Positions 1 through 42,691 of a DNA stretch of 42,691 bases are shown in pieces. A program made the translations under genes and the position numbers. Origin of the DNA: Candidatus Terraquivivens ruidianensis (GTDB lineage Archaea > Thermoproteota > Nitrososphaeria_A > Caldarchaeales > Wolframiiraptoraceae); the NCBI GenBank assembly GCA_023267885.1, contig JALNLB010000001.1:72779-115469 (forward strand), read 5' to 3'. Numbering within the stretch: the first letter of the stretch is position 1; every line of letters starts with the position of its first letter. The notes beneath the pieces were generated by a model. The model worked only from the letters and a program-made list of their open reading frames with translations, did no database searches and had not been told where the DNA came from.

Positions 1-645
1 CGTGCCATTCTCGAGGAAAGCGCCCTTGGCTATGAATACGTCCTTTTTACTTCCGTATATCGTTACAGAAGAGACCGTTTCATCTTTCCACTTTTTCTTC
101 CCAATTCCTTTAAGCTCTGCCGCGATTAGCTTAGGGTTGAGTTCTATTAGTTCCCACGGATATTTTAACAGACAGACTTCGTCAGCATTTAATTTTTCAG
201 ATGCGATTTTTAAAATGGACTCCGTTATGTTGTCGGCTGAAGTTATCGCCGCTTGGATTTCTGAGTGCTCCAAGGATTTGCACTTAACATAGGCTGCCAC
301 AATCCTCCCTTTTTGCATAGCAACCATGCCGGGTCTCGAAAGCTTTCGTAACACATCATTCAGACTTTCGTCCGCAATGGCCAGGCCGTTAATTAGAAGA
401 ACGTCCTCGTCTATCGTTGAGAAATCGTTTACATAATTATTCGGCAATCTCTCCCTTAGAACATTTTCAAGATACTTTCTACAAAAAAACATTGCTTTTC
501 CTGAATTCGCAACGCTCTTAACTATCTTTTCTCTAATCGTTGACGTGCCAACCACCAGCTCGTATGCAGGCCTTGTTAACGTTAAAGGAAAGAAGTTCTG
601 ATAGACCTCGTCCTCAAATATAGCTATACGCAATTGCTCTATCAC
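1..645 (-). CDS. Putative sugar nucleotidyltransferase, GlmU-like N-terminal domain (partial, runs off window start)
   Basis: Not in the ORF track. Manual translation from GTG at 645 gives MIEQLRIAIFEDEVYQNFFPLTLTRPAYELVVGTSTIREKI...VLLING...YPWELI, typical of GlmU-like NTP transferases. Confidence 0.75.
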   Translation of the reverse strand, partial: MIEQLRIAIFEDEVYQNFFPLTLTRPAYELVVGTSTIREKIVKSVANSGKAMFFCRKYLENVLRERLPNNYVNDFSTIDEDVLLINGLAIADESLNDVLRKLSRPGMVAMQKGRIVAAYVKCKSLEHSEIQAAITSADNITESILKIASEKLNADEVCLLKYPWELIELNPKLIAAELKGIGKKKWKDETVSSVTIYGSKKDVFIAKGAFLENGT

Positions 646-770
646 CCTTATCCTATATCCAACTTATATACATAAGCGCCTTATTAATAACGCATAACCA
701 AAAAAGGATTGAACTTACTAATAGAGACGGGCTTATTAAAGGCCTGAGTGGGAAGTAAAGGGGGTCGTGC

Positions 771-1550
771 TTGTTGAAGAAGGCGTTAATCGTCCTTTCC
801 ATTCTCTGCGTCGTTTCCGTACTTTCAGTAGCGTTCCTTTATGTATCTCTAGCCGACGTTCTGTCTACGAATAAACAGCTCGAGGAGTTTCTTTCAAAAC
901 TACTTCTGCAGTATGAGAAGCTTTCAATGGATTACTCTTCGCTCCTCACTAGCTACGATGAACTTAACGTATCTTATCAGTCACTCATGAAACACTACAA
1001 CGAACTCCAATCAACGTATGTGAGGCTTATGATGGACTACGCATCTTTAAACGCAAATTACACATCAATTTTGACAGAGTTTAAGGTCCTTAACGCTTCT
1101 TACGTTGAACTTGTGCGTAAATACAGGCAGATGGAGCGTGAGTACGATACACTTTACGACATACTTTACAAACCGCTTGAAAACGAAAACGTGCCCACGA
1201 TAGACGAGCTTAAGGCATGGTTGAAGGAAGACCCGACCAACATCATACAATACAGAGATCCTGATTTCGTTTGTGGAGATTTCGCCACAATGCTATCGTT
1301 TCACGCCAAGCTGAGGGGCTGGGATATGGGGGTCGTTGCCGTCTTCGGACATGACGCGGGGGGAAAGAAATTCAACCATGCGTTTAACGCCATAGCCTGC
1401 GCTGAAGGGGTCGTTTATGTCGAGGCCCAGACGGATGCCGTTTGGTGGAACGAGAACTATGAGGAGATTGTCCCAGGTCGCTGGTATGAGTTTCCGGGCT
1501 TCGGCAGAATTTACGTCGAGCAGTACGCAGTCGTCGTGCTTTATAGATAA
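771..1550 (+). CDS. Membrane-anchored coiled-coil surface protein with C-terminal transglutaminase/cysteine-protease-like domain
   Basis: N-terminal TM/signal segment, YxxL heptad stalk, then FVCGDFA...HAFNAI...YVEAQTD (Cys-His-acid triad pattern). Confidence 0.6.
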   Translation: MLKKALIVLSILCVVSVLSVAFLYVSLADVLSTNKQLEEFLSKLLLQYEKLSMDYSSLLTSYDELNVSYQSLMKHYNELQSTYVRLMMDYASLNANYTSILTEFKVLNASYVELVRKYRQMEREYDTLYDILYKPLENENVPTIDELKAWLKEDPTNIIQYRDPDFVCGDFATMLSFHAKLRGWDMGVVAVFGHDAGGKKFNHAFNAIACAEGVVYVEAQTDAVWWNENYEEIVPGRWYEFPGFGRIYVEQYAVVVLYR

Positions 1551-1605
1551 GATGCGTTAGCATCGTTAAGGCAGTATGTCATCTGTTTCCTTATGTTAAC
1601 AGCTA

Positions 1606-1681
1606 CGGGCCCGCTGGGATTCGAACCCAGGCAATACTGGCTCCGGAGGCCAGCGCCCTATCCTTGCTAGGCTACGGGCCC
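1606..1681 (-). tRNA. tRNA-Arg(CCG), intronless, CCA not encoded
   Basis: GGGCCCG acceptor stem pairs with CGGGCCC-G; D arm GCCT/GGGC; anticodon arm CTGGC-CTCCGGA-GCCAG; T arm CTGGG-TTCGAAT-CCCAG. Confidence 0.95.
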
Positions 1682-1782
1682 ACTGACTAACCCATCAGGC
1701 CGTGCATGTATATTTTATGGTAGTTAGCCACCCTGGTTTTAAAGCTTAAAATTTAACTAAATGATATATTGAATTCTTAGGT

Positions 1783-2670
1783 ATGGATATGATAATAGAT
1801 GTACATGCTCATATAGGAGAGTTTCCTAAGCAGTGGAGTCAGGAGTGGTTTGATTCATATGCACATCTTGTAGGAGATCCCCTGAGATCGGTTTTACGAT
1901 ATTTCCCTATCGAGGATAAATTTTTGGCAGACATGGATGAGGCGGGTGTTAATGTATCAGTAGTTATGGGGTTTGTTCACTATTCAACATCAACCCTTGT
2001 ACCCGATGAACATGTTTACAATTTTGTTAAGAGCAATCCAGATAGACTCATAGGCTTTTCATGCGTGCAACCCATAGACAGTAGAAATGAGTTCAACGCG
2101 AGGGGTCTCTTAGAATTTGAGACGGCAGTTACTAAATATGGGTTCAGGGGTCTGAAGTTCCTACCGGTTTACAACTTCTTCTTTCCCAACGACAGAAGGG
2201 CATATCCATTCTACGAAAAAGCCTTAGAACTGAATGTTCCTGTGATGTTTCACTCGGCTGCAGTCGGAAGCACCGCCGCATGTATGAAGTACGGTCATCC
2301 TATGTATTTAGAAGACGTTGTGATGGATTTTCCTAAGCTGAAGATGTGCGTATCCCATATGGCATTCCCGTGGACAGAAGAGGCGCTTTTGTTAGTGCGG
2401 AAGGCACCGAATATGTACATGGATGTGAGTGCCATGGTCAGACCAACTATTCTTACATGGAATCTTGTTAAAGCAAAGGAGTACGGTGTGATACACAAGT
2501 TGATGTTCGGCAGTGATTATCCTCTTTTTGGCCCTCGGAAGAACTTGGTAGAAATTATCAGAGACAAAGTCAATCAGATTGCGGAGAGGACAGGATGGCC
2601 GACCCTAACCGATGAGGAAATTGAAGGAATATTGTGGAAAAACGCGTTAAAGTTCTTAGAGTTGAAATAA
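1783..2670 (+). CDS. Amidohydrolase family 2 (TIM-barrel metallo-hydrolase)
   Basis: IIDVHAH, GFRGLKF, PVMFHS, SHMAFPW, MFGSDYP motifs. Confidence 0.85.
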   Translation: MDMIIDVHAHIGEFPKQWSQEWFDSYAHLVGDPLRSVLRYFPIEDKFLADMDEAGVNVSVVMGFVHYSTSTLVPDEHVYNFVKSNPDRLIGFSCVQPIDSRNEFNARGLLEFETAVTKYGFRGLKFLPVYNFFFPNDRRAYPFYEKALELNVPVMFHSAAVGSTAACMKYGHPMYLEDVVMDFPKLKMCVSHMAFPWTEEALLLVRKAPNMYMDVSAMVRPTILTWNLVKAKEYGVIHKLMFGSDYPLFGPRKNLVEIIRDKVNQIAERTGWPTLTDEEIEGILWKNALKFLELK

Positions 2671-2720
2671 TAACAAAACATTTTCTACTTCGTCAGATAT
2701 TCTTATGACCTATTTCGGTC

Positions 2721-4013
2721 TCAGAAAAACTCTTCCAGCCTCTTGCTGGTGTGCTTTCGCTCACCCACATTTCCTTCTACACCAAAGATTATTCGACCGT
2801 ACACACCGTCAAACCCTGGAATTATCCTGATCTCGTTCCGCCTCACCGCCATAATGAGGTTTGTCAGCTGGGGCCCCATCGCGCCCTTTAGCTCCTCCTC
2901 TGACGTCTCAAACATTATCTTGAACTCGTTGCCTAAGAGCGATATTAGTCTACTGTACTCCTTCCAAACCTTGCTGGACAATAACCTCTGTTCAGATTCC
3001 GGACTTATACCTTCTGAGACCGCTATGAGCTCCTGAAGAGGTAGTGCATACTTGAAACCTATCGAGTCTTCTGGAATATAACCCGGAGGCCTATCTGCAA
3101 GTTCGTTAACCCTATCGTCAACGCCTTTCGTTAATTTTCTACCACAAACCGCACACTTATAGCCAATGCTCTTTGCATTTTCTGGTGATATGGGACCAAC
3201 ATTACAGTTCCTGTGCCCTGACCAGTGGTACTTGCCGTAAGCTGGTGGAACCTCTATCGTCATAGTTATCCTATTTCTGTCCTTCTTTCTAATAGCATCC
3301 GCAATCTCATCGTAGGTTAGTCTGCCCAGCTCGAACACTACGGCCTCCCTTCCAAGCCTAAAAGGATAGGGGCTATGCGCGTCGCTAGCGCTTATCAACG
3401 TTAGTCTGTCTAAGCTGCTAACTCTCCAGTTCATGGGAGGGTCACTACTCAGCCCAGTCTCCAAAGCACAAACATTCTTAGCTCTGTCCTCGTAAGCTTC
3501 CTCTAAAGAATCCACACCGCTGAAACTTCCGAAAACGGACCACCATGGTGTCCAAGCATGAGCTGGAAACATCAAGCTTCTCCTTTCGGTTTCTAAAATT
3601 ATGTCGAAAAGTTCCGCAGGCGTTATCGTAAGGACTGGTCTGCCGTCAGATGCTAAGTCACCGCATGCCGAGAGCCTATCCGCAAGCTGCGCAGACACTT
3701 CCTTCGAGGGTATGAGGATTACATGATGTATCTTTCTGACCTTTTCTTTGTAACGATGCACAGTGGCCACCTCGGTTTGGAAGATGAAGTAAACTGAGTT
3801 TTCGGAAAACTTCAGTCTATAGATTCCTGTACCGTCCAACTCTTCTAAGCGCTCGCTTAGTTCATTAAACCATCCCGGATGGAAGGCATCACCTGTTCCC
3901 AGCAACCCTAAACCCTTTATCGTAGCATACCGAGCAATTTCTTCCAAGTTCATGTTCCTTGAGGTTGCGCCAGAATAATAACTGTGGATATGTAGGTCTG
4001 CATAAATCCTCAA
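2721..4013 (-). CDS. endoQ: Endonuclease Q family (PHP domain + Zn finger) DNA repair endonuclease
   Basis: ADLHIHS, GTGD, PAHAWTPW, ETGLSSD, SDAHS, LGRE, GKYH..GHR.C, CxxCG, GFDGVYG; C-terminal PIP-like KRLEEFF. Confidence 0.85.
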   Translation of the reverse strand: MRIYADLHIHSYYSGATSRNMNLEEIARYATIKGLGLLGTGDAFHPGWFNELSERLEELDGTGIYRLKFSENSVYFIFQTEVATVHRYKEKVRKIHHVILIPSKEVSAQLADRLSACGDLASDGRPVLTITPAELFDIILETERRSLMFPAHAWTPWWSVFGSFSGVDSLEEAYEDRAKNVCALETGLSSDPPMNWRVSSLDRLTLISASDAHSPYPFRLGREAVVFELGRLTYDEIADAIRKKDRNRITMTIEVPPAYGKYHWSGHRNCNVGPISPENAKSIGYKCAVCGRKLTKGVDDRVNELADRPPGYIPEDSIGFKYALPLQELIAVSEGISPESEQRLLSSKVWKEYSRLISLLGNEFKIMFETSEEELKGAMGPQLTNLIMAVRRNEIRIIPGFDGVYGRIIFGVEGNVGERKHTSKRLEEFF

Positions 4014-4047
4014 GGTTTACCCTTCTCCAACCTATGAATTTCGTTCG

Positions 4048-4647
4048 CTATATCTCCCACTTCCATCTTACCATTTCTACTGCCTTATGCGGAAGCTTAG
4101 ATATCAAGGATGGGTCTAAGTTCCTCCACTCGATTATCTCCTCAAAGATGCTAGACGATTCGACTTTTACGCCTACGCTGAGTAGCTCGGCTAACATCTC
4201 CGTCATTATAGATTCCACGTCCTCCTTCGTCCTTAACCTTTTAAAGCCTTCATCAGTTATCATACCGAATACCGCCCTGAACCCCAACTTACCGTCTTCA
4301 AGCATGCGTTTCGTACACTTGGTCGCACCGTGCTTTGCGCTAATTTGTTCAAGAGTTTTTAAAATCTCGCCGAGCCTCTCATCAACTGAGAGCGTTAGAG
4401 CAATCCCGAATGCTTTCTCGTAAATGATAAAATAACCCAAGTAAATCTGGAGGGCACCCTCAAACTCAGGCTTGAGCCGACTCATTCCCAGCATAACGAA
4501 CTCTTGGCCCTCTTTCAAAAGAAATCGTTGAAGGAGTTCGGCGGGAATCGTTATGGCCAAACTGTTTCCGCTTCGCCTTATTATACCCCTAAAAACCACA
4601 CTATCCTCTACCCATTCGAGTGCTTCCTTCTTTTGAGTTTGCGGCAT
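4048..4647 (-). CDS. AbrB/MazE-like DNA-binding domain protein
   Basis: IRRSGNSLAITIPAELLQRFLLKEGQ is a swapped-hairpin AbrB pattern; C-terminal domain not recognised. Confidence 0.6.
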   Translation of the reverse strand: MPQTQKKEALEWVEDSVVFRGIIRRSGNSLAITIPAELLQRFLLKEGQEFVMLGMSRLKPEFEGALQIYLGYFIIYEKAFGIALTLSVDERLGEILKTLEQISAKHGATKCTKRMLEDGKLGFRAVFGMITDEGFKRLRTKEDVESIMTEMLAELLSVGVKVESSSIFEEIIEWRNLDPSLISKLPHKAVEMVRWKWEI

Positions 4648-4842
4648 TTCTTTCCAGCATTTAGTACACGCGTAACGCTTTAAGCATATCTATGTAGTAT
4701 TCTGGTTCATGTCCTGCTGTTTTTAGTGAACGATGTACCTTAAAAGCACGTTTAAACTGTTTATGTACTAAAGGTCAATCTACCCATTAATATTTATATT
4801 ATTATAACGACCTTAACCTAAATGCGCGGAGGGTATTAAAAG

Positions 4843-5751
4843 TTGGAAGAAGACCTAATGTGGCTCCTCAGGCACAAGAGTAGACGTAAGATAATCTTGG
4901 CCATAGGTGAGGCGGGCAAGATAAGCGCCACAGCCCTCCGCGATAAGCTGGGAATAAGCACGGGCTCACTCTACTACAACTTGCGCCAGCTTGGGGGGCT
5001 AGTTCAACAGGACCAGAAGAGGAACTATACGCTGACTCCGGAGGGGCAGAAAGTTTACAAGGCTTTAACGGAGCAGGCGGGGCCCGAGGGGTTACTTAGT
5101 AAGGAGCCACCCGGAAAACTATTCACTATACTCTCAAGCATATTCTTTCCACTCAATCTTTTTACCCCGATTTATGAGAGTATGGCCATGAGAGTCTTCC
5201 TTCCATTACTCTCGATATCGGTTATTAGTGCCTTAATGATCTATGCAAAGTTTATTCCTTTTATACTCCATGTGCTGGACAAGCCTCGCTTTACCATTCT
5301 GGAATTTGGAGCAAATTTTCTTATCAGCATCCTTATCATATACGTTTACACTTCGATCATGAGTTGGGTCGCCGCAGGTAGGGTGAAAACTTTTAGGGTC
5401 CCTAGCGGAAGAGAGTTTCTGCCTTCCATAAAGAGTTGGTTAAAGAACAACTACGCAGAACACGTCAAGTTCCTGTTGTGTTTGCTACTTTCACTTTTAC
5501 CTCTTTCGATACTGCCTGGGGTCGTAACGATAGATAGGCTCTTTAAACTTAACGCGATACCATCTCCAGGTACCGGCAACTACTTCATAGTTAGGGACGT
5601 GCTCTTATTAATATCGCAAGGCATAACTACCATTTTAATGATCGCTGGCATATCTTACGCTAAAAACGTCAAATGGCAGAGCGCTGCAATGGTTAGCTTT
5701 TCGCTGCTTTACTTTTCGTTCTTCGTAAATAAGGTTATGGGATTTGTATAG
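4843..5751 (+). CDS. Winged-helix (ArsR-like) regulator fused to a multi-pass membrane domain
   Basis: LRHKSRRKIILAIG...STGSLYYNLRQL...YTLTPEG wHTH followed by several hydrophobic helices. Confidence 0.7.
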   Translation: MEEDLMWLLRHKSRRKIILAIGEAGKISATALRDKLGISTGSLYYNLRQLGGLVQQDQKRNYTLTPEGQKVYKALTEQAGPEGLLSKEPPGKLFTILSSIFFPLNLFTPIYESMAMRVFLPLLSISVISALMIYAKFIPFILHVLDKPRFTILEFGANFLISILIIYVYTSIMSWVAAGRVKTFRVPSGREFLPSIKSWLKNNYAEHVKFLLCLLLSLLPLSILPGVVTIDRLFKLNAIPSPGTGNYFIVRDVLLLISQGITTILMIAGISYAKNVKWQSAAMVSFSLLYFSFFVNKVMGFV

Positions 5752-5754
5752 TTT

Positions 5755-6066
5755 TTACTTGACGGTCATTTCAACACTTACTTCATCTGGTATCTGAATC
5801 CTCATTATTTGTCGAAGAACTCTTTGGTCGCTTATACTCATATCTATTAATCTTCTATGAATCCTCAACTCATGCTTACGCCAAGTCTTCGTTCCTTCGC
5901 CACATGGAGATTTCCTGACTGGAAGAGTCAGCCTTTTTTTAGGTAGGGGTATGGGGCCGGAGATCTTCGTGCCCGTCTTATCCGCTATATCTTTTATCTC
6001 TTCGCAGACCTTATCCAACTTCTCCAAGTCGGTACTCGTAAGCTTAACACGTATCATCTGAGGCAT
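5755..6066 (-). CDS. rps10: 30S ribosomal protein S10 (uS10)
   Basis: SGPIPLP, RKSPCGEGTKTW, HRRLID. Confidence 0.97.
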   Translation of the reverse strand: MPQMIRVKLTSTDLEKLDKVCEEIKDIADKTGTKISGPIPLPKKRLTLPVRKSPCGEGTKTWRKHELRIHRRLIDMSISDQRVLRQIMRIQIPDEVSVEMTVK

Positions 6067-6094
6067 CAGGATGCTGCCCCTACTTTATCGGTGG

Positions 6095-7390
6095 TTAAGC
6101 CTTCTGGGTTATCTCCTTAACGATACCAGCAGCTATAGTCATACCGCTGTCTCTGATGGCGAACCTACCCAGCTCAGGGAATTGAGAGTAAGGTTCGAGT
6201 GCTGTCGGCTGTAACGGCATAAGCTTCACGAGCGCTATGTCTCCCGTCTTCAGGAATTGGGGGTTCTTCTCCACAACTTGTCCAGTCCTTGGGTCGATTT
6301 TTGATACAAGTTCAACAAACTTTACGGCCACCTGTGCCGTGTGTACGTGCATGACCGGCGTATAACCGGCAGCTATAGCTGTCGGATGGTATATCACTAC
6401 TATCTGACCAAGAAACTCTTTCGCTACACTACATGGACTATCTGGATGGCTGGCAACCATGCCCCTCGCAAGCTGGGTTCTCTCTACACCCTTTAGGTTA
6501 AAGCCTATGTTGTCGCCAGGTACTGCCTGCTGTAAAGGTTGGTGGTGCATCTCTATACTCTTGACCTCAGCCTTTACGTTAGGTGGCATGATAACAACTG
6601 TATCACCAGGCTTCAGGACGCCCGTCTCGACTCTCCCGACGGGTACCGTTCCTATACCCTTAATAGAGTAAACCGCCTGTAACGGGATTCTCAAAGGCTT
6701 GTCAATAGGCTTCGGCGGCTCTTGGAACGCGTCTAAAGCCTCTAGTAAAGTCGGTCCATTGTACCATGGAAGGTTTTTACTCCGTTCTACTAGGTTGTCA
6801 CCTAACCATCCAGATATCGGTATGAAGTTTATCTTTGAGGGGTCGTAACCGATTAGCTTTAGCAAGTCCTGTACACCTTGCTTTACCTCATTGTACCTGG
6901 CCTGGGACCAATTGACCGTGCTATCATCCATCTTGTTAATTGCAACAACCAGTTGTTTTATGCCCAGCATAAACGCTAAGAAAGCATGTTCCCTCGTCTG
7001 TCCGCCGTGTGCTATCCCTACCTCATACTCACCTTTCTTTGCAGAAACGACTAAGACGGCGACGTCAGCCTGACTTGCTCCAGTTATCATGTTCTTCACG
7101 AAGTCCCTGTGACCAGGAGCGTCAATTAACGTATAGTAATATTTCTTAGTCTCGAATCTTTGGAACGCAAGGTCTATCGTCAGCCCTCTTTCTCGCTCCT
7201 CCTTAATCCTGTCAAGCACCCATGCATACTTAAACGTCTCCTTTCCGAGCTTTTTCGCCTCTTCCTCATATGTCTGAATAGTCCTTTCGTCGATGGCGCC
7301 CAATTTATACAGTAGATGGCCCATCGTTGTTGACTTCCCATGGTCCACATGCCCGATGACTACCAAGTTTAGGTGTGGTTTGGTAGACAT
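6095..7390 (-). CDS. tuf: Translation elongation factor EF-1alpha
   Basis: GHVDHGKST, DAPGHRDFVKNMITG, NKMD; eocyte-type insert GEYEVGIAHGG. Confidence 0.98.
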   Translation of the reverse strand: MSTKPHLNLVVIGHVDHGKSTTMGHLLYKLGAIDERTIQTYEEEAKKLGKETFKYAWVLDRIKEERERGLTIDLAFQRFETKKYYYTLIDAPGHRDFVKNMITGASQADVAVLVVSAKKGEYEVGIAHGGQTREHAFLAFMLGIKQLVVAINKMDDSTVNWSQARYNEVKQGVQDLLKLIGYDPSKINFIPISGWLGDNLVERSKNLPWYNGPTLLEALDAFQEPPKPIDKPLRIPLQAVYSIKGIGTVPVGRVETGVLKPGDTVVIMPPNVKAEVKSIEMHHQPLQQAVPGDNIGFNLKGVERTQLARGMVASHPDSPCSVAKEFLGQIVVIYHPTAIAAGYTPVMHVHTAQVAVKFVELVSKIDPRTGQVVEKNPQFLKTGDIALVKLMPLQPTALEPYSQFPELGRFAIRDSGMTIAAGIVKEITQKA

Positions 7391-7436
7391 TCTACTTCCA
7401 CCGCTTACTACTTACGTTCATCGTTTCTGGATTGGG

Positions 7437-7449
7437 TATATATAAGCTT
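7437..7449 (-). promoter_or_regulatory. Putative BRE/TATA promoter for tuf-rps10
   Basis: AAGCTTATATATA on the minus strand about 50 nt upstream of the tuf ATG, with a GGTGG SD-like sequence nearer the start. Confidence 0.5.
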
Positions 7450-7496
7450 GTAGGGGCTTGTTTTTAAAACTTTTATGCATGATGTGGAGGTATGTC

Positions 7497-8066
7497 TTAT
7501 CTTGACGATAAAGCAACCCTCTCCAGTTCGAACTTCTTCTTAATGGCATAACTTTTGCTGTCATTTTGTGATGCCAATATTATTTCGTCGGCTAAACACT
7601 CATCCACCGTTTTCCTGCTCTTGAAGCTAGCATCGCGGGCCGCCGTGGTTATATATCTGAGTGCCAAGTCTAACCTCCTCTGGGGCGATATATCAACGGC
7701 TTTAAAGTATACGATACCTCCGTAGCTGAGCCTTGTTACGTCCTCTCTTGGTGCGGCATTTTCGAGCGCCCTCACCAAGACCTCCACGGGATTCGTACCA
7801 GTTCTCAGGTAAATTATCTCTAGAGCGTTACGAACTATTTTAAGAGCTTTGGACTTCTTTCCACCATTCCTCCCGGGTCTCATGAACATGTTTGCAAGAC
7901 GTTCAACTATGCTAACCTGAGCTTTCCCGAACCTCCTGTGCTCGTGTCTTCCGCCGGAGTGCAACGTTGGTTTAAGGCAAATGTATCGCTGTAGGCCTGG
8001 GTCTTTTATCTCAATACCATCCGTATCCCATTTACCGAATACTTTAAAGCCTATCAAGATAGTCAC
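7497..8066 (-). CDS. rps7: 30S ribosomal protein S7 (uS7)
   Basis: [46 protein letters not shown]. Confidence 0.97.
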
Positions 8067-8491
8067 CTCTTCGGCTTTTTAGCCTCACCAGTAATTAACA
8101 GGTTAAGCGGAACTCCGTTCACCAACTCTACTTTGTATCTAACACCTGGAAGGTCGCCGTAGCTTTTGCCCATCGAGCCGCCTATGCCGCTGATTATCAC
8201 TTCATCGTGTTCATCAACAACGTTTAGCGCACCATCTCCTGGCAGAAATGCCGAGACGACCTTGCCGTTCTTAATCAACTGAACTCTGACGGCCTTCCTA
8301 ACGGCTGAGTTCGGTTGCCTGGATTCTATCCCAATCTTTTGTAGGACTATGCCACGGGCCATGGGTGCACCTTCGAGCGGGTCGGTCTTTAGCTTAAGCT
8401 GGAGCATCCTAATGCGGTATTCTCGCTGACTCCACTTAAACTTCTTCCTATTTTGGACAAGCTTCCTCGCTGCAAACAGCCCATTACCCAT
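8063..8491 (-). CDS. rps12: 30S ribosomal protein S12 (uS12)
   Basis: [38 protein letters not shown]. Confidence 0.97.
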
Positions 8492-8701
8492 GACCCATCC
8501 TCGACTGAAAATGGATGTCCGGTAAGCAACTTAAAAACTCTTCTCTTTTCTCGGGCCTGCTGAATGTTAAATTAATTGTGGCCATTCCCATCACGGACAT
8601 GGAGCGGCTTATTATAAATGATGGAAAGAGCTATGAATACATCATTAAAAATATTTATTAAAAGGTTTTATATAACACTGTTAAGAAAGAAGGGGAAAAG
8701 T

Positions 8702-9244
8702 ATGAGCGAGAGTAAATGGGCCTCTAGATTCGTTGTCGCGGCGATATTCCAAGGCGCTTTAGCAACAGCATTAACCGCATATTTCGTCTTAGGTCAAATA
8801 TTCTGGCTGAAGCCTGAGGTATCAAGGGTCATAGCTTTCGGCAGCGCTGGCAACTGGTTTACGGTGGGTTACACAACATACCTCATAGTCGGAGTGATTG
8901 GAGTGGCGGTAACGGCACTATTCTATCACCATATAGAGTCTACACTCAGAAAACCTTACACGGGTGCGGCAAACATGCTAGCATGGCTACATCTCGTCTT
9001 AATGAATGTCGGAGTCATAGGTGCCACATGGTTGTTAATGATCGGCGGATATCTGGGAGGAGCTGCGATGCTTCCACCAGAAGTAGGCGGCAAAGGATGG
9101 AATCCTGGCCAAGTACACGTGAACGTGTTTTACGGAATCCCTCTTGGCTATCCGACGTGGATTTCGATTTTCATAATAATCCTTGCGGTCGGTGTATTGC
9201 TGGGCGGTCTGGGATACCTAATCGCATGGGCCAAGAAGACTTAA
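8702..9244 (+). CDS. Uncharacterised multi-pass membrane protein (paralog of 10266-10751)
   Basis: Hydrophobic helices. The ATG at 8702 (MSESKW) is preferred over 8618 because the upstream stretch is AT-rich promoter-like sequence. Confidence 0.7.
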   Translation: MSESKWASRFVVAAIFQGALATALTAYFVLGQIFWLKPEVSRVIAFGSAGNWFTVGYTTYLIVGVIGVAVTALFYHHIESTLRKPYTGAANMLAWLHLVLMNVGVIGATWLLMIGGYLGGAAMLPPEVGGKGWNPGQVHVNVFYGIPLGYPTWISIFIIILAVGVLLGGLGYLIAWAKKT

Positions 9245-9325
9245 CCTTCTTTTCCTATTTTTTAGGGAGCACATTAAACGATAAAAGGGTATAAAGCCGT
9301 AACTAAATGGAATCTGAAGGTATCG

Positions 9326-10318
9326 ATGCAAGCCAGCTCACTAGCCCTCATTACATGGTTAGCGTTGATAAGCTTAAGCATCTTTACAAACACCGTTCCA
9401 ATAAGTTCATCCGCCGCCGCTTCGTGGGATGCTCCAGAGACAGGGTATAGTTGGGGACTTGGTCTAATAGTCCCGGATGGGGGGTCACTAGAAAATGGTT
9501 CAACGGTTCGCTGGGATAAAGTTAACAACGTAACAGTCGTCGTGACATTACCTAAGATAAATCAGACGGATGGGACGATTTACGTCATCTTGAGCGCCAT
9601 GACAAAATCAGGGAACATCGTACAGGTTGCTGCCGGACTCTATCCCGAAGAGAATCTGTGGTTTGTCTACAGCATGTACATAGCGGAAGTTGTTTCAGTA
9701 GAAAAAAGTTACGTCCCAATTTCTATTAAGAGCGGACCAACTATGAAACCGGGCGATGCTATATCCATGTCTATTTACTCAAACAACATTGGACCGAGTA
9801 TTGTGTGGATGGAAAGGGTCTGTAACCTTAACACGGGAGATTGTAGGGTAGCTGATATGCTTAACGACGGTAGCGCTGTTTTCATGCCGGGCGAGCAGGA
9901 AATAATCGCTCTAGAATCTTACACAACGACTGAGAGCGTGTTCGAGCATATGGAAAACATGACACTTCATAATATACTACTTAATGGCGTTCAGGTTACT
10001 GGTAGATGGTACGTCGGTGACGGAATGGTGTTTGATCGGAGCCCTTTGTTCCAAGTTGGGGGGATTGTACATGTGCCTTCTTATATCTCAATGTATTTTA
10101 CACCTGACGGAAAAGCTGTTTGGTACTACTCGCCTAGCTGGGAACGTTGGAGCGACTCCCTTAGTGACCTAAACGCGCTCATAGTTTTCATGGTAGCGTT
10201 ATTGGTATCATCAATTAGCCTAGCCATGATTATTTTAAAAATATTCAAAATAAAGATTCATGTTGTTAAGTTCTCTTTGAAAGGTAAAGCGCCGCTATCC
10301 CGAGGAGCACTCCTATAA
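9326..10318 (+). CDS. Secreted/surface protein: signal peptide, beta-rich ectodomain, C-terminal TM anchor
   Basis: N-terminal hydrophobic signal, several N-x-S/T sequons, C-terminal hydrophobic helix followed by a Lys-rich tail. Confidence 0.6.
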   Translation: MQASSLALITWLALISLSIFTNTVPISSSAAASWDAPETGYSWGLGLIVPDGGSLENGSTVRWDKVNNVTVVVTLPKINQTDGTIYVILSAMTKSGNIVQVAAGLYPEENLWFVYSMYIAEVVSVEKSYVPISIKSGPTMKPGDAISMSIYSNNIGPSIVWMERVCNLNTGDCRVADMLNDGSAVFMPGEQEIIALESYTTTESVFEHMENMTLHNILLNGVQVTGRWYVGDGMVFDRSPLFQVGGIVHVPSYISMYFTPDGKAVWYYSPSWERWSDSLSDLNALIVFMVALLVSSISLAMIILKIFKIKIHVVKFSLKGKAPLSRGALL

Positions 10319-10751
10319 TAGCCACAATTGATAGTATTCGGATAGGGTTAACGAATGGTTCTAGGATTAGACGTACCTCCTCAGACGATGAATGGAGTAT
10401 CGTTGATGCATATCCACCTAGTATGCCAGCAATAGCTAGCATGAAACTAGCTCCTGTTATCCCAATATACATCGTGATTATATTTAAACCCGCTAACAGT
10501 CCGTTGACTTTTCTATATTCAACTTTTTCGATGAGGTAGTAAAGATACGAGAATCCAAGATGCCCAGCGAACCCCACAACTAGGTATAAGATGTAGCCTA
10601 GTATGAGCCACGTCCCTGGACCACCACCAACGATTATTCTCAGAATCGTCGGAAATGGTTGTATGGGAAGCACCATAATAAGCGTCCATAAGCACGCTAC
10701 CACTACATTTATAAGTGTAAGTTTCTTGAAGGTGGCATACCACGTTGACAT
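10266..10751 (-). CDS. Uncharacterised 4-TM membrane protein (paralog of 8702-9244)
   Basis: RIIVGGGPGTWLILGYILYLVVG aligns by eye with RVIAFGSAGNWFTVGYTTYLIVG. Confidence 0.7.
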   Translation of the reverse strand: MSTWYATFKKLTLINVVVACLWTLIMVLPIQPFPTILRIIVGGGPGTWLILGYILYLVVGFAGHLGFSYLYYLIEKVEYRKVNGLLAGLNIITMYIGITGASFMLAIAGILGGYASTILHSSSEEVRLILEPFVNPIRILSIVAIIGVLLGIAALYLSKRT

Positions 10752-10896
10752 TCGTTTTACTTAAATTAATGCGAGCTTTAAAGTCTTTTTAGGTATAACT
10801 TTCATTAAACCTATCTTACATCCCAGCTTCAGTTGCGACCCCGAGACTGTAAAATAGAAACCTACCAATGAGGGGTGATGACGCAATATAACCGCT

Positions 10897-11343
10897 TTAC
10901 TGGACGGTAACATGGTCTATACTATAATGCCTTTTGGCTAGAAGTCTGACTAGCTCTATGGTCTTGCCATTCTTGCCGATGGCAAGCCCCTTGTCCTTTG
11001 GCTCTACTGAGGCAATAGCTATCTTTTTGCCGTCGGGTCTTGAGGCTATCCTGACGGGGCCTGACAGCTTAGCTGGCATAAAGGCATTCTTGACGAATTT
11101 ACTAGGATCTTCTGAGAGCTCGATTACCTTGACGCGTTTCTTGATTATCCTGGAGAATTCCTGTATTTTGCTGCCACCCTTACTCAGAACCTTCTTCAGG
11201 TCGCCTTCCCTTATAACGAATACCACTAAGTCGCCAGTCTCAACACAGTCTATGGCCGTTACACCAGTCGCTGCCTCAAATAACGATATGTATTTCATCT
11301 CTTTTTCTGTAAGCTTGAACCCTTCACTCAACTTCTGGTGCAA
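10897..11343 (-). CDS. nusA: Archaeal NusA (KH domains)
   Basis: KLTEKEMKYISLFE, DKGLAIGKNGKTI; conserved position after rpl30e. Confidence 0.93.
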   Translation of the reverse strand: MHQKLSEGFKLTEKEMKYISLFEAATGVTAIDCVETGDLVVFVIREGDLKKVLSKGGSKIQEFSRIIKKRVKVIELSEDPSKFVKNAFMPAKLSGPVRIASRPDGKKIAIASVEPKDKGLAIGKNGKTIELVRLLAKRHYSIDHVTVQ

Positions 11344-11641
11344 CCTCCTCGAGCATGTTTGAACTACCAGGGTCTAATATGGAGAGCGTTGAAACCCTAA
11401 ATGGTTTTCCAAGGACGTAGCCCATCTCGTTTGAGCTCAATTCCGTCTTAATCGTTGGTACACCTACCATCTTAGAAGCCATGTAGATTCTCTTTTCTAA
11501 ATCTGGCGGACAGTTCTTTGCCAACAGCACGAGTTTAGACTTGCCGTTTAACAGCGATAAATAAGATTGTCTAAATCCAATAATTACCTTCCCTGTTCTG
11601 CTTATTACCTCAAGCTCCTTCCTTACGTTCATCTCTATCAC
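11324..11641 (-). CDS. rpl30e: 50S ribosomal protein L30e
   Basis: TGKVIIG, LAKNCP, MGYVLGKPF, DPGSS; synteny. Confidence 0.93.
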   Translation of the reverse strand: MIEMNVRKELEVISRTGKVIIGFRQSYLSLLNGKSKLVLLAKNCPPDLEKRIYMASKMVGVPTIKTELSSNEMGYVLGKPFRVSTLSILDPGSSNMLEEVAPEVE

Positions 11642-14600
11642 CAGATCTGTTATTTGATGGTCCCGCTTGGTGAAGCATCAAGAGCGAGACCATTCCTGTG
11701 CCTATTGGTATCTCCTTCCCCATAAGTATCCTCTCAACGTTACCCTTTAAGTAATCTACCTCACCTCTAGTTGCTGCATCAAGCAGAACTTGGACGCTTA
11801 TCTCAAAGGCAGCTCTGGCCAGCACGCTCTCCTTCAGCTTAATCACACCATGCCTACCTACTTGCTTCACGCTGCCGCTAACAGTCATCATATCTGCTAA
11901 TAGTGTAAGGTGCCTAACGTCAACGTCTAGCCCCTGCTCACGAAGCACATTCTTCGCCTCGTTTATTATGGCGTTCCTCGCAGCCTCTATCCCTAAGACT
12001 TCTGCAACTTCGTGTATGTCGTTCGTGATAACCCTAGTGGCATCAACACCGGGCATCTTCATTACTTCCCTTAAGTTTGAGCCCTCCGTGAGGATTATAT
12101 ATTCATCGCCCTCTTGTGAGACTATAGCCTTCGTTATTCTTTTGATTCCTTTGACTGTCATTTTATCGTCCAGTAGAATTTTATCCCTAACCTTTTCAAG
12201 TGCCTGCACCGCGTCTTCGGATGGTTTTAAGATGATCGTGTCCGTATCTTTTACTTCTGGCTTGTAGGCTTTCAGGGCATTCTTCACATCATTTAACGTG
12301 ACACCCCTTTCATGCATCGCATCCATATCCAACTTAACAGTCAAAGCACCACGCTTATAGTTTATTGTGACTTCAGAAACTATGTCTTTGAAAGCCGTGT
12401 GCTGTATCTGGTTTGCAATCTTTTGTGCTTTGGCCCTATCTTTTGCAAAATCCTTCTGAAGGTATATCCTCATTATAGGTGTAGAGGGGGTCTTACGGGC
12501 ATCAACAATCTCGATTAACCTTGGCAAACCAAGCAGTATACTCTGCTCCCTAACGCCCGCAAAATGAAACGTTCTGAGTGTAAGCTGGGTTCCCGGCTCT
12601 CCTATTGACTGGGCCGTTACAATACCCACAGAGTCACCAGGCTCTACCCGAGAGCTCAGGTAAATCCTGTATGCCTCTTCGAATGAGTTGTCAACTAAGC
12701 GCTCTGAGGCCTTTGCCTTTGTAAGTACATTTACTAACTCCTCAACAATCTTTTCGGGTATAAGTTTTTTATACCATTCAGCCTTAGATACTAGATAATC
12801 ACGGGAGGCAGGTTTATCGGCTGGTAAACAGCTCATCAACCTCTCCACGACTACTGCTGGGTTAACTGGTTGTCCATGTTCGCTCTTAGCTGGGTCAACG
12901 CCATCTTCACCATACTGGAATTGGATTATTCTTTTTTCATCTGTTGTCCTTACCGTGCCATCATACTCTACGTATAACGATTCTAGAGCATTTATAAGTC
13001 GGCGTTGCATATAACCGCTCTGCTGAGTCCTCACCGCCGTATCAACTAGCCCATCCCTCCCACCTACCATGTGGAAGAAGAATTCTATTGGGTCTAGGCC
13101 GCTCATGAATGAGTTATAAACGAAACCTTTAGCTCTGGGTGATAAGTCCCCTGACTTGAAGAAGCTCAGAACTCTATCTGTATAGCCCCTCTTTATCCTT
13201 TCCCTTCTGACGGCCTGCTGACCGACGACCGCTATCATCTGGTCAATGTTAAGCGAGGTACCCCTTGCTCCAGTCTTTATCATAATCACGGCATTGTTTG
13301 AGGGCGGTATATGCTGCCTTACAACCTTGCCAGCCATATCCCTAGTTTTTGATAGTAAGGATAGGACGGCAGACTCGAACGCTTGCTCAGGAGTTTCACC
13401 GGGATAGACGGGAGACTTACCCTTCTCGTAATCCGTTCTAAGTTTAATGAACTCCTCGTCCATCTTTACAAAAAGTTTGGATATTTCTCGGTAAACCTCA
13501 GGCGTTATCATTAAGTCATCTATAGTGAACGTGAAGCCCCTGATACGTAAGTAAGTATTAGCAAGTTTCACTACCCTGTCTAGGAAGTTCCTGGCTACAT
13601 CATATCCGTAATCCCTTACTAGCCTATGGATTATGTTGTTTGCTTTTTCTACACCTATACCATTCTTATCTATCACACCCTTTACAAGCTTGCCGTCTTG
13701 TATCACGACGGTCTCTTCAGGTGCGAGGCTGGATCTGAATTTATGGTTGAAGTCTTTTGGAAGCAGTAGGCTGAATATCTGCTTGCCGTTCCATAGCGGT
13801 TGCGGCTTACTTACTACGGGTTCCGGCAACTCGCCATCGTATCCTATCGCTGAGAGTAGATAGGATACCTCTTTTAAGTTGAGCAACGTGTCATCTTTTG
13901 TTAGTAGGTATGTAGCTGTGAGGAAGTCCCTGATAGCTCCGATTATGGGAGCACCGTGACGTGGAGATATTATGTTGTTCTGTACTAAGAGCAGTATCTT
14001 AGCCTCAGTTTGAGCTTCCTCGCTCTGCGGAACGTGTAAGTTCATCTCGTCACCGTCGAAGTCCGCGTTGTATGGTGTGCAAACTGCAAGGTTAAGACGG
14101 AACGTCTTGTAGGGAAGGACCTTTACTATATGGGCCATTATTGACATCCTATGAAGTGATGGTTGCCTATTAAACAGGACGATGTCTCCGTCAATGAGGT
14201 GTCGCTCGACCACGTATCCGGGTTCCAGAGCGTTTGCTAGTTCATTCAAATCATGCGCAAGCTTTAGCCTGATGGTCCTACCATCTGGTCTGATTATGTA
14301 TTTGGCACCCGGATACTTGTCCGGGCCATTCCTTACATATTCTCTTAACCTTTCGATATTCCAAGCGTTAACCTTTTCCGGTACGGTAAGCTGCATCGCT
14401 ACCTCCAAGGGAACGCCGACCTCATTTATCCCTAGGTTAGGGTCTGGGGATATGACCGTCCTAGCCGAGAAGTCAACCCTCTTACCGGAAAGGTTTAGCC
14501 TGAACCTGCCTTCTTTGCCTTTCAGCCTCTGCGCTAATGTCTTTAGTACACGACCAGACCTATGAACGGATGGTGATGTCCCGACCGCCTCGTTATTAAT

Positions 14601-15428
14601 ATAGGTAGTTACATGGTACTGGAGAAGGTCAGATAATTCCATTATGACTGGTGAAGGCGACCCTGCTGCTATATTTTCTCGAAGCCTCTGGGCGACTCTA
14701 AGTATGTCTACCAGCTTGTGTGTTAGGTCGTCTTCTGACCTAAAGCCAGATTCAAGCGTAATGGATGGCCTTACATATACGGGGGGCACGGGTAAGACCG
14801 TAAGCACCATCCATTCTGGTCTTACGCTCGTGGGGTCTATATCCAGCAACACTAAGTCGTCATTAGGTATTCTCTCAAGCCTAGTTCTGACCACACTAGC
14901 GGGAAGTCTTACCAGCTCCGACTCTGTCGCCTCTATAAAAGTCGTTGGCTTCTCTAGCTCAATCCTTACCTGCTTCTCACCGCAATGCGGACATGTCTGC
15001 ACCGAAGTAGCCTTTTGTATTATTTTAAAGTAAATGTGCCTGTATGGTCTTCCGGATTGTTTCTCCGTTTCCAACTCTTCTCTGAAGTTCTTTATCTGTT
15101 CGTCATCCAGAAGTATCCTACCACACGACCTACAGGTAGCTTTTAAAAGCGTATGTATAGTTTTAACAAACCCAACATGTATAACAGGAACTGGCAACTC
15201 TATATGTCCGAAGTGTCCTGGGCATCCAAGGTAAGTGTTGCCACATGTCTTACAACGCTGGCCAGGTTCCAAGGTTCCCAGCCTTGGGTCCATCACACCA
15301 GTCGGTATCGGGAGACCATCGTCACCGTACGTATCGGGGTTTTGTATCTCGGCCACGGACATCTTCCTGATGAGGTCCGGTGAGAGTATGCCGAATTTTA
15401 TGGCTGCCACGGAACCTCTGTAAGACAT
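11610..15428 (-). CDS. rpoA: RNA polymerase largest subunit, A' and A'' fused (Rpo1)
   Basis: CPGHFGHI, YNADFDGDEMN, SGYMQRRL and A''-type AQSIGEPGTQLTLRTFH all in one 1272-aa ORF. Confidence 0.98.
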   Translation of the reverse strand: MSYRGSVAAIKFGILSPDLIRKMSVAEIQNPDTYGDDGLPIPTGVMDPRLGTLEPGQRCKTCGNTYLGCPGHFGHIELPVPVIHVGFVKTIHTLLKATCRSCGRILLDDEQIKNFREELETEKQSGRPYRHIYFKIIQKATSVQTCPHCGEKQVRIELEKPTTFIEATESELVRLPASVVRTRLERIPNDDLVLLDIDPTSVRPEWMVLTVLPVPPVYVRPSITLESGFRSEDDLTHKLVDILRVAQRLRENIAAGSPSPVIMELSDLLQYHVTTYINNEAVGTSPSVHRSGRVLKTLAQRLKGKEGRFRLNLSGKRVDFSARTVISPDPNLGINEVGVPLEVAMQLTVPEKVNAWNIERLREYVRNGPDKYPGAKYIIRPDGRTIRLKLAHDLNELANALEPGYVVERHLIDGDIVLFNRQPSLHRMSIMAHIVKVLPYKTFRLNLAVCTPYNADFDGDEMNLHVPQSEEAQTEAKILLLVQNNIISPRHGAPIIGAIRDFLTATYLLTKDDTLLNLKEVSYLLSAIGYDGELPEPVVSKPQPLWNGKQIFSLLLPKDFNHKFRSSLAPEETVVIQDGKLVKGVIDKNGIGVEKANNIIHRLVRDYGYDVARNFLDRVVKLANTYLRIRGFTFTIDDLMITPEVYREISKLFVKMDEEFIKLRTDYEKGKSPVYPGETPEQAFESAVLSLLSKTRDMAGKVVRQHIPPSNNAVIMIKTGARGTSLNIDQMIAVVGQQAVRRERIKRGYTDRVLSFFKSGDLSPRAKGFVYNSFMSGLDPIEFFFHMVGGRDGLVDTAVRTQQSGYMQRRLINALESLYVEYDGTVRTTDEKRIIQFQYGEDGVDPAKSEHGQPVNPAVVVERLMSCLPADKPASRDYLVSKAEWYKKLIPEKIVEELVNVLTKAKASERLVDNSFEEAYRIYLSSRVEPGDSVGIVTAQSIGEPGTQLTLRTFHFAGVREQSILLGLPRLIEIVDARKTPSTPIMRIYLQKDFAKDRAKAQKIANQIQHTAFKDIVSEVTINYKRGALTVKLDMDAMHERGVTLNDVKNALKAYKPEVKDTDTIILKPSEDAVQALEKVRDKILLDDKMTVKGIKRITKAIVSQEGDEYIILTEGSNLREVMKMPGVDATRVITNDIHEVAEVLGIEAARNAIINEAKNVLREQGLDVDVRHLTLLADMMTVSGSVKQVGRHGVIKLKESVLARAAFEISVQVLLDAATRGEVDYLKGNVERILMGKEIPIGTGMVSLLMLHQAGPSNNRSGDRDERKEGA

Positions 15429-15429
15429 G

Positions 15430-18400
15430 TTACACCAACTCCTCCAACTTTACCTTTGGATAGATGTTCATGCTTAGCAGCTCGTTTAATAGAAGGTAAA
15501 ATGCATATGACATAACAATGGGCTTTATGCTCGCCTCCTTTCCGCATACTCTACAAACGGTACGCTCCTGTTTGAGGTCATAGTATGCTGGCAAGCCACA
15601 CTTTTCGCAGAAGTATGCAGTATATTTATCAGACTGCTCGAGTAGCCTATCCAAGAGTAGATAAGCAGCTCCATGCGCAACTAAGCAGTCACGCTCCATC
15701 TCTCCAAACTTCAGACCACCACCCCTAGCTCTTCCCTCAGTCGGCTGCCGAGTCAGCATCTGTACCTGTCCACGTGCTCTCGCATGTATTTTGTCCCTGA
15801 CGAGGTGATGTAATCTCTGATAGTAAACTACACCGATAAAGATTTCCGCTTCGAATTTCTTACCAGTTACACCATCGTACATGATTGATGTTCCTGAGCT
15901 TTTGAAACCCAATGCTTCAAGTTCTGCCTTTAACTCTTCAAGCTTCTTGCCAAAGAACGGCGTCCCATCAACTGGCTCAGCCTTTATAGCCGCGACCTTT
16001 CCTGCTATGCTCTCGATAAGTTGACCGATAGTCATTCTTGACGGGAATGCATGTGGGTTTATTATAAGGTCAGGTACTATGCCGTCCTCCGTGTAGGGCA
16101 TGTCCTCTTGCGGGAAGAGCGCACCTACGACCCCCTTCTGCCCATGCCTCGATGAAAACTTGTCGCCTATCTCAACGAAACACGTACTCCTTACCCTTGC
16201 CTTTACGAGTTTGTTGCCCTCATCCGTTCTAGTTATGAATATATGGTCGACGACGCCACTCTCGGACTGTCTAACTACTTCGGACGCGTCCCTCCACACC
16301 ATTTCCCTTGCTGGCATACGTGTGTACTCTTCTATGAACCTCGGCGGACTCATGACACCGACTATTACCATATTTCCGCTCACGTCAGATTCTATATGGG
16401 CTAACCCATCCGCATCCAATACTCTATAGTATTGCTCACCCTTGTAACCTCTTATGTTGGGTTCGGGTATCCCAAACTTATCTTTCTGGCCTCCGAGGTA
16501 TTGTCTCGACTCCACCTCATACGTCCTGTAGCTGAGAGAGAGGCCAAGGCCTCTCTCAACAGATGACTTGTTGAGTACAACAGCATCCTCCATGTTATAA
16601 CCTTGAGCTGATAATATTGCGACGACCATGTTCTGGCCTATTGGTCTGCTGTTAAGACCTATCAACTCAATAGATTTGGTTGTAACGAGAGGTTTCTGGG
16701 GATAGACCAGTAGGTGCATCTTAGAGTCTGTCCTTATCTCGTAATTCGAGGCGAAGAAGCCCAAGGCCTGTTTGGCCATAGCACCCTCGTAAACATTCCT
16801 TGGAGATTGGTTGTGTCCAGCATATGGGATTATTGAAGTGACAGTTCCGAGCGTTATGTAGGGAGATATTTCCAAGTGTGTATGCTCAGGTGTGATGGTA
16901 TCCGGCGTTAAGGCGACGTACGCATTCTCCTCTTCTTCCGCATCCAAGAATTCGATGATGCCCATGGAAACAAAGTCTCTGAATCTGGATATTCTATTCT
17001 TTATGGCTTCTATGTGGTTGCGGTTTAATCTTGGTACTTCCTTCTCAACAATTATTAAGGGTCTTCTGACTCTACCTTCATCGGTGTTTATCCAGACCTC
17101 TTGCATATGTTTGTAGTTATACAGCGCAACATTCATATTGTTATTTATCTCGCCATTCCTTCTCAGGTTTCTGAGTTCCGTAACGAGTTCCTGCCCATTA
17201 GGATGGAAACCTACCAACAATCCATCAACGAACACTTTTGCGGACAGGAATTTTTTTCGAGTTATGGCCTCGCTTAAAGGCATAACTCCAAGTACGTAGA
17301 GCTTATCCAGAACTTCACGTTTATTCATCGGAAATGAAAATTCTGCTGAGAGTGCTAAATTCTTAACCAGGCCACAGTTGCTGCCTTCGGGCGTCTCGGC
17401 AGGACATATCCTGCCCCAGTGAGTTCCATGAAGGTCCCTTGCCTCGAAGTGTGGCTGGCTCCTGCTTAAGGGCGATTGCACCCTCCTTAAGTGGCTCAGC
17501 GTTGCCAGATAGTTGGTTCTGTTCAGCAGTTGAGTTACGCCGACCCTACCGCCAGGCCAGTTTCCAGTCGCGAATGCATGCTTAACAAAGTCCGCAACTA
17601 TTCCTGGTCTAACAAACGTCGATATGGACGTCGGCTGCCTTATGGCCAGCAACCTCTCCAGCTGATATCTTACATCCCTGATGAGCTTCAAGAATGCCAT
17701 TCTGTAGAGCTCCATCAGTAAAGGTGTAGCTAGCTTCACACGTTTGTTGGCATAATGGTCCTTATCGCTGGGCTTCCTAAGACCTAAGCTGGTCTCTAAT
17801 ACCCTGCCTATCATCTCGCATAAGAATATCGCCTTAAGATATCTCGATGCCTTGTCCGTCCCGATGTGCGGCAGTAGAACGTTATCTATCAGCTGCTCAG
17901 CCCTTTGTATCCTGTACTCCTCAGCATACCCAAACGCTATCTTGTTACCTATGTATTTTAGAGCGTCGTCAACGGTCTCTATCCCTTCTGCTTCTTTAAA
18001 GGGAAGCTCCAGAAGTTCCTGAACCTCCTTCACTGGCGATATGAAGTTCACGATTTCCCTGTCGTTTGTCATGCCTAAAGCTCTGAGGAGAATTATAGCC
18101 GGTATGCCTTTGTAAATTCTTGAGAAGAATATCCTTATCGGTCCGCCATCCTTGTACGTAACCTCGACCTTAGCCTGTCTACCGAATGCTGAAGAGAGTA
18201 CGACGGCTGCGTACTGTGGCTTACCGCCGACGTCCTTTTCGGTTACGAGTATCTTGTTGGGCGCTAAATCCTCTATGGCAACTATTACACGCTCTGAGCC
18301 GTTGATTATGAAATAGCCTCCTGGGTCCATGGGGTCCTCGCCTATGGCCAATAGCTCGTCATGGGTCATCTTTGATAGAGGGCATATGTCGCTCTTCACC

Positions 18401-18783
18401 ATCACCGGTATTATTCCAACCTCCACACGCTCCGAAGACAGTAGCCTCCCATCCAAGTACAAGTTCATCTTGGCATACAACGGTGCAGCGTATGTGAGCT
18501 TCCTGAGTCGACACTCAGCAGGCGTTATGTTCTCGTTAATTGTGCCATCTATCTCAATAATTCGTGGTTTATCTATTTCTATCGCTCCAAATTTGAAGGT
18601 TAGCGTCCCATGCTTCGTCTTAATCTCTTGCACATCCAAAGAATTGACAAGCTCTTGTAGACCCTTTCTGATGAAATAGTTATATGACCTGATGTGATGC
18701 TGAACGAGCCCCTCCTCTTCTATGAAGCTCTTGGCAACGTACCAAAGCTCATCCGTAGTGAGCTTGTGATCTTTCTGCATCAC
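15430..18783 (-). CDS. rpoB: RNA polymerase subunit B (Rpo2), unsplit
   Basis: GGYFIINGSE, GDKFSSRHGQKG, RQPTEGRARGGGLKFGEMERD, C-terminal Zn finger. Confidence 0.98.
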   Translation of the reverse strand: MMQKDHKLTTDELWYVAKSFIEEEGLVQHHIRSYNYFIRKGLQELVNSLDVQEIKTKHGTLTFKFGAIEIDKPRIIEIDGTINENITPAECRLRKLTYAAPLYAKMNLYLDGRLLSSERVEVGIIPVMVKSDICPLSKMTHDELLAIGEDPMDPGGYFIINGSERVIVAIEDLAPNKILVTEKDVGGKPQYAAVVLSSAFGRQAKVEVTYKDGGPIRIFFSRIYKGIPAIILLRALGMTNDREIVNFISPVKEVQELLELPFKEAEGIETVDDALKYIGNKIAFGYAEEYRIQRAEQLIDNVLLPHIGTDKASRYLKAIFLCEMIGRVLETSLGLRKPSDKDHYANKRVKLATPLLMELYRMAFLKLIRDVRYQLERLLAIRQPTSISTFVRPGIVADFVKHAFATGNWPGGRVGVTQLLNRTNYLATLSHLRRVQSPLSRSQPHFEARDLHGTHWGRICPAETPEGSNCGLVKNLALSAEFSFPMNKREVLDKLYVLGVMPLSEAITRKKFLSAKVFVDGLLVGFHPNGQELVTELRNLRRNGEINNNMNVALYNYKHMQEVWINTDEGRVRRPLIIVEKEVPRLNRNHIEAIKNRISRFRDFVSMGIIEFLDAEEEENAYVALTPDTITPEHTHLEISPYITLGTVTSIIPYAGHNQSPRNVYEGAMAKQALGFFASNYEIRTDSKMHLLVYPQKPLVTTKSIELIGLNSRPIGQNMVVAILSAQGYNMEDAVVLNKSSVERGLGLSLSYRTYEVESRQYLGGQKDKFGIPEPNIRGYKGEQYYRVLDADGLAHIESDVSGNMVIVGVMSPPRFIEEYTRMPAREMVWRDASEVVRQSESGVVDHIFITRTDEGNKLVKARVRSTCFVEIGDKFSSRHGQKGVVGALFPQEDMPYTEDGIVPDLIINPHAFPSRMTIGQLIESIAGKVAAIKAEPVDGTPFFGKKLEELKAELEALGFKSSGTSIMYDGVTGKKFEAEIFIGVVYYQRLHHLVRDKIHARARGQVQMLTRQPTEGRARGGGLKFGEMERDCLVAHGAAYLLLDRLLEQSDKYTAYFCEKCGLPAYYDLKQERTVCRVCGKEASIKPIVMSYAFYLLLNELLSMNIYPKVKLEELV

Positions 18784-19068
18784 TTACTCCCTCACAACCA
18801 GCCTGTAATAAACAGTTCTTCCAGCAATTTCTGTCTGTCTTATAATCTTTATAACGTCGCCCGGCTTTGCGCCGATTTCCTTGACAACCGGGTCCGAAAC
18901 CAGAATATAAGGAAGCTGTTGCGGTTTTATACGGTATTTCTTCAACAGCTCCTCTACTTCTTCCTTCGTCATTATCTCATGTTTTGGAACAAAAACATGT
19001 TTACTGGGTGAGAACGCCTGGGCTCTCTCCTGCTCTGAGAGTTTAGCTTTATCGGTCATCCTTGACAT
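18784..19068 (-). CDS. rpoH: RNA polymerase subunit H (Rpo5)
   Basis: [32 protein letters not shown]. Confidence 0.96.
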
Positions 19069-19143
19069 TCCTCCAAAAATATAGACATTATACCAAATCT
19101 AAATCTGGAACCAATTAGGTTATTAATAAATCTTCAACGGTTT

Positions 19144-20622
19144 TTATTTCGAATTGTTCGTTTTTCGCAGACAACTTTGCCCTTTTAGCTTATTCAAGGC
19201 ATATTCAAGATTTACCATTTTGTTTCGCACCCATCTTTTTTCCTCTTCGAGGTTCATCATGCTATCCTTTACGGCGTGCCTTACCAACTCTGGGTTTGCT
19301 GAGCCGACCGTCATGTAGGAGTGAACGACTCTCTTTGGTTCCATTAAATTCATGAGCTCGTCAAGGGTGAGGGGGATATTTGTGTTAAATTCTGCTTTAG
19401 TTTTTTGGAGTAAGTTTTCATTAAGGCCTCCCTCATATAAAAGCCTACTAATTCTACCAGCAAATGCGTGTGCATCACGGAAAGGTATCTTATGCTTTAG
19501 GGAAAGGTAATTCGCAACCTCTACAATACCAGTTGGTGGGCTGCATGCTGCCATGCATCTATCTTTATTGATTTTTAAGCTTGGTATGAGTTTTGTCATC
19601 ATATGTAAGGTTTCTTCCATAATTTCGAGTGCCTGCCATAGCTTTGGCGTTATCTGTTGGAGGTCAAGGCTGTAACCACTGGCCTGCCTCGCAGCCATCA
19701 CAGTAGTGGATGTTAATAGACCCAATAGCTCTGCAAGCTTCGTTCTTGAGATTTCTACGACCACTGGGTTACGTTTTTGGGGCATGATGCTGCTTGTAGC
19801 CGAGAACTCCTCGGGAAACTCTATGAGGGCAAACTCTTCTGAGCTAAAAATCACTAACTCTTCAGATAGAGAAGACAGTATGAGGGCAATCAACGTTAAG
19901 CATGAGAGTGCTGCGATTATAAAGTCCCTTGATGTTGTGGACTCAAGCGCATTTTGGCTTATTCTGCTGAAACCCAGGAGCGAGGCTGAATATTCCCTGT
20001 CTAGAGGTACGCTAGTTCCTGCAACAGCTGCTGAACCAAGCGGTGACTCGTCAGATAACTCGTAGACCACCTTTAAATGTTGGAGCGCCTTGATGAGCCT
20101 GACGGCATAAGAATGCATAACGAATCCAAACGTTGCTGGTGCGGCCCTCTGTAAGTGTGTATAAACAGGAAATATGGTCTCAGATTCTGCCAGCGCTTTT
20201 CTTAACACGGCGTCGCAAAACGTTAAGCAATTTTTGTGAAAGCTCAAAAGTCTTTCTTTAAGTCTAAGCTTTATGGCCGTAACAACCGCATCATTCCTGC
20301 TCTTACCAAGAGCAAGCGATGCGCCTATTTGGGGCACATATTTCGTCAGTTCTGCTTCGATCACCATATGCACATCCTCGTACCTTGGGTCGTCCAGGCT
20401 TGGTGGCTTCGCTAGCATCTCTTGAAGATACCTTTCTGCTTTCTCGGCCAGCTCTGACGGGATGATGCCTGCCTTTTCCAGCAACCTTACGTGCGCTATA
20501 TTTACCAAAATCACGCTTTCCAATATCTCCTTATCGAAGTGGAGCGAGGAAGTGTATTTGGCAGCATCTATGTCAAACTCGTGTTCGATTCTGCCTCTTC
20601 TATGCATCCGAGTCACCTTCAT
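19144..20622 (-). CDS. argH: Argininosuccinate lyase
   Basis: EDVH, GKSRND, YTHLQRA, SSIMPQKRNP. Confidence 0.93.
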   Translation of the reverse strand: MKVTRMHRRGRIEHEFDIDAAKYTSSLHFDKEILESVILVNIAHVRLLEKAGIIPSELAEKAERYLQEMLAKPPSLDDPRYEDVHMVIEAELTKYVPQIGASLALGKSRNDAVVTAIKLRLKERLLSFHKNCLTFCDAVLRKALAESETIFPVYTHLQRAAPATFGFVMHSYAVRLIKALQHLKVVYELSDESPLGSAAVAGTSVPLDREYSASLLGFSRISQNALESTTSRDFIIAALSCLTLIALILSSLSEELVIFSSEEFALIEFPEEFSATSSIMPQKRNPVVVEISRTKLAELLGLLTSTTVMAARQASGYSLDLQQITPKLWQALEIMEETLHMMTKLIPSLKINKDRCMAACSPPTGIVEVANYLSLKHKIPFRDAHAFAGRISRLLYEGGLNENLLQKTKAEFNTNIPLTLDELMNLMEPKRVVHSYMTVGSANPELVRHAVKDSMMNLEEEKRWVRNKMVNLEYALNKLKGQSCLRKTNNSK

Positions 20623-20691
20623 GAGAAACCCGCTAACCCATTAACGGAGGGGCGCTCCTTCTAAAAAGTCTTGTGCATAAATGCTCGAGTA

Positions 20692-21756
20692 TTACGCTTG
20701 GCTGGTAGATGCAAGCTCGATTATGCAATTCTTGTAAACTTCTACCGCCGTCAAAACATCTTTTACGGATATTTTCTCTAGCGTCGTATGCGCCAAAAGA
20801 GAATCTCCAGGTCCATAAGCGGCTATATCCGACGATATCCGGTACATTACGTTCATGTCACTCGTTCCAGTCTTCATTACGGCCTTTGGTTTCAGACCCA
20901 TCTTCAGTATGCTCCTAATCAAAGACCTTGGGACCGGGCTGGACAGGCTAACTTTGACAGGTTCTGTCCTTTCCAACACCGAAAGCTCGCAGCCATGTTC
21001 CCAGCACAGCTCTTCTAATTTGCTCAAGATTTGTTTCGAGAGAATAGTATGCGGAATCCTTATGTTAATAACAGCTCTTGCAAATTCTGGAAGCTTCGTC
21101 GGCCAGTCTCCAGCTTCTAAAACAGTTATGCATGCAGATGTCTCTTCATAACCCCTGCCTGAGAAGTTATGCTTTATCTCTTCCCATAGAGTAAAGAATT
21201 TTTCGAGTGCCGATTCTCCCATGTAAGGTGCGCTGCTATGACCACCGCTTGCTGATGTGCTAACCCTAACGGTAACGCTTCCCCTATAACCTATTGCAAC
21301 ACCAGTAGTCCCAGTAGGTTCACCGATTATTATGTGGTCAGCCTTAAAGCCAGAATTTACTAGATGGTTTGCGCCCTTGCCCTCCCTTTCTTCATCAACA
21401 AGGCATGCTACAACAACCCTAACACCTTTAACACTGCTCTTAGCCTTGGCGGCACCTATCAGCATGGCCGTGAGTGCCCCCTTCGCATCAACAGCACCCC
21501 TACCCCAGACCTCATCGTTCGAGGCTTTTACCTCAAGTCTGCCCGGAACGGTATCCATGTGACCAGCAAGCAGAATGGTCTTGCCGGAGCCGTACTCTGC
21601 TATAAAGCTGCCTACATCGTCTACACCATAACTCTCGTAACCTAGACGTGAACATATCTCATAAAGCTGCTCATGGAGTCTCCACTCTTCACCAGAGGGA
21701 GTATACGCGTCTAAAATTCGAAGAAGTATGTCCCTTGCTTCGTTAATAGAGGTCAC
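20692..21756 (-). CDS. lysK: [LysW]-lysine/[LysW]-ornithine hydrolase (M20 family)
   Basis: GHMDTVPG, GRGAVDAKG, DEE, GTSDMN, YGPGDSLLAHT; cluster context. Confidence 0.9.
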   Translation of the reverse strand: MTSINEARDILLRILDAYTPSGEEWRLHEQLYEICSRLGYESYGVDDVGSFIAEYGSGKTILLAGHMDTVPGRLEVKASNDEVWGRGAVDAKGALTAMLIGAAKAKSSVKGVRVVVACLVDEEREGKGANHLVNSGFKADHIIIGEPTGTTGVAIGYRGSVTVRVSTSASGGHSSAPYMGESALEKFFTLWEEIKHNFSGRGYEETSACITVLEAGDWPTKLPEFARAVINIRIPHTILSKQILSKLEELCWEHGCELSVLERTEPVKVSLSSPVPRSLIRSILKMGLKPKAVMKTGTSDMNVMYRISSDIAAYGPGDSLLAHTTLEKISVKDVLTAVEVYKNCIIELASTSQA

Positions 21757-21758
21757 GT

Positions 21759-22949
21759 TTAAGAACCTCCCTTTTCAGGCTTCCAAGCCGATAAAACTTC
21801 GTTGATCAGCTCTGAGCAAAACTTTATGTCATCATCATTTATCAAGTAGGATGGTAGTAGTCTTAAGACTGAGGTCCCAGCCTTAAGGCACAACAACCCT
21901 TTCATTTGCAACTCACGTATGACCTCGTCTGGATTGAATCTTAGCTCTATTCCTAACATAAGCCCCTTCCCCTTAACCTCACGTGTTACATGAGTGCAGC
22001 ATTCCACTATTTTTTTTAGTTCTGCTGATAACTTCTCTCCCGAAAGTGAACTTTTTAATGGGACGGAGTCGTTAATTAAAATATCTATGCCTCCTGATAT
22101 GGCCGCTAGGGCCAGCGGATTTCCGCCGTGTGTCGAGCCGTGCTCGCCCTCGCGTAGCCGCTCACCTATTGAGGCCTTAACCACTACCATGCTTACTGGA
22201 AAACCTCCGCCCATCGACTTACCCGCAACCAGAATGTCTGGCCTTATATTCAGGTGCTCGTGTGCCCATACCTTGCCAGTCCTGCCGAAGCCTGCTTGAA
22301 CCTCATCAACTATAAGAGACGCACCAGTATTTTCACAAACTTCCGTTAAAGTTCTCGCAAACTCCTGTGTAGCATGCGTTAATCCACCTTCGCCTTGGAC
22401 AGGTTCGAATAACACGGCCGCAACGCTTTCGTCCACCGTCGATGTTACTGCATCAATATCGTTGTAAGGAATGAACTTCGTCTCCCATGGGAACGGGTCG
22501 TAACCTTCTCTATACTTTGGATTCCAAGTGACGGATAAAGCGCCCATTGTCCTACCATGAAAGGAATTCCTGAAGGCTATGAAGCGTTTCCTTCCAGTTA
22601 CCTTACGTGCAATCTTCATCGCCAGCTCAACGGCCTCGCTCCCGCTGTTTAGAAAGAATACGTAATCCATGTCACCTGGGATTATCCTCGAAAGCTTCGA
22701 TAGAACCTCGTCGGCGATGTCCGTCTGGAAAGCTGGCGTAGCCGTCATAATGAGTTCCATCTGACGCTTTATGCTTTCTACTATCTTGGGATTCCTATGA
22801 CCGAGAAAGGCAACACCATGTCCTGTGTGGCAATCTAAATATTTCCTTCCCGTTTCATCCCATACGTACTGTCCATAAGCTCTCGATAACCTAAGAAGTC
22901 GTGGTTTGGCGAACGGTATTATCCTTAAACTTTTATCTATAGTATTCAT
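21759..22949 (-). CDS. lysJ: [LysW]-aminoadipate/glutamate semialdehyde aminotransferase (class III PLP)
   Basis: NSGSEA, FHGRT, EPVQGEGG, DEVQAGFGRTG, AGKSMGGG. Confidence 0.9.
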   Translation of the reverse strand: MNTIDKSLRIIPFAKPRLLRLSRAYGQYVWDETGRKYLDCHTGHGVAFLGHRNPKIVESIKRQMELIMTATPAFQTDIADEVLSKLSRIIPGDMDYVFFLNSGSEAVELAMKIARKVTGRKRFIAFRNSFHGRTMGALSVTWNPKYREGYDPFPWETKFIPYNDIDAVTSTVDESVAAVLFEPVQGEGGLTHATQEFARTLTEVCENTGASLIVDEVQAGFGRTGKVWAHEHLNIRPDILVAGKSMGGGFPVSMVVVKASIGERLREGEHGSTHGGNPLALAAISGGIDILINDSVPLKSSLSGEKLSAELKKIVECCTHVTREVKGKGLMLGIELRFNPDEVIRELQMKGLLCLKAGTSVLRLLPSYLINDDDIKFCSELINEVLSAWKPEKGGS

Positions 22950-23791
22950 GCCTTTAGTGCTTCTACGGTTGAAGATATTATCTTGCGAGGTAGGTCGTAA
23001 CCTGTAACCCTAACGGTGTTCTTGAACTCAACCACGGCGTTCACTTCAGACACCATTATTTTGCCATCTTCGGCCTCCATTAAGTCCACACCCAAAACAC
23101 CGCCGCCTAACGCTTCACCTGCCTTTATGACCAATTCCTTCACACTTCCGTCCAAGTTAGCTGGCTCTGCCCTTGCGCCAAGGGCGGTGTTTGTCTTCCA
23201 ATTCTGGCTCACCCTGTAAATGGCAACAGGGACTTCTCCCCACACGTAGTATGCCCTTATGTCCCTTCCGGGCTTCCTGACGAACTCTTGGATATAGTGT
23301 ATCTGGAAGTGGGGAGAGGGCATGTTCTCCCTAAAATCGAGTATATCTAACAATGAGGATTCGTCATCGGCTTTAGCTATCATCCTACCCCAGCTTCCGT
23401 GTATAGGCTTTACCACGACAGGGTAGCCGATCTTCTTTGCAGCATTGAGTGCCCTTTCTTTGTCGAATGCTATTATAGTCTTTGGAACGGGTATGCCTTT
23501 CTTTGCCAGCATCGCCGTCGTAAACATCTTATCGCCGCAGTTCCTTATCACGTCAAAGCTGTTCACGACGGTTATCCCTTGCTCCTGCAACATAAGCGAG
23601 GAGGCTAATGCCTTGTAGAAGCTTACGCATCTTTCAAATACTATATCAAGCTCCTTGGTGTCAGGTTTCGTAACGCAAAAGATGGATTCTGGAATATGGA
23701 TAAGCTCGAGTGTATAACCTAGGTCCTTGACGGCATACGCAAGAGCTTTCTCTTCCCATCTTAAGAGGTCATAGGCCAGTCCAATCCTCAA
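22946..23791 (-). CDS. lysX: Alpha-aminoadipate--LysW ligase (ATP-grasp)
   Basis: KPIHGSWGR, QEFVRKPGRDIR, WKTNTALG (LysX-type NT signature); directly downstream of lysW. Confidence 0.88.
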   Translation of the reverse strand: MRIGLAYDLLRWEEKALAYAVKDLGYTLELIHIPESIFCVTKPDTKELDIVFERCVSFYKALASSLMLQEQGITVVNSFDVIRNCGDKMFTTAMLAKKGIPVPKTIIAFDKERALNAAKKIGYPVVVKPIHGSWGRMIAKADDESSLLDILDFRENMPSPHFQIHYIQEFVRKPGRDIRAYYVWGEVPVAIYRVSQNWKTNTALGARAEPANLDGSVKELVIKAGEALGGGVLGVDLMEAEDGKIMVSEVNAVVEFKNTVRVTGYDLPRKIISSTVEALKA

Positions 23792-23798
23792 CCGAGTT

Positions 23799-23972
23799 TC
23801 ACTGTCCCCAGTCTTCGGCTATCTCCTCGGCCAGTTTTAGTTCAAACTTTCCTTCGCTTATGATAAGTTCGAGGTGAGCACCACACTCTTCATGCTCGAA
23901 TAGCTCTCCCGATAACGAATCTTCGGGTATATCCAGCTTACCGCCACATATCGGACACGTAAGCTTTACCAT
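23799..23972 (-). CDS. lysW: Amino-group carrier protein LysW (57 aa)
   Basis: Not in the ORF track. Translation MVKLTCPICGGKLDIPEDSLSGELFEHEECGAHLELIISEGKFELKLAEEIAEDWGQ: Zn ribbon, acidic, EDWG-x tail. Confidence 0.95.
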   Translation of the reverse strand: MVKLTCPICGGKLDIPEDSLSGELFEHEECGAHLELIISEGKFELKLAEEIAEDWGQ

Positions 23973-24119
23973 GACTTGAGCACCGCATCACTACTACATT
24001 TTTCGTAGTTATATGTAATATAAATGTTTTAATTTGGCGTATAAGGGGCTATATTTCGGATTAAAACTACGATGTTCGGACATATTTTCGACATAAGCCG
24101 TAACTGAGTTCTACAATTG

Positions 24120-24932
24120 CTAAAAACCGTGCATCCTTATCACTGTGCCGTATTCGTGCTCGACCGCCAAGAGAGGTTCCTCAGTAAGCCCTGAGCAAAT
24201 GATGCAGCGCTCAACCCCTGCCTCGACCGTCTCGGCCGCTAGCATAACCTTCCTGTTCATACCGGAGCCTATTCTGGGTAAGAGTTCCCGTGCCTCTCTA
24301 GGTGTTATCTCACGTATGAGTTGGCCGTCTAAAATCAGACCGTCCACATCTGTCAGTATTACTAGGATTTCGACCCTTAGGGCCCTTGCTACTGCCGCAG
24401 CAGCTTGGTCACCATCAACGTTAAGGAGTTCGCCCTCGGTACCTATGGCGACTGGGGAGAGTACCACGACGTATCCTTGCTCTATAAGCGTTTGGGGCAA
24501 TTCAGCGTTCACAGAAACTATCGTTCCAGTGTAACCACCGTCTATAATCCTCTTCCTTCCACGTTCATCGAGTACAACTATTTTCTTCTTTCTCTCGGCT
24601 CTTAGTACACAAGCATCAACGCCGCTTATACCAACAGCTTTGACACCCTGCTTTTCAAGATACGAAACTATCTCTTTGTTCAGCTTACCTGACATCACCA
24701 TGTTGTAGACCTCCATCTCCTCCTCGTCGGTATACCTACTCCTTATGCCCTGTGGTGATGTAACAAATTTAGGCTCTATACCCATCCTCTTAGAATATTC
24801 TGAGACTATGTCGCCACCCCCGTGCACAAAGATTATTCCCCTGTTTGCCCTCAAGGCTATGCTGTTTAGTATCTTATCCCTATTCTGGGTCAGAGTTCTT
24901 CCGCCAGCTTTGACTACTATCATAGCTCTCAC
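24120..24932 (-). CDS. lysZ: [LysW]-aminoadipate/glutamate kinase
   Basis: VVKAGG, VHGGG, SPQGIRSRYTD, GGYTG, LNVDGD. Confidence 0.92.
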   Translation of the reverse strand: MRAMIVVKAGGRTLTQNRDKILNSIALRANRGIIFVHGGGDIVSEYSKRMGIEPKFVTSPQGIRSRYTDEEEMEVYNMVMSGKLNKEIVSYLEKQGVKAVGISGVDACVLRAERKKKIVVLDERGRKRIIDGGYTGTIVSVNAELPQTLIEQGYVVVLSPVAIGTEGELLNVDGDQAAAAVARALRVEILVILTDVDGLILDGQLIREITPREARELLPRIGSGMNRKVMLAAETVEAGVERCIICSGLTEEPLLAVEHEYGTVIRMHGF

Positions 24933-25035
24933 AGGCCCGTAAAAACATCATCTATGATCATATATTTCCTTTTTTGAAGAGAATGATTCAACCTCTATAG
25001 ATACGGATAGTTGACGACGTTCTCATCCACTACCT

Positions 25036-25050
25036 CAAAAACTTATAAAT
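25036..25050 (+). promoter_or_regulatory. Putative BRE/TATA promoter of the HpcH-family aldolase gene
   Basis: CAAAAAC-TTATAAAT upstream of the aldolase start. Confidence 0.45.
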
Positions 25051-25104
25051 TTCTAACGAATAGACATGCGTGTTAGGACATCCAATTTAATAGTGATGTG
25101 CGAT

Positions 25105-25896
25105 ATGTTTAGAAATAAAGTTAAGCGATTGTTACGTGAGGGTAAGCCAACCATAGGTACTTGGGTTACGATTAATAGCATAGACGTTATTGAGGCATTA
25201 TCTAGAGTTGGCCTCGATTGGCTTTTATTCGATATGGAGCACGGTTCTTTGGAGATAAACGATGTCCAAAGACTTTTGCCCGCGACTAACGGCACCGATA
25301 CCGTCCCAATCGTTAGGGTCCCATGGAATGACTTTGTGATCATCAAAAAGGTTCTGGACGTGGGTGCATACGGTATTATGGTTCCATGGGTTAACACTCG
25401 TGAAGAGGCTGAGGCAGTTATCAAAGCCGTAACGTATCCACCGCAGGGCATCAGAGGCTTTGGACCTAGGAGGGCCGTATATTACGGATTAGAGCCAAAC
25501 GATGAATATTTTAAAGGCGTTAGGGATGAAGTTATGGTAATTGTACAAATCGAGACAGAAGATGCGATTGATAACATCGATGAAATACTTTCGGTCAATG
25601 GTATCAACGTAGCGTTCATAGGACCATATGATTTATCTGCAAATTTGGGAACGTTCGGAAATTTCGAACATCCAAAATTTAAATCAGCCATCGAGAAAGT
25701 TTTGGATTCATGTGAAAAGAAAGGCGTTGCGCCCGGAATGGCTGCTCTTTCCGTTAATAACGCCGTAGAGGCCATCAAGAGGGGCTTTAAGTTTGTATCA
25801 ATAGGTTACGATATATTTGATTTGACAAGGACTTATCGTTCTAACGTTGAGGTTGTGAGGCAAGCGTTAAACAGCATTCTTTCATGTAAGGGTTAA
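25105..25896 (+). CDS. HpcH/HpaI family class II 2-keto-3-deoxy sugar-acid aldolase
   Basis: DWLLFDMEHG, IVRVPWND, YPPQGIRG, QIET, FIGPYDLS. Start placed at ATG 25105 (MFRNKVK); the ORF is open from 25066. Confidence 0.88.
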   Translation: MFRNKVKRLLREGKPTIGTWVTINSIDVIEALSRVGLDWLLFDMEHGSLEINDVQRLLPATNGTDTVPIVRVPWNDFVIIKKVLDVGAYGIMVPWVNTREEAEAVIKAVTYPPQGIRGFGPRRAVYYGLEPNDEYFKGVRDEVMVIVQIETEDAIDNIDEILSVNGINVAFIGPYDLSANLGTFGNFEHPKFKSAIEKVLDSCEKKGVAPGMAALSVNNAVEAIKRGFKFVSIGYDIFDLTRTYRSNVEVVRQALNSILSCKG

Positions 25897-25912
25897 GGGG
25901 CTGCTTCAAACA

Positions 25913-26773
25913 TCATTTAAATTTTCTTACATAATTCACCAAAGTTCCTATTTTTTCTATGTAGATTTCTACTCTGTCGTTATCTTTAAGCTGTATATCC
26001 TTGCCCGGAATTATACCAGTGCCCGTTGATAGCAACGTCCCGGGAGGTACGACGTTATCTCTCAGCAAATACGTGACTATAGTTTCTATTCTCTTCTTCA
26101 TTTTTGAGGTGCTCGTTTCACCAACGAATATTAAGTTACCATTCCTGAAAATTCTCATTTTTATAACGAGATTATGCGGGTCTGCAACTTCATCAGGGGT
26201 CGTTATAAACGGACCGAAGGAAAAGCAACCTTTATAGATTTTTGCCTGTGGCAAGTAGAGAGGGTTCTGAGCCTCGATGTCACGTGCTGTCACATCGTTA
26301 CATACGGTATAACCAAGAATCGACCCGTCCGTATCTAACACAACACCCAGCTCAGGCTCGGGTAGCGTCCAGGCAGAGTCGCTTCGGATATTAATGAAGT
26401 CCTCGTGTCCAACAGAGCGTCTCCCATCGATATCTTTTAAGAATAGCTCAGGCCTCTCAGATACGTAGGCTATTTCGTAAATGCTCTCACCTTTAATCAT
26501 CGCGACATCCTCTTCGGTATATCTAACCCTAGCCCTTTCGTAAACTATACCTGCGCCCCATATTTCTGGAGGCTCATAGGGAATGATTAACCTCTCCTTC
26601 TTGAGTAGTTCTTCCATACTTAGACCTATTTTCTCGTAGAGGTTCATCTTACCTTCTTTTTTGAAGATTATCAGAACACTTAACGGCTCATCTGCTACTC
26701 TGAAGATTTTATCGTCTTTCTGAACGTACGTGCTAATTTTACCTTTCCCATCTATCGTTCGAAATACTTTCAT
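25913..26773 (-). CDS. Fumarylacetoacetate-hydrolase family protein, 2-keto-3-deoxy-pentonate dehydratase (KdaD/XylX-like)
   Basis: PEIWGAGIVYERAR, RPELFLK, RSDSAWTLPEPEL, NDVTARDIEAQNPLYLPQAK, TGTGIIP. Confidence 0.8.
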   Translation of the reverse strand: MKVFRTIDGKGKISTYVQKDDKIFRVADEPLSVLIIFKKEGKMNLYEKIGLSMEELLKKERLIIPYEPPEIWGAGIVYERARVRYTEEDVAMIKGESIYEIAYVSERPELFLKDIDGRRSVGHEDFINIRSDSAWTLPEPELGVVLDTDGSILGYTVCNDVTARDIEAQNPLYLPQAKIYKGCFSFGPFITTPDEVADPHNLVIKMRIFRNGNLIFVGETSTSKMKKRIETIVTYLLRDNVVPPGTLLSTGTGIIPGKDIQLKDNDRVEIYIEKIGTLVNYVRKFK

Positions 26774-26831
26774 TACGCCTCATTAGATACACGTCATAGT
26801 AGTTATTAATTTTTAGTAATATATTTTTCTG

Positions 26832-27890
26832 TTAAGCAGGTCTAAGTGCTGGAAAGTTCAGACCAGTTTTCTCGTCAAGCCCTAGCATTATATTCATACA
26901 TTGTATGGCCTGACCTGCCGCGCCCTTTACCAAGTTATCGATAGCGGCCATCAAAGCGGCTCTACCAACCCTTTTCTCGATAGCAAAACCTACGTCCGCA
27001 AAGTTGCTGCCTATGATGTGCTTTGGGTCAGGATATTGGTATGGCTTACCCCTAACGATTCTGACGAAGGGCTCCTTTCCATACTCAGCAGCGTAAACTT
27101 TCCATACATCCTGTTCCTCCATGTTTGGGTCGACAAGCCAAACGTGTGAAGTTGCCAGCGCGCCTCTTACGCTTCCGACGGCATGTGGGACGAACGCTAT
27201 CTTTAATTCCCTACCAGCTATTTGTGAAAGCTCTTGTTCTACCTCGGCTACATGTCTATGACCCGATGCCTCGTATGGTCTTATCACGTTGGCCCTTTCT
27301 GGATGGTGCGTGCCAGCTGTTGGTATTCTTCCTGCCTCGCTGCTTCCAACCTTAACGTCAATGGCTACATGATCCAGGTCTATGATGCGAGATTTAACAG
27401 CAGGTATGAGGGAAAGTAGGGCGGCTGTCGAGTTGCAACCAGGGCAGGCTACGAGCTTTGCGGAGGCTATCTCTTTCCTGTGGAGTTCTGGTAGACCGAA
27501 TACCGCCTCTTTGAGTAGCTCAGGTTTAGGATGCTTCATCTCGTACCACAGCTCATAGTCCTCCAGCTTCTTTAGCCTAAAGTCGGGGCTTAGGTCGATG
27601 ACCTTTAAGCCTATTTCGAGCAATTTCGGCGTATAGTTTACTGACGTACCAGCGGGCGTGTTCACGAACACTAGGTCAGAGTTTGAAGAAATCTTGTCCA
27701 AGTTCACATCTGAGAACTTCATGCCAGAGAAGAAGCCCCTCAAGTTTGGATGGACTGTCGTTAAGGGCTTTCCTGCATACTCCCTCGATGTTGCGCAAGT
27801 CAGCTCTATCTTCTCATGGTTTGCCAGTAGCCTAAGAAGCTCACCTCCGGTGTAACCCGAGGCACCTATTACTGACACCTTAACCGTCAT
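26832..27890 (-). CDS. lysY: [LysW]-aminoadipate/glutamyl-phosphate reductase (ArgC family)
   Basis: GASGYTGGEL, ACPGCN, HRHVAE, IDNLVKGAAGQA. Confidence 0.92.
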   Translation of the reverse strand: MTVKVSVIGASGYTGGELLRLLANHEKIELTCATSREYAGKPLTTVHPNLRGFFSGMKFSDVNLDKISSNSDLVFVNTPAGTSVNYTPKLLEIGLKVIDLSPDFRLKKLEDYELWYEMKHPKPELLKEAVFGLPELHRKEIASAKLVACPGCNSTAALLSLIPAVKSRIIDLDHVAIDVKVGSSEAGRIPTAGTHHPERANVIRPYEASGHRHVAEVEQELSQIAGRELKIAFVPHAVGSVRGALATSHVWLVDPNMEEQDVWKVYAAEYGKEPFVRIVRGKPYQYPDPKHIIGSNFADVGFAIEKRVGRAALMAAIDNLVKGAAGQAIQCMNIMLGLDEKTGLNFPALRPA

Positions 27891-28747
27891 CGCTTGAGCA
27901 CCTTGACCACATACTCAGCCAAATCTATTGCTACGTTTCTTTTAGTCGCTTCTATGAAAGCTTTAAACTCTGGTACGCCGTTTACCTCATTCAAAAAGTA
28001 CCCATCCGATTCGAGTACATCTACGGACACGAATACGCCCTTAACAGCGTTTGCAGCTTTTATGCAAAGTTCGGTCAACTCTTCATCTGGCTTGAAACCT
28101 ACCGCCTTTGCTCCGAGTGCGACGTTTGACCTCCACTCGTTTTCCTGCTTGTACCTGTACATAGCACCCAAGACTTCATTGTCTAAAACTATTATCCTTA
28201 CGTCCCTTCCAGGCGTCTTTATGTATTCTTGGATTATGTGCGTCTTAAGTTGCTGACTCGTCATCATCTCGCGGTGCTCTAAGAGACTCCTGTAAGCAGC
28301 CTCATCCGATATGAGGGAGACCAGCCTACCCCATCCACCGATTGGAGGCTTATCGACCAACGGTAACCCCATCAATTTGTATGCCTCTTCCGCAGATTGT
28401 ATGGTCAGCGCTACTATGCTTTTCGGTATCTTTAACCCAGCCGATGCCAGCTTGGCGAGCGTCAGCACCTTGTCGCCGCAAAAGATTATGGTTTCGGAGC
28501 TGTTTATTGTAAAACTTCCAGAGGACTCCCTTACGGCTGCCGAGTACGCTGCCCTGTACATAGACATAGGCCTAACCAAACATACGCTCGGCGTCTCCTC
28601 TTTGAAAAAGAGAGGTTTCTCCTTAACGGTTGTTAGTTTAGGTTTTATTCCCAAGTTTGTTAGCGCTCTGACTATCAACTTTTCTTCCATCCTTGGAACG
28701 TCGTACAGGATCTCTACATTGGAATTGGACGCTTTATGACGTGACAA
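27887..28747 (-). CDS. argX: Glutamate--LysW ligase (ATP-grasp)
   Basis: Second RimK-family paralog; KPPIGGWGRLV, WRSNVALG (ArgX-type NV signature), EVNGVPEFK. Confidence 0.8.
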   Translation of the reverse strand: MSRHKASNSNVEILYDVPRMEEKLIVRALTNLGIKPKLTTVKEKPLFFKEETPSVCLVRPMSMYRAAYSAAVRESSGSFTINSSETIIFCGDKVLTLAKLASAGLKIPKSIVALTIQSAEEAYKLMGLPLVDKPPIGGWGRLVSLISDEAAYRSLLEHREMMTSQQLKTHIIQEYIKTPGRDVRIIVLDNEVLGAMYRYKQENEWRSNVALGAKAVGFKPDEELTELCIKAANAVKGVFVSVDVLESDGYFLNEVNGVPEFKAFIEATKRNVAIDLAEYVVKVLKR

Positions 28748-29019
28748 TTTTTAGCTCCACTACCTCAAATTCTTTAAGATGGATTTTATAATGTTTAATA
28801 TAAATCTACATCTGCTTTAAGAACATTAATAAAAAATTTTAACGCCTAATTTAAGCAATATTTAAGGGGTTTAATGGTGCGGTTAGGCCCCACTTATGCA
28901 TTCTAAAAGCTGTAACAGTACGGGTATCCGATTCCGTATTCTATCTATAGGGTCCTTGAAAGGCGAAGGTGCTGTCTCATTCATATAGATGGCTTAAATA
29001 AGCTATAGTAACGGAGGTC

Positions 29020-29670
29020 ATGGAGGAGTCGGCGTATCTTTGGAGTATTGAGTCGTTATCGTATGAGGCGGCGGTTAAGCTTCAGCTGAAGATGGCAGAC
29101 ATGGTCTCAGAGTTTGATTTCTTAAAAGAGTACAAACTATTCTGCGGAGTTGATGTCGCTTACTCTGGCCAACATGCCGTCGCCGCCGCCGTCGTGCAGG
29201 ACCAAGATGGTAACATAATTGAGGTGGGCAAGTACAGATGCATAGTTCAGCGCGCCTATATTCCAGGTCTTCTATTCCTTCGTGAGGCACCTCCCATGAT
29301 CAATGCCGTTAAGAGTTTAAAGAGCGATTTTGACGTGCTTCTCGTCGATGGTAATGGAAGGCTTCACCCTAGAAAGTTTGGGATTGCATGCTACGTTGGC
29401 ATTGTGTTGGATAAACCAACGATAGGTGTGGCGAAGAAGCTCCTTTGCGGCCAAGTTAAAACAGCGCATGGAAGAAGGGTCGTGACGTTGGATGATGATG
29501 TGATTGGTGAGGTGGTCTCCAAGAACGTGTACGTCAGCGTTGGCCATAAAATATCCCTAAACATGGCCGTAGAAATTGTTAAAAAGTTAACAGATGACTG
29601 GTTACCGTCACCAATTCTTGCCGCTCATAATATGGCGACTGAAGAATTAAAACGGGGGGTGCGAATTTGA
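29020..29670 (+). CDS. nfi: Endonuclease V
   Basis: GVDVAY, YIPGLLFLRE, VDGNGRLHPR, IGVAK, VYVSVGH. Confidence 0.93.
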   Translation: MEESAYLWSIESLSYEAAVKLQLKMADMVSEFDFLKEYKLFCGVDVAYSGQHAVAAAVVQDQDGNIIEVGKYRCIVQRAYIPGLLFLREAPPMINAVKSLKSDFDVLLVDGNGRLHPRKFGIACYVGIVLDKPTIGVAKKLLCGQVKTAHGRRVVTLDDDVIGEVVSKNVYVSVGHKISLNMAVEIVKKLTDDWLPSPILAAHNMATEELKRGVRI

Positions 29671-29715
29671 ATGCCCTAAAAGTAGATTAATATCCATTTA
29701 TACAAATTCAGCGAT

Positions 29716-31017
29716 TTGGTGATGCGGGACAGCATTCAGATTACGCTTTCAGTTGATGACCTTCCAAAGCATTGGTATAATGTATTAGCAGATCTTCCCG
29801 AGATACTTCCCGAGCCCTTGAACGAAGATGGAAGACTAGAGAGGTTAGGGGATATAATTCTCCAAGAATGTATTAAGCAGGAGTCTTCTGCTGAACGTCT
29901 GATTAAGATTCCAGAAGAAGTCAGGGAACTCTATCTGAGAGCAGGGAGACCCAGGCCTCTCCACAGGGCAGTAGGTTTGGAGAAGAGGCTTAAGACTCCA
30001 GCGCGTCTGTACTATAAAAGAGAGGACTTATCTCCTACCGGTAGCCATAAAGTAAATACCGCCCTCGCCCAAGTGTATTATGCGGCCAATGCTGGGTACA
30101 GCAGGGTTGTAACTGAGACGGGCGCTGGTCAATGGGGTACCGCCGTGGCTTATGCCGCATCTCTGATGAATCTTAGGTCAACCGTGTACTGGGTTAGAGA
30201 GGCTTATGAGTGGAAGCCTGAAAGAAGACGGCTTATGAGGTTGTACGGAGCGGAGGTACTTGCATCCCCGTCCGAGAAGACGGAGTATGGAAGAAGGCTT
30301 CTAAAAGGAGGACCTGACAACAAAGGTACATTGGGGATAGCTATTTCAGAGGCTGCCGAAGATTCTCTTAAAAATCCAGACACGACGTACGTCGTCGGAA
30401 GTGTCTTAAACTACGTCTTACTCCATCAGACGATCATAGGACTTGAGGTAACGAAGCAGTTGGAAGTTGTGGACGTGGTGCCTGACGTGATGATCGGATG
30501 CCTTGGAGGAGGAAGTAACTTCGGAGGATTCGTATTGCCTATGGTCGGAAAAGTCCTAAGGGGAGAAGTAAAGAAAAAAATAAAGTTTTTGGCAGCCCAG
30601 TCAGAGGCGGCTCCAAACCTAGTTAAAGGAACATATCAGTATGATTTTCCAGATGCAGCCCAGATACTCCCTAGGATTAAAGGATACAGCTTGACACATG
30701 AGTTCAAGATGCCGAGCATATGGGCCGAGGGGCTAAGATACCACATGGCCGCACCCATTATAAGCTACCTTAGGGATAAGGGGTTAGTTGAAGCGATAGC
30801 CTATCCGAAGGATGAAAAAGCAGTCTTCGAGGCGGCAAGGATGTTCATCCAAGCGGAGGGGTTCATCCCAGCGCCCGAGTCCTCTTATGCCATCAGGGCC
30901 ATGGTGGACGAGGCTTTAAAAGCCAAGGCAACAGGTGATGAAAGAGTTATCGTGGCGAATATAAGCGGTCATGGATTCCTAGACCTAGAGGCCTATGGAA
31001 AGGTACTGGTGATATGA
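29716..31017 (+). CDS. trpB2: Tryptophan synthase beta chain, TrpB2 type
   Basis: LPKHWYN, SPTGSHKVNTA, TETGAGQWG, GGGSNF, GLRYH, APES, SGHGFLD; stand-alone, no trpA adjacent. Confidence 0.9.
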   Translation: MVMRDSIQITLSVDDLPKHWYNVLADLPEILPEPLNEDGRLERLGDIILQECIKQESSAERLIKIPEEVRELYLRAGRPRPLHRAVGLEKRLKTPARLYYKREDLSPTGSHKVNTALAQVYYAANAGYSRVVTETGAGQWGTAVAYAASLMNLRSTVYWVREAYEWKPERRRLMRLYGAEVLASPSEKTEYGRRLLKGGPDNKGTLGIAISEAAEDSLKNPDTTYVVGSVLNYVLLHQTIIGLEVTKQLEVVDVVPDVMIGCLGGGSNFGGFVLPMVGKVLRGEVKKKIKFLAAQSEAAPNLVKGTYQYDFPDAAQILPRIKGYSLTHEFKMPSIWAEGLRYHMAAPIISYLRDKGLVEAIAYPKDEKAVFEAARMFIQAEGFIPAPESSYAIRAMVDEALKAKATGDERVIVANISGHGFLDLEAYGKVLVI

Positions 31018-31093
31018 TGTACCACGTAGTTTCACTGTCAGTTTAGATAAAATGTTAATAAGCCTACAAATAACACTAGGAAATCATCAGGCA

Positions 31094-33316
31094 TTACTCT
31101 TGCTCCACGAAACTGGATATTGTAGGTATCTCTGGTGGAAGGCCCTTCCTCTTCCTTATCTCCGCTATAACTCTGTCCCTTATCGAGGCTGGAACGGGTT
31201 TCCAAGAAGAAAACTCAGTCGCCCAGAAGGCCTTACCCATCGTCACACTCCTCATAACCTCACTCAGGTCAAAGGTCTCAGCCGCCGGAATCTCGCCTTG
31301 GATTATCGTTATGTACTCAGATTGCTTAACATCTAAAACCTTTCCTCTCTTTGAACTCATGACGCTCGTCACAGCACCCATGAATTCTGGCGATACTTTT
31401 GCCTCCAGCTTCAGGATGGGTTCTAGGAGTACTGGGTCGGCGCTTAGTATGCTAGCGTAGAGGCTTCTCCACGTCGCTGGCGCTATTTGGGCATAACCTC
31501 TATGCACGGGGTCTTCGTGTAATTCTACGTTAACCAGAACTGCCTTTACCCCCCTCATGGCCTCACCAGCGAGTGGTCCTTCTGAAACTACCCTTTGGAA
31601 GCCGCCTATTATCATCATCTTGGATTCGTGAAGGTACTGGGCTCCTTTTGTCATGTCGACGAGTATGTTACCCTTCGGGTCGATGCACCAAACGTTCCTA
31701 GCCTCCTCGGCATCCCATCCATGGTCTCGCAGTATCTTCGCCACCTGCTTCCTGTCCATCTCGTCGTATAGCTCACCTGACCTTATCAAGTCGATTATCT
31801 CGGGTTCCAGCGGCTCTGCCTTGATGTATATCCTGTTATGTCTATTCGGCGACTTACCCTCGAAGACTCTTCCCACCTTCTGGATCGCTTCCCTGTAGAG
31901 TATTATCGGTTTGCTTGGGACGACCTCCAGACCTGCCTTTCCTATCCATGTGAGAGCAATCTCAAGATGCAACGTTCCCATGCCGCTTATCAAATACTCA
32001 CCGGTCTCGGGCCTTACCGTCGTGACCAGCGTTGGGTCTTCTATGCTCAGCTTGTTTAAGAAGTCGACAAGCTTCGGTAAATCCTTACTATGTTTCGGTT
32101 CTATCGATATCGTCACAACTGGTTCCGACACATACTTTAACGTTTCGAATGGAATCGTTTCTACAGTTGCAAGAGTGTCACCTGCTCTCGCGTTTTCTAT
32201 ACCTAAGAGTGCGGGTATATTACCAGCGGGCAGGCTACCGACTATCTCCCTTGAAGGCCCCATATAGACTGCAACCTGTTGAACCCTCTCCGTGATGTTC
32301 CTTCCAACCAGTAACAGCATGTTGCCCTCGTTTATATTACCGCTGAACAACCTTCCTGTTGCCACAACACCAGCTTGTGGGTCAACCTTCACGTCTGTCA
32401 CGGCCATCACCGTAGGACCGTTCTCATCGCACTCCATCATGGCCCTACCGACCTCGCTGTCTATCGGCCCCTTCCATATCTTTGGTATTCTATACTTTTG
32501 GGCTACATGTGGAGGCGGATGGTGGTTTATTATCATCTCAAGAATTGCTTCATGTAATGGTGTATTTTCCCTGAGCCACTCCACGTCATCCCTTGCAAAC
32601 GCGTTGATTACGTCAACGAACTTTATGCCCTTCTTCTGGGCTTGTCGTAAAGTGAATCCCCATCTATCCTTCGCACTGCCTATCGCCACACTGCCAGCAG
32701 CCATGCTAACCTTCCATTTGTCCCTAAACTCCGGCTCGGCGTACATCTCTATCAATCTGTTAACATCCATGATTATCCTACCTAGCGTCTCCTGAATCTT
32801 TTCAGGAGTTAGCTTCAGCTCCTTAACCAGCCTGTCGATTTTGTTTATGTATAGAACTGGCTTAACTCTCTCTCCTACAGCTTGACGTATAACAGTCTCC
32901 GTCTGCGTCATGACGCCCTCGACGGCGTCTACTACAACGACTGCACCGTCTATTGCTCTCAAAGCCCTTGTGACCCTTCCAGAGAAGTCGACGTGTCCAG
33001 GGGTATCTATGAGATTTATTATGTAAGGCTTCGAGTCCATCTCATAGTAGAGGCTGATGTTTGCTGCCTTGATTGTCATCTGACGTTGCTGCTCTTCTTC
33101 GAGATAGTCTAAAGCTAACGCCTTTCCGGCCAAAGATGGTGAGAGCAGCCCTGCTGCCGCTAGAAGGCTGTCCGTCGTGGTTGTCTTTCCGTGGTCTACT
33201 TACCCCCTAAGGATTGTAGCGTCTCCTTAGGTATGGGCTATGATACCAACGTTTCTTATACTATCCTTATGTTTGAGGATGTCTACGACTTCACTGATCT
33301 TCTTCACTTTAGGCAT
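31094..33316 (-). CDS. fusA: Translation elongation factor EF-2 in two exons (33316-33233 and 33199-31094; 729 aa after splicing)
   Basis: Exon 1 MPKVKKISEVVDILKHKDSIRNVGIIAH; exon 2 VDHGKTTTTDSLLAAAG..., DTPGHVDF, NKID, HEDPVHRG. The ORF-track call 31094-33133 lacks the G1 motif. Confidence 0.93.
33200..33232 (-). other. 33-nt bulge-helix-bulge (BHB) intron in EF-2 mRNA
   Basis: Insert ACCTAAGGAGACGCTACAATCCTTAGGGGGTAA lies between His and Val codons of AHVDHGKT. It contains 2 in-frame TAA, an 8-bp stem CCUAAGGA/UCCUUAGG, a 4-bp central helix GCCC/GGGU and 3-nt bulges AU^A and AA^G. Confidence 0.88.
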
Positions 33317-33498
33317 TTTCCTTCAACACCTGATGGGTCATTTAAAATGCTGCCATATATAGTTGCCATTAGCAGGATTTCTGCCGTCAAAAACCATATT
33401 TAGGTTTACATGAGCTTTTAAGTACAAGCAAAGTTTCTGATATAAAGCTTACTTGTGATTTAGCCAGAGGGTGTTGATGGAGGTTATAAGCTTCGTTG

Positions 33499-33804
33499 TT
33501 AGGCACTCTTTCCGAGCTTTGCCATCACGTCGTTGTATATCTCCGTCCTTGTCCTCCCTTCAGTCGGTACGCCTAGCTTTTTAGCCATGTCCATCAGCAT
33601 GTCGATGTCTTTCTTCAACTCTTGAACGTCTACGGTCGAGGTTGCCTGCTCCTTAATCTCCTCGGCTTCCTTCACAGCCTTCTGAAACTCTTTCTTGGCC
33701 CTACCCAACGACTTCGCCAGCTCGGGTATCTTGCTCGGACCCCATATAAGGAATATCACCACGATTATTATGATGATTATCCACTCAATGCCAACTATCG
33801 CCAT
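33499..33804 (-). CDS. tatA: Twin-arginine translocase TatA/E subunit
   Basis: GIEWIIIIII...WGPSKIPELAKSLGRAKKEF. Confidence 0.9.
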   Translation of the reverse strand: MAIVGIEWIIIIIIVVIFLIWGPSKIPELAKSLGRAKKEFQKAVKEAEEIKEQATSTVDVQELKKDIDMLMDMAKKLGVPTEGRTRTEIYNDVMAKLGKSA

Positions 33805-33929
33805 GGATGCTCCGTCATTAAATGCCCAAAACTGGTTAAAAAGGGTTACGTACCCATCAAATTTAATGCTATCCCTTTATTGCATCTCCATATGTTTTTA
33901 TATGGGCAAAGGATTTGGATGCTCGGGAG

Positions 33930-34397
33930 ATGTCGGGAGAATTCAGATACGTTGTCAGAATACTGGGCACGGATATAGACGGCTCGCTTAAGCTACCATA
34001 TGCTCTCGCCAAAGTGAAGGGCATAGGAACAAACCTCAGCTACATCATCGCAAGAGTCCTAGGGCTTGACCCTGAGACGAGGATAGGTTATCTAACGGAG
34101 CAGCAACTTCAGCGCATAGAGGCTGTTGTGAAGAACCCCTTAGAGCACGGCATACCAGACTGGATGATAAACAGGAACAGTCCAGCTTTAGTAGAAAAAA
34201 AGCATCTATTGGGTGCAGACTTAGATTTTGCAATTAAGGAGGACATAAGGAGGGAGATTACGATAAAATCCTGGAGGGGCGTCAGACATTCCTTAGGTCT
34301 CAAGGTGAGAGGACAAAGAACTAGAACCACGGGTAGGACAGGCACTGCAGTCGGAGTATCGAAGAAAGAGGTCAAAGCTGCTACTAAAAAGGAATAG
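33930..34397 (+). CDS. rps13: 30S ribosomal protein S13 (uS13)
   Basis: FRYVVRILGTDIDG, KGIG, SWRGVRHSLGLKVRGQRTRTTGR; ATG at 33930 preferred. Confidence 0.96.
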   Translation: MSGEFRYVVRILGTDIDGSLKLPYALAKVKGIGTNLSYIIARVLGLDPETRIGYLTEQQLQRIEAVVKNPLEHGIPDWMINRNSPALVEKKHLLGADLDFAIKEDIRREITIKSWRGVRHSLGLKVRGQRTRTTGRTGTAVGVSKKEVKAATKKE

Positions 34398-34444
34398 AGG
34401 CCACTTTAAATTCTATCAAACGATGCGAATGGCCGTAAATGCTG

Positions 34445-35578
34445 TTATTCAAATTCTTTCCTGGCTAGTTCCGCGCCTGCTACTAGAGCCCTCTCTTTCT
34501 CGTAGGCGACTTCCCACGTTCTAGTTCTCAAGCCGCAGTCGTTTGACGCTATTATCTTGGCTGGGTCATCCAGTAGCTTGGCCGCGTACAACAACCTATC
34601 CCTCACAAGTTCCGGCGACTCTATAAAGTCCGTGTGCACATCTATCACACCGGGCGCCACCTTTATCTTCGTTCCATACTCCTTAAACAATTTTAGCATA
34701 GAGTATCCAGGTCTAGAGCCCTCATCTCTACCGTACATCTTCGTGTCCCTATTTGCACACTCGATTGATATATGCTCAGCCTTAAGGTCCAGTATGTATG
34801 GAAAGAGGAGTCTATAGTCGCTATAACATATGTGAACGGAGAAAGCACAATCAAGACCCTTCACGGCTTCGTTGAACCCTTCCACAAAGATGTCAACCTC
34901 ATTAGGCTTTGTCGTAGCAGCAGGTTCGTCTATTTGAATCCTTTTGGCCCCAGCCCTTATGAGAGCTTCTAAGTTTGGCCTTATAATTTCTTTCGCAAGG
35001 TCGAGTACCATGTCGCGTTTATTAATCCTTCTCCTTTCGAGAGGTTCGTCAACGTCTAACTTTCTTTTTGCATAATACTCATCAAAAGACCAATCTGCCA
35101 GCGTATAGGGTCCCGTTATTGGAACCTTGAGTGCACGTCTTGCCTTCTTCTTAGCAAACTCAAACTCCTCGATGTGATAAGGTTTTATTAGTGATGGTTT
35201 ATCGAAGACTGCCGCCTTCTTGAAAATTTCTGAGTCCCAAACTTTAATATAACCTACGAATTTGAAGCCCTTCACGTGCATTAATGGATACTCATACATC
35301 TCGACCCTTCTCTGCTCGCCGTCGTAAACGATGTCTAGCCCTGCCGATTCATGAAACCTTATACCATATAGCGCTGCCCAATCCTCTAGGCTTTTCAGCT
35401 TCTCATCGCTTTGTATGCCAGGCTTAAGTTGAGATATCAAATCTTCAAAACCTTCTACGCCGATGCGGATAGCCCAATCCCTTGAGGTTCTTATGTGTTC
35501 CTCGGAAAGACTCTTCCTTAGGAAAGGCGCTTTAGAAAGACTTCCGACTTCCTGCGTTGAAAATAACCTCTCGGTCAT
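34445..35578 (-). CDS. metE: Cobalamin-independent methionine synthase, catalytic (C-terminal-like) subunit
   Basis: DGEQRR, PITGPYT, IQIDEPA, Zn ligands HICYS / E / DCGLRT. Confidence 0.88.
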   Translation of the reverse strand: MTERLFSTQEVGSLSKAPFLRKSLSEEHIRTSRDWAIRIGVEGFEDLISQLKPGIQSDEKLKSLEDWAALYGIRFHESAGLDIVYDGEQRRVEMYEYPLMHVKGFKFVGYIKVWDSEIFKKAAVFDKPSLIKPYHIEEFEFAKKKARRALKVPITGPYTLADWSFDEYYAKRKLDVDEPLERRRINKRDMVLDLAKEIIRPNLEALIRAGAKRIQIDEPAATTKPNEVDIFVEGFNEAVKGLDCAFSVHICYSDYRLLFPYILDLKAEHISIECANRDTKMYGRDEGSRPGYSMLKLFKEYGTKIKVAPGVIDVHTDFIESPELVRDRLLYAAKLLDDPAKIIASNDCGLRTRTWEVAYEKERALVAGAELARKEFE

Positions 35579-35581
35579 AAG

Positions 35582-36529
35582 CTACACCTCCTTCAGAAGT
35601 TTGAGGGCGTTACCTATGCTCCTTATTTTTACGTTTGCCACGTTATGGGGTAAAAACTCTAGCCCGGAACTCGGGCTTATGTATATTTGTTTGACCGAAG
35701 TTTCCGACAGGACCTTCATAACAGCTGAGGCGATTTCATCGGGGGTCTCGATTATCGTATTTCGAGCGTCAACGCAACCTATCCCTAAAATTTTTGTGAG
35801 GGCATACTCCTTCAAATCTTTGAAGGGCGTAACCGTCATGTCTACACCGATTACATCGACTGGAAAATCTAAAAGTTCTGGCATAACATTACCAATCCTT
35901 CCAAAGCACGTATGGATGCAAAGTACACCGTCATACCTTCTCCTTATTATGTCGATGGCTTCCATTGCTAACTCGATTTCTTTTTTAGGAAGTTTTTCAT
36001 AAACTAAGCTAGGCGCTGTCAACTGAACGTGTGTGGCTGATAACGTGCGAATCTCTTCCGCCATCGCTTCGGCCACGTCGTAAACCAAGTCTTCAAATTT
36101 TCTATAAATTTTGTTGACGGAAAGTTTTGAAAACGTATATGGGTCGGGAACTATTACCTTAAGCCTTTTGGGCGGTATTAGGTCGTAAAAAAGCATCTGT
36201 TCAAGTATGGGCTTCATCCTCTCAACTCTTCCAACAATCACAGGCTGCTTGTAGAATGCGTTGTTGTCGAACCATCTTGCAAGGCCACCAACTTCTATGC
36301 CGTTCAGCCTTTCCGCAAACGGTCTTAGAAGGTCATGCCAGTTTAGCATACCATCTGTAATCACAGTGAGCTCGTTTTCCAATTGAATCTTAACGACTTC
36401 CTCAGCCTCTTTTCTTACCAGCCCCTCTAGAGCTTGCTTGGTGAGCTTGCCTTTCTTATGGTCTCTGTAGGCTTTCATGAGCACCTCCGAGCGTGGTTGC
36501 GGACCTACAAGATACCCTGATACCTTCAT
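35582..36529 (-). CDS. MetE N-terminal-like (non-catalytic) partner subunit of split MetE
   Basis: PRS, TDGMLNWHD, RWFDNNAFYKQP, DARNT; SPSSGLEFLP lacks the final Zn-binding Cys; adjacent to the catalytic subunit. Confidence 0.8.
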   Translation of the reverse strand: MKVSGYLVGPQPRSEVLMKAYRDHKKGKLTKQALEGLVRKEAEEVVKIQLENELTVITDGMLNWHDLLRPFAERLNGIEVGGLARWFDNNAFYKQPVIVGRVERMKPILEQMLFYDLIPPKRLKVIVPDPYTFSKLSVNKIYRKFEDLVYDVAEAMAEEIRTLSATHVQLTAPSLVYEKLPKKEIELAMEAIDIIRRRYDGVLCIHTCFGRIGNVMPELLDFPVDVIGVDMTVTPFKDLKEYALTKILGIGCVDARNTIIETPDEIASAVMKVLSETSVKQIYISPSSGLEFLPHNVANVKIRSIGNALKLLKEV

Positions 36530-36614
36530 ATGTCAGCCCTAATTGTTTGATTAAAGCCTTGTTTGTTTTAAATAAATTTTACGTGTTCCGCATTATGTTG
36601 ATTTGTTTTAGACC

Positions 36615-37625
36615 TCACAACCTCAACTTGGCAGTATGCCCTGGGAATACGGGGGCGCTTGGGTCTACGTAATGCTTAGCGCAATTGACGGCTATTATGG
36701 CCTGCGAGAAGCCTATGGTTATTAAGTTTAATTTGATAGAGTCTATTGGGCTTGCTATGTCTCCTGCTGCAAAGACACCAGGTATATTAGTTTCCATCCT
36801 TCCGTTCACCCTTACACCACGCTCATCCACGTCAAGTCCCCAACTCCTATAAAGCGAGTTATCCATTTCATAACCAATTTGCGGTATGAGGGCATCAACC
36901 TCTAAAGTAATTTCTTCGCCTGTTTCCGTATTAATCAGCGTAACGGTCTCTAATTTTTCTGTGCCATGCGCATCCTTTACAATATAAGGAATAAGCATAC
37001 GGACATCCGAGTGAAAGATTTCCATCACTTTTGCTTCTTGTGCCCTAAAGACCGCCCTACGATGAGCGAGCATTACTTCGGACGCTATGTCTTTTAGATT
37101 TAATGCCCAATCAATGGCGGAATCACCGCCGCCGACTATCATAACCTTTTTGCCCCTAAATGCCCACTTATTTGTGACCGAGTAGTAAACGCCCTTTCCC
37201 TCAAACCTCTCGATGCTCGGTATTCCGAGTTTCTTCATGGATATTGCACCCGCACCAGTTGCAAGCAAAACGGTTTTGCTGTAATGAAGCCCTTTCGTGG
37301 TTTCTAGCTCTATGAGTTTTTCCTCTAAACGTCTTAAAGCGATAACCTTCTCGTTTAATATTACAGTTGGGTTAAATTGCAAAGCCTGTTCTTCTAACTT
37401 CTTAACTAACTCCTGTGCAGGTATCTTTACGTAGCCGGGCACATCGTATATATACTTGTCAGGATAAAGAGTTGCAAGTTGACCGCCAAGGTGAGGGGAT
37501 GCCTCGATTAGTTTTGTTTTCATGTTCCTGATACCAGAATAGAAGGCAGCAAATAGGCCAGCTGGTCCGCCGCCGACTATAGTGATGTCGTAGACGTCTT
37601 TGTCTATCTCATGAGAGAGGCTCAC
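36615..37625 (-). CDS. TrxB-like ferredoxin--NADP(+) reductase (YumC type)
   Basis: GGGPAGLF, GGQLATLYPDKYIYDVPG, GGGDSAIDWA, HRR, no CxxC, C-terminal PGH. Confidence 0.85.
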   Translation of the reverse strand: MSLSHEIDKDVYDITIVGGGPAGLFAAFYSGIRNMKTKLIEASPHLGGQLATLYPDKYIYDVPGYVKIPAQELVKKLEEQALQFNPTVILNEKVIALRRLEEKLIELETTKGLHYSKTVLLATGAGAISMKKLGIPSIERFEGKGVYYSVTNKWAFRGKKVMIVGGGDSAIDWALNLKDIASEVMLAHRRAVFRAQEAKVMEIFHSDVRMLIPYIVKDAHGTEKLETVTLINTETGEEITLEVDALIPQIGYEMDNSLYRSWGLDVDERGVRVNGRMETNIPGVFAAGDIASPIDSIKLNLITIGFSQAIIAVNCAKHYVDPSAPVFPGHTAKLRL

Positions 37626-37767
37626 GAGTCATTACCTTCCATGATTGAGGGGGTTTCAGAAAAATTAAAGGATTACGCTAAATCATACGTTACAGAGCTG
37701 TTCATGTAGTAAGAATCTTCAGGACGTAAAAAATATGAGGTATTTACTTCCACGTCATAGCATATTT

Positions 37768-38442
37768 TTAGAATTCGTAAGATTCGCCGGGCTTCAATGT
37801 CACAACCTTTACACCTTTTGTCTTTCTTCGTACAAGTTTTGCGAATTCCTCCGGGTCCTGCTTTATTATGTCAAACGCTCCATAGTGATGCGGTATTACG
37901 ACCTTAGGTTTTATCAGCGCTACGGCCATAGCTGCTTCTAACGGGCCCATTGTGTAAAAGCCTCCGATCGGCAGGAGTGCCACGCGAGGTTTGTATAGTT
38001 GACCAATCAACCTCATGTCGCCAAAGAGTGAAGTGTCACCAGCATGGTAAACCGATACCTTACCGTCAGATAACACAACACCAGATGGGTTTGATGTGTA
38101 CGAGTGGAAAGCGGGCGTTAAGGTAATGGACAGCCCGTCCAACTTCACCGTACCGCCGACGTTAAGCCCTACAGTCTTCTCAACACCCTGCTCTGCTGCC
38201 GCATTAGCAGTCTCGTAGACCGCGATAATGTTGGCACCGTGCTTCTTGGCTATCTCGACGGCATCAGCAAAATGGTCAAAGTGATTATGCGTTACCACTA
38301 TTGCGTCAACCTTCTGGATTTCGTCAGGCTTTATCGCTGCCTGAGGGTTATCCCTCAAGAAGGGGTCGATTAGAATTATTTTATCAGCCATTTTAATCTC
38401 AAATGCTGCATGACCGAGCCATTTTATCGTTATCATTGTCAT
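37768..38442 (-). CDS. Metallo-beta-lactamase fold hydrolase (UPF0173-like)
   Basis: WLGHA, IDPF, THNHFDH, YHAGDT, LPIGG..TM, IPHHY. Confidence 0.88.
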   Translation of the reverse strand: MTMITIKWLGHAAFEIKMADKIILIDPFLRDNPQAAIKPDEIQKVDAIVVTHNHFDHFADAVEIAKKHGANIIAVYETANAAAEQGVEKTVGLNVGGTVKLDGLSITLTPAFHSYTSNPSGVVLSDGKVSVYHAGDTSLFGDMRLIGQLYKPRVALLPIGGFYTMGPLEAAMAVALIKPKVVIPHHYGAFDIIKQDPEEFAKLVRRKTKGVKVVTLKPGESYEF

Positions 38443-38505
38443 AAAGACTATTATCTGTAGAATTTAAGATTTCCTGTTGATGTATTATGATGGTTTGCTG
38501 CGAGC

Positions 38506-39507
38506 TCATAATAAGCTTTTGACAGTTATTGGAGCTGCCAGCTCAGTGATGTCTATGTTGTTCTCATTTATTCTATCAATGTTTAAGATGATCTTTGTCA
38601 TATAGTTTCGAATTTCATAGGGCACATAATTCAGGGAGGAAAGTACCATTTCATAGAGCTTGCTGTACTCGCTCCTGTTTTCTAAGACCTTGAGAGCCAA
38701 AGAGACGTCCTCTGAGAGAAAAGCCTCTATTGATTCCATGCCGGTTTTTGTGATGTTGTTACTCAGTTGCTTGAAAGTACTTAGCAGATTTTCGGGTATT
38801 TGTGGACCTTTGTTTTTTATGACATCTATAGATATCAAGGCGGCATGGTCACCACTATCTTCAAGAAATTTTGCAACGAGCCTGAAGTCCATTAGCCTGA
38901 GTTGAGAGAGCTCCACTTTCCTAGCAATCTCTGGGTCCCTTACTGCAAGTCGTACTATCCTAACGAGCGTGAAGTAGTGTCTGTCAACTTCCTCATCACG
39001 TTGCAAACTCTTCTCGGCTAGGTTCAAATCACCATTCATGACCGATGTTAAAGAATCTGACACCATGCTGCTGACGAGTGAGCTCATGCGTCTTAGAACC
39101 TTATCTGGAGTTATGGCTTCGGGGTCGAGCAATATCTGGATTTCTATGCTGTCAGGTAACTCTTCGATTATCTCGGCCCCAGCAAGCCTCCTTACACATT
39201 TTCTTATTTCACTAACCGTCTCGCTCTTGAATGGCTTTAACGATTTTAACTTAATCGTGTTAAAGCCCATCAGATAACCGCCGACTATGTCCCTCACGAC
39301 CGCCGGGCTATCTTTTATTATTATTTCGGTTGGGTTCCTAGTAGGCTGCCTGCCCTCGGGCGTTATAAGCAGAGAGCCGTCCTCTAACACATCGATGCTG
39401 AGTGTAGCACCCTCTGCGATATCCAGCCTCTTAACCCAACTCTTCGGGAGAGTTATCGCATATGAGCCGCCGCCAGTGAGCTGTAAGACCCTTTTGTGAG
39501 GTGGCAT
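38506..39507 (-). CDS. Archaeal PhoU-family regulator with N-terminal AbrB domain
   Basis: QLTGGGSYAITLPKSW, RDEEVDRHYF, LEDSGDHA. Confidence 0.85.
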   Translation of the reverse strand: MPPHKRVLQLTGGGSYAITLPKSWVKRLDIAEGATLSIDVLEDGSLLITPEGRQPTRNPTEIIIKDSPAVVRDIVGGYLMGFNTIKLKSLKPFKSETVSEIRKCVRRLAGAEIIEELPDSIEIQILLDPEAITPDKVLRRMSSLVSSMVSDSLTSVMNGDLNLAEKSLQRDEEVDRHYFTLVRIVRLAVRDPEIARKVELSQLRLMDFRLVAKFLEDSGDHAALISIDVIKNKGPQIPENLLSTFKQLSNNITKTGMESIEAFLSEDVSLALKVLENRSEYSKLYEMVLSSLNYVPYEIRNYMTKIILNIDRINENNIDITELAAPITVKSLL

Positions 39508-39603
39508 TATTTCTCAATTTAGGTACAGCAGGCTGCTAAAAACGTTTTTCGGCATCCTAAGACCCTTTCTGGGTAAAAGGCCGCTTTCTAACGTTTTTGC
39601 GCT

Positions 39604-39617
39604 AAAAAGGTTTATTA
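39604..39617 (+). promoter_or_regulatory. Putative BRE/TATA promoter of the rpl22 operon
   Basis: AAAAAGG-TTTATTA about 40 nt upstream of the rpl22 ATG. Confidence 0.5.
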
Positions 39618-39651
39618 CTACCACGTTCAGCTAGGGCAACTAGCACGAGTT

Positions 39652-40107
39652 ATGCCAGAATGGGGATACTCGATTCAAGGACTGGACCCGGACAGGACGG
39701 TCAAGGCTAGCCTCAGAGAGGCAGACCTCTCTCCAAAATTTTCGAGGGAAGTTTGCAGAGCGATTGTAGGCTTAAGGCTGGATGAAGCAAAGCGGCTTAT
39801 GGAAGATGTTATTAATGGGAGACGTGTGATTCCTTATAAACGCTACAGTAAGAAGCGGGGCCATAAACGGGCCGCAAACGGGCCCGGTGGATATCCCGTC
39901 AAGATTGCCCGTAGAATGTTAAAGTTGTTGGAGAGTTTGGAGGCGAATGCGGAGTTTAAGGGCCTATCGCCCGAGAGCGTTAAGATAATTCATGCAGCTG
40001 CCCACAAAGGCAGGATTATGAGGAAGTATATCGAGAGAGCGTTCGGCAGGTCTTCACCGTATTTCAAAACGCTTGTTCATATAGAAGTAATAGGTGAGGC
40101 GACGTAG
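39652..40107 (+). CDS. rpl22: 50S ribosomal protein L22 (uL22)
   Basis: SPKFSREVC, YPVK, ANAEFKGL, RAFGRSSP, HIEV. Confidence 0.96.
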   Translation: MPEWGYSIQGLDPDRTVKASLREADLSPKFSREVCRAIVGLRLDEAKRLMEDVINGRRVIPYKRYSKKRGHKRAANGPGGYPVKIARRMLKLLESLEANAEFKGLSPESVKIIHAAAHKGRIMRKYIERAFGRSSPYFKTLVHIEVIGEAT

Positions 40108-40110
40108 TCG

Positions 40111-40749
40111 ATGTCGGCAATCAAAAAGTTACTTAAAACAAGCATCCAAAAGCATGAAATAGAAGAGTATCTGAGGGAGGAGCTTAAGGACGCAATCTTT
40201 GGCGGCGTTGACATAGCATTTACACCAATCGGCACAAGGGTTACTATATATGCTATGAGGCCAGGACGCGTCATAGGACCTAGGGGGCGCGTCATAAAGG
40301 AGGTATCCAGCGTGCTAGAGAGTAGATTTGGTGTCGAGAATCCGCAGGTAACCGTCGCCGAAGTAGAAATCCCGGAGCTTAACCCTTACGTCATGGCTCA
40401 ACGTATAGCATCAGCTATTGAGAGGGGTGCAAGGTATAGACGCGTGGCCTTCTGGGCACTAAAGAGAATCATGGACGCCGGTGCGAGGGGTGTTGAGATA
40501 GAGATTAGTGGAAAGTTGACCTCGGCTAGAGCAAGGGGCGAGAAGTACAGCGAGGGAATCATGCCAAAGTCTGGCGAGCCTGCAGAGAAGTACGTTAAAA
40601 GGGGAATGGCGAGCGTTTTACTCAAGACGGGCCTTCATGGCATAAAGGTCTCTATATATCCTCCAGACACGCCCTTACCAGAAGAGGTCAAGATTCATCA
40701 GTCCAAGCAGGTAGAGGGCCCGGTGAAAGAAGGTGATCAAGGAGCTTAA
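40111..40749 (+). CDS. rps3: 30S ribosomal protein S3 (uS3)
   Basis: TPIGTRVTIYAMRPGRVIG, GARGVEIEISGKL. Confidence 0.96.
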   Translation: MSAIKKLLKTSIQKHEIEEYLREELKDAIFGGVDIAFTPIGTRVTIYAMRPGRVIGPRGRVIKEVSSVLESRFGVENPQVTVAEVEIPELNPYVMAQRIASAIERGARYRRVAFWALKRIMDAGARGVEIEISGKLTSARARGEKYSEGIMPKSGEPAEKYVKRGMASVLLKTGLHGIKVSIYPPDTPLPEEVKIHQSKQVEGPVKEGDQGA

Positions 40750-40951
40750 GGAATTAAGAGACATGAACGACGAGGAACTGTTGAAGGAACTCGAGAGCCT
40801 TAGAGTGGAGTATAGGGACCTTATGACCAAGGTAGCGGCGGGTGGAGCGGTCGAGAAGCCAGCAAGAGTACGTAATATTAGGAGGAGGATTGCCCGAATA
40901 CTCACCATACTTAGGGAAAGGAGGATGAGGAGACATGCAGCTACCCGTTGA
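40733..40951 (+). CDS. rpl29: 50S ribosomal protein L29 (uL29)
   Basis: ELRDMNDEEL, RNIRRRIARILT; synteny. Confidence 0.93.
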   Translation: MIKELKELRDMNDEELLKELESLRVEYRDLMTKVAAGGAVEKPARVRNIRRRIARILTILRERRMRRHAATR

Positions 40952-41225
40952 GCTTACGGCAAAAAATGTTACAAGGCATGAGTTGCTAGGTCTAAAAGTT
41001 GATGTGGAATGGAAGCATGGAAAGCAACCGAAGTTCTCTGGAATCGTCGTAGGTGAAACCAAGAATATGCTCGATGTGCAATCACCTAAAGGAAAGCGAC
41101 TTTTTCCGAAGACCGCGTGCATGTTCTCGTTCAAGCTTCCGGATGGCTCATGTGTTAAGGTTGACGGGACAGTTCTACTCGGGAGACCTGAGGACAGGTT
41201 GAAAAAGGTGGTGAGGAAGTGGTGA
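40935..41225 (+). CDS. rnp1: RNase P protein component 1 (Rpp29/Pop4)
   Basis: HELLGL, GIVVGETKN, GRPEDRLKK; conserved position between L29 and S17. Confidence 0.9.
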   Translation: MQLPVELTAKNVTRHELLGLKVDVEWKHGKQPKFSGIVVGETKNMLDVQSPKGKRLFPKTACMFSFKLPDGSCVKVDGTVLLGRPEDRLKKVVRKW

Positions 41226-41563
41226 GTGTAAAGAACATAGGCATTCAAGTAAAGCCTCCTGAGAGGGTGTGCGATGACCAGTTATGTCCGTTTCACGGTC
41301 ACCTGAAGGTTAGGGGAATCGTTCTTACAGGTACTGTTTACAAGAAAAAGATGAAGGACACCATAGTTGTGAGGAGGGATTATCTGAAATACGTGAAGAA
41401 GTACAGACGGTACGAGAGAAGAAAGAGCAACATATCAGCCCATTGCCCACCATGTATAGAGGCTCGGCCAGGTGATTTAGTGAAAATAGCCGAATGTAGA
41501 CCTATCAGCAAAACCGTCAGCTTCGTAGTTATAGAAAGGCTAGGAGGTGGTAAGGTTGGCTAA
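41219..41563 (+). CDS. rps17: 30S ribosomal protein S17 (uS17)
   Basis: [27 protein letters not shown]. Confidence 0.96.
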
Positions 41564-41990
41564 GAAGTCTAGGGCAGTTGCCGCTGTGGGCGTGCTTGAA
41601 AGGAGGCCGAACATACCTAGGACAATAAACGTCGGTGCTCATATCACATGTGCAGACAACACAGGGGCACGTGTGCTAAGGATAGTGCAGGTGCATGGTT
41701 ATAAAGGCAGGCTGAGACGTCAACCTGCCGCGTGTGTAGGTGACCTAGTCTCTGTTACCGTTGCGAAAGGACCCATAGACCTTAGGAAGAAGGTGACGCA
41801 GGCAGTCATTATAAGACAAAAAAAGCCTTACAGAAGGTCAGATGGTACTTGGATATTCTTTGAAGATACGGCCGCTGTCCTGATGACGCCAGACGGTGGA
41901 CTTAAGGGCACGGAAATAAAGGGCCCAGTGGCGAAAGAGGCAGCCGAGAGGTGGCCGAGAATAGCAAATGCCGCCAGTATTATAGTGTAG
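41547..41990 (+). CDS. rpl14: 50S ribosomal protein L14 (uL14)
   Basis: [35 protein letters not shown]; the start may instead be TTG at 41556. Confidence 0.96.
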
Positions 41991-42000
41991 GTGAGGTTGG

Positions 42001-42375
42001 GTGAAGGTTTTATCGAAGAAACCCGGAAAACAAAGGAAGTACGTGTATAATGCTCCTCATCATAGGTTTTCTAAGCTCATGTCGGCCCATCTTTCTCCTG
42101 AACTTAGGGAGAAGTACGGTAGGAGGTCGTTCCCTGTAAGAAAGGGCGATACTGTTAAGATACTCGTAGGGGAGTTTAAGGGTATTGAGGGTAAAGTGAC
42201 GGGTGTCAATAGGGAAAAGCAGGCAGTGTATGTTGAAAACGTCACGATAAAGAGGGCTGACGGTCGTGTTAAGCCTAGACCTATACATGCATCAAACGTG
42301 ATCATAACATCGCTGAACCTTGAGGATAAGTATAGAAAACAGGCCTTAGAGGCTAAACAGACTAAGGGAGGATAG
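42001..42375 (+). CDS. rpl24: 50S ribosomal protein L24 (uL24)
   Basis: SKKPGKQRK, LSPELREKYG, VRKGDTV, IHASNV. Confidence 0.96.
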   Translation: MKVLSKKPGKQRKYVYNAPHHRFSKLMSAHLSPELREKYGRRSFPVRKGDTVKILVGEFKGIEGKVTGVNREKQAVYVENVTIKRADGRVKPRPIHASNVIITSLNLEDKYRKQALEAKQTKGG

Positions 42376-42381
42376 AACGGC

Positions 42382-42691
42382 ATGAGTCACTTGAAGAGGT
42401 TTGCAGCTCCGCGGCATTTTGACGTACCCATAAAAGCCGCCAAATTTGTTGCCAAACCGTCTCCAGGCCCTCATCCGATTGATAGTTGCATACCCATTAG
42501 CGTATTGCTAAGGGACCATATCAAATACGCAGAGACGATGGTTGAGGCCAAGAAGATAATTAAGGAAAGAAAAGTACTCGTAGACTGGAGGGTCGTGAGA
42601 GATCATAAGTTTCCTATCGGTCTCATGGACATCGTCTCGCTACCTGAAACTGGTGAACATTTTCGTATTGTACCAGCTTATAGAAAAGGCC
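42382..42691 (+). CDS. rps4e: 30S ribosomal protein S4e (partial, runs off window end)
   Basis: Manual translation MSHLKRFAAP...PSPGPH...LLRD...KFPIGLMDIV. Confidence 0.95.
   Translation, partial: MSHLKRFAAPRHFDVPIKAAKFVAKPSPGPHPIDSCIPISVLLRDHIKYAETMVEAKKIIKERKVLVDWRVVRDHKFPIGLMDIVSLPETGEHFRIVPAYRKG

What the first reader, a model, noticed from the sequence alone, without database searches (positions are those of the whole stretch)
33200..33232. tRNA-type (BHB) intron in the mRNA of elongation factor EF-2, splitting the GTP-binding P-loop
Seen in sequence (minus strand): ...ATC ATA GCC CAT [ACCTAAGGAGACGCTACAATCCTTAGGGGGTAA] GTA GAC CAC GGA AAG ACA... Removing the 33 nt restores IIAH-VDHGKTT and a 729-aa EF-2. 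The junction folds as a bulge-helix-bulge: central 4-bp helix GCCC/GGGU, 3-nt bulges AUA and AAG, an 8-bp intron stem CCUAAGGA/UCCUUAGG with a 10-nt loop, and an imperfect exon-exon helix (UA/UA, then UGGU/ACCA). Established: archaeal splicing endonuclease (EndA) cuts after the second nucleotide of each bulge. Here that gives AU^A and AA^G, exactly the boundaries required by the protein motif, so two independent lines of evidence agree. BHB introns are routine in archaeal tRNA/rRNA but rare in mRNA; the well-characterised case is crenarchaeal cbf5. I do not know of one in EF-2 but cannot check the literature. Inference: this lineage splices the mRNA of an essential translation factor, and gene callers would truncate the gene or call it a pseudogene.
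Basis: partly seen in the sequence, partly recalled or inferred. Interest (0 to 1): 0.95.

Follow-up and report, generated by a model that had tools for sequence, protein, structure and literature searches.

The report
tRNA-type intron inside archaeal EF-2 gene
The only elongation factor 2 gene of this hot-spring archaeon is interrupted, inside the codons for its GTP-binding loop, by a 33-base intron of the kind normally cut out of tRNAs, so an essential translation factor most likely depends on mRNA splicing and is mis-called by gene finders.

Summary

- **The insert.** Window 33232..33200 (minus strand) is a 33-nt insert with two in-frame stops between ...IIAH and VDHGKTT of the genome's single EF-2 gene.
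- **The fold.** It forms a bulge-helix-bulge motif. Cutting after the second nucleotide of each bulge restores a 729-aa EF-2.
- **Conservation.** The same site is interrupted in 10 of 58 related Caldarchaeales genomes and in 9 of 76 evaluable metagenome contigs. Inserts are 30-36 nt, often not multiples of three. Stems co-vary and loops vary freely.
- **Selection on exon 1.** 12 of its 16 variable sites are at third codon positions.
- **Machinery.** The genome encodes two EndA paralogues and RtcB.
- **Internal control.** Its cbf5 gene has the classical mRNA intron at the catalytic Asp codon.
- **Second site.** A second EF-2 intron site, 27 nt upstream, is common in Bathyarchaeia-type genomes.
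- **Literature.** Seven searches found only cbf5 and one Haloferax 5'UTR as known mRNA cases.

Verdict: a new member of a known kind, of high interest.

The parts
33233..33316 (-). EF-2 exon 1: ATG at 33316, 28 codons (MPKVKKISEVVDILKHKDSIRNVGIIAH). It ends with the His codon of the G1 motif.
   Evidence: It aligns with the N-termini of intronless EF-2 genes. Across six genomes of the genus, 16 sites vary, 12 of them at third codon positions, and only 4 of 28 residues vary.
33200..33232 (-). 33-nt BHB intron (phase 0). It is made of the third nucleotide of the 5' bulge, an 8-bp stem with a 10-nt loop, the 3' strand of the central helix, and the first two nucleotides of the 3' bulge. It contains two in-frame stop codons.
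   Evidence: It is single copy in the genome: blastn-short finds only the self hit (E 4e-13), and the next best matches are 11-13 nt with E >= 1.3. It ranks first among strict ORF-restoring BHB hairpins in the genome.
31094..33199 (-). EF-2 exon 2: 701 codons starting GTA GAC CAC GGA AAG ACA (VDHGKT...), with the stop codon at 31094-31096.
   Evidence: NCBIfam TIGR00490 aEF-2 scores 824 bits (cut-off 738) and matches profile positions 28-720 of 720, so the first 27 profile positions are missing.
33235..33238 (-). Central 4-bp helix H, 5' strand (GCCC, exonic).
   Evidence: It pairs with 33202-33205 (GGGU). This helix is 100% paired in 10 of 10 aligned sequences, with one CG->GC double change in 3 of them. 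RNAalifold predicts it independently.
33202..33205 (-). Central helix H, 3' strand (GGGU, intronic).
33232..33234 (-). 5' bulge AUA. The predicted cut lies between 33233 and 33232.
   Evidence: The cleavage rule comes from passages of PMC12397907 and PMC2738675.
33199..33201 (-). 3' bulge AAG. The predicted cut lies between 33200 and 33199.
33206..33231 (-). Intron hairpin h': stem 33231-33224 with 33213-33206, loop 33223-33214.
   Evidence: All 8 stem pairs show changes on both sides across 10 sequences, and 95% of cells are paired. The loop differs in sequence and length between species.
33189..33251 (-). Extent of the whole hBHBh' fold, including the weak exon-exon helix: UA/UA next to H, and CGU-GG/CC-ACG further out.
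   Evidence: RNAalifold consensus columns 8-13 with 70-74. Helices 1 and 2 are 72.5% and 80% paired, so the outer helix is relaxed.
33341..33367 (-). A/T-rich block (…CAACTATATAT…ATTTTAAA…) upstream of the exon-1 ATG. It is a likely promoter region.
   Evidence: Read directly from the sequences printed: the GCAACTATATAT core is identical in 6 of 6 intron-bearing genomes of the genus, and the ATTTTAAA part is conserved, with small differences between the two. Not tested with the promoter tool.

Best explanation
This is a bona fide archaeal bulge-helix-bulge (BHB) intron in the pre-mRNA of the single EF-2 gene of a Caldarchaeales archaeon. The nearest named records are MAGs titled Candidatus Terraquivivens.

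Proposed mechanism:
1. The transcript folds into helix / 3-nt bulge / 4-bp helix / 3-nt bulge / hairpin.
2. The splicing endonuclease EndA, here most likely an (alpha-beta)2 heterotetramer, cuts after the second nucleotide of each bulge (AU|A and AA|G).
3. RtcB joins the exons and probably circularises the 33-nt intron.
4. The mature mRNA reads ...IIAH-VDHGKTT... and encodes a 729-aa EF-2.

Unspliced RNA can only yield a 29-residue peptide, because translation stops at the second intron codon.

Shown here: the motif, the exact agreement of rule-based cut sites with the protein frame, conservation with covariation, selection on exon 1, and the presence of the enzymes. Inferred, not shown: that cutting and ligation happen in the cell.
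For: 1. **Sequence and fold.**
2. **Cleavage rule.** Taken from passages read. Applied here it removes exactly 33 nt and restores the universally conserved AHVDHGKT motif. Exon 2 matches aEF-2 from profile position 28 onward.
3. **Single copy.** There is one EF-2 in a 95.2%-complete genome. The only other hit is a weak EF-1alpha-like match.
4. **Comparative presence.** The same site is interrupted in 10 of the 58 Caldarchaeales genomes whose N-terminal region could be read: 6 of 7 in the genus and 4 of 4 in family f3. It is also interrupted in 9 of 76 evaluable metagenome contigs.
5. **Insert lengths.** They are 30, 31, 33, 35 and 36 nt. Four of the six intron-bearing genomes of the genus have 31 nt, so exon 1 and exon 2 lie in different frames there.
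6. **Covariation.**
   - 89.4% of cells are paired, against 73.4% in shuffles (0 of 500 shuffles reach the observed value) and 29-51% when partners are slid.
   - All 8 hairpin pairs and 1 central-helix pair have double changes.
   - RNAalifold predicts the same helices de novo.
   - A further contig (L228) carries a fourth, unrelated stem sequence that still pairs.
7. **Exon 1 evolves as coding sequence.** 12 of 16 variable sites are at third codon positions.
8. **Machinery.** Two EndA-family ORFs are present. The 185-aa one scores 112.6 bits and aligns to the catalytic half of the long models. The 183-aa one scores 65 bits and aligns to the structural half and weakly to beta-subunit models. 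RtcB scores 576 bits. ARAGORN predicts introns in 19 of 46 tRNAs.
9. **Internal positive control.** The same genome's cbf5 carries a 20-nt BHB intron between the 1st and 2nd letter of the catalytic Asp codon. That is the published crenarchaeal position.
10. **Independent second site.** BHB introns inside the Asn codon of IR-N-IGIIAH are also removed in frame by the same rule. This was verified in 8 of 10 loci and 11 of 20 loci.
Against:
- None of the 80 metagenome contigs was a spliced Terraquivivens-type form. These are probably DNA assemblies, so this says little either way.
- The exon-exon helix is weak: 72-80% paired, and next to the 3' bulge only 1-2 bp. The motif is therefore of the relaxed kind and depends on a broad-specificity EndA. 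That subunit type is inferred from two paralogues, not demonstrated.
- The covariation rests on few independent lineages: about four stem types among 10 genomes plus contigs.
- Two of ten sequences (G001, G039) do not give the BHB as their unconstrained MFE fold.
- One genome of the genus (G006) has no intron, but its 5' gene part looks foreign.
Confidence: 0.9

Rival explanations
1. The insert stays in the mRNA and the ribosome bypasses or recodes it. This would be programmed hopping as in phage T4 gene 60, or stop read-through plus frameshift.
For: A stop codon lies shortly after the putative take-off point, and a stable hairpin sits in the gap. These features superficially resemble the gene 60 bypass element, which I recall and did not retrieve.
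Against: - There is no matching landing codon. The take-off codon is CAU, and the bases before the resuming GUA are GGGUAA.
- The gap is 30, 31, 33, 35 or 36 nt with differing content.
- Conservation follows base pairing and the 3-4-3 bulge geometry, not codons.
- The same geometry also explains cbf5 and the second EF-2 site.
Confidence: 0.03
2. The gene is a decaying pseudogene, or EF-2 is made as a truncated protein from an internal start. Either way the insert would be a neutral or disabling insertion.
For: Two in-frame stops are present. The longest conventional ORF is 679 aa from a TTG at 33133.
Against: - This is the only EF-2 in a 95%-complete genome.
- The 679-aa ORF lacks the whole P-loop.
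- Exon 2 is 93-96% identical in protein to the other species of the genus and has no internal stops.
- Exon 1 is under purifying selection.
- The insert persists in six species and five contigs with its structure intact.
Confidence: 0.02
3. The insert is an assembly or sequencing artefact, or a small repeated mobile element (MITE-like palindrome).
For: The source is a MAG of 50 contigs, and the insert is a palindromic hairpin.
Against: - It is present in separately assembled genomes and metagenome contigs, each with its own loop sequence.
- It is single copy in the genome.
- No flanking direct repeat is visible.
Confidence: 0.01
4. The BHB is cleaved by EndA but mainly as a regulatory or degradative cut, so that only part of the transcripts are ligated. 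The motif would then act as a switch rather than a constitutive intron.
For: - The position is very close to the 5' end of the coding region at both EF-2 sites (codons 20 and 28).
- In Haloferax, a BHB element in a 5'UTR affects expression of HVO_1309 (passages of PMC7714728).
Against: EF-2 is essential and single copy, so efficient ligation must be the main outcome. Nothing here measures splicing efficiency.
Confidence: 0.04

Closest known systems
cbf5 pre-mRNA intron of Crenarchaeota (Watanabe 2002; Yoshinari 2006; Yokobori 2009). I read passages of PMC2738675; the other two papers I saw only as citations.
   Same: [quoted passage not shown]
- Cut sites between the 2nd and 3rd bulge nucleotide agree with the reading frame.
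- The internal part of the intron is variable.
- It is linked to the hetero-oligomeric EndA.
- It interrupts codons of a catalytic motif.
- The same genome studied here also carries it.
   Different: - The host gene is EF-2, a translational GTPase, not a pseudouridine synthase.
- The phase differs (0 here, 1 in cbf5).
- The lineage differs: Caldarchaeales for site 1, and Bathyarchaeia-type genomes for a second site.
- There is no sequence relation between the introns.
- Splicing has been shown experimentally for cbf5, not here.
BHB introns of archaeal tRNA and rRNA precursors
   Same: The same 3-4-3 bulge-helix-bulge geometry and the same predicted enzymes (EndA, RtcB). The sizes are similar: ARAGORN predicts tRNA introns of 8-44 nt in this genome, apart from two doubtful long ones of 449 and 1113 nt.
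   Different: The host RNA is an mRNA. The exon-exon helix is provided by coding sequence and is weak. The reading frame adds a second constraint on the cut sites.
BHB element in the 5'UTR of Haloferax volcanii HVO_1309 (PMC7714728, passages read)
   Same: An mRNA substrate of the splicing endonuclease.
   Different: It lies in the untranslated leader, not in the coding sequence, and the organism is a euryarchaeon with a homodimeric enzyme.
Unconventional HAC1/XBP1 mRNA splicing by Ire1 plus RtcB/tRNA ligase in eukaryotes. I saw this in search listings and in passages of PMC13149111; the details are recalled.
   Same: Spliceosome-independent, protein-enzyme splicing of an mRNA. It uses stem-loop-defined cut sites and tRNA-ligase-type joining, and it changes the reading frame.
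   Different: The nuclease is different (Ire1, not EndA). That system is stress-regulated. There is no evolutionary link to the element described here.

Membership tests
Archaeal BHB (EndA/RtcB-spliced) intron | Two 3-nt bulges on opposite strands separated by a 4-bp helix, flanked by helices (hBHBh'). | tested here: met
   H is GCCC/GGGU, the bulges are AUA and AAG, and h' is 8 bp. The outer helix h is weak (1-2 bp adjacent, 5 bp further out), so this is the relaxed form.
Archaeal BHB (EndA/RtcB-spliced) intron | Cleavage between the 2nd and 3rd bulge nucleotide yields a functional joined product. | tested here: met
   Applied in silico it restores AH-VDHGKT and a 729-aa aEF-2. The same holds in all 10 intron-bearing genomes.
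Archaeal BHB (EndA/RtcB-spliced) intron | The structure, not the sequence, is conserved (compensatory changes; free loop). | tested here: met
   9 pairs carry double changes, and 0 of 500 shuffles reach the observed pairing; 10 of 17 predicted pairs are compensatory. Loop variation is seen. Caveat: few independent lineages.
Archaeal BHB (EndA/RtcB-spliced) intron | The host genome encodes the splicing endonuclease and an RtcB-type ligase. | tested here: met
   The broad-specificity (alpha-beta)2 architecture is inferred from two roughly 185-aa paralogues and was not tested.
Archaeal BHB (EndA/RtcB-spliced) intron | The intron is absent from mature RNA, and the excised intron is detectable (often circular). 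| not testable with these tools
No spliced form was found among 80 metagenome contigs.
cbf5 intron lineage | Located between the 1st and 2nd letter of the catalytic Asp codon of cbf5. | tested here: not met
   The EF-2 intron is in another gene. A separate cbf5 intron at that exact position does exist in the same genome.
Self-splicing group I / group II intron | A ribozyme core of hundreds of nucleotides. | tested here: not met
   The insert is 30-36 nt. The Rfam scan of the window finds only one tRNA.
Intein | An in-frame protein-coding insert without stops, more than 130 aa, with splicing motifs. | tested here: not met
   The insert is 11 codons with two stops. In relatives its length is not a multiple of three.
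Translational bypass element (T4 gene 60 type) | Matching take-off and landing codons flanking the gap. | tested here: not met
   The take-off codon is CAU, and there is no CAU or CAC before the resuming GUA. The definition of this family is recalled, not retrieved.

The most novel reading that the evidence does not exclude
BHB introns in EF-2 are not isolated accidents but a recurrent, possibly mobile and possibly regulatory class.

What the evidence shows:
- They sit at two sites 27 nt apart in the most conserved 5' codons of EF-2, in Caldarchaeales and in many Bathyarchaeia-type genomes.
- One genome (G045) carries both.
- In cbf5 the intron also sits in catalytic-site codons.

Two readings follow. 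Either tRNA-type introns spread into highly conserved coding sites, in a homing-like or reverse-splicing-like way. Or the cell makes synthesis of its translocase depend on EndA/RtcB activity, coupling tRNA maturation capacity to EF-2 supply.
Probability: 0.2. Interest if true: 0.9.

Novelty: new member of a known kind. Interest (0 to 1): 0.8.

Why it matters
- **A new host gene.** In the papers I could read, the only archaeal coding-sequence BHB intron cited is cbf5. PMC7714728 (2020) says 'only one example', and PMC12397907 (2025) cites only the cbf5 papers. An EF-2 case, at two sites and in two classes of Thermoproteota, would show that protein-enzyme mRNA splicing in archaea is not a one-gene curiosity.
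- **An essential factor.** It touches an essential, single-copy translation factor inside its GTP-binding loop.
- **Annotation and markers.** EF-2 is used as a phylogenetic and completeness marker (discussion passage of PMC6143161). Interrupted genes will be called truncated or shifted, which affects such uses.
- **Experiments.** It gives a natural mRNA substrate for studying the specificity of EndA and the timing of splicing relative to coupled transcription-translation.

Tried and rejected

2. **Loose genome-wide BHB scans were too noisy to use.**
   - 7806 raw hits.
   - 906 ORF-joining hits.
   - 203 long-stem hits.
   - 522 hairpin hits.

3. **Stricter filters.**
   - One filter gave 23 hits, of which only EF-2 had a protein-like junction. 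That filter missed the real cbf5 intron.
   - A revised filter (intron <= 70 nt, simple hairpin, stem >= 5 bp, >= 25 codons on each side) gave 7 hits.
   - EF-2 and cbf5 are real.
   - C13:25791-25816 merely joins two adjacent ABC-transporter genes.
   - Four hits were dismissed only because their junction peptides look non-protein-like; they were not tested further: two overlapping hits of one site on contig 45, and one each on contigs 24 and 16.
   - So 'only two mRNA introns in this genome' holds only under those filters.

4. **A strict 42-nt BHB-like fold at G000:C23:35405-35446.** It lies in frame inside a 445-aa ORF and encodes part of it without stops. I read it as a chance fold in a UDP-glucose-dehydrogenase-like gene. 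That name is recalled; no family search was run.

5. **Repeat or MITE idea.** Rejected. That script printed far more output than was needed.

6. **Metagenome contigs.** I searched partly in the hope of finding transcript-derived, intron-less Terraquivivens-type contigs. None was found: all 5 contigs with the Terraquivivens-type exon and stem sequence carry the intron.

7. **Literature.** Seven searches found no report of a BHB intron in EF-2. The library holds only CC-licensed PMC papers and bioRxiv. Supplements were closed. Watanabe 2002 and Yoshinari 2006 were seen only as citations.

8. **Not attempted.** Structure prediction, complex prediction, the protein atlas and the large protein searches. 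None would bear on splicing.

9. **Not checked.** How deposited annotations call this gene.
Full report
**What is in the window.**

On the minus strand an ORF starts at ATG 33316 and reads MPKVKKISEVVDILKHKDSIRNVGIIAH. Eleven codons with two stops follow (T*GDATILRG*). Then 701 uninterrupted codons begin with VDHGKTTTTDSLL and run to the stop at 31094.

The 33 nt at 33232..33200 are therefore an insert inside the G1/P-loop motif AHVDHGKT. Without them the product is 729 aa.

Exon 2 alone scores 824 bits against NCBIfam TIGR00490 (aEF-2, cut-off 738) and covers profile positions 28-720 of 720. Exactly the part encoded by exon 1 is missing.

The longest conventional ORF starts at a TTG at 33133. 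It is 679 aa and has no P-loop.

**The fold.**

- GCCC/GGGU as a 4-bp central helix.
- AUA and AAG as 3-nt bulges.
- An 8-bp hairpin, CCUAAGGA/UCCUUAGG, with a 10-nt loop.
- Weak exon-exon pairing.

An unconstrained fold of 71 nt recovers the central helix, the 5' bulge and the hairpin. The energy is -22.7 kcal/mol, z = -3.39, and 0 of 200 shuffles fold as well.

The cleavage rule is not from memory:
- Passages of PMC12397907 describe bulge nucleotides A13-A14-A15, with the bond between A14 and A15 cleaved.

Applied here the cuts fall at AU|A and AA|G, which are precisely the boundaries the protein requires.

For scale, a loose version of the motif occurs 7806 times in about 3.5e8 position-by-length combinations of the genome (my arithmetic gives about 2e-5 per fixed position and length).

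**Genome context.**

The window is contig 23 (72779-115469) of a 1.27-Mb, 50-contig genome that is 95.2% complete. A six-frame search with EF-2 finds this locus and only one weak other GTPase hit, so there is no second EF-2.

The closest titled records are MAGs named Candidatus Terraquivivens, at 93-96% protein identity. The order is Caldarchaeales (Aigarchaeota).

The genome encodes:
- Two EndA-family ORFs. A 185-aa ORF scores 112.6 bits to TIGR00324 and aligns to the catalytic half of the long EndA models. A 183-aa ORF scores 65 bits and aligns to the structural half and weakly to beta-subunit models.
- An RtcB of 485 aa.

That pattern fits the heterotetrameric type, which the literature links to relaxed substrates and to cbf5 splicing (abstracts of PMC5829648 and PMC2724299; passages). 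The subunit assignment is an inference.

ARAGORN predicts 46 tRNAs, 19 of them with introns. Two of those, with 449- and 1113-nt 'introns', are doubtful.

**Comparative evidence at this site.**

Of 61 genomes of the order (including this one), 59 have EF-2. I could read the N-terminal region in 58.

Ten are interrupted exactly between AH and VDHGK:
- 6 of 7 genomes in the genus.
- 4 of 4 genomes in family f3.

The other 48 are contiguous at that site.

Insert lengths are 33, 30, 31, 31, 31 and 31 nt in the genus, and 33, 36, 33 and 33 nt in f3. In four species exon 1 and exon 2 lie in different frames. That excludes any reading in which the insert is translated.

Within the genus the stems are invariant, while the loop differs in both sequence and length. 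In f3 the hairpin sequence is unrelated but still pairs, and the central helix carries a CG->GC double change.

Pair counts on the 10-sequence alignment:
- 89.4% of cells are paired, against 73.4% in shuffles (0 of 500 shuffles reach it) and 29-51% when partners are slid by 1-3 columns.
- The central helix is 100% paired.
- All 8 hairpin pairs show changes on both sides.

RNAalifold, run without my structure, predicts the same two helices and an outer exon helix. Ten of its 17 predicted pairs are compensatory.

Caveats:
- These sequences represent only about three lineages.
- Two of the ten (G001, G039) prefer another MFE fold.
- The helix next to the 3' bulge is only 72-80% paired.

A scan of metagenome contigs returned 80 loci, of which 76 could be evaluated:
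- 9 have the site-1 insert.
- 7 have a site-2 insert.
- 60 have none.

Several contigs duplicate the genomes. Two new intron variants appear, of 35 nt and 30 nt. The 30-nt variant (L228) has a fourth, A/U-rich stem that again pairs.

**Exon 1 is a functioning coding exon.**

In the six intron-bearing species of the genus, its 84 nt have 16 variable sites. Twelve are at third codon positions, and only 4 of 28 residues vary.

The A/T-rich block and the region before the ATG are conserved (read).

**The one intron-less genome of the genus.**

G006 has a 5' flank, an exon-1 region and the first ~300 nt after the junction that are closer to a genome of another family (79-85% identity) than to this genome (70-75%). 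The rest of the gene is 84-92% identical to this genome.

G006 carries the genus-typical 20-nt cbf5 intron.

The EF-2 contig is therefore either recombinant, in which case the intron was lost by replacement of the gene's 5' end, or a chimeric assembly. I cannot tell which.

**The phenomenon is wider than the finding.**

*(a) A second site.* In G045 a second 30-nt insert lies 27 nt upstream, inside the Asn codon of IR-N-IGIIAH.

The same site is interrupted in:
- 9 of the 78 genome-contig loci that could be read, all titled Bathyarchaeia/Bathyarchaeota or 'archaeon'.
- 15 of 20 loci that I picked from a 201-genome phylum sample because their identity was 68-73%.

That sample was selected and it overlaps the first set, so these are not frequencies.

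A strict scan shows that the rule-based cuts restore ...IRNIGIIAHVDHGK in 8 of 10 loci and 11 of 20 loci. Insert lengths there are 26-37 nt.

The remaining interrupted loci failed the automatic test:
- L121, G121, G083, G125 and G093 have the same signature. For L121 I saw one stem mismatch by eye. For the other four I did not inspect the stems, so a relaxed stem is only my guess.
- L108 was not passed by the scan because it contains both introns.

*(b) cbf5.* A genome-wide scan for short ORF-restoring BHB hairpins recovered, besides EF-2, a 20-nt intron in cbf5 (contig 7, 2270-2289) that restores GHGGTL-DPAVSGVLP.

Its position, between the first and second letter of the catalytic Asp codon, is the one published for Crenarchaeota.

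With the same rule I found it in 14 of 30 Caldarchaeales genomes: 7 of 7 in the genus, 4 with 14-nt mini-introns, and 3 others. Eleven genomes are contiguous. Five were unresolved or doubtful: G010, G036, G039, G042 and G045 gave no result. One further 'contiguous' call (G035) looks wrong.

Table 1 of PMC2738675 lists the cbf5 intron only for Desulfurococcales and Sulfolobales, and gives 0 for Cenarchaeum, Nitrosopumilus and Korarchaeum.

**Rivals.**

- *Translation through or across the insert.* Excluded by the stops, by lengths that are not multiples of three, and by the lack of a landing codon.
- *Pseudogene or truncated product.* Contradicted by the single copy, the loss of the P-loop, the intact exon 2 in all species and the selection on exon 1.
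- *Artefact or repeat.* Contradicted by independent assemblies with distinct loops and by single-copy status.
- *Self-splicing introns and inteins.* Ruled out by size, by the stops, and by the Rfam scan of the window, which finds only a tRNA.
- *Constitutive or regulated.* Whether splicing is constitutive or regulated remains open.

**Novelty.**

In the passages I read, PMC7714728 (2020) says that only one BHB intron in an mRNA, cbf5, had been reported, and adds a 5'UTR case in Haloferax. PMC12397907 (2025) cites only the three cbf5 papers for pre-mRNA.

The 2018 study of aEF-2 evolution, PMC6143161, contains the word 'intron' only in its reference list.

Seven full-text searches returned no EF-2 case. 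The library lacks most subscription papers, and supplements were closed, so 'not in print' is limited to that library.

**Verdict.**

This is a real, structurally conserved BHB intron in EF-2: the same kind of element as the cbf5 intron, in a new and more central host gene, and part of a broader pattern.

Noticed in passing
Loci L113, L114, L116, L120, L121, L122, L127, L139, L140, L108; L147-L161 (G104, G160, G139, G121, G118, G069, G083, G125, G174, G181, G076, G111, G097, G093, G090); metagenome loci L233, L236, L237, L238, L240, L244, L245: There is a second BHB intron site in EF-2, inside the Asn codon of ...IR-N-IGIIAH, 27 nt upstream of the window's site. Inserts are 26-37 nt and mostly not multiples of three. 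The site is common in Bathyarchaeia-type genomes. Rule-based cuts restore the frame in 8 of 10 and 11 of 20 loci tested.
   Followed up: partly
L056 / L108 (G045), about 60-130 nt upstream of the DHGK codons: One Nitrososphaeria genome carries both EF-2 introns, site 1 (33 nt) and site 2 (30 nt), in the same gene. I worked out the site-2 boundaries by hand; the automatic scan did not pass them.
   Followed up: partly
G000 contig 7, 2270-2289 minus strand (L144 about 1794-1813); relatives L248-L276: cbf5 of the same genome has a 20-nt BHB intron between the 1st and 2nd letter of the catalytic Asp codon, which is the published crenarchaeal position. With the same rule it is found in 14 of 30 Caldarchaeales genomes, including four 14-nt mini-introns. 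It is absent from 11 genomes of genera g2-g5. The 2009 survey listed no such intron outside Desulfurococcales and Sulfolobales.
   Followed up: partly
L004 (G006), EF-2 5' flank to about 300 nt after the P-loop codons: The only intron-less EF-2 in the genus is mosaic. Its 5' flank, exon-1 region and first 300 nt resemble a genome of another family (79-85% identity). The rest is 84-92% identical to the window's gene. This is either intron loss by recombination or a chimeric contig.
   Followed up: partly
G000 whole genome (tRNA genes; in the window one intron-less tRNA-Arg at 1605-1682): ARAGORN predicts introns in 19 of 46 tRNA genes, mostly 8-44 nt. Two predictions, with 449- and 1113-nt introns, look doubtful.
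   Followed up: no
G000:C23:35405-35446 (outside the window; L277 506-547, minus strand): A strict 42-nt BHB-like fold with an 11-bp stem that starts with the same CCUAAGG as the EF-2 intron. It lies in frame, without stops, inside a 445-aa dehydrogenase-like ORF. I judge it a chance fold in coding sequence, not an intron.
   Followed up: partly
window 33499-33804 (-) and 33915-34397 (+): The neighbours of EF-2 are a 101-aa ORF with a hydrophobic N-terminus followed by a charged helix (TatA-like by eye) and a 160-aa ORF resembling ribosomal protein uS13. I named both from the translations only; no family search was run.
   Followed up: no
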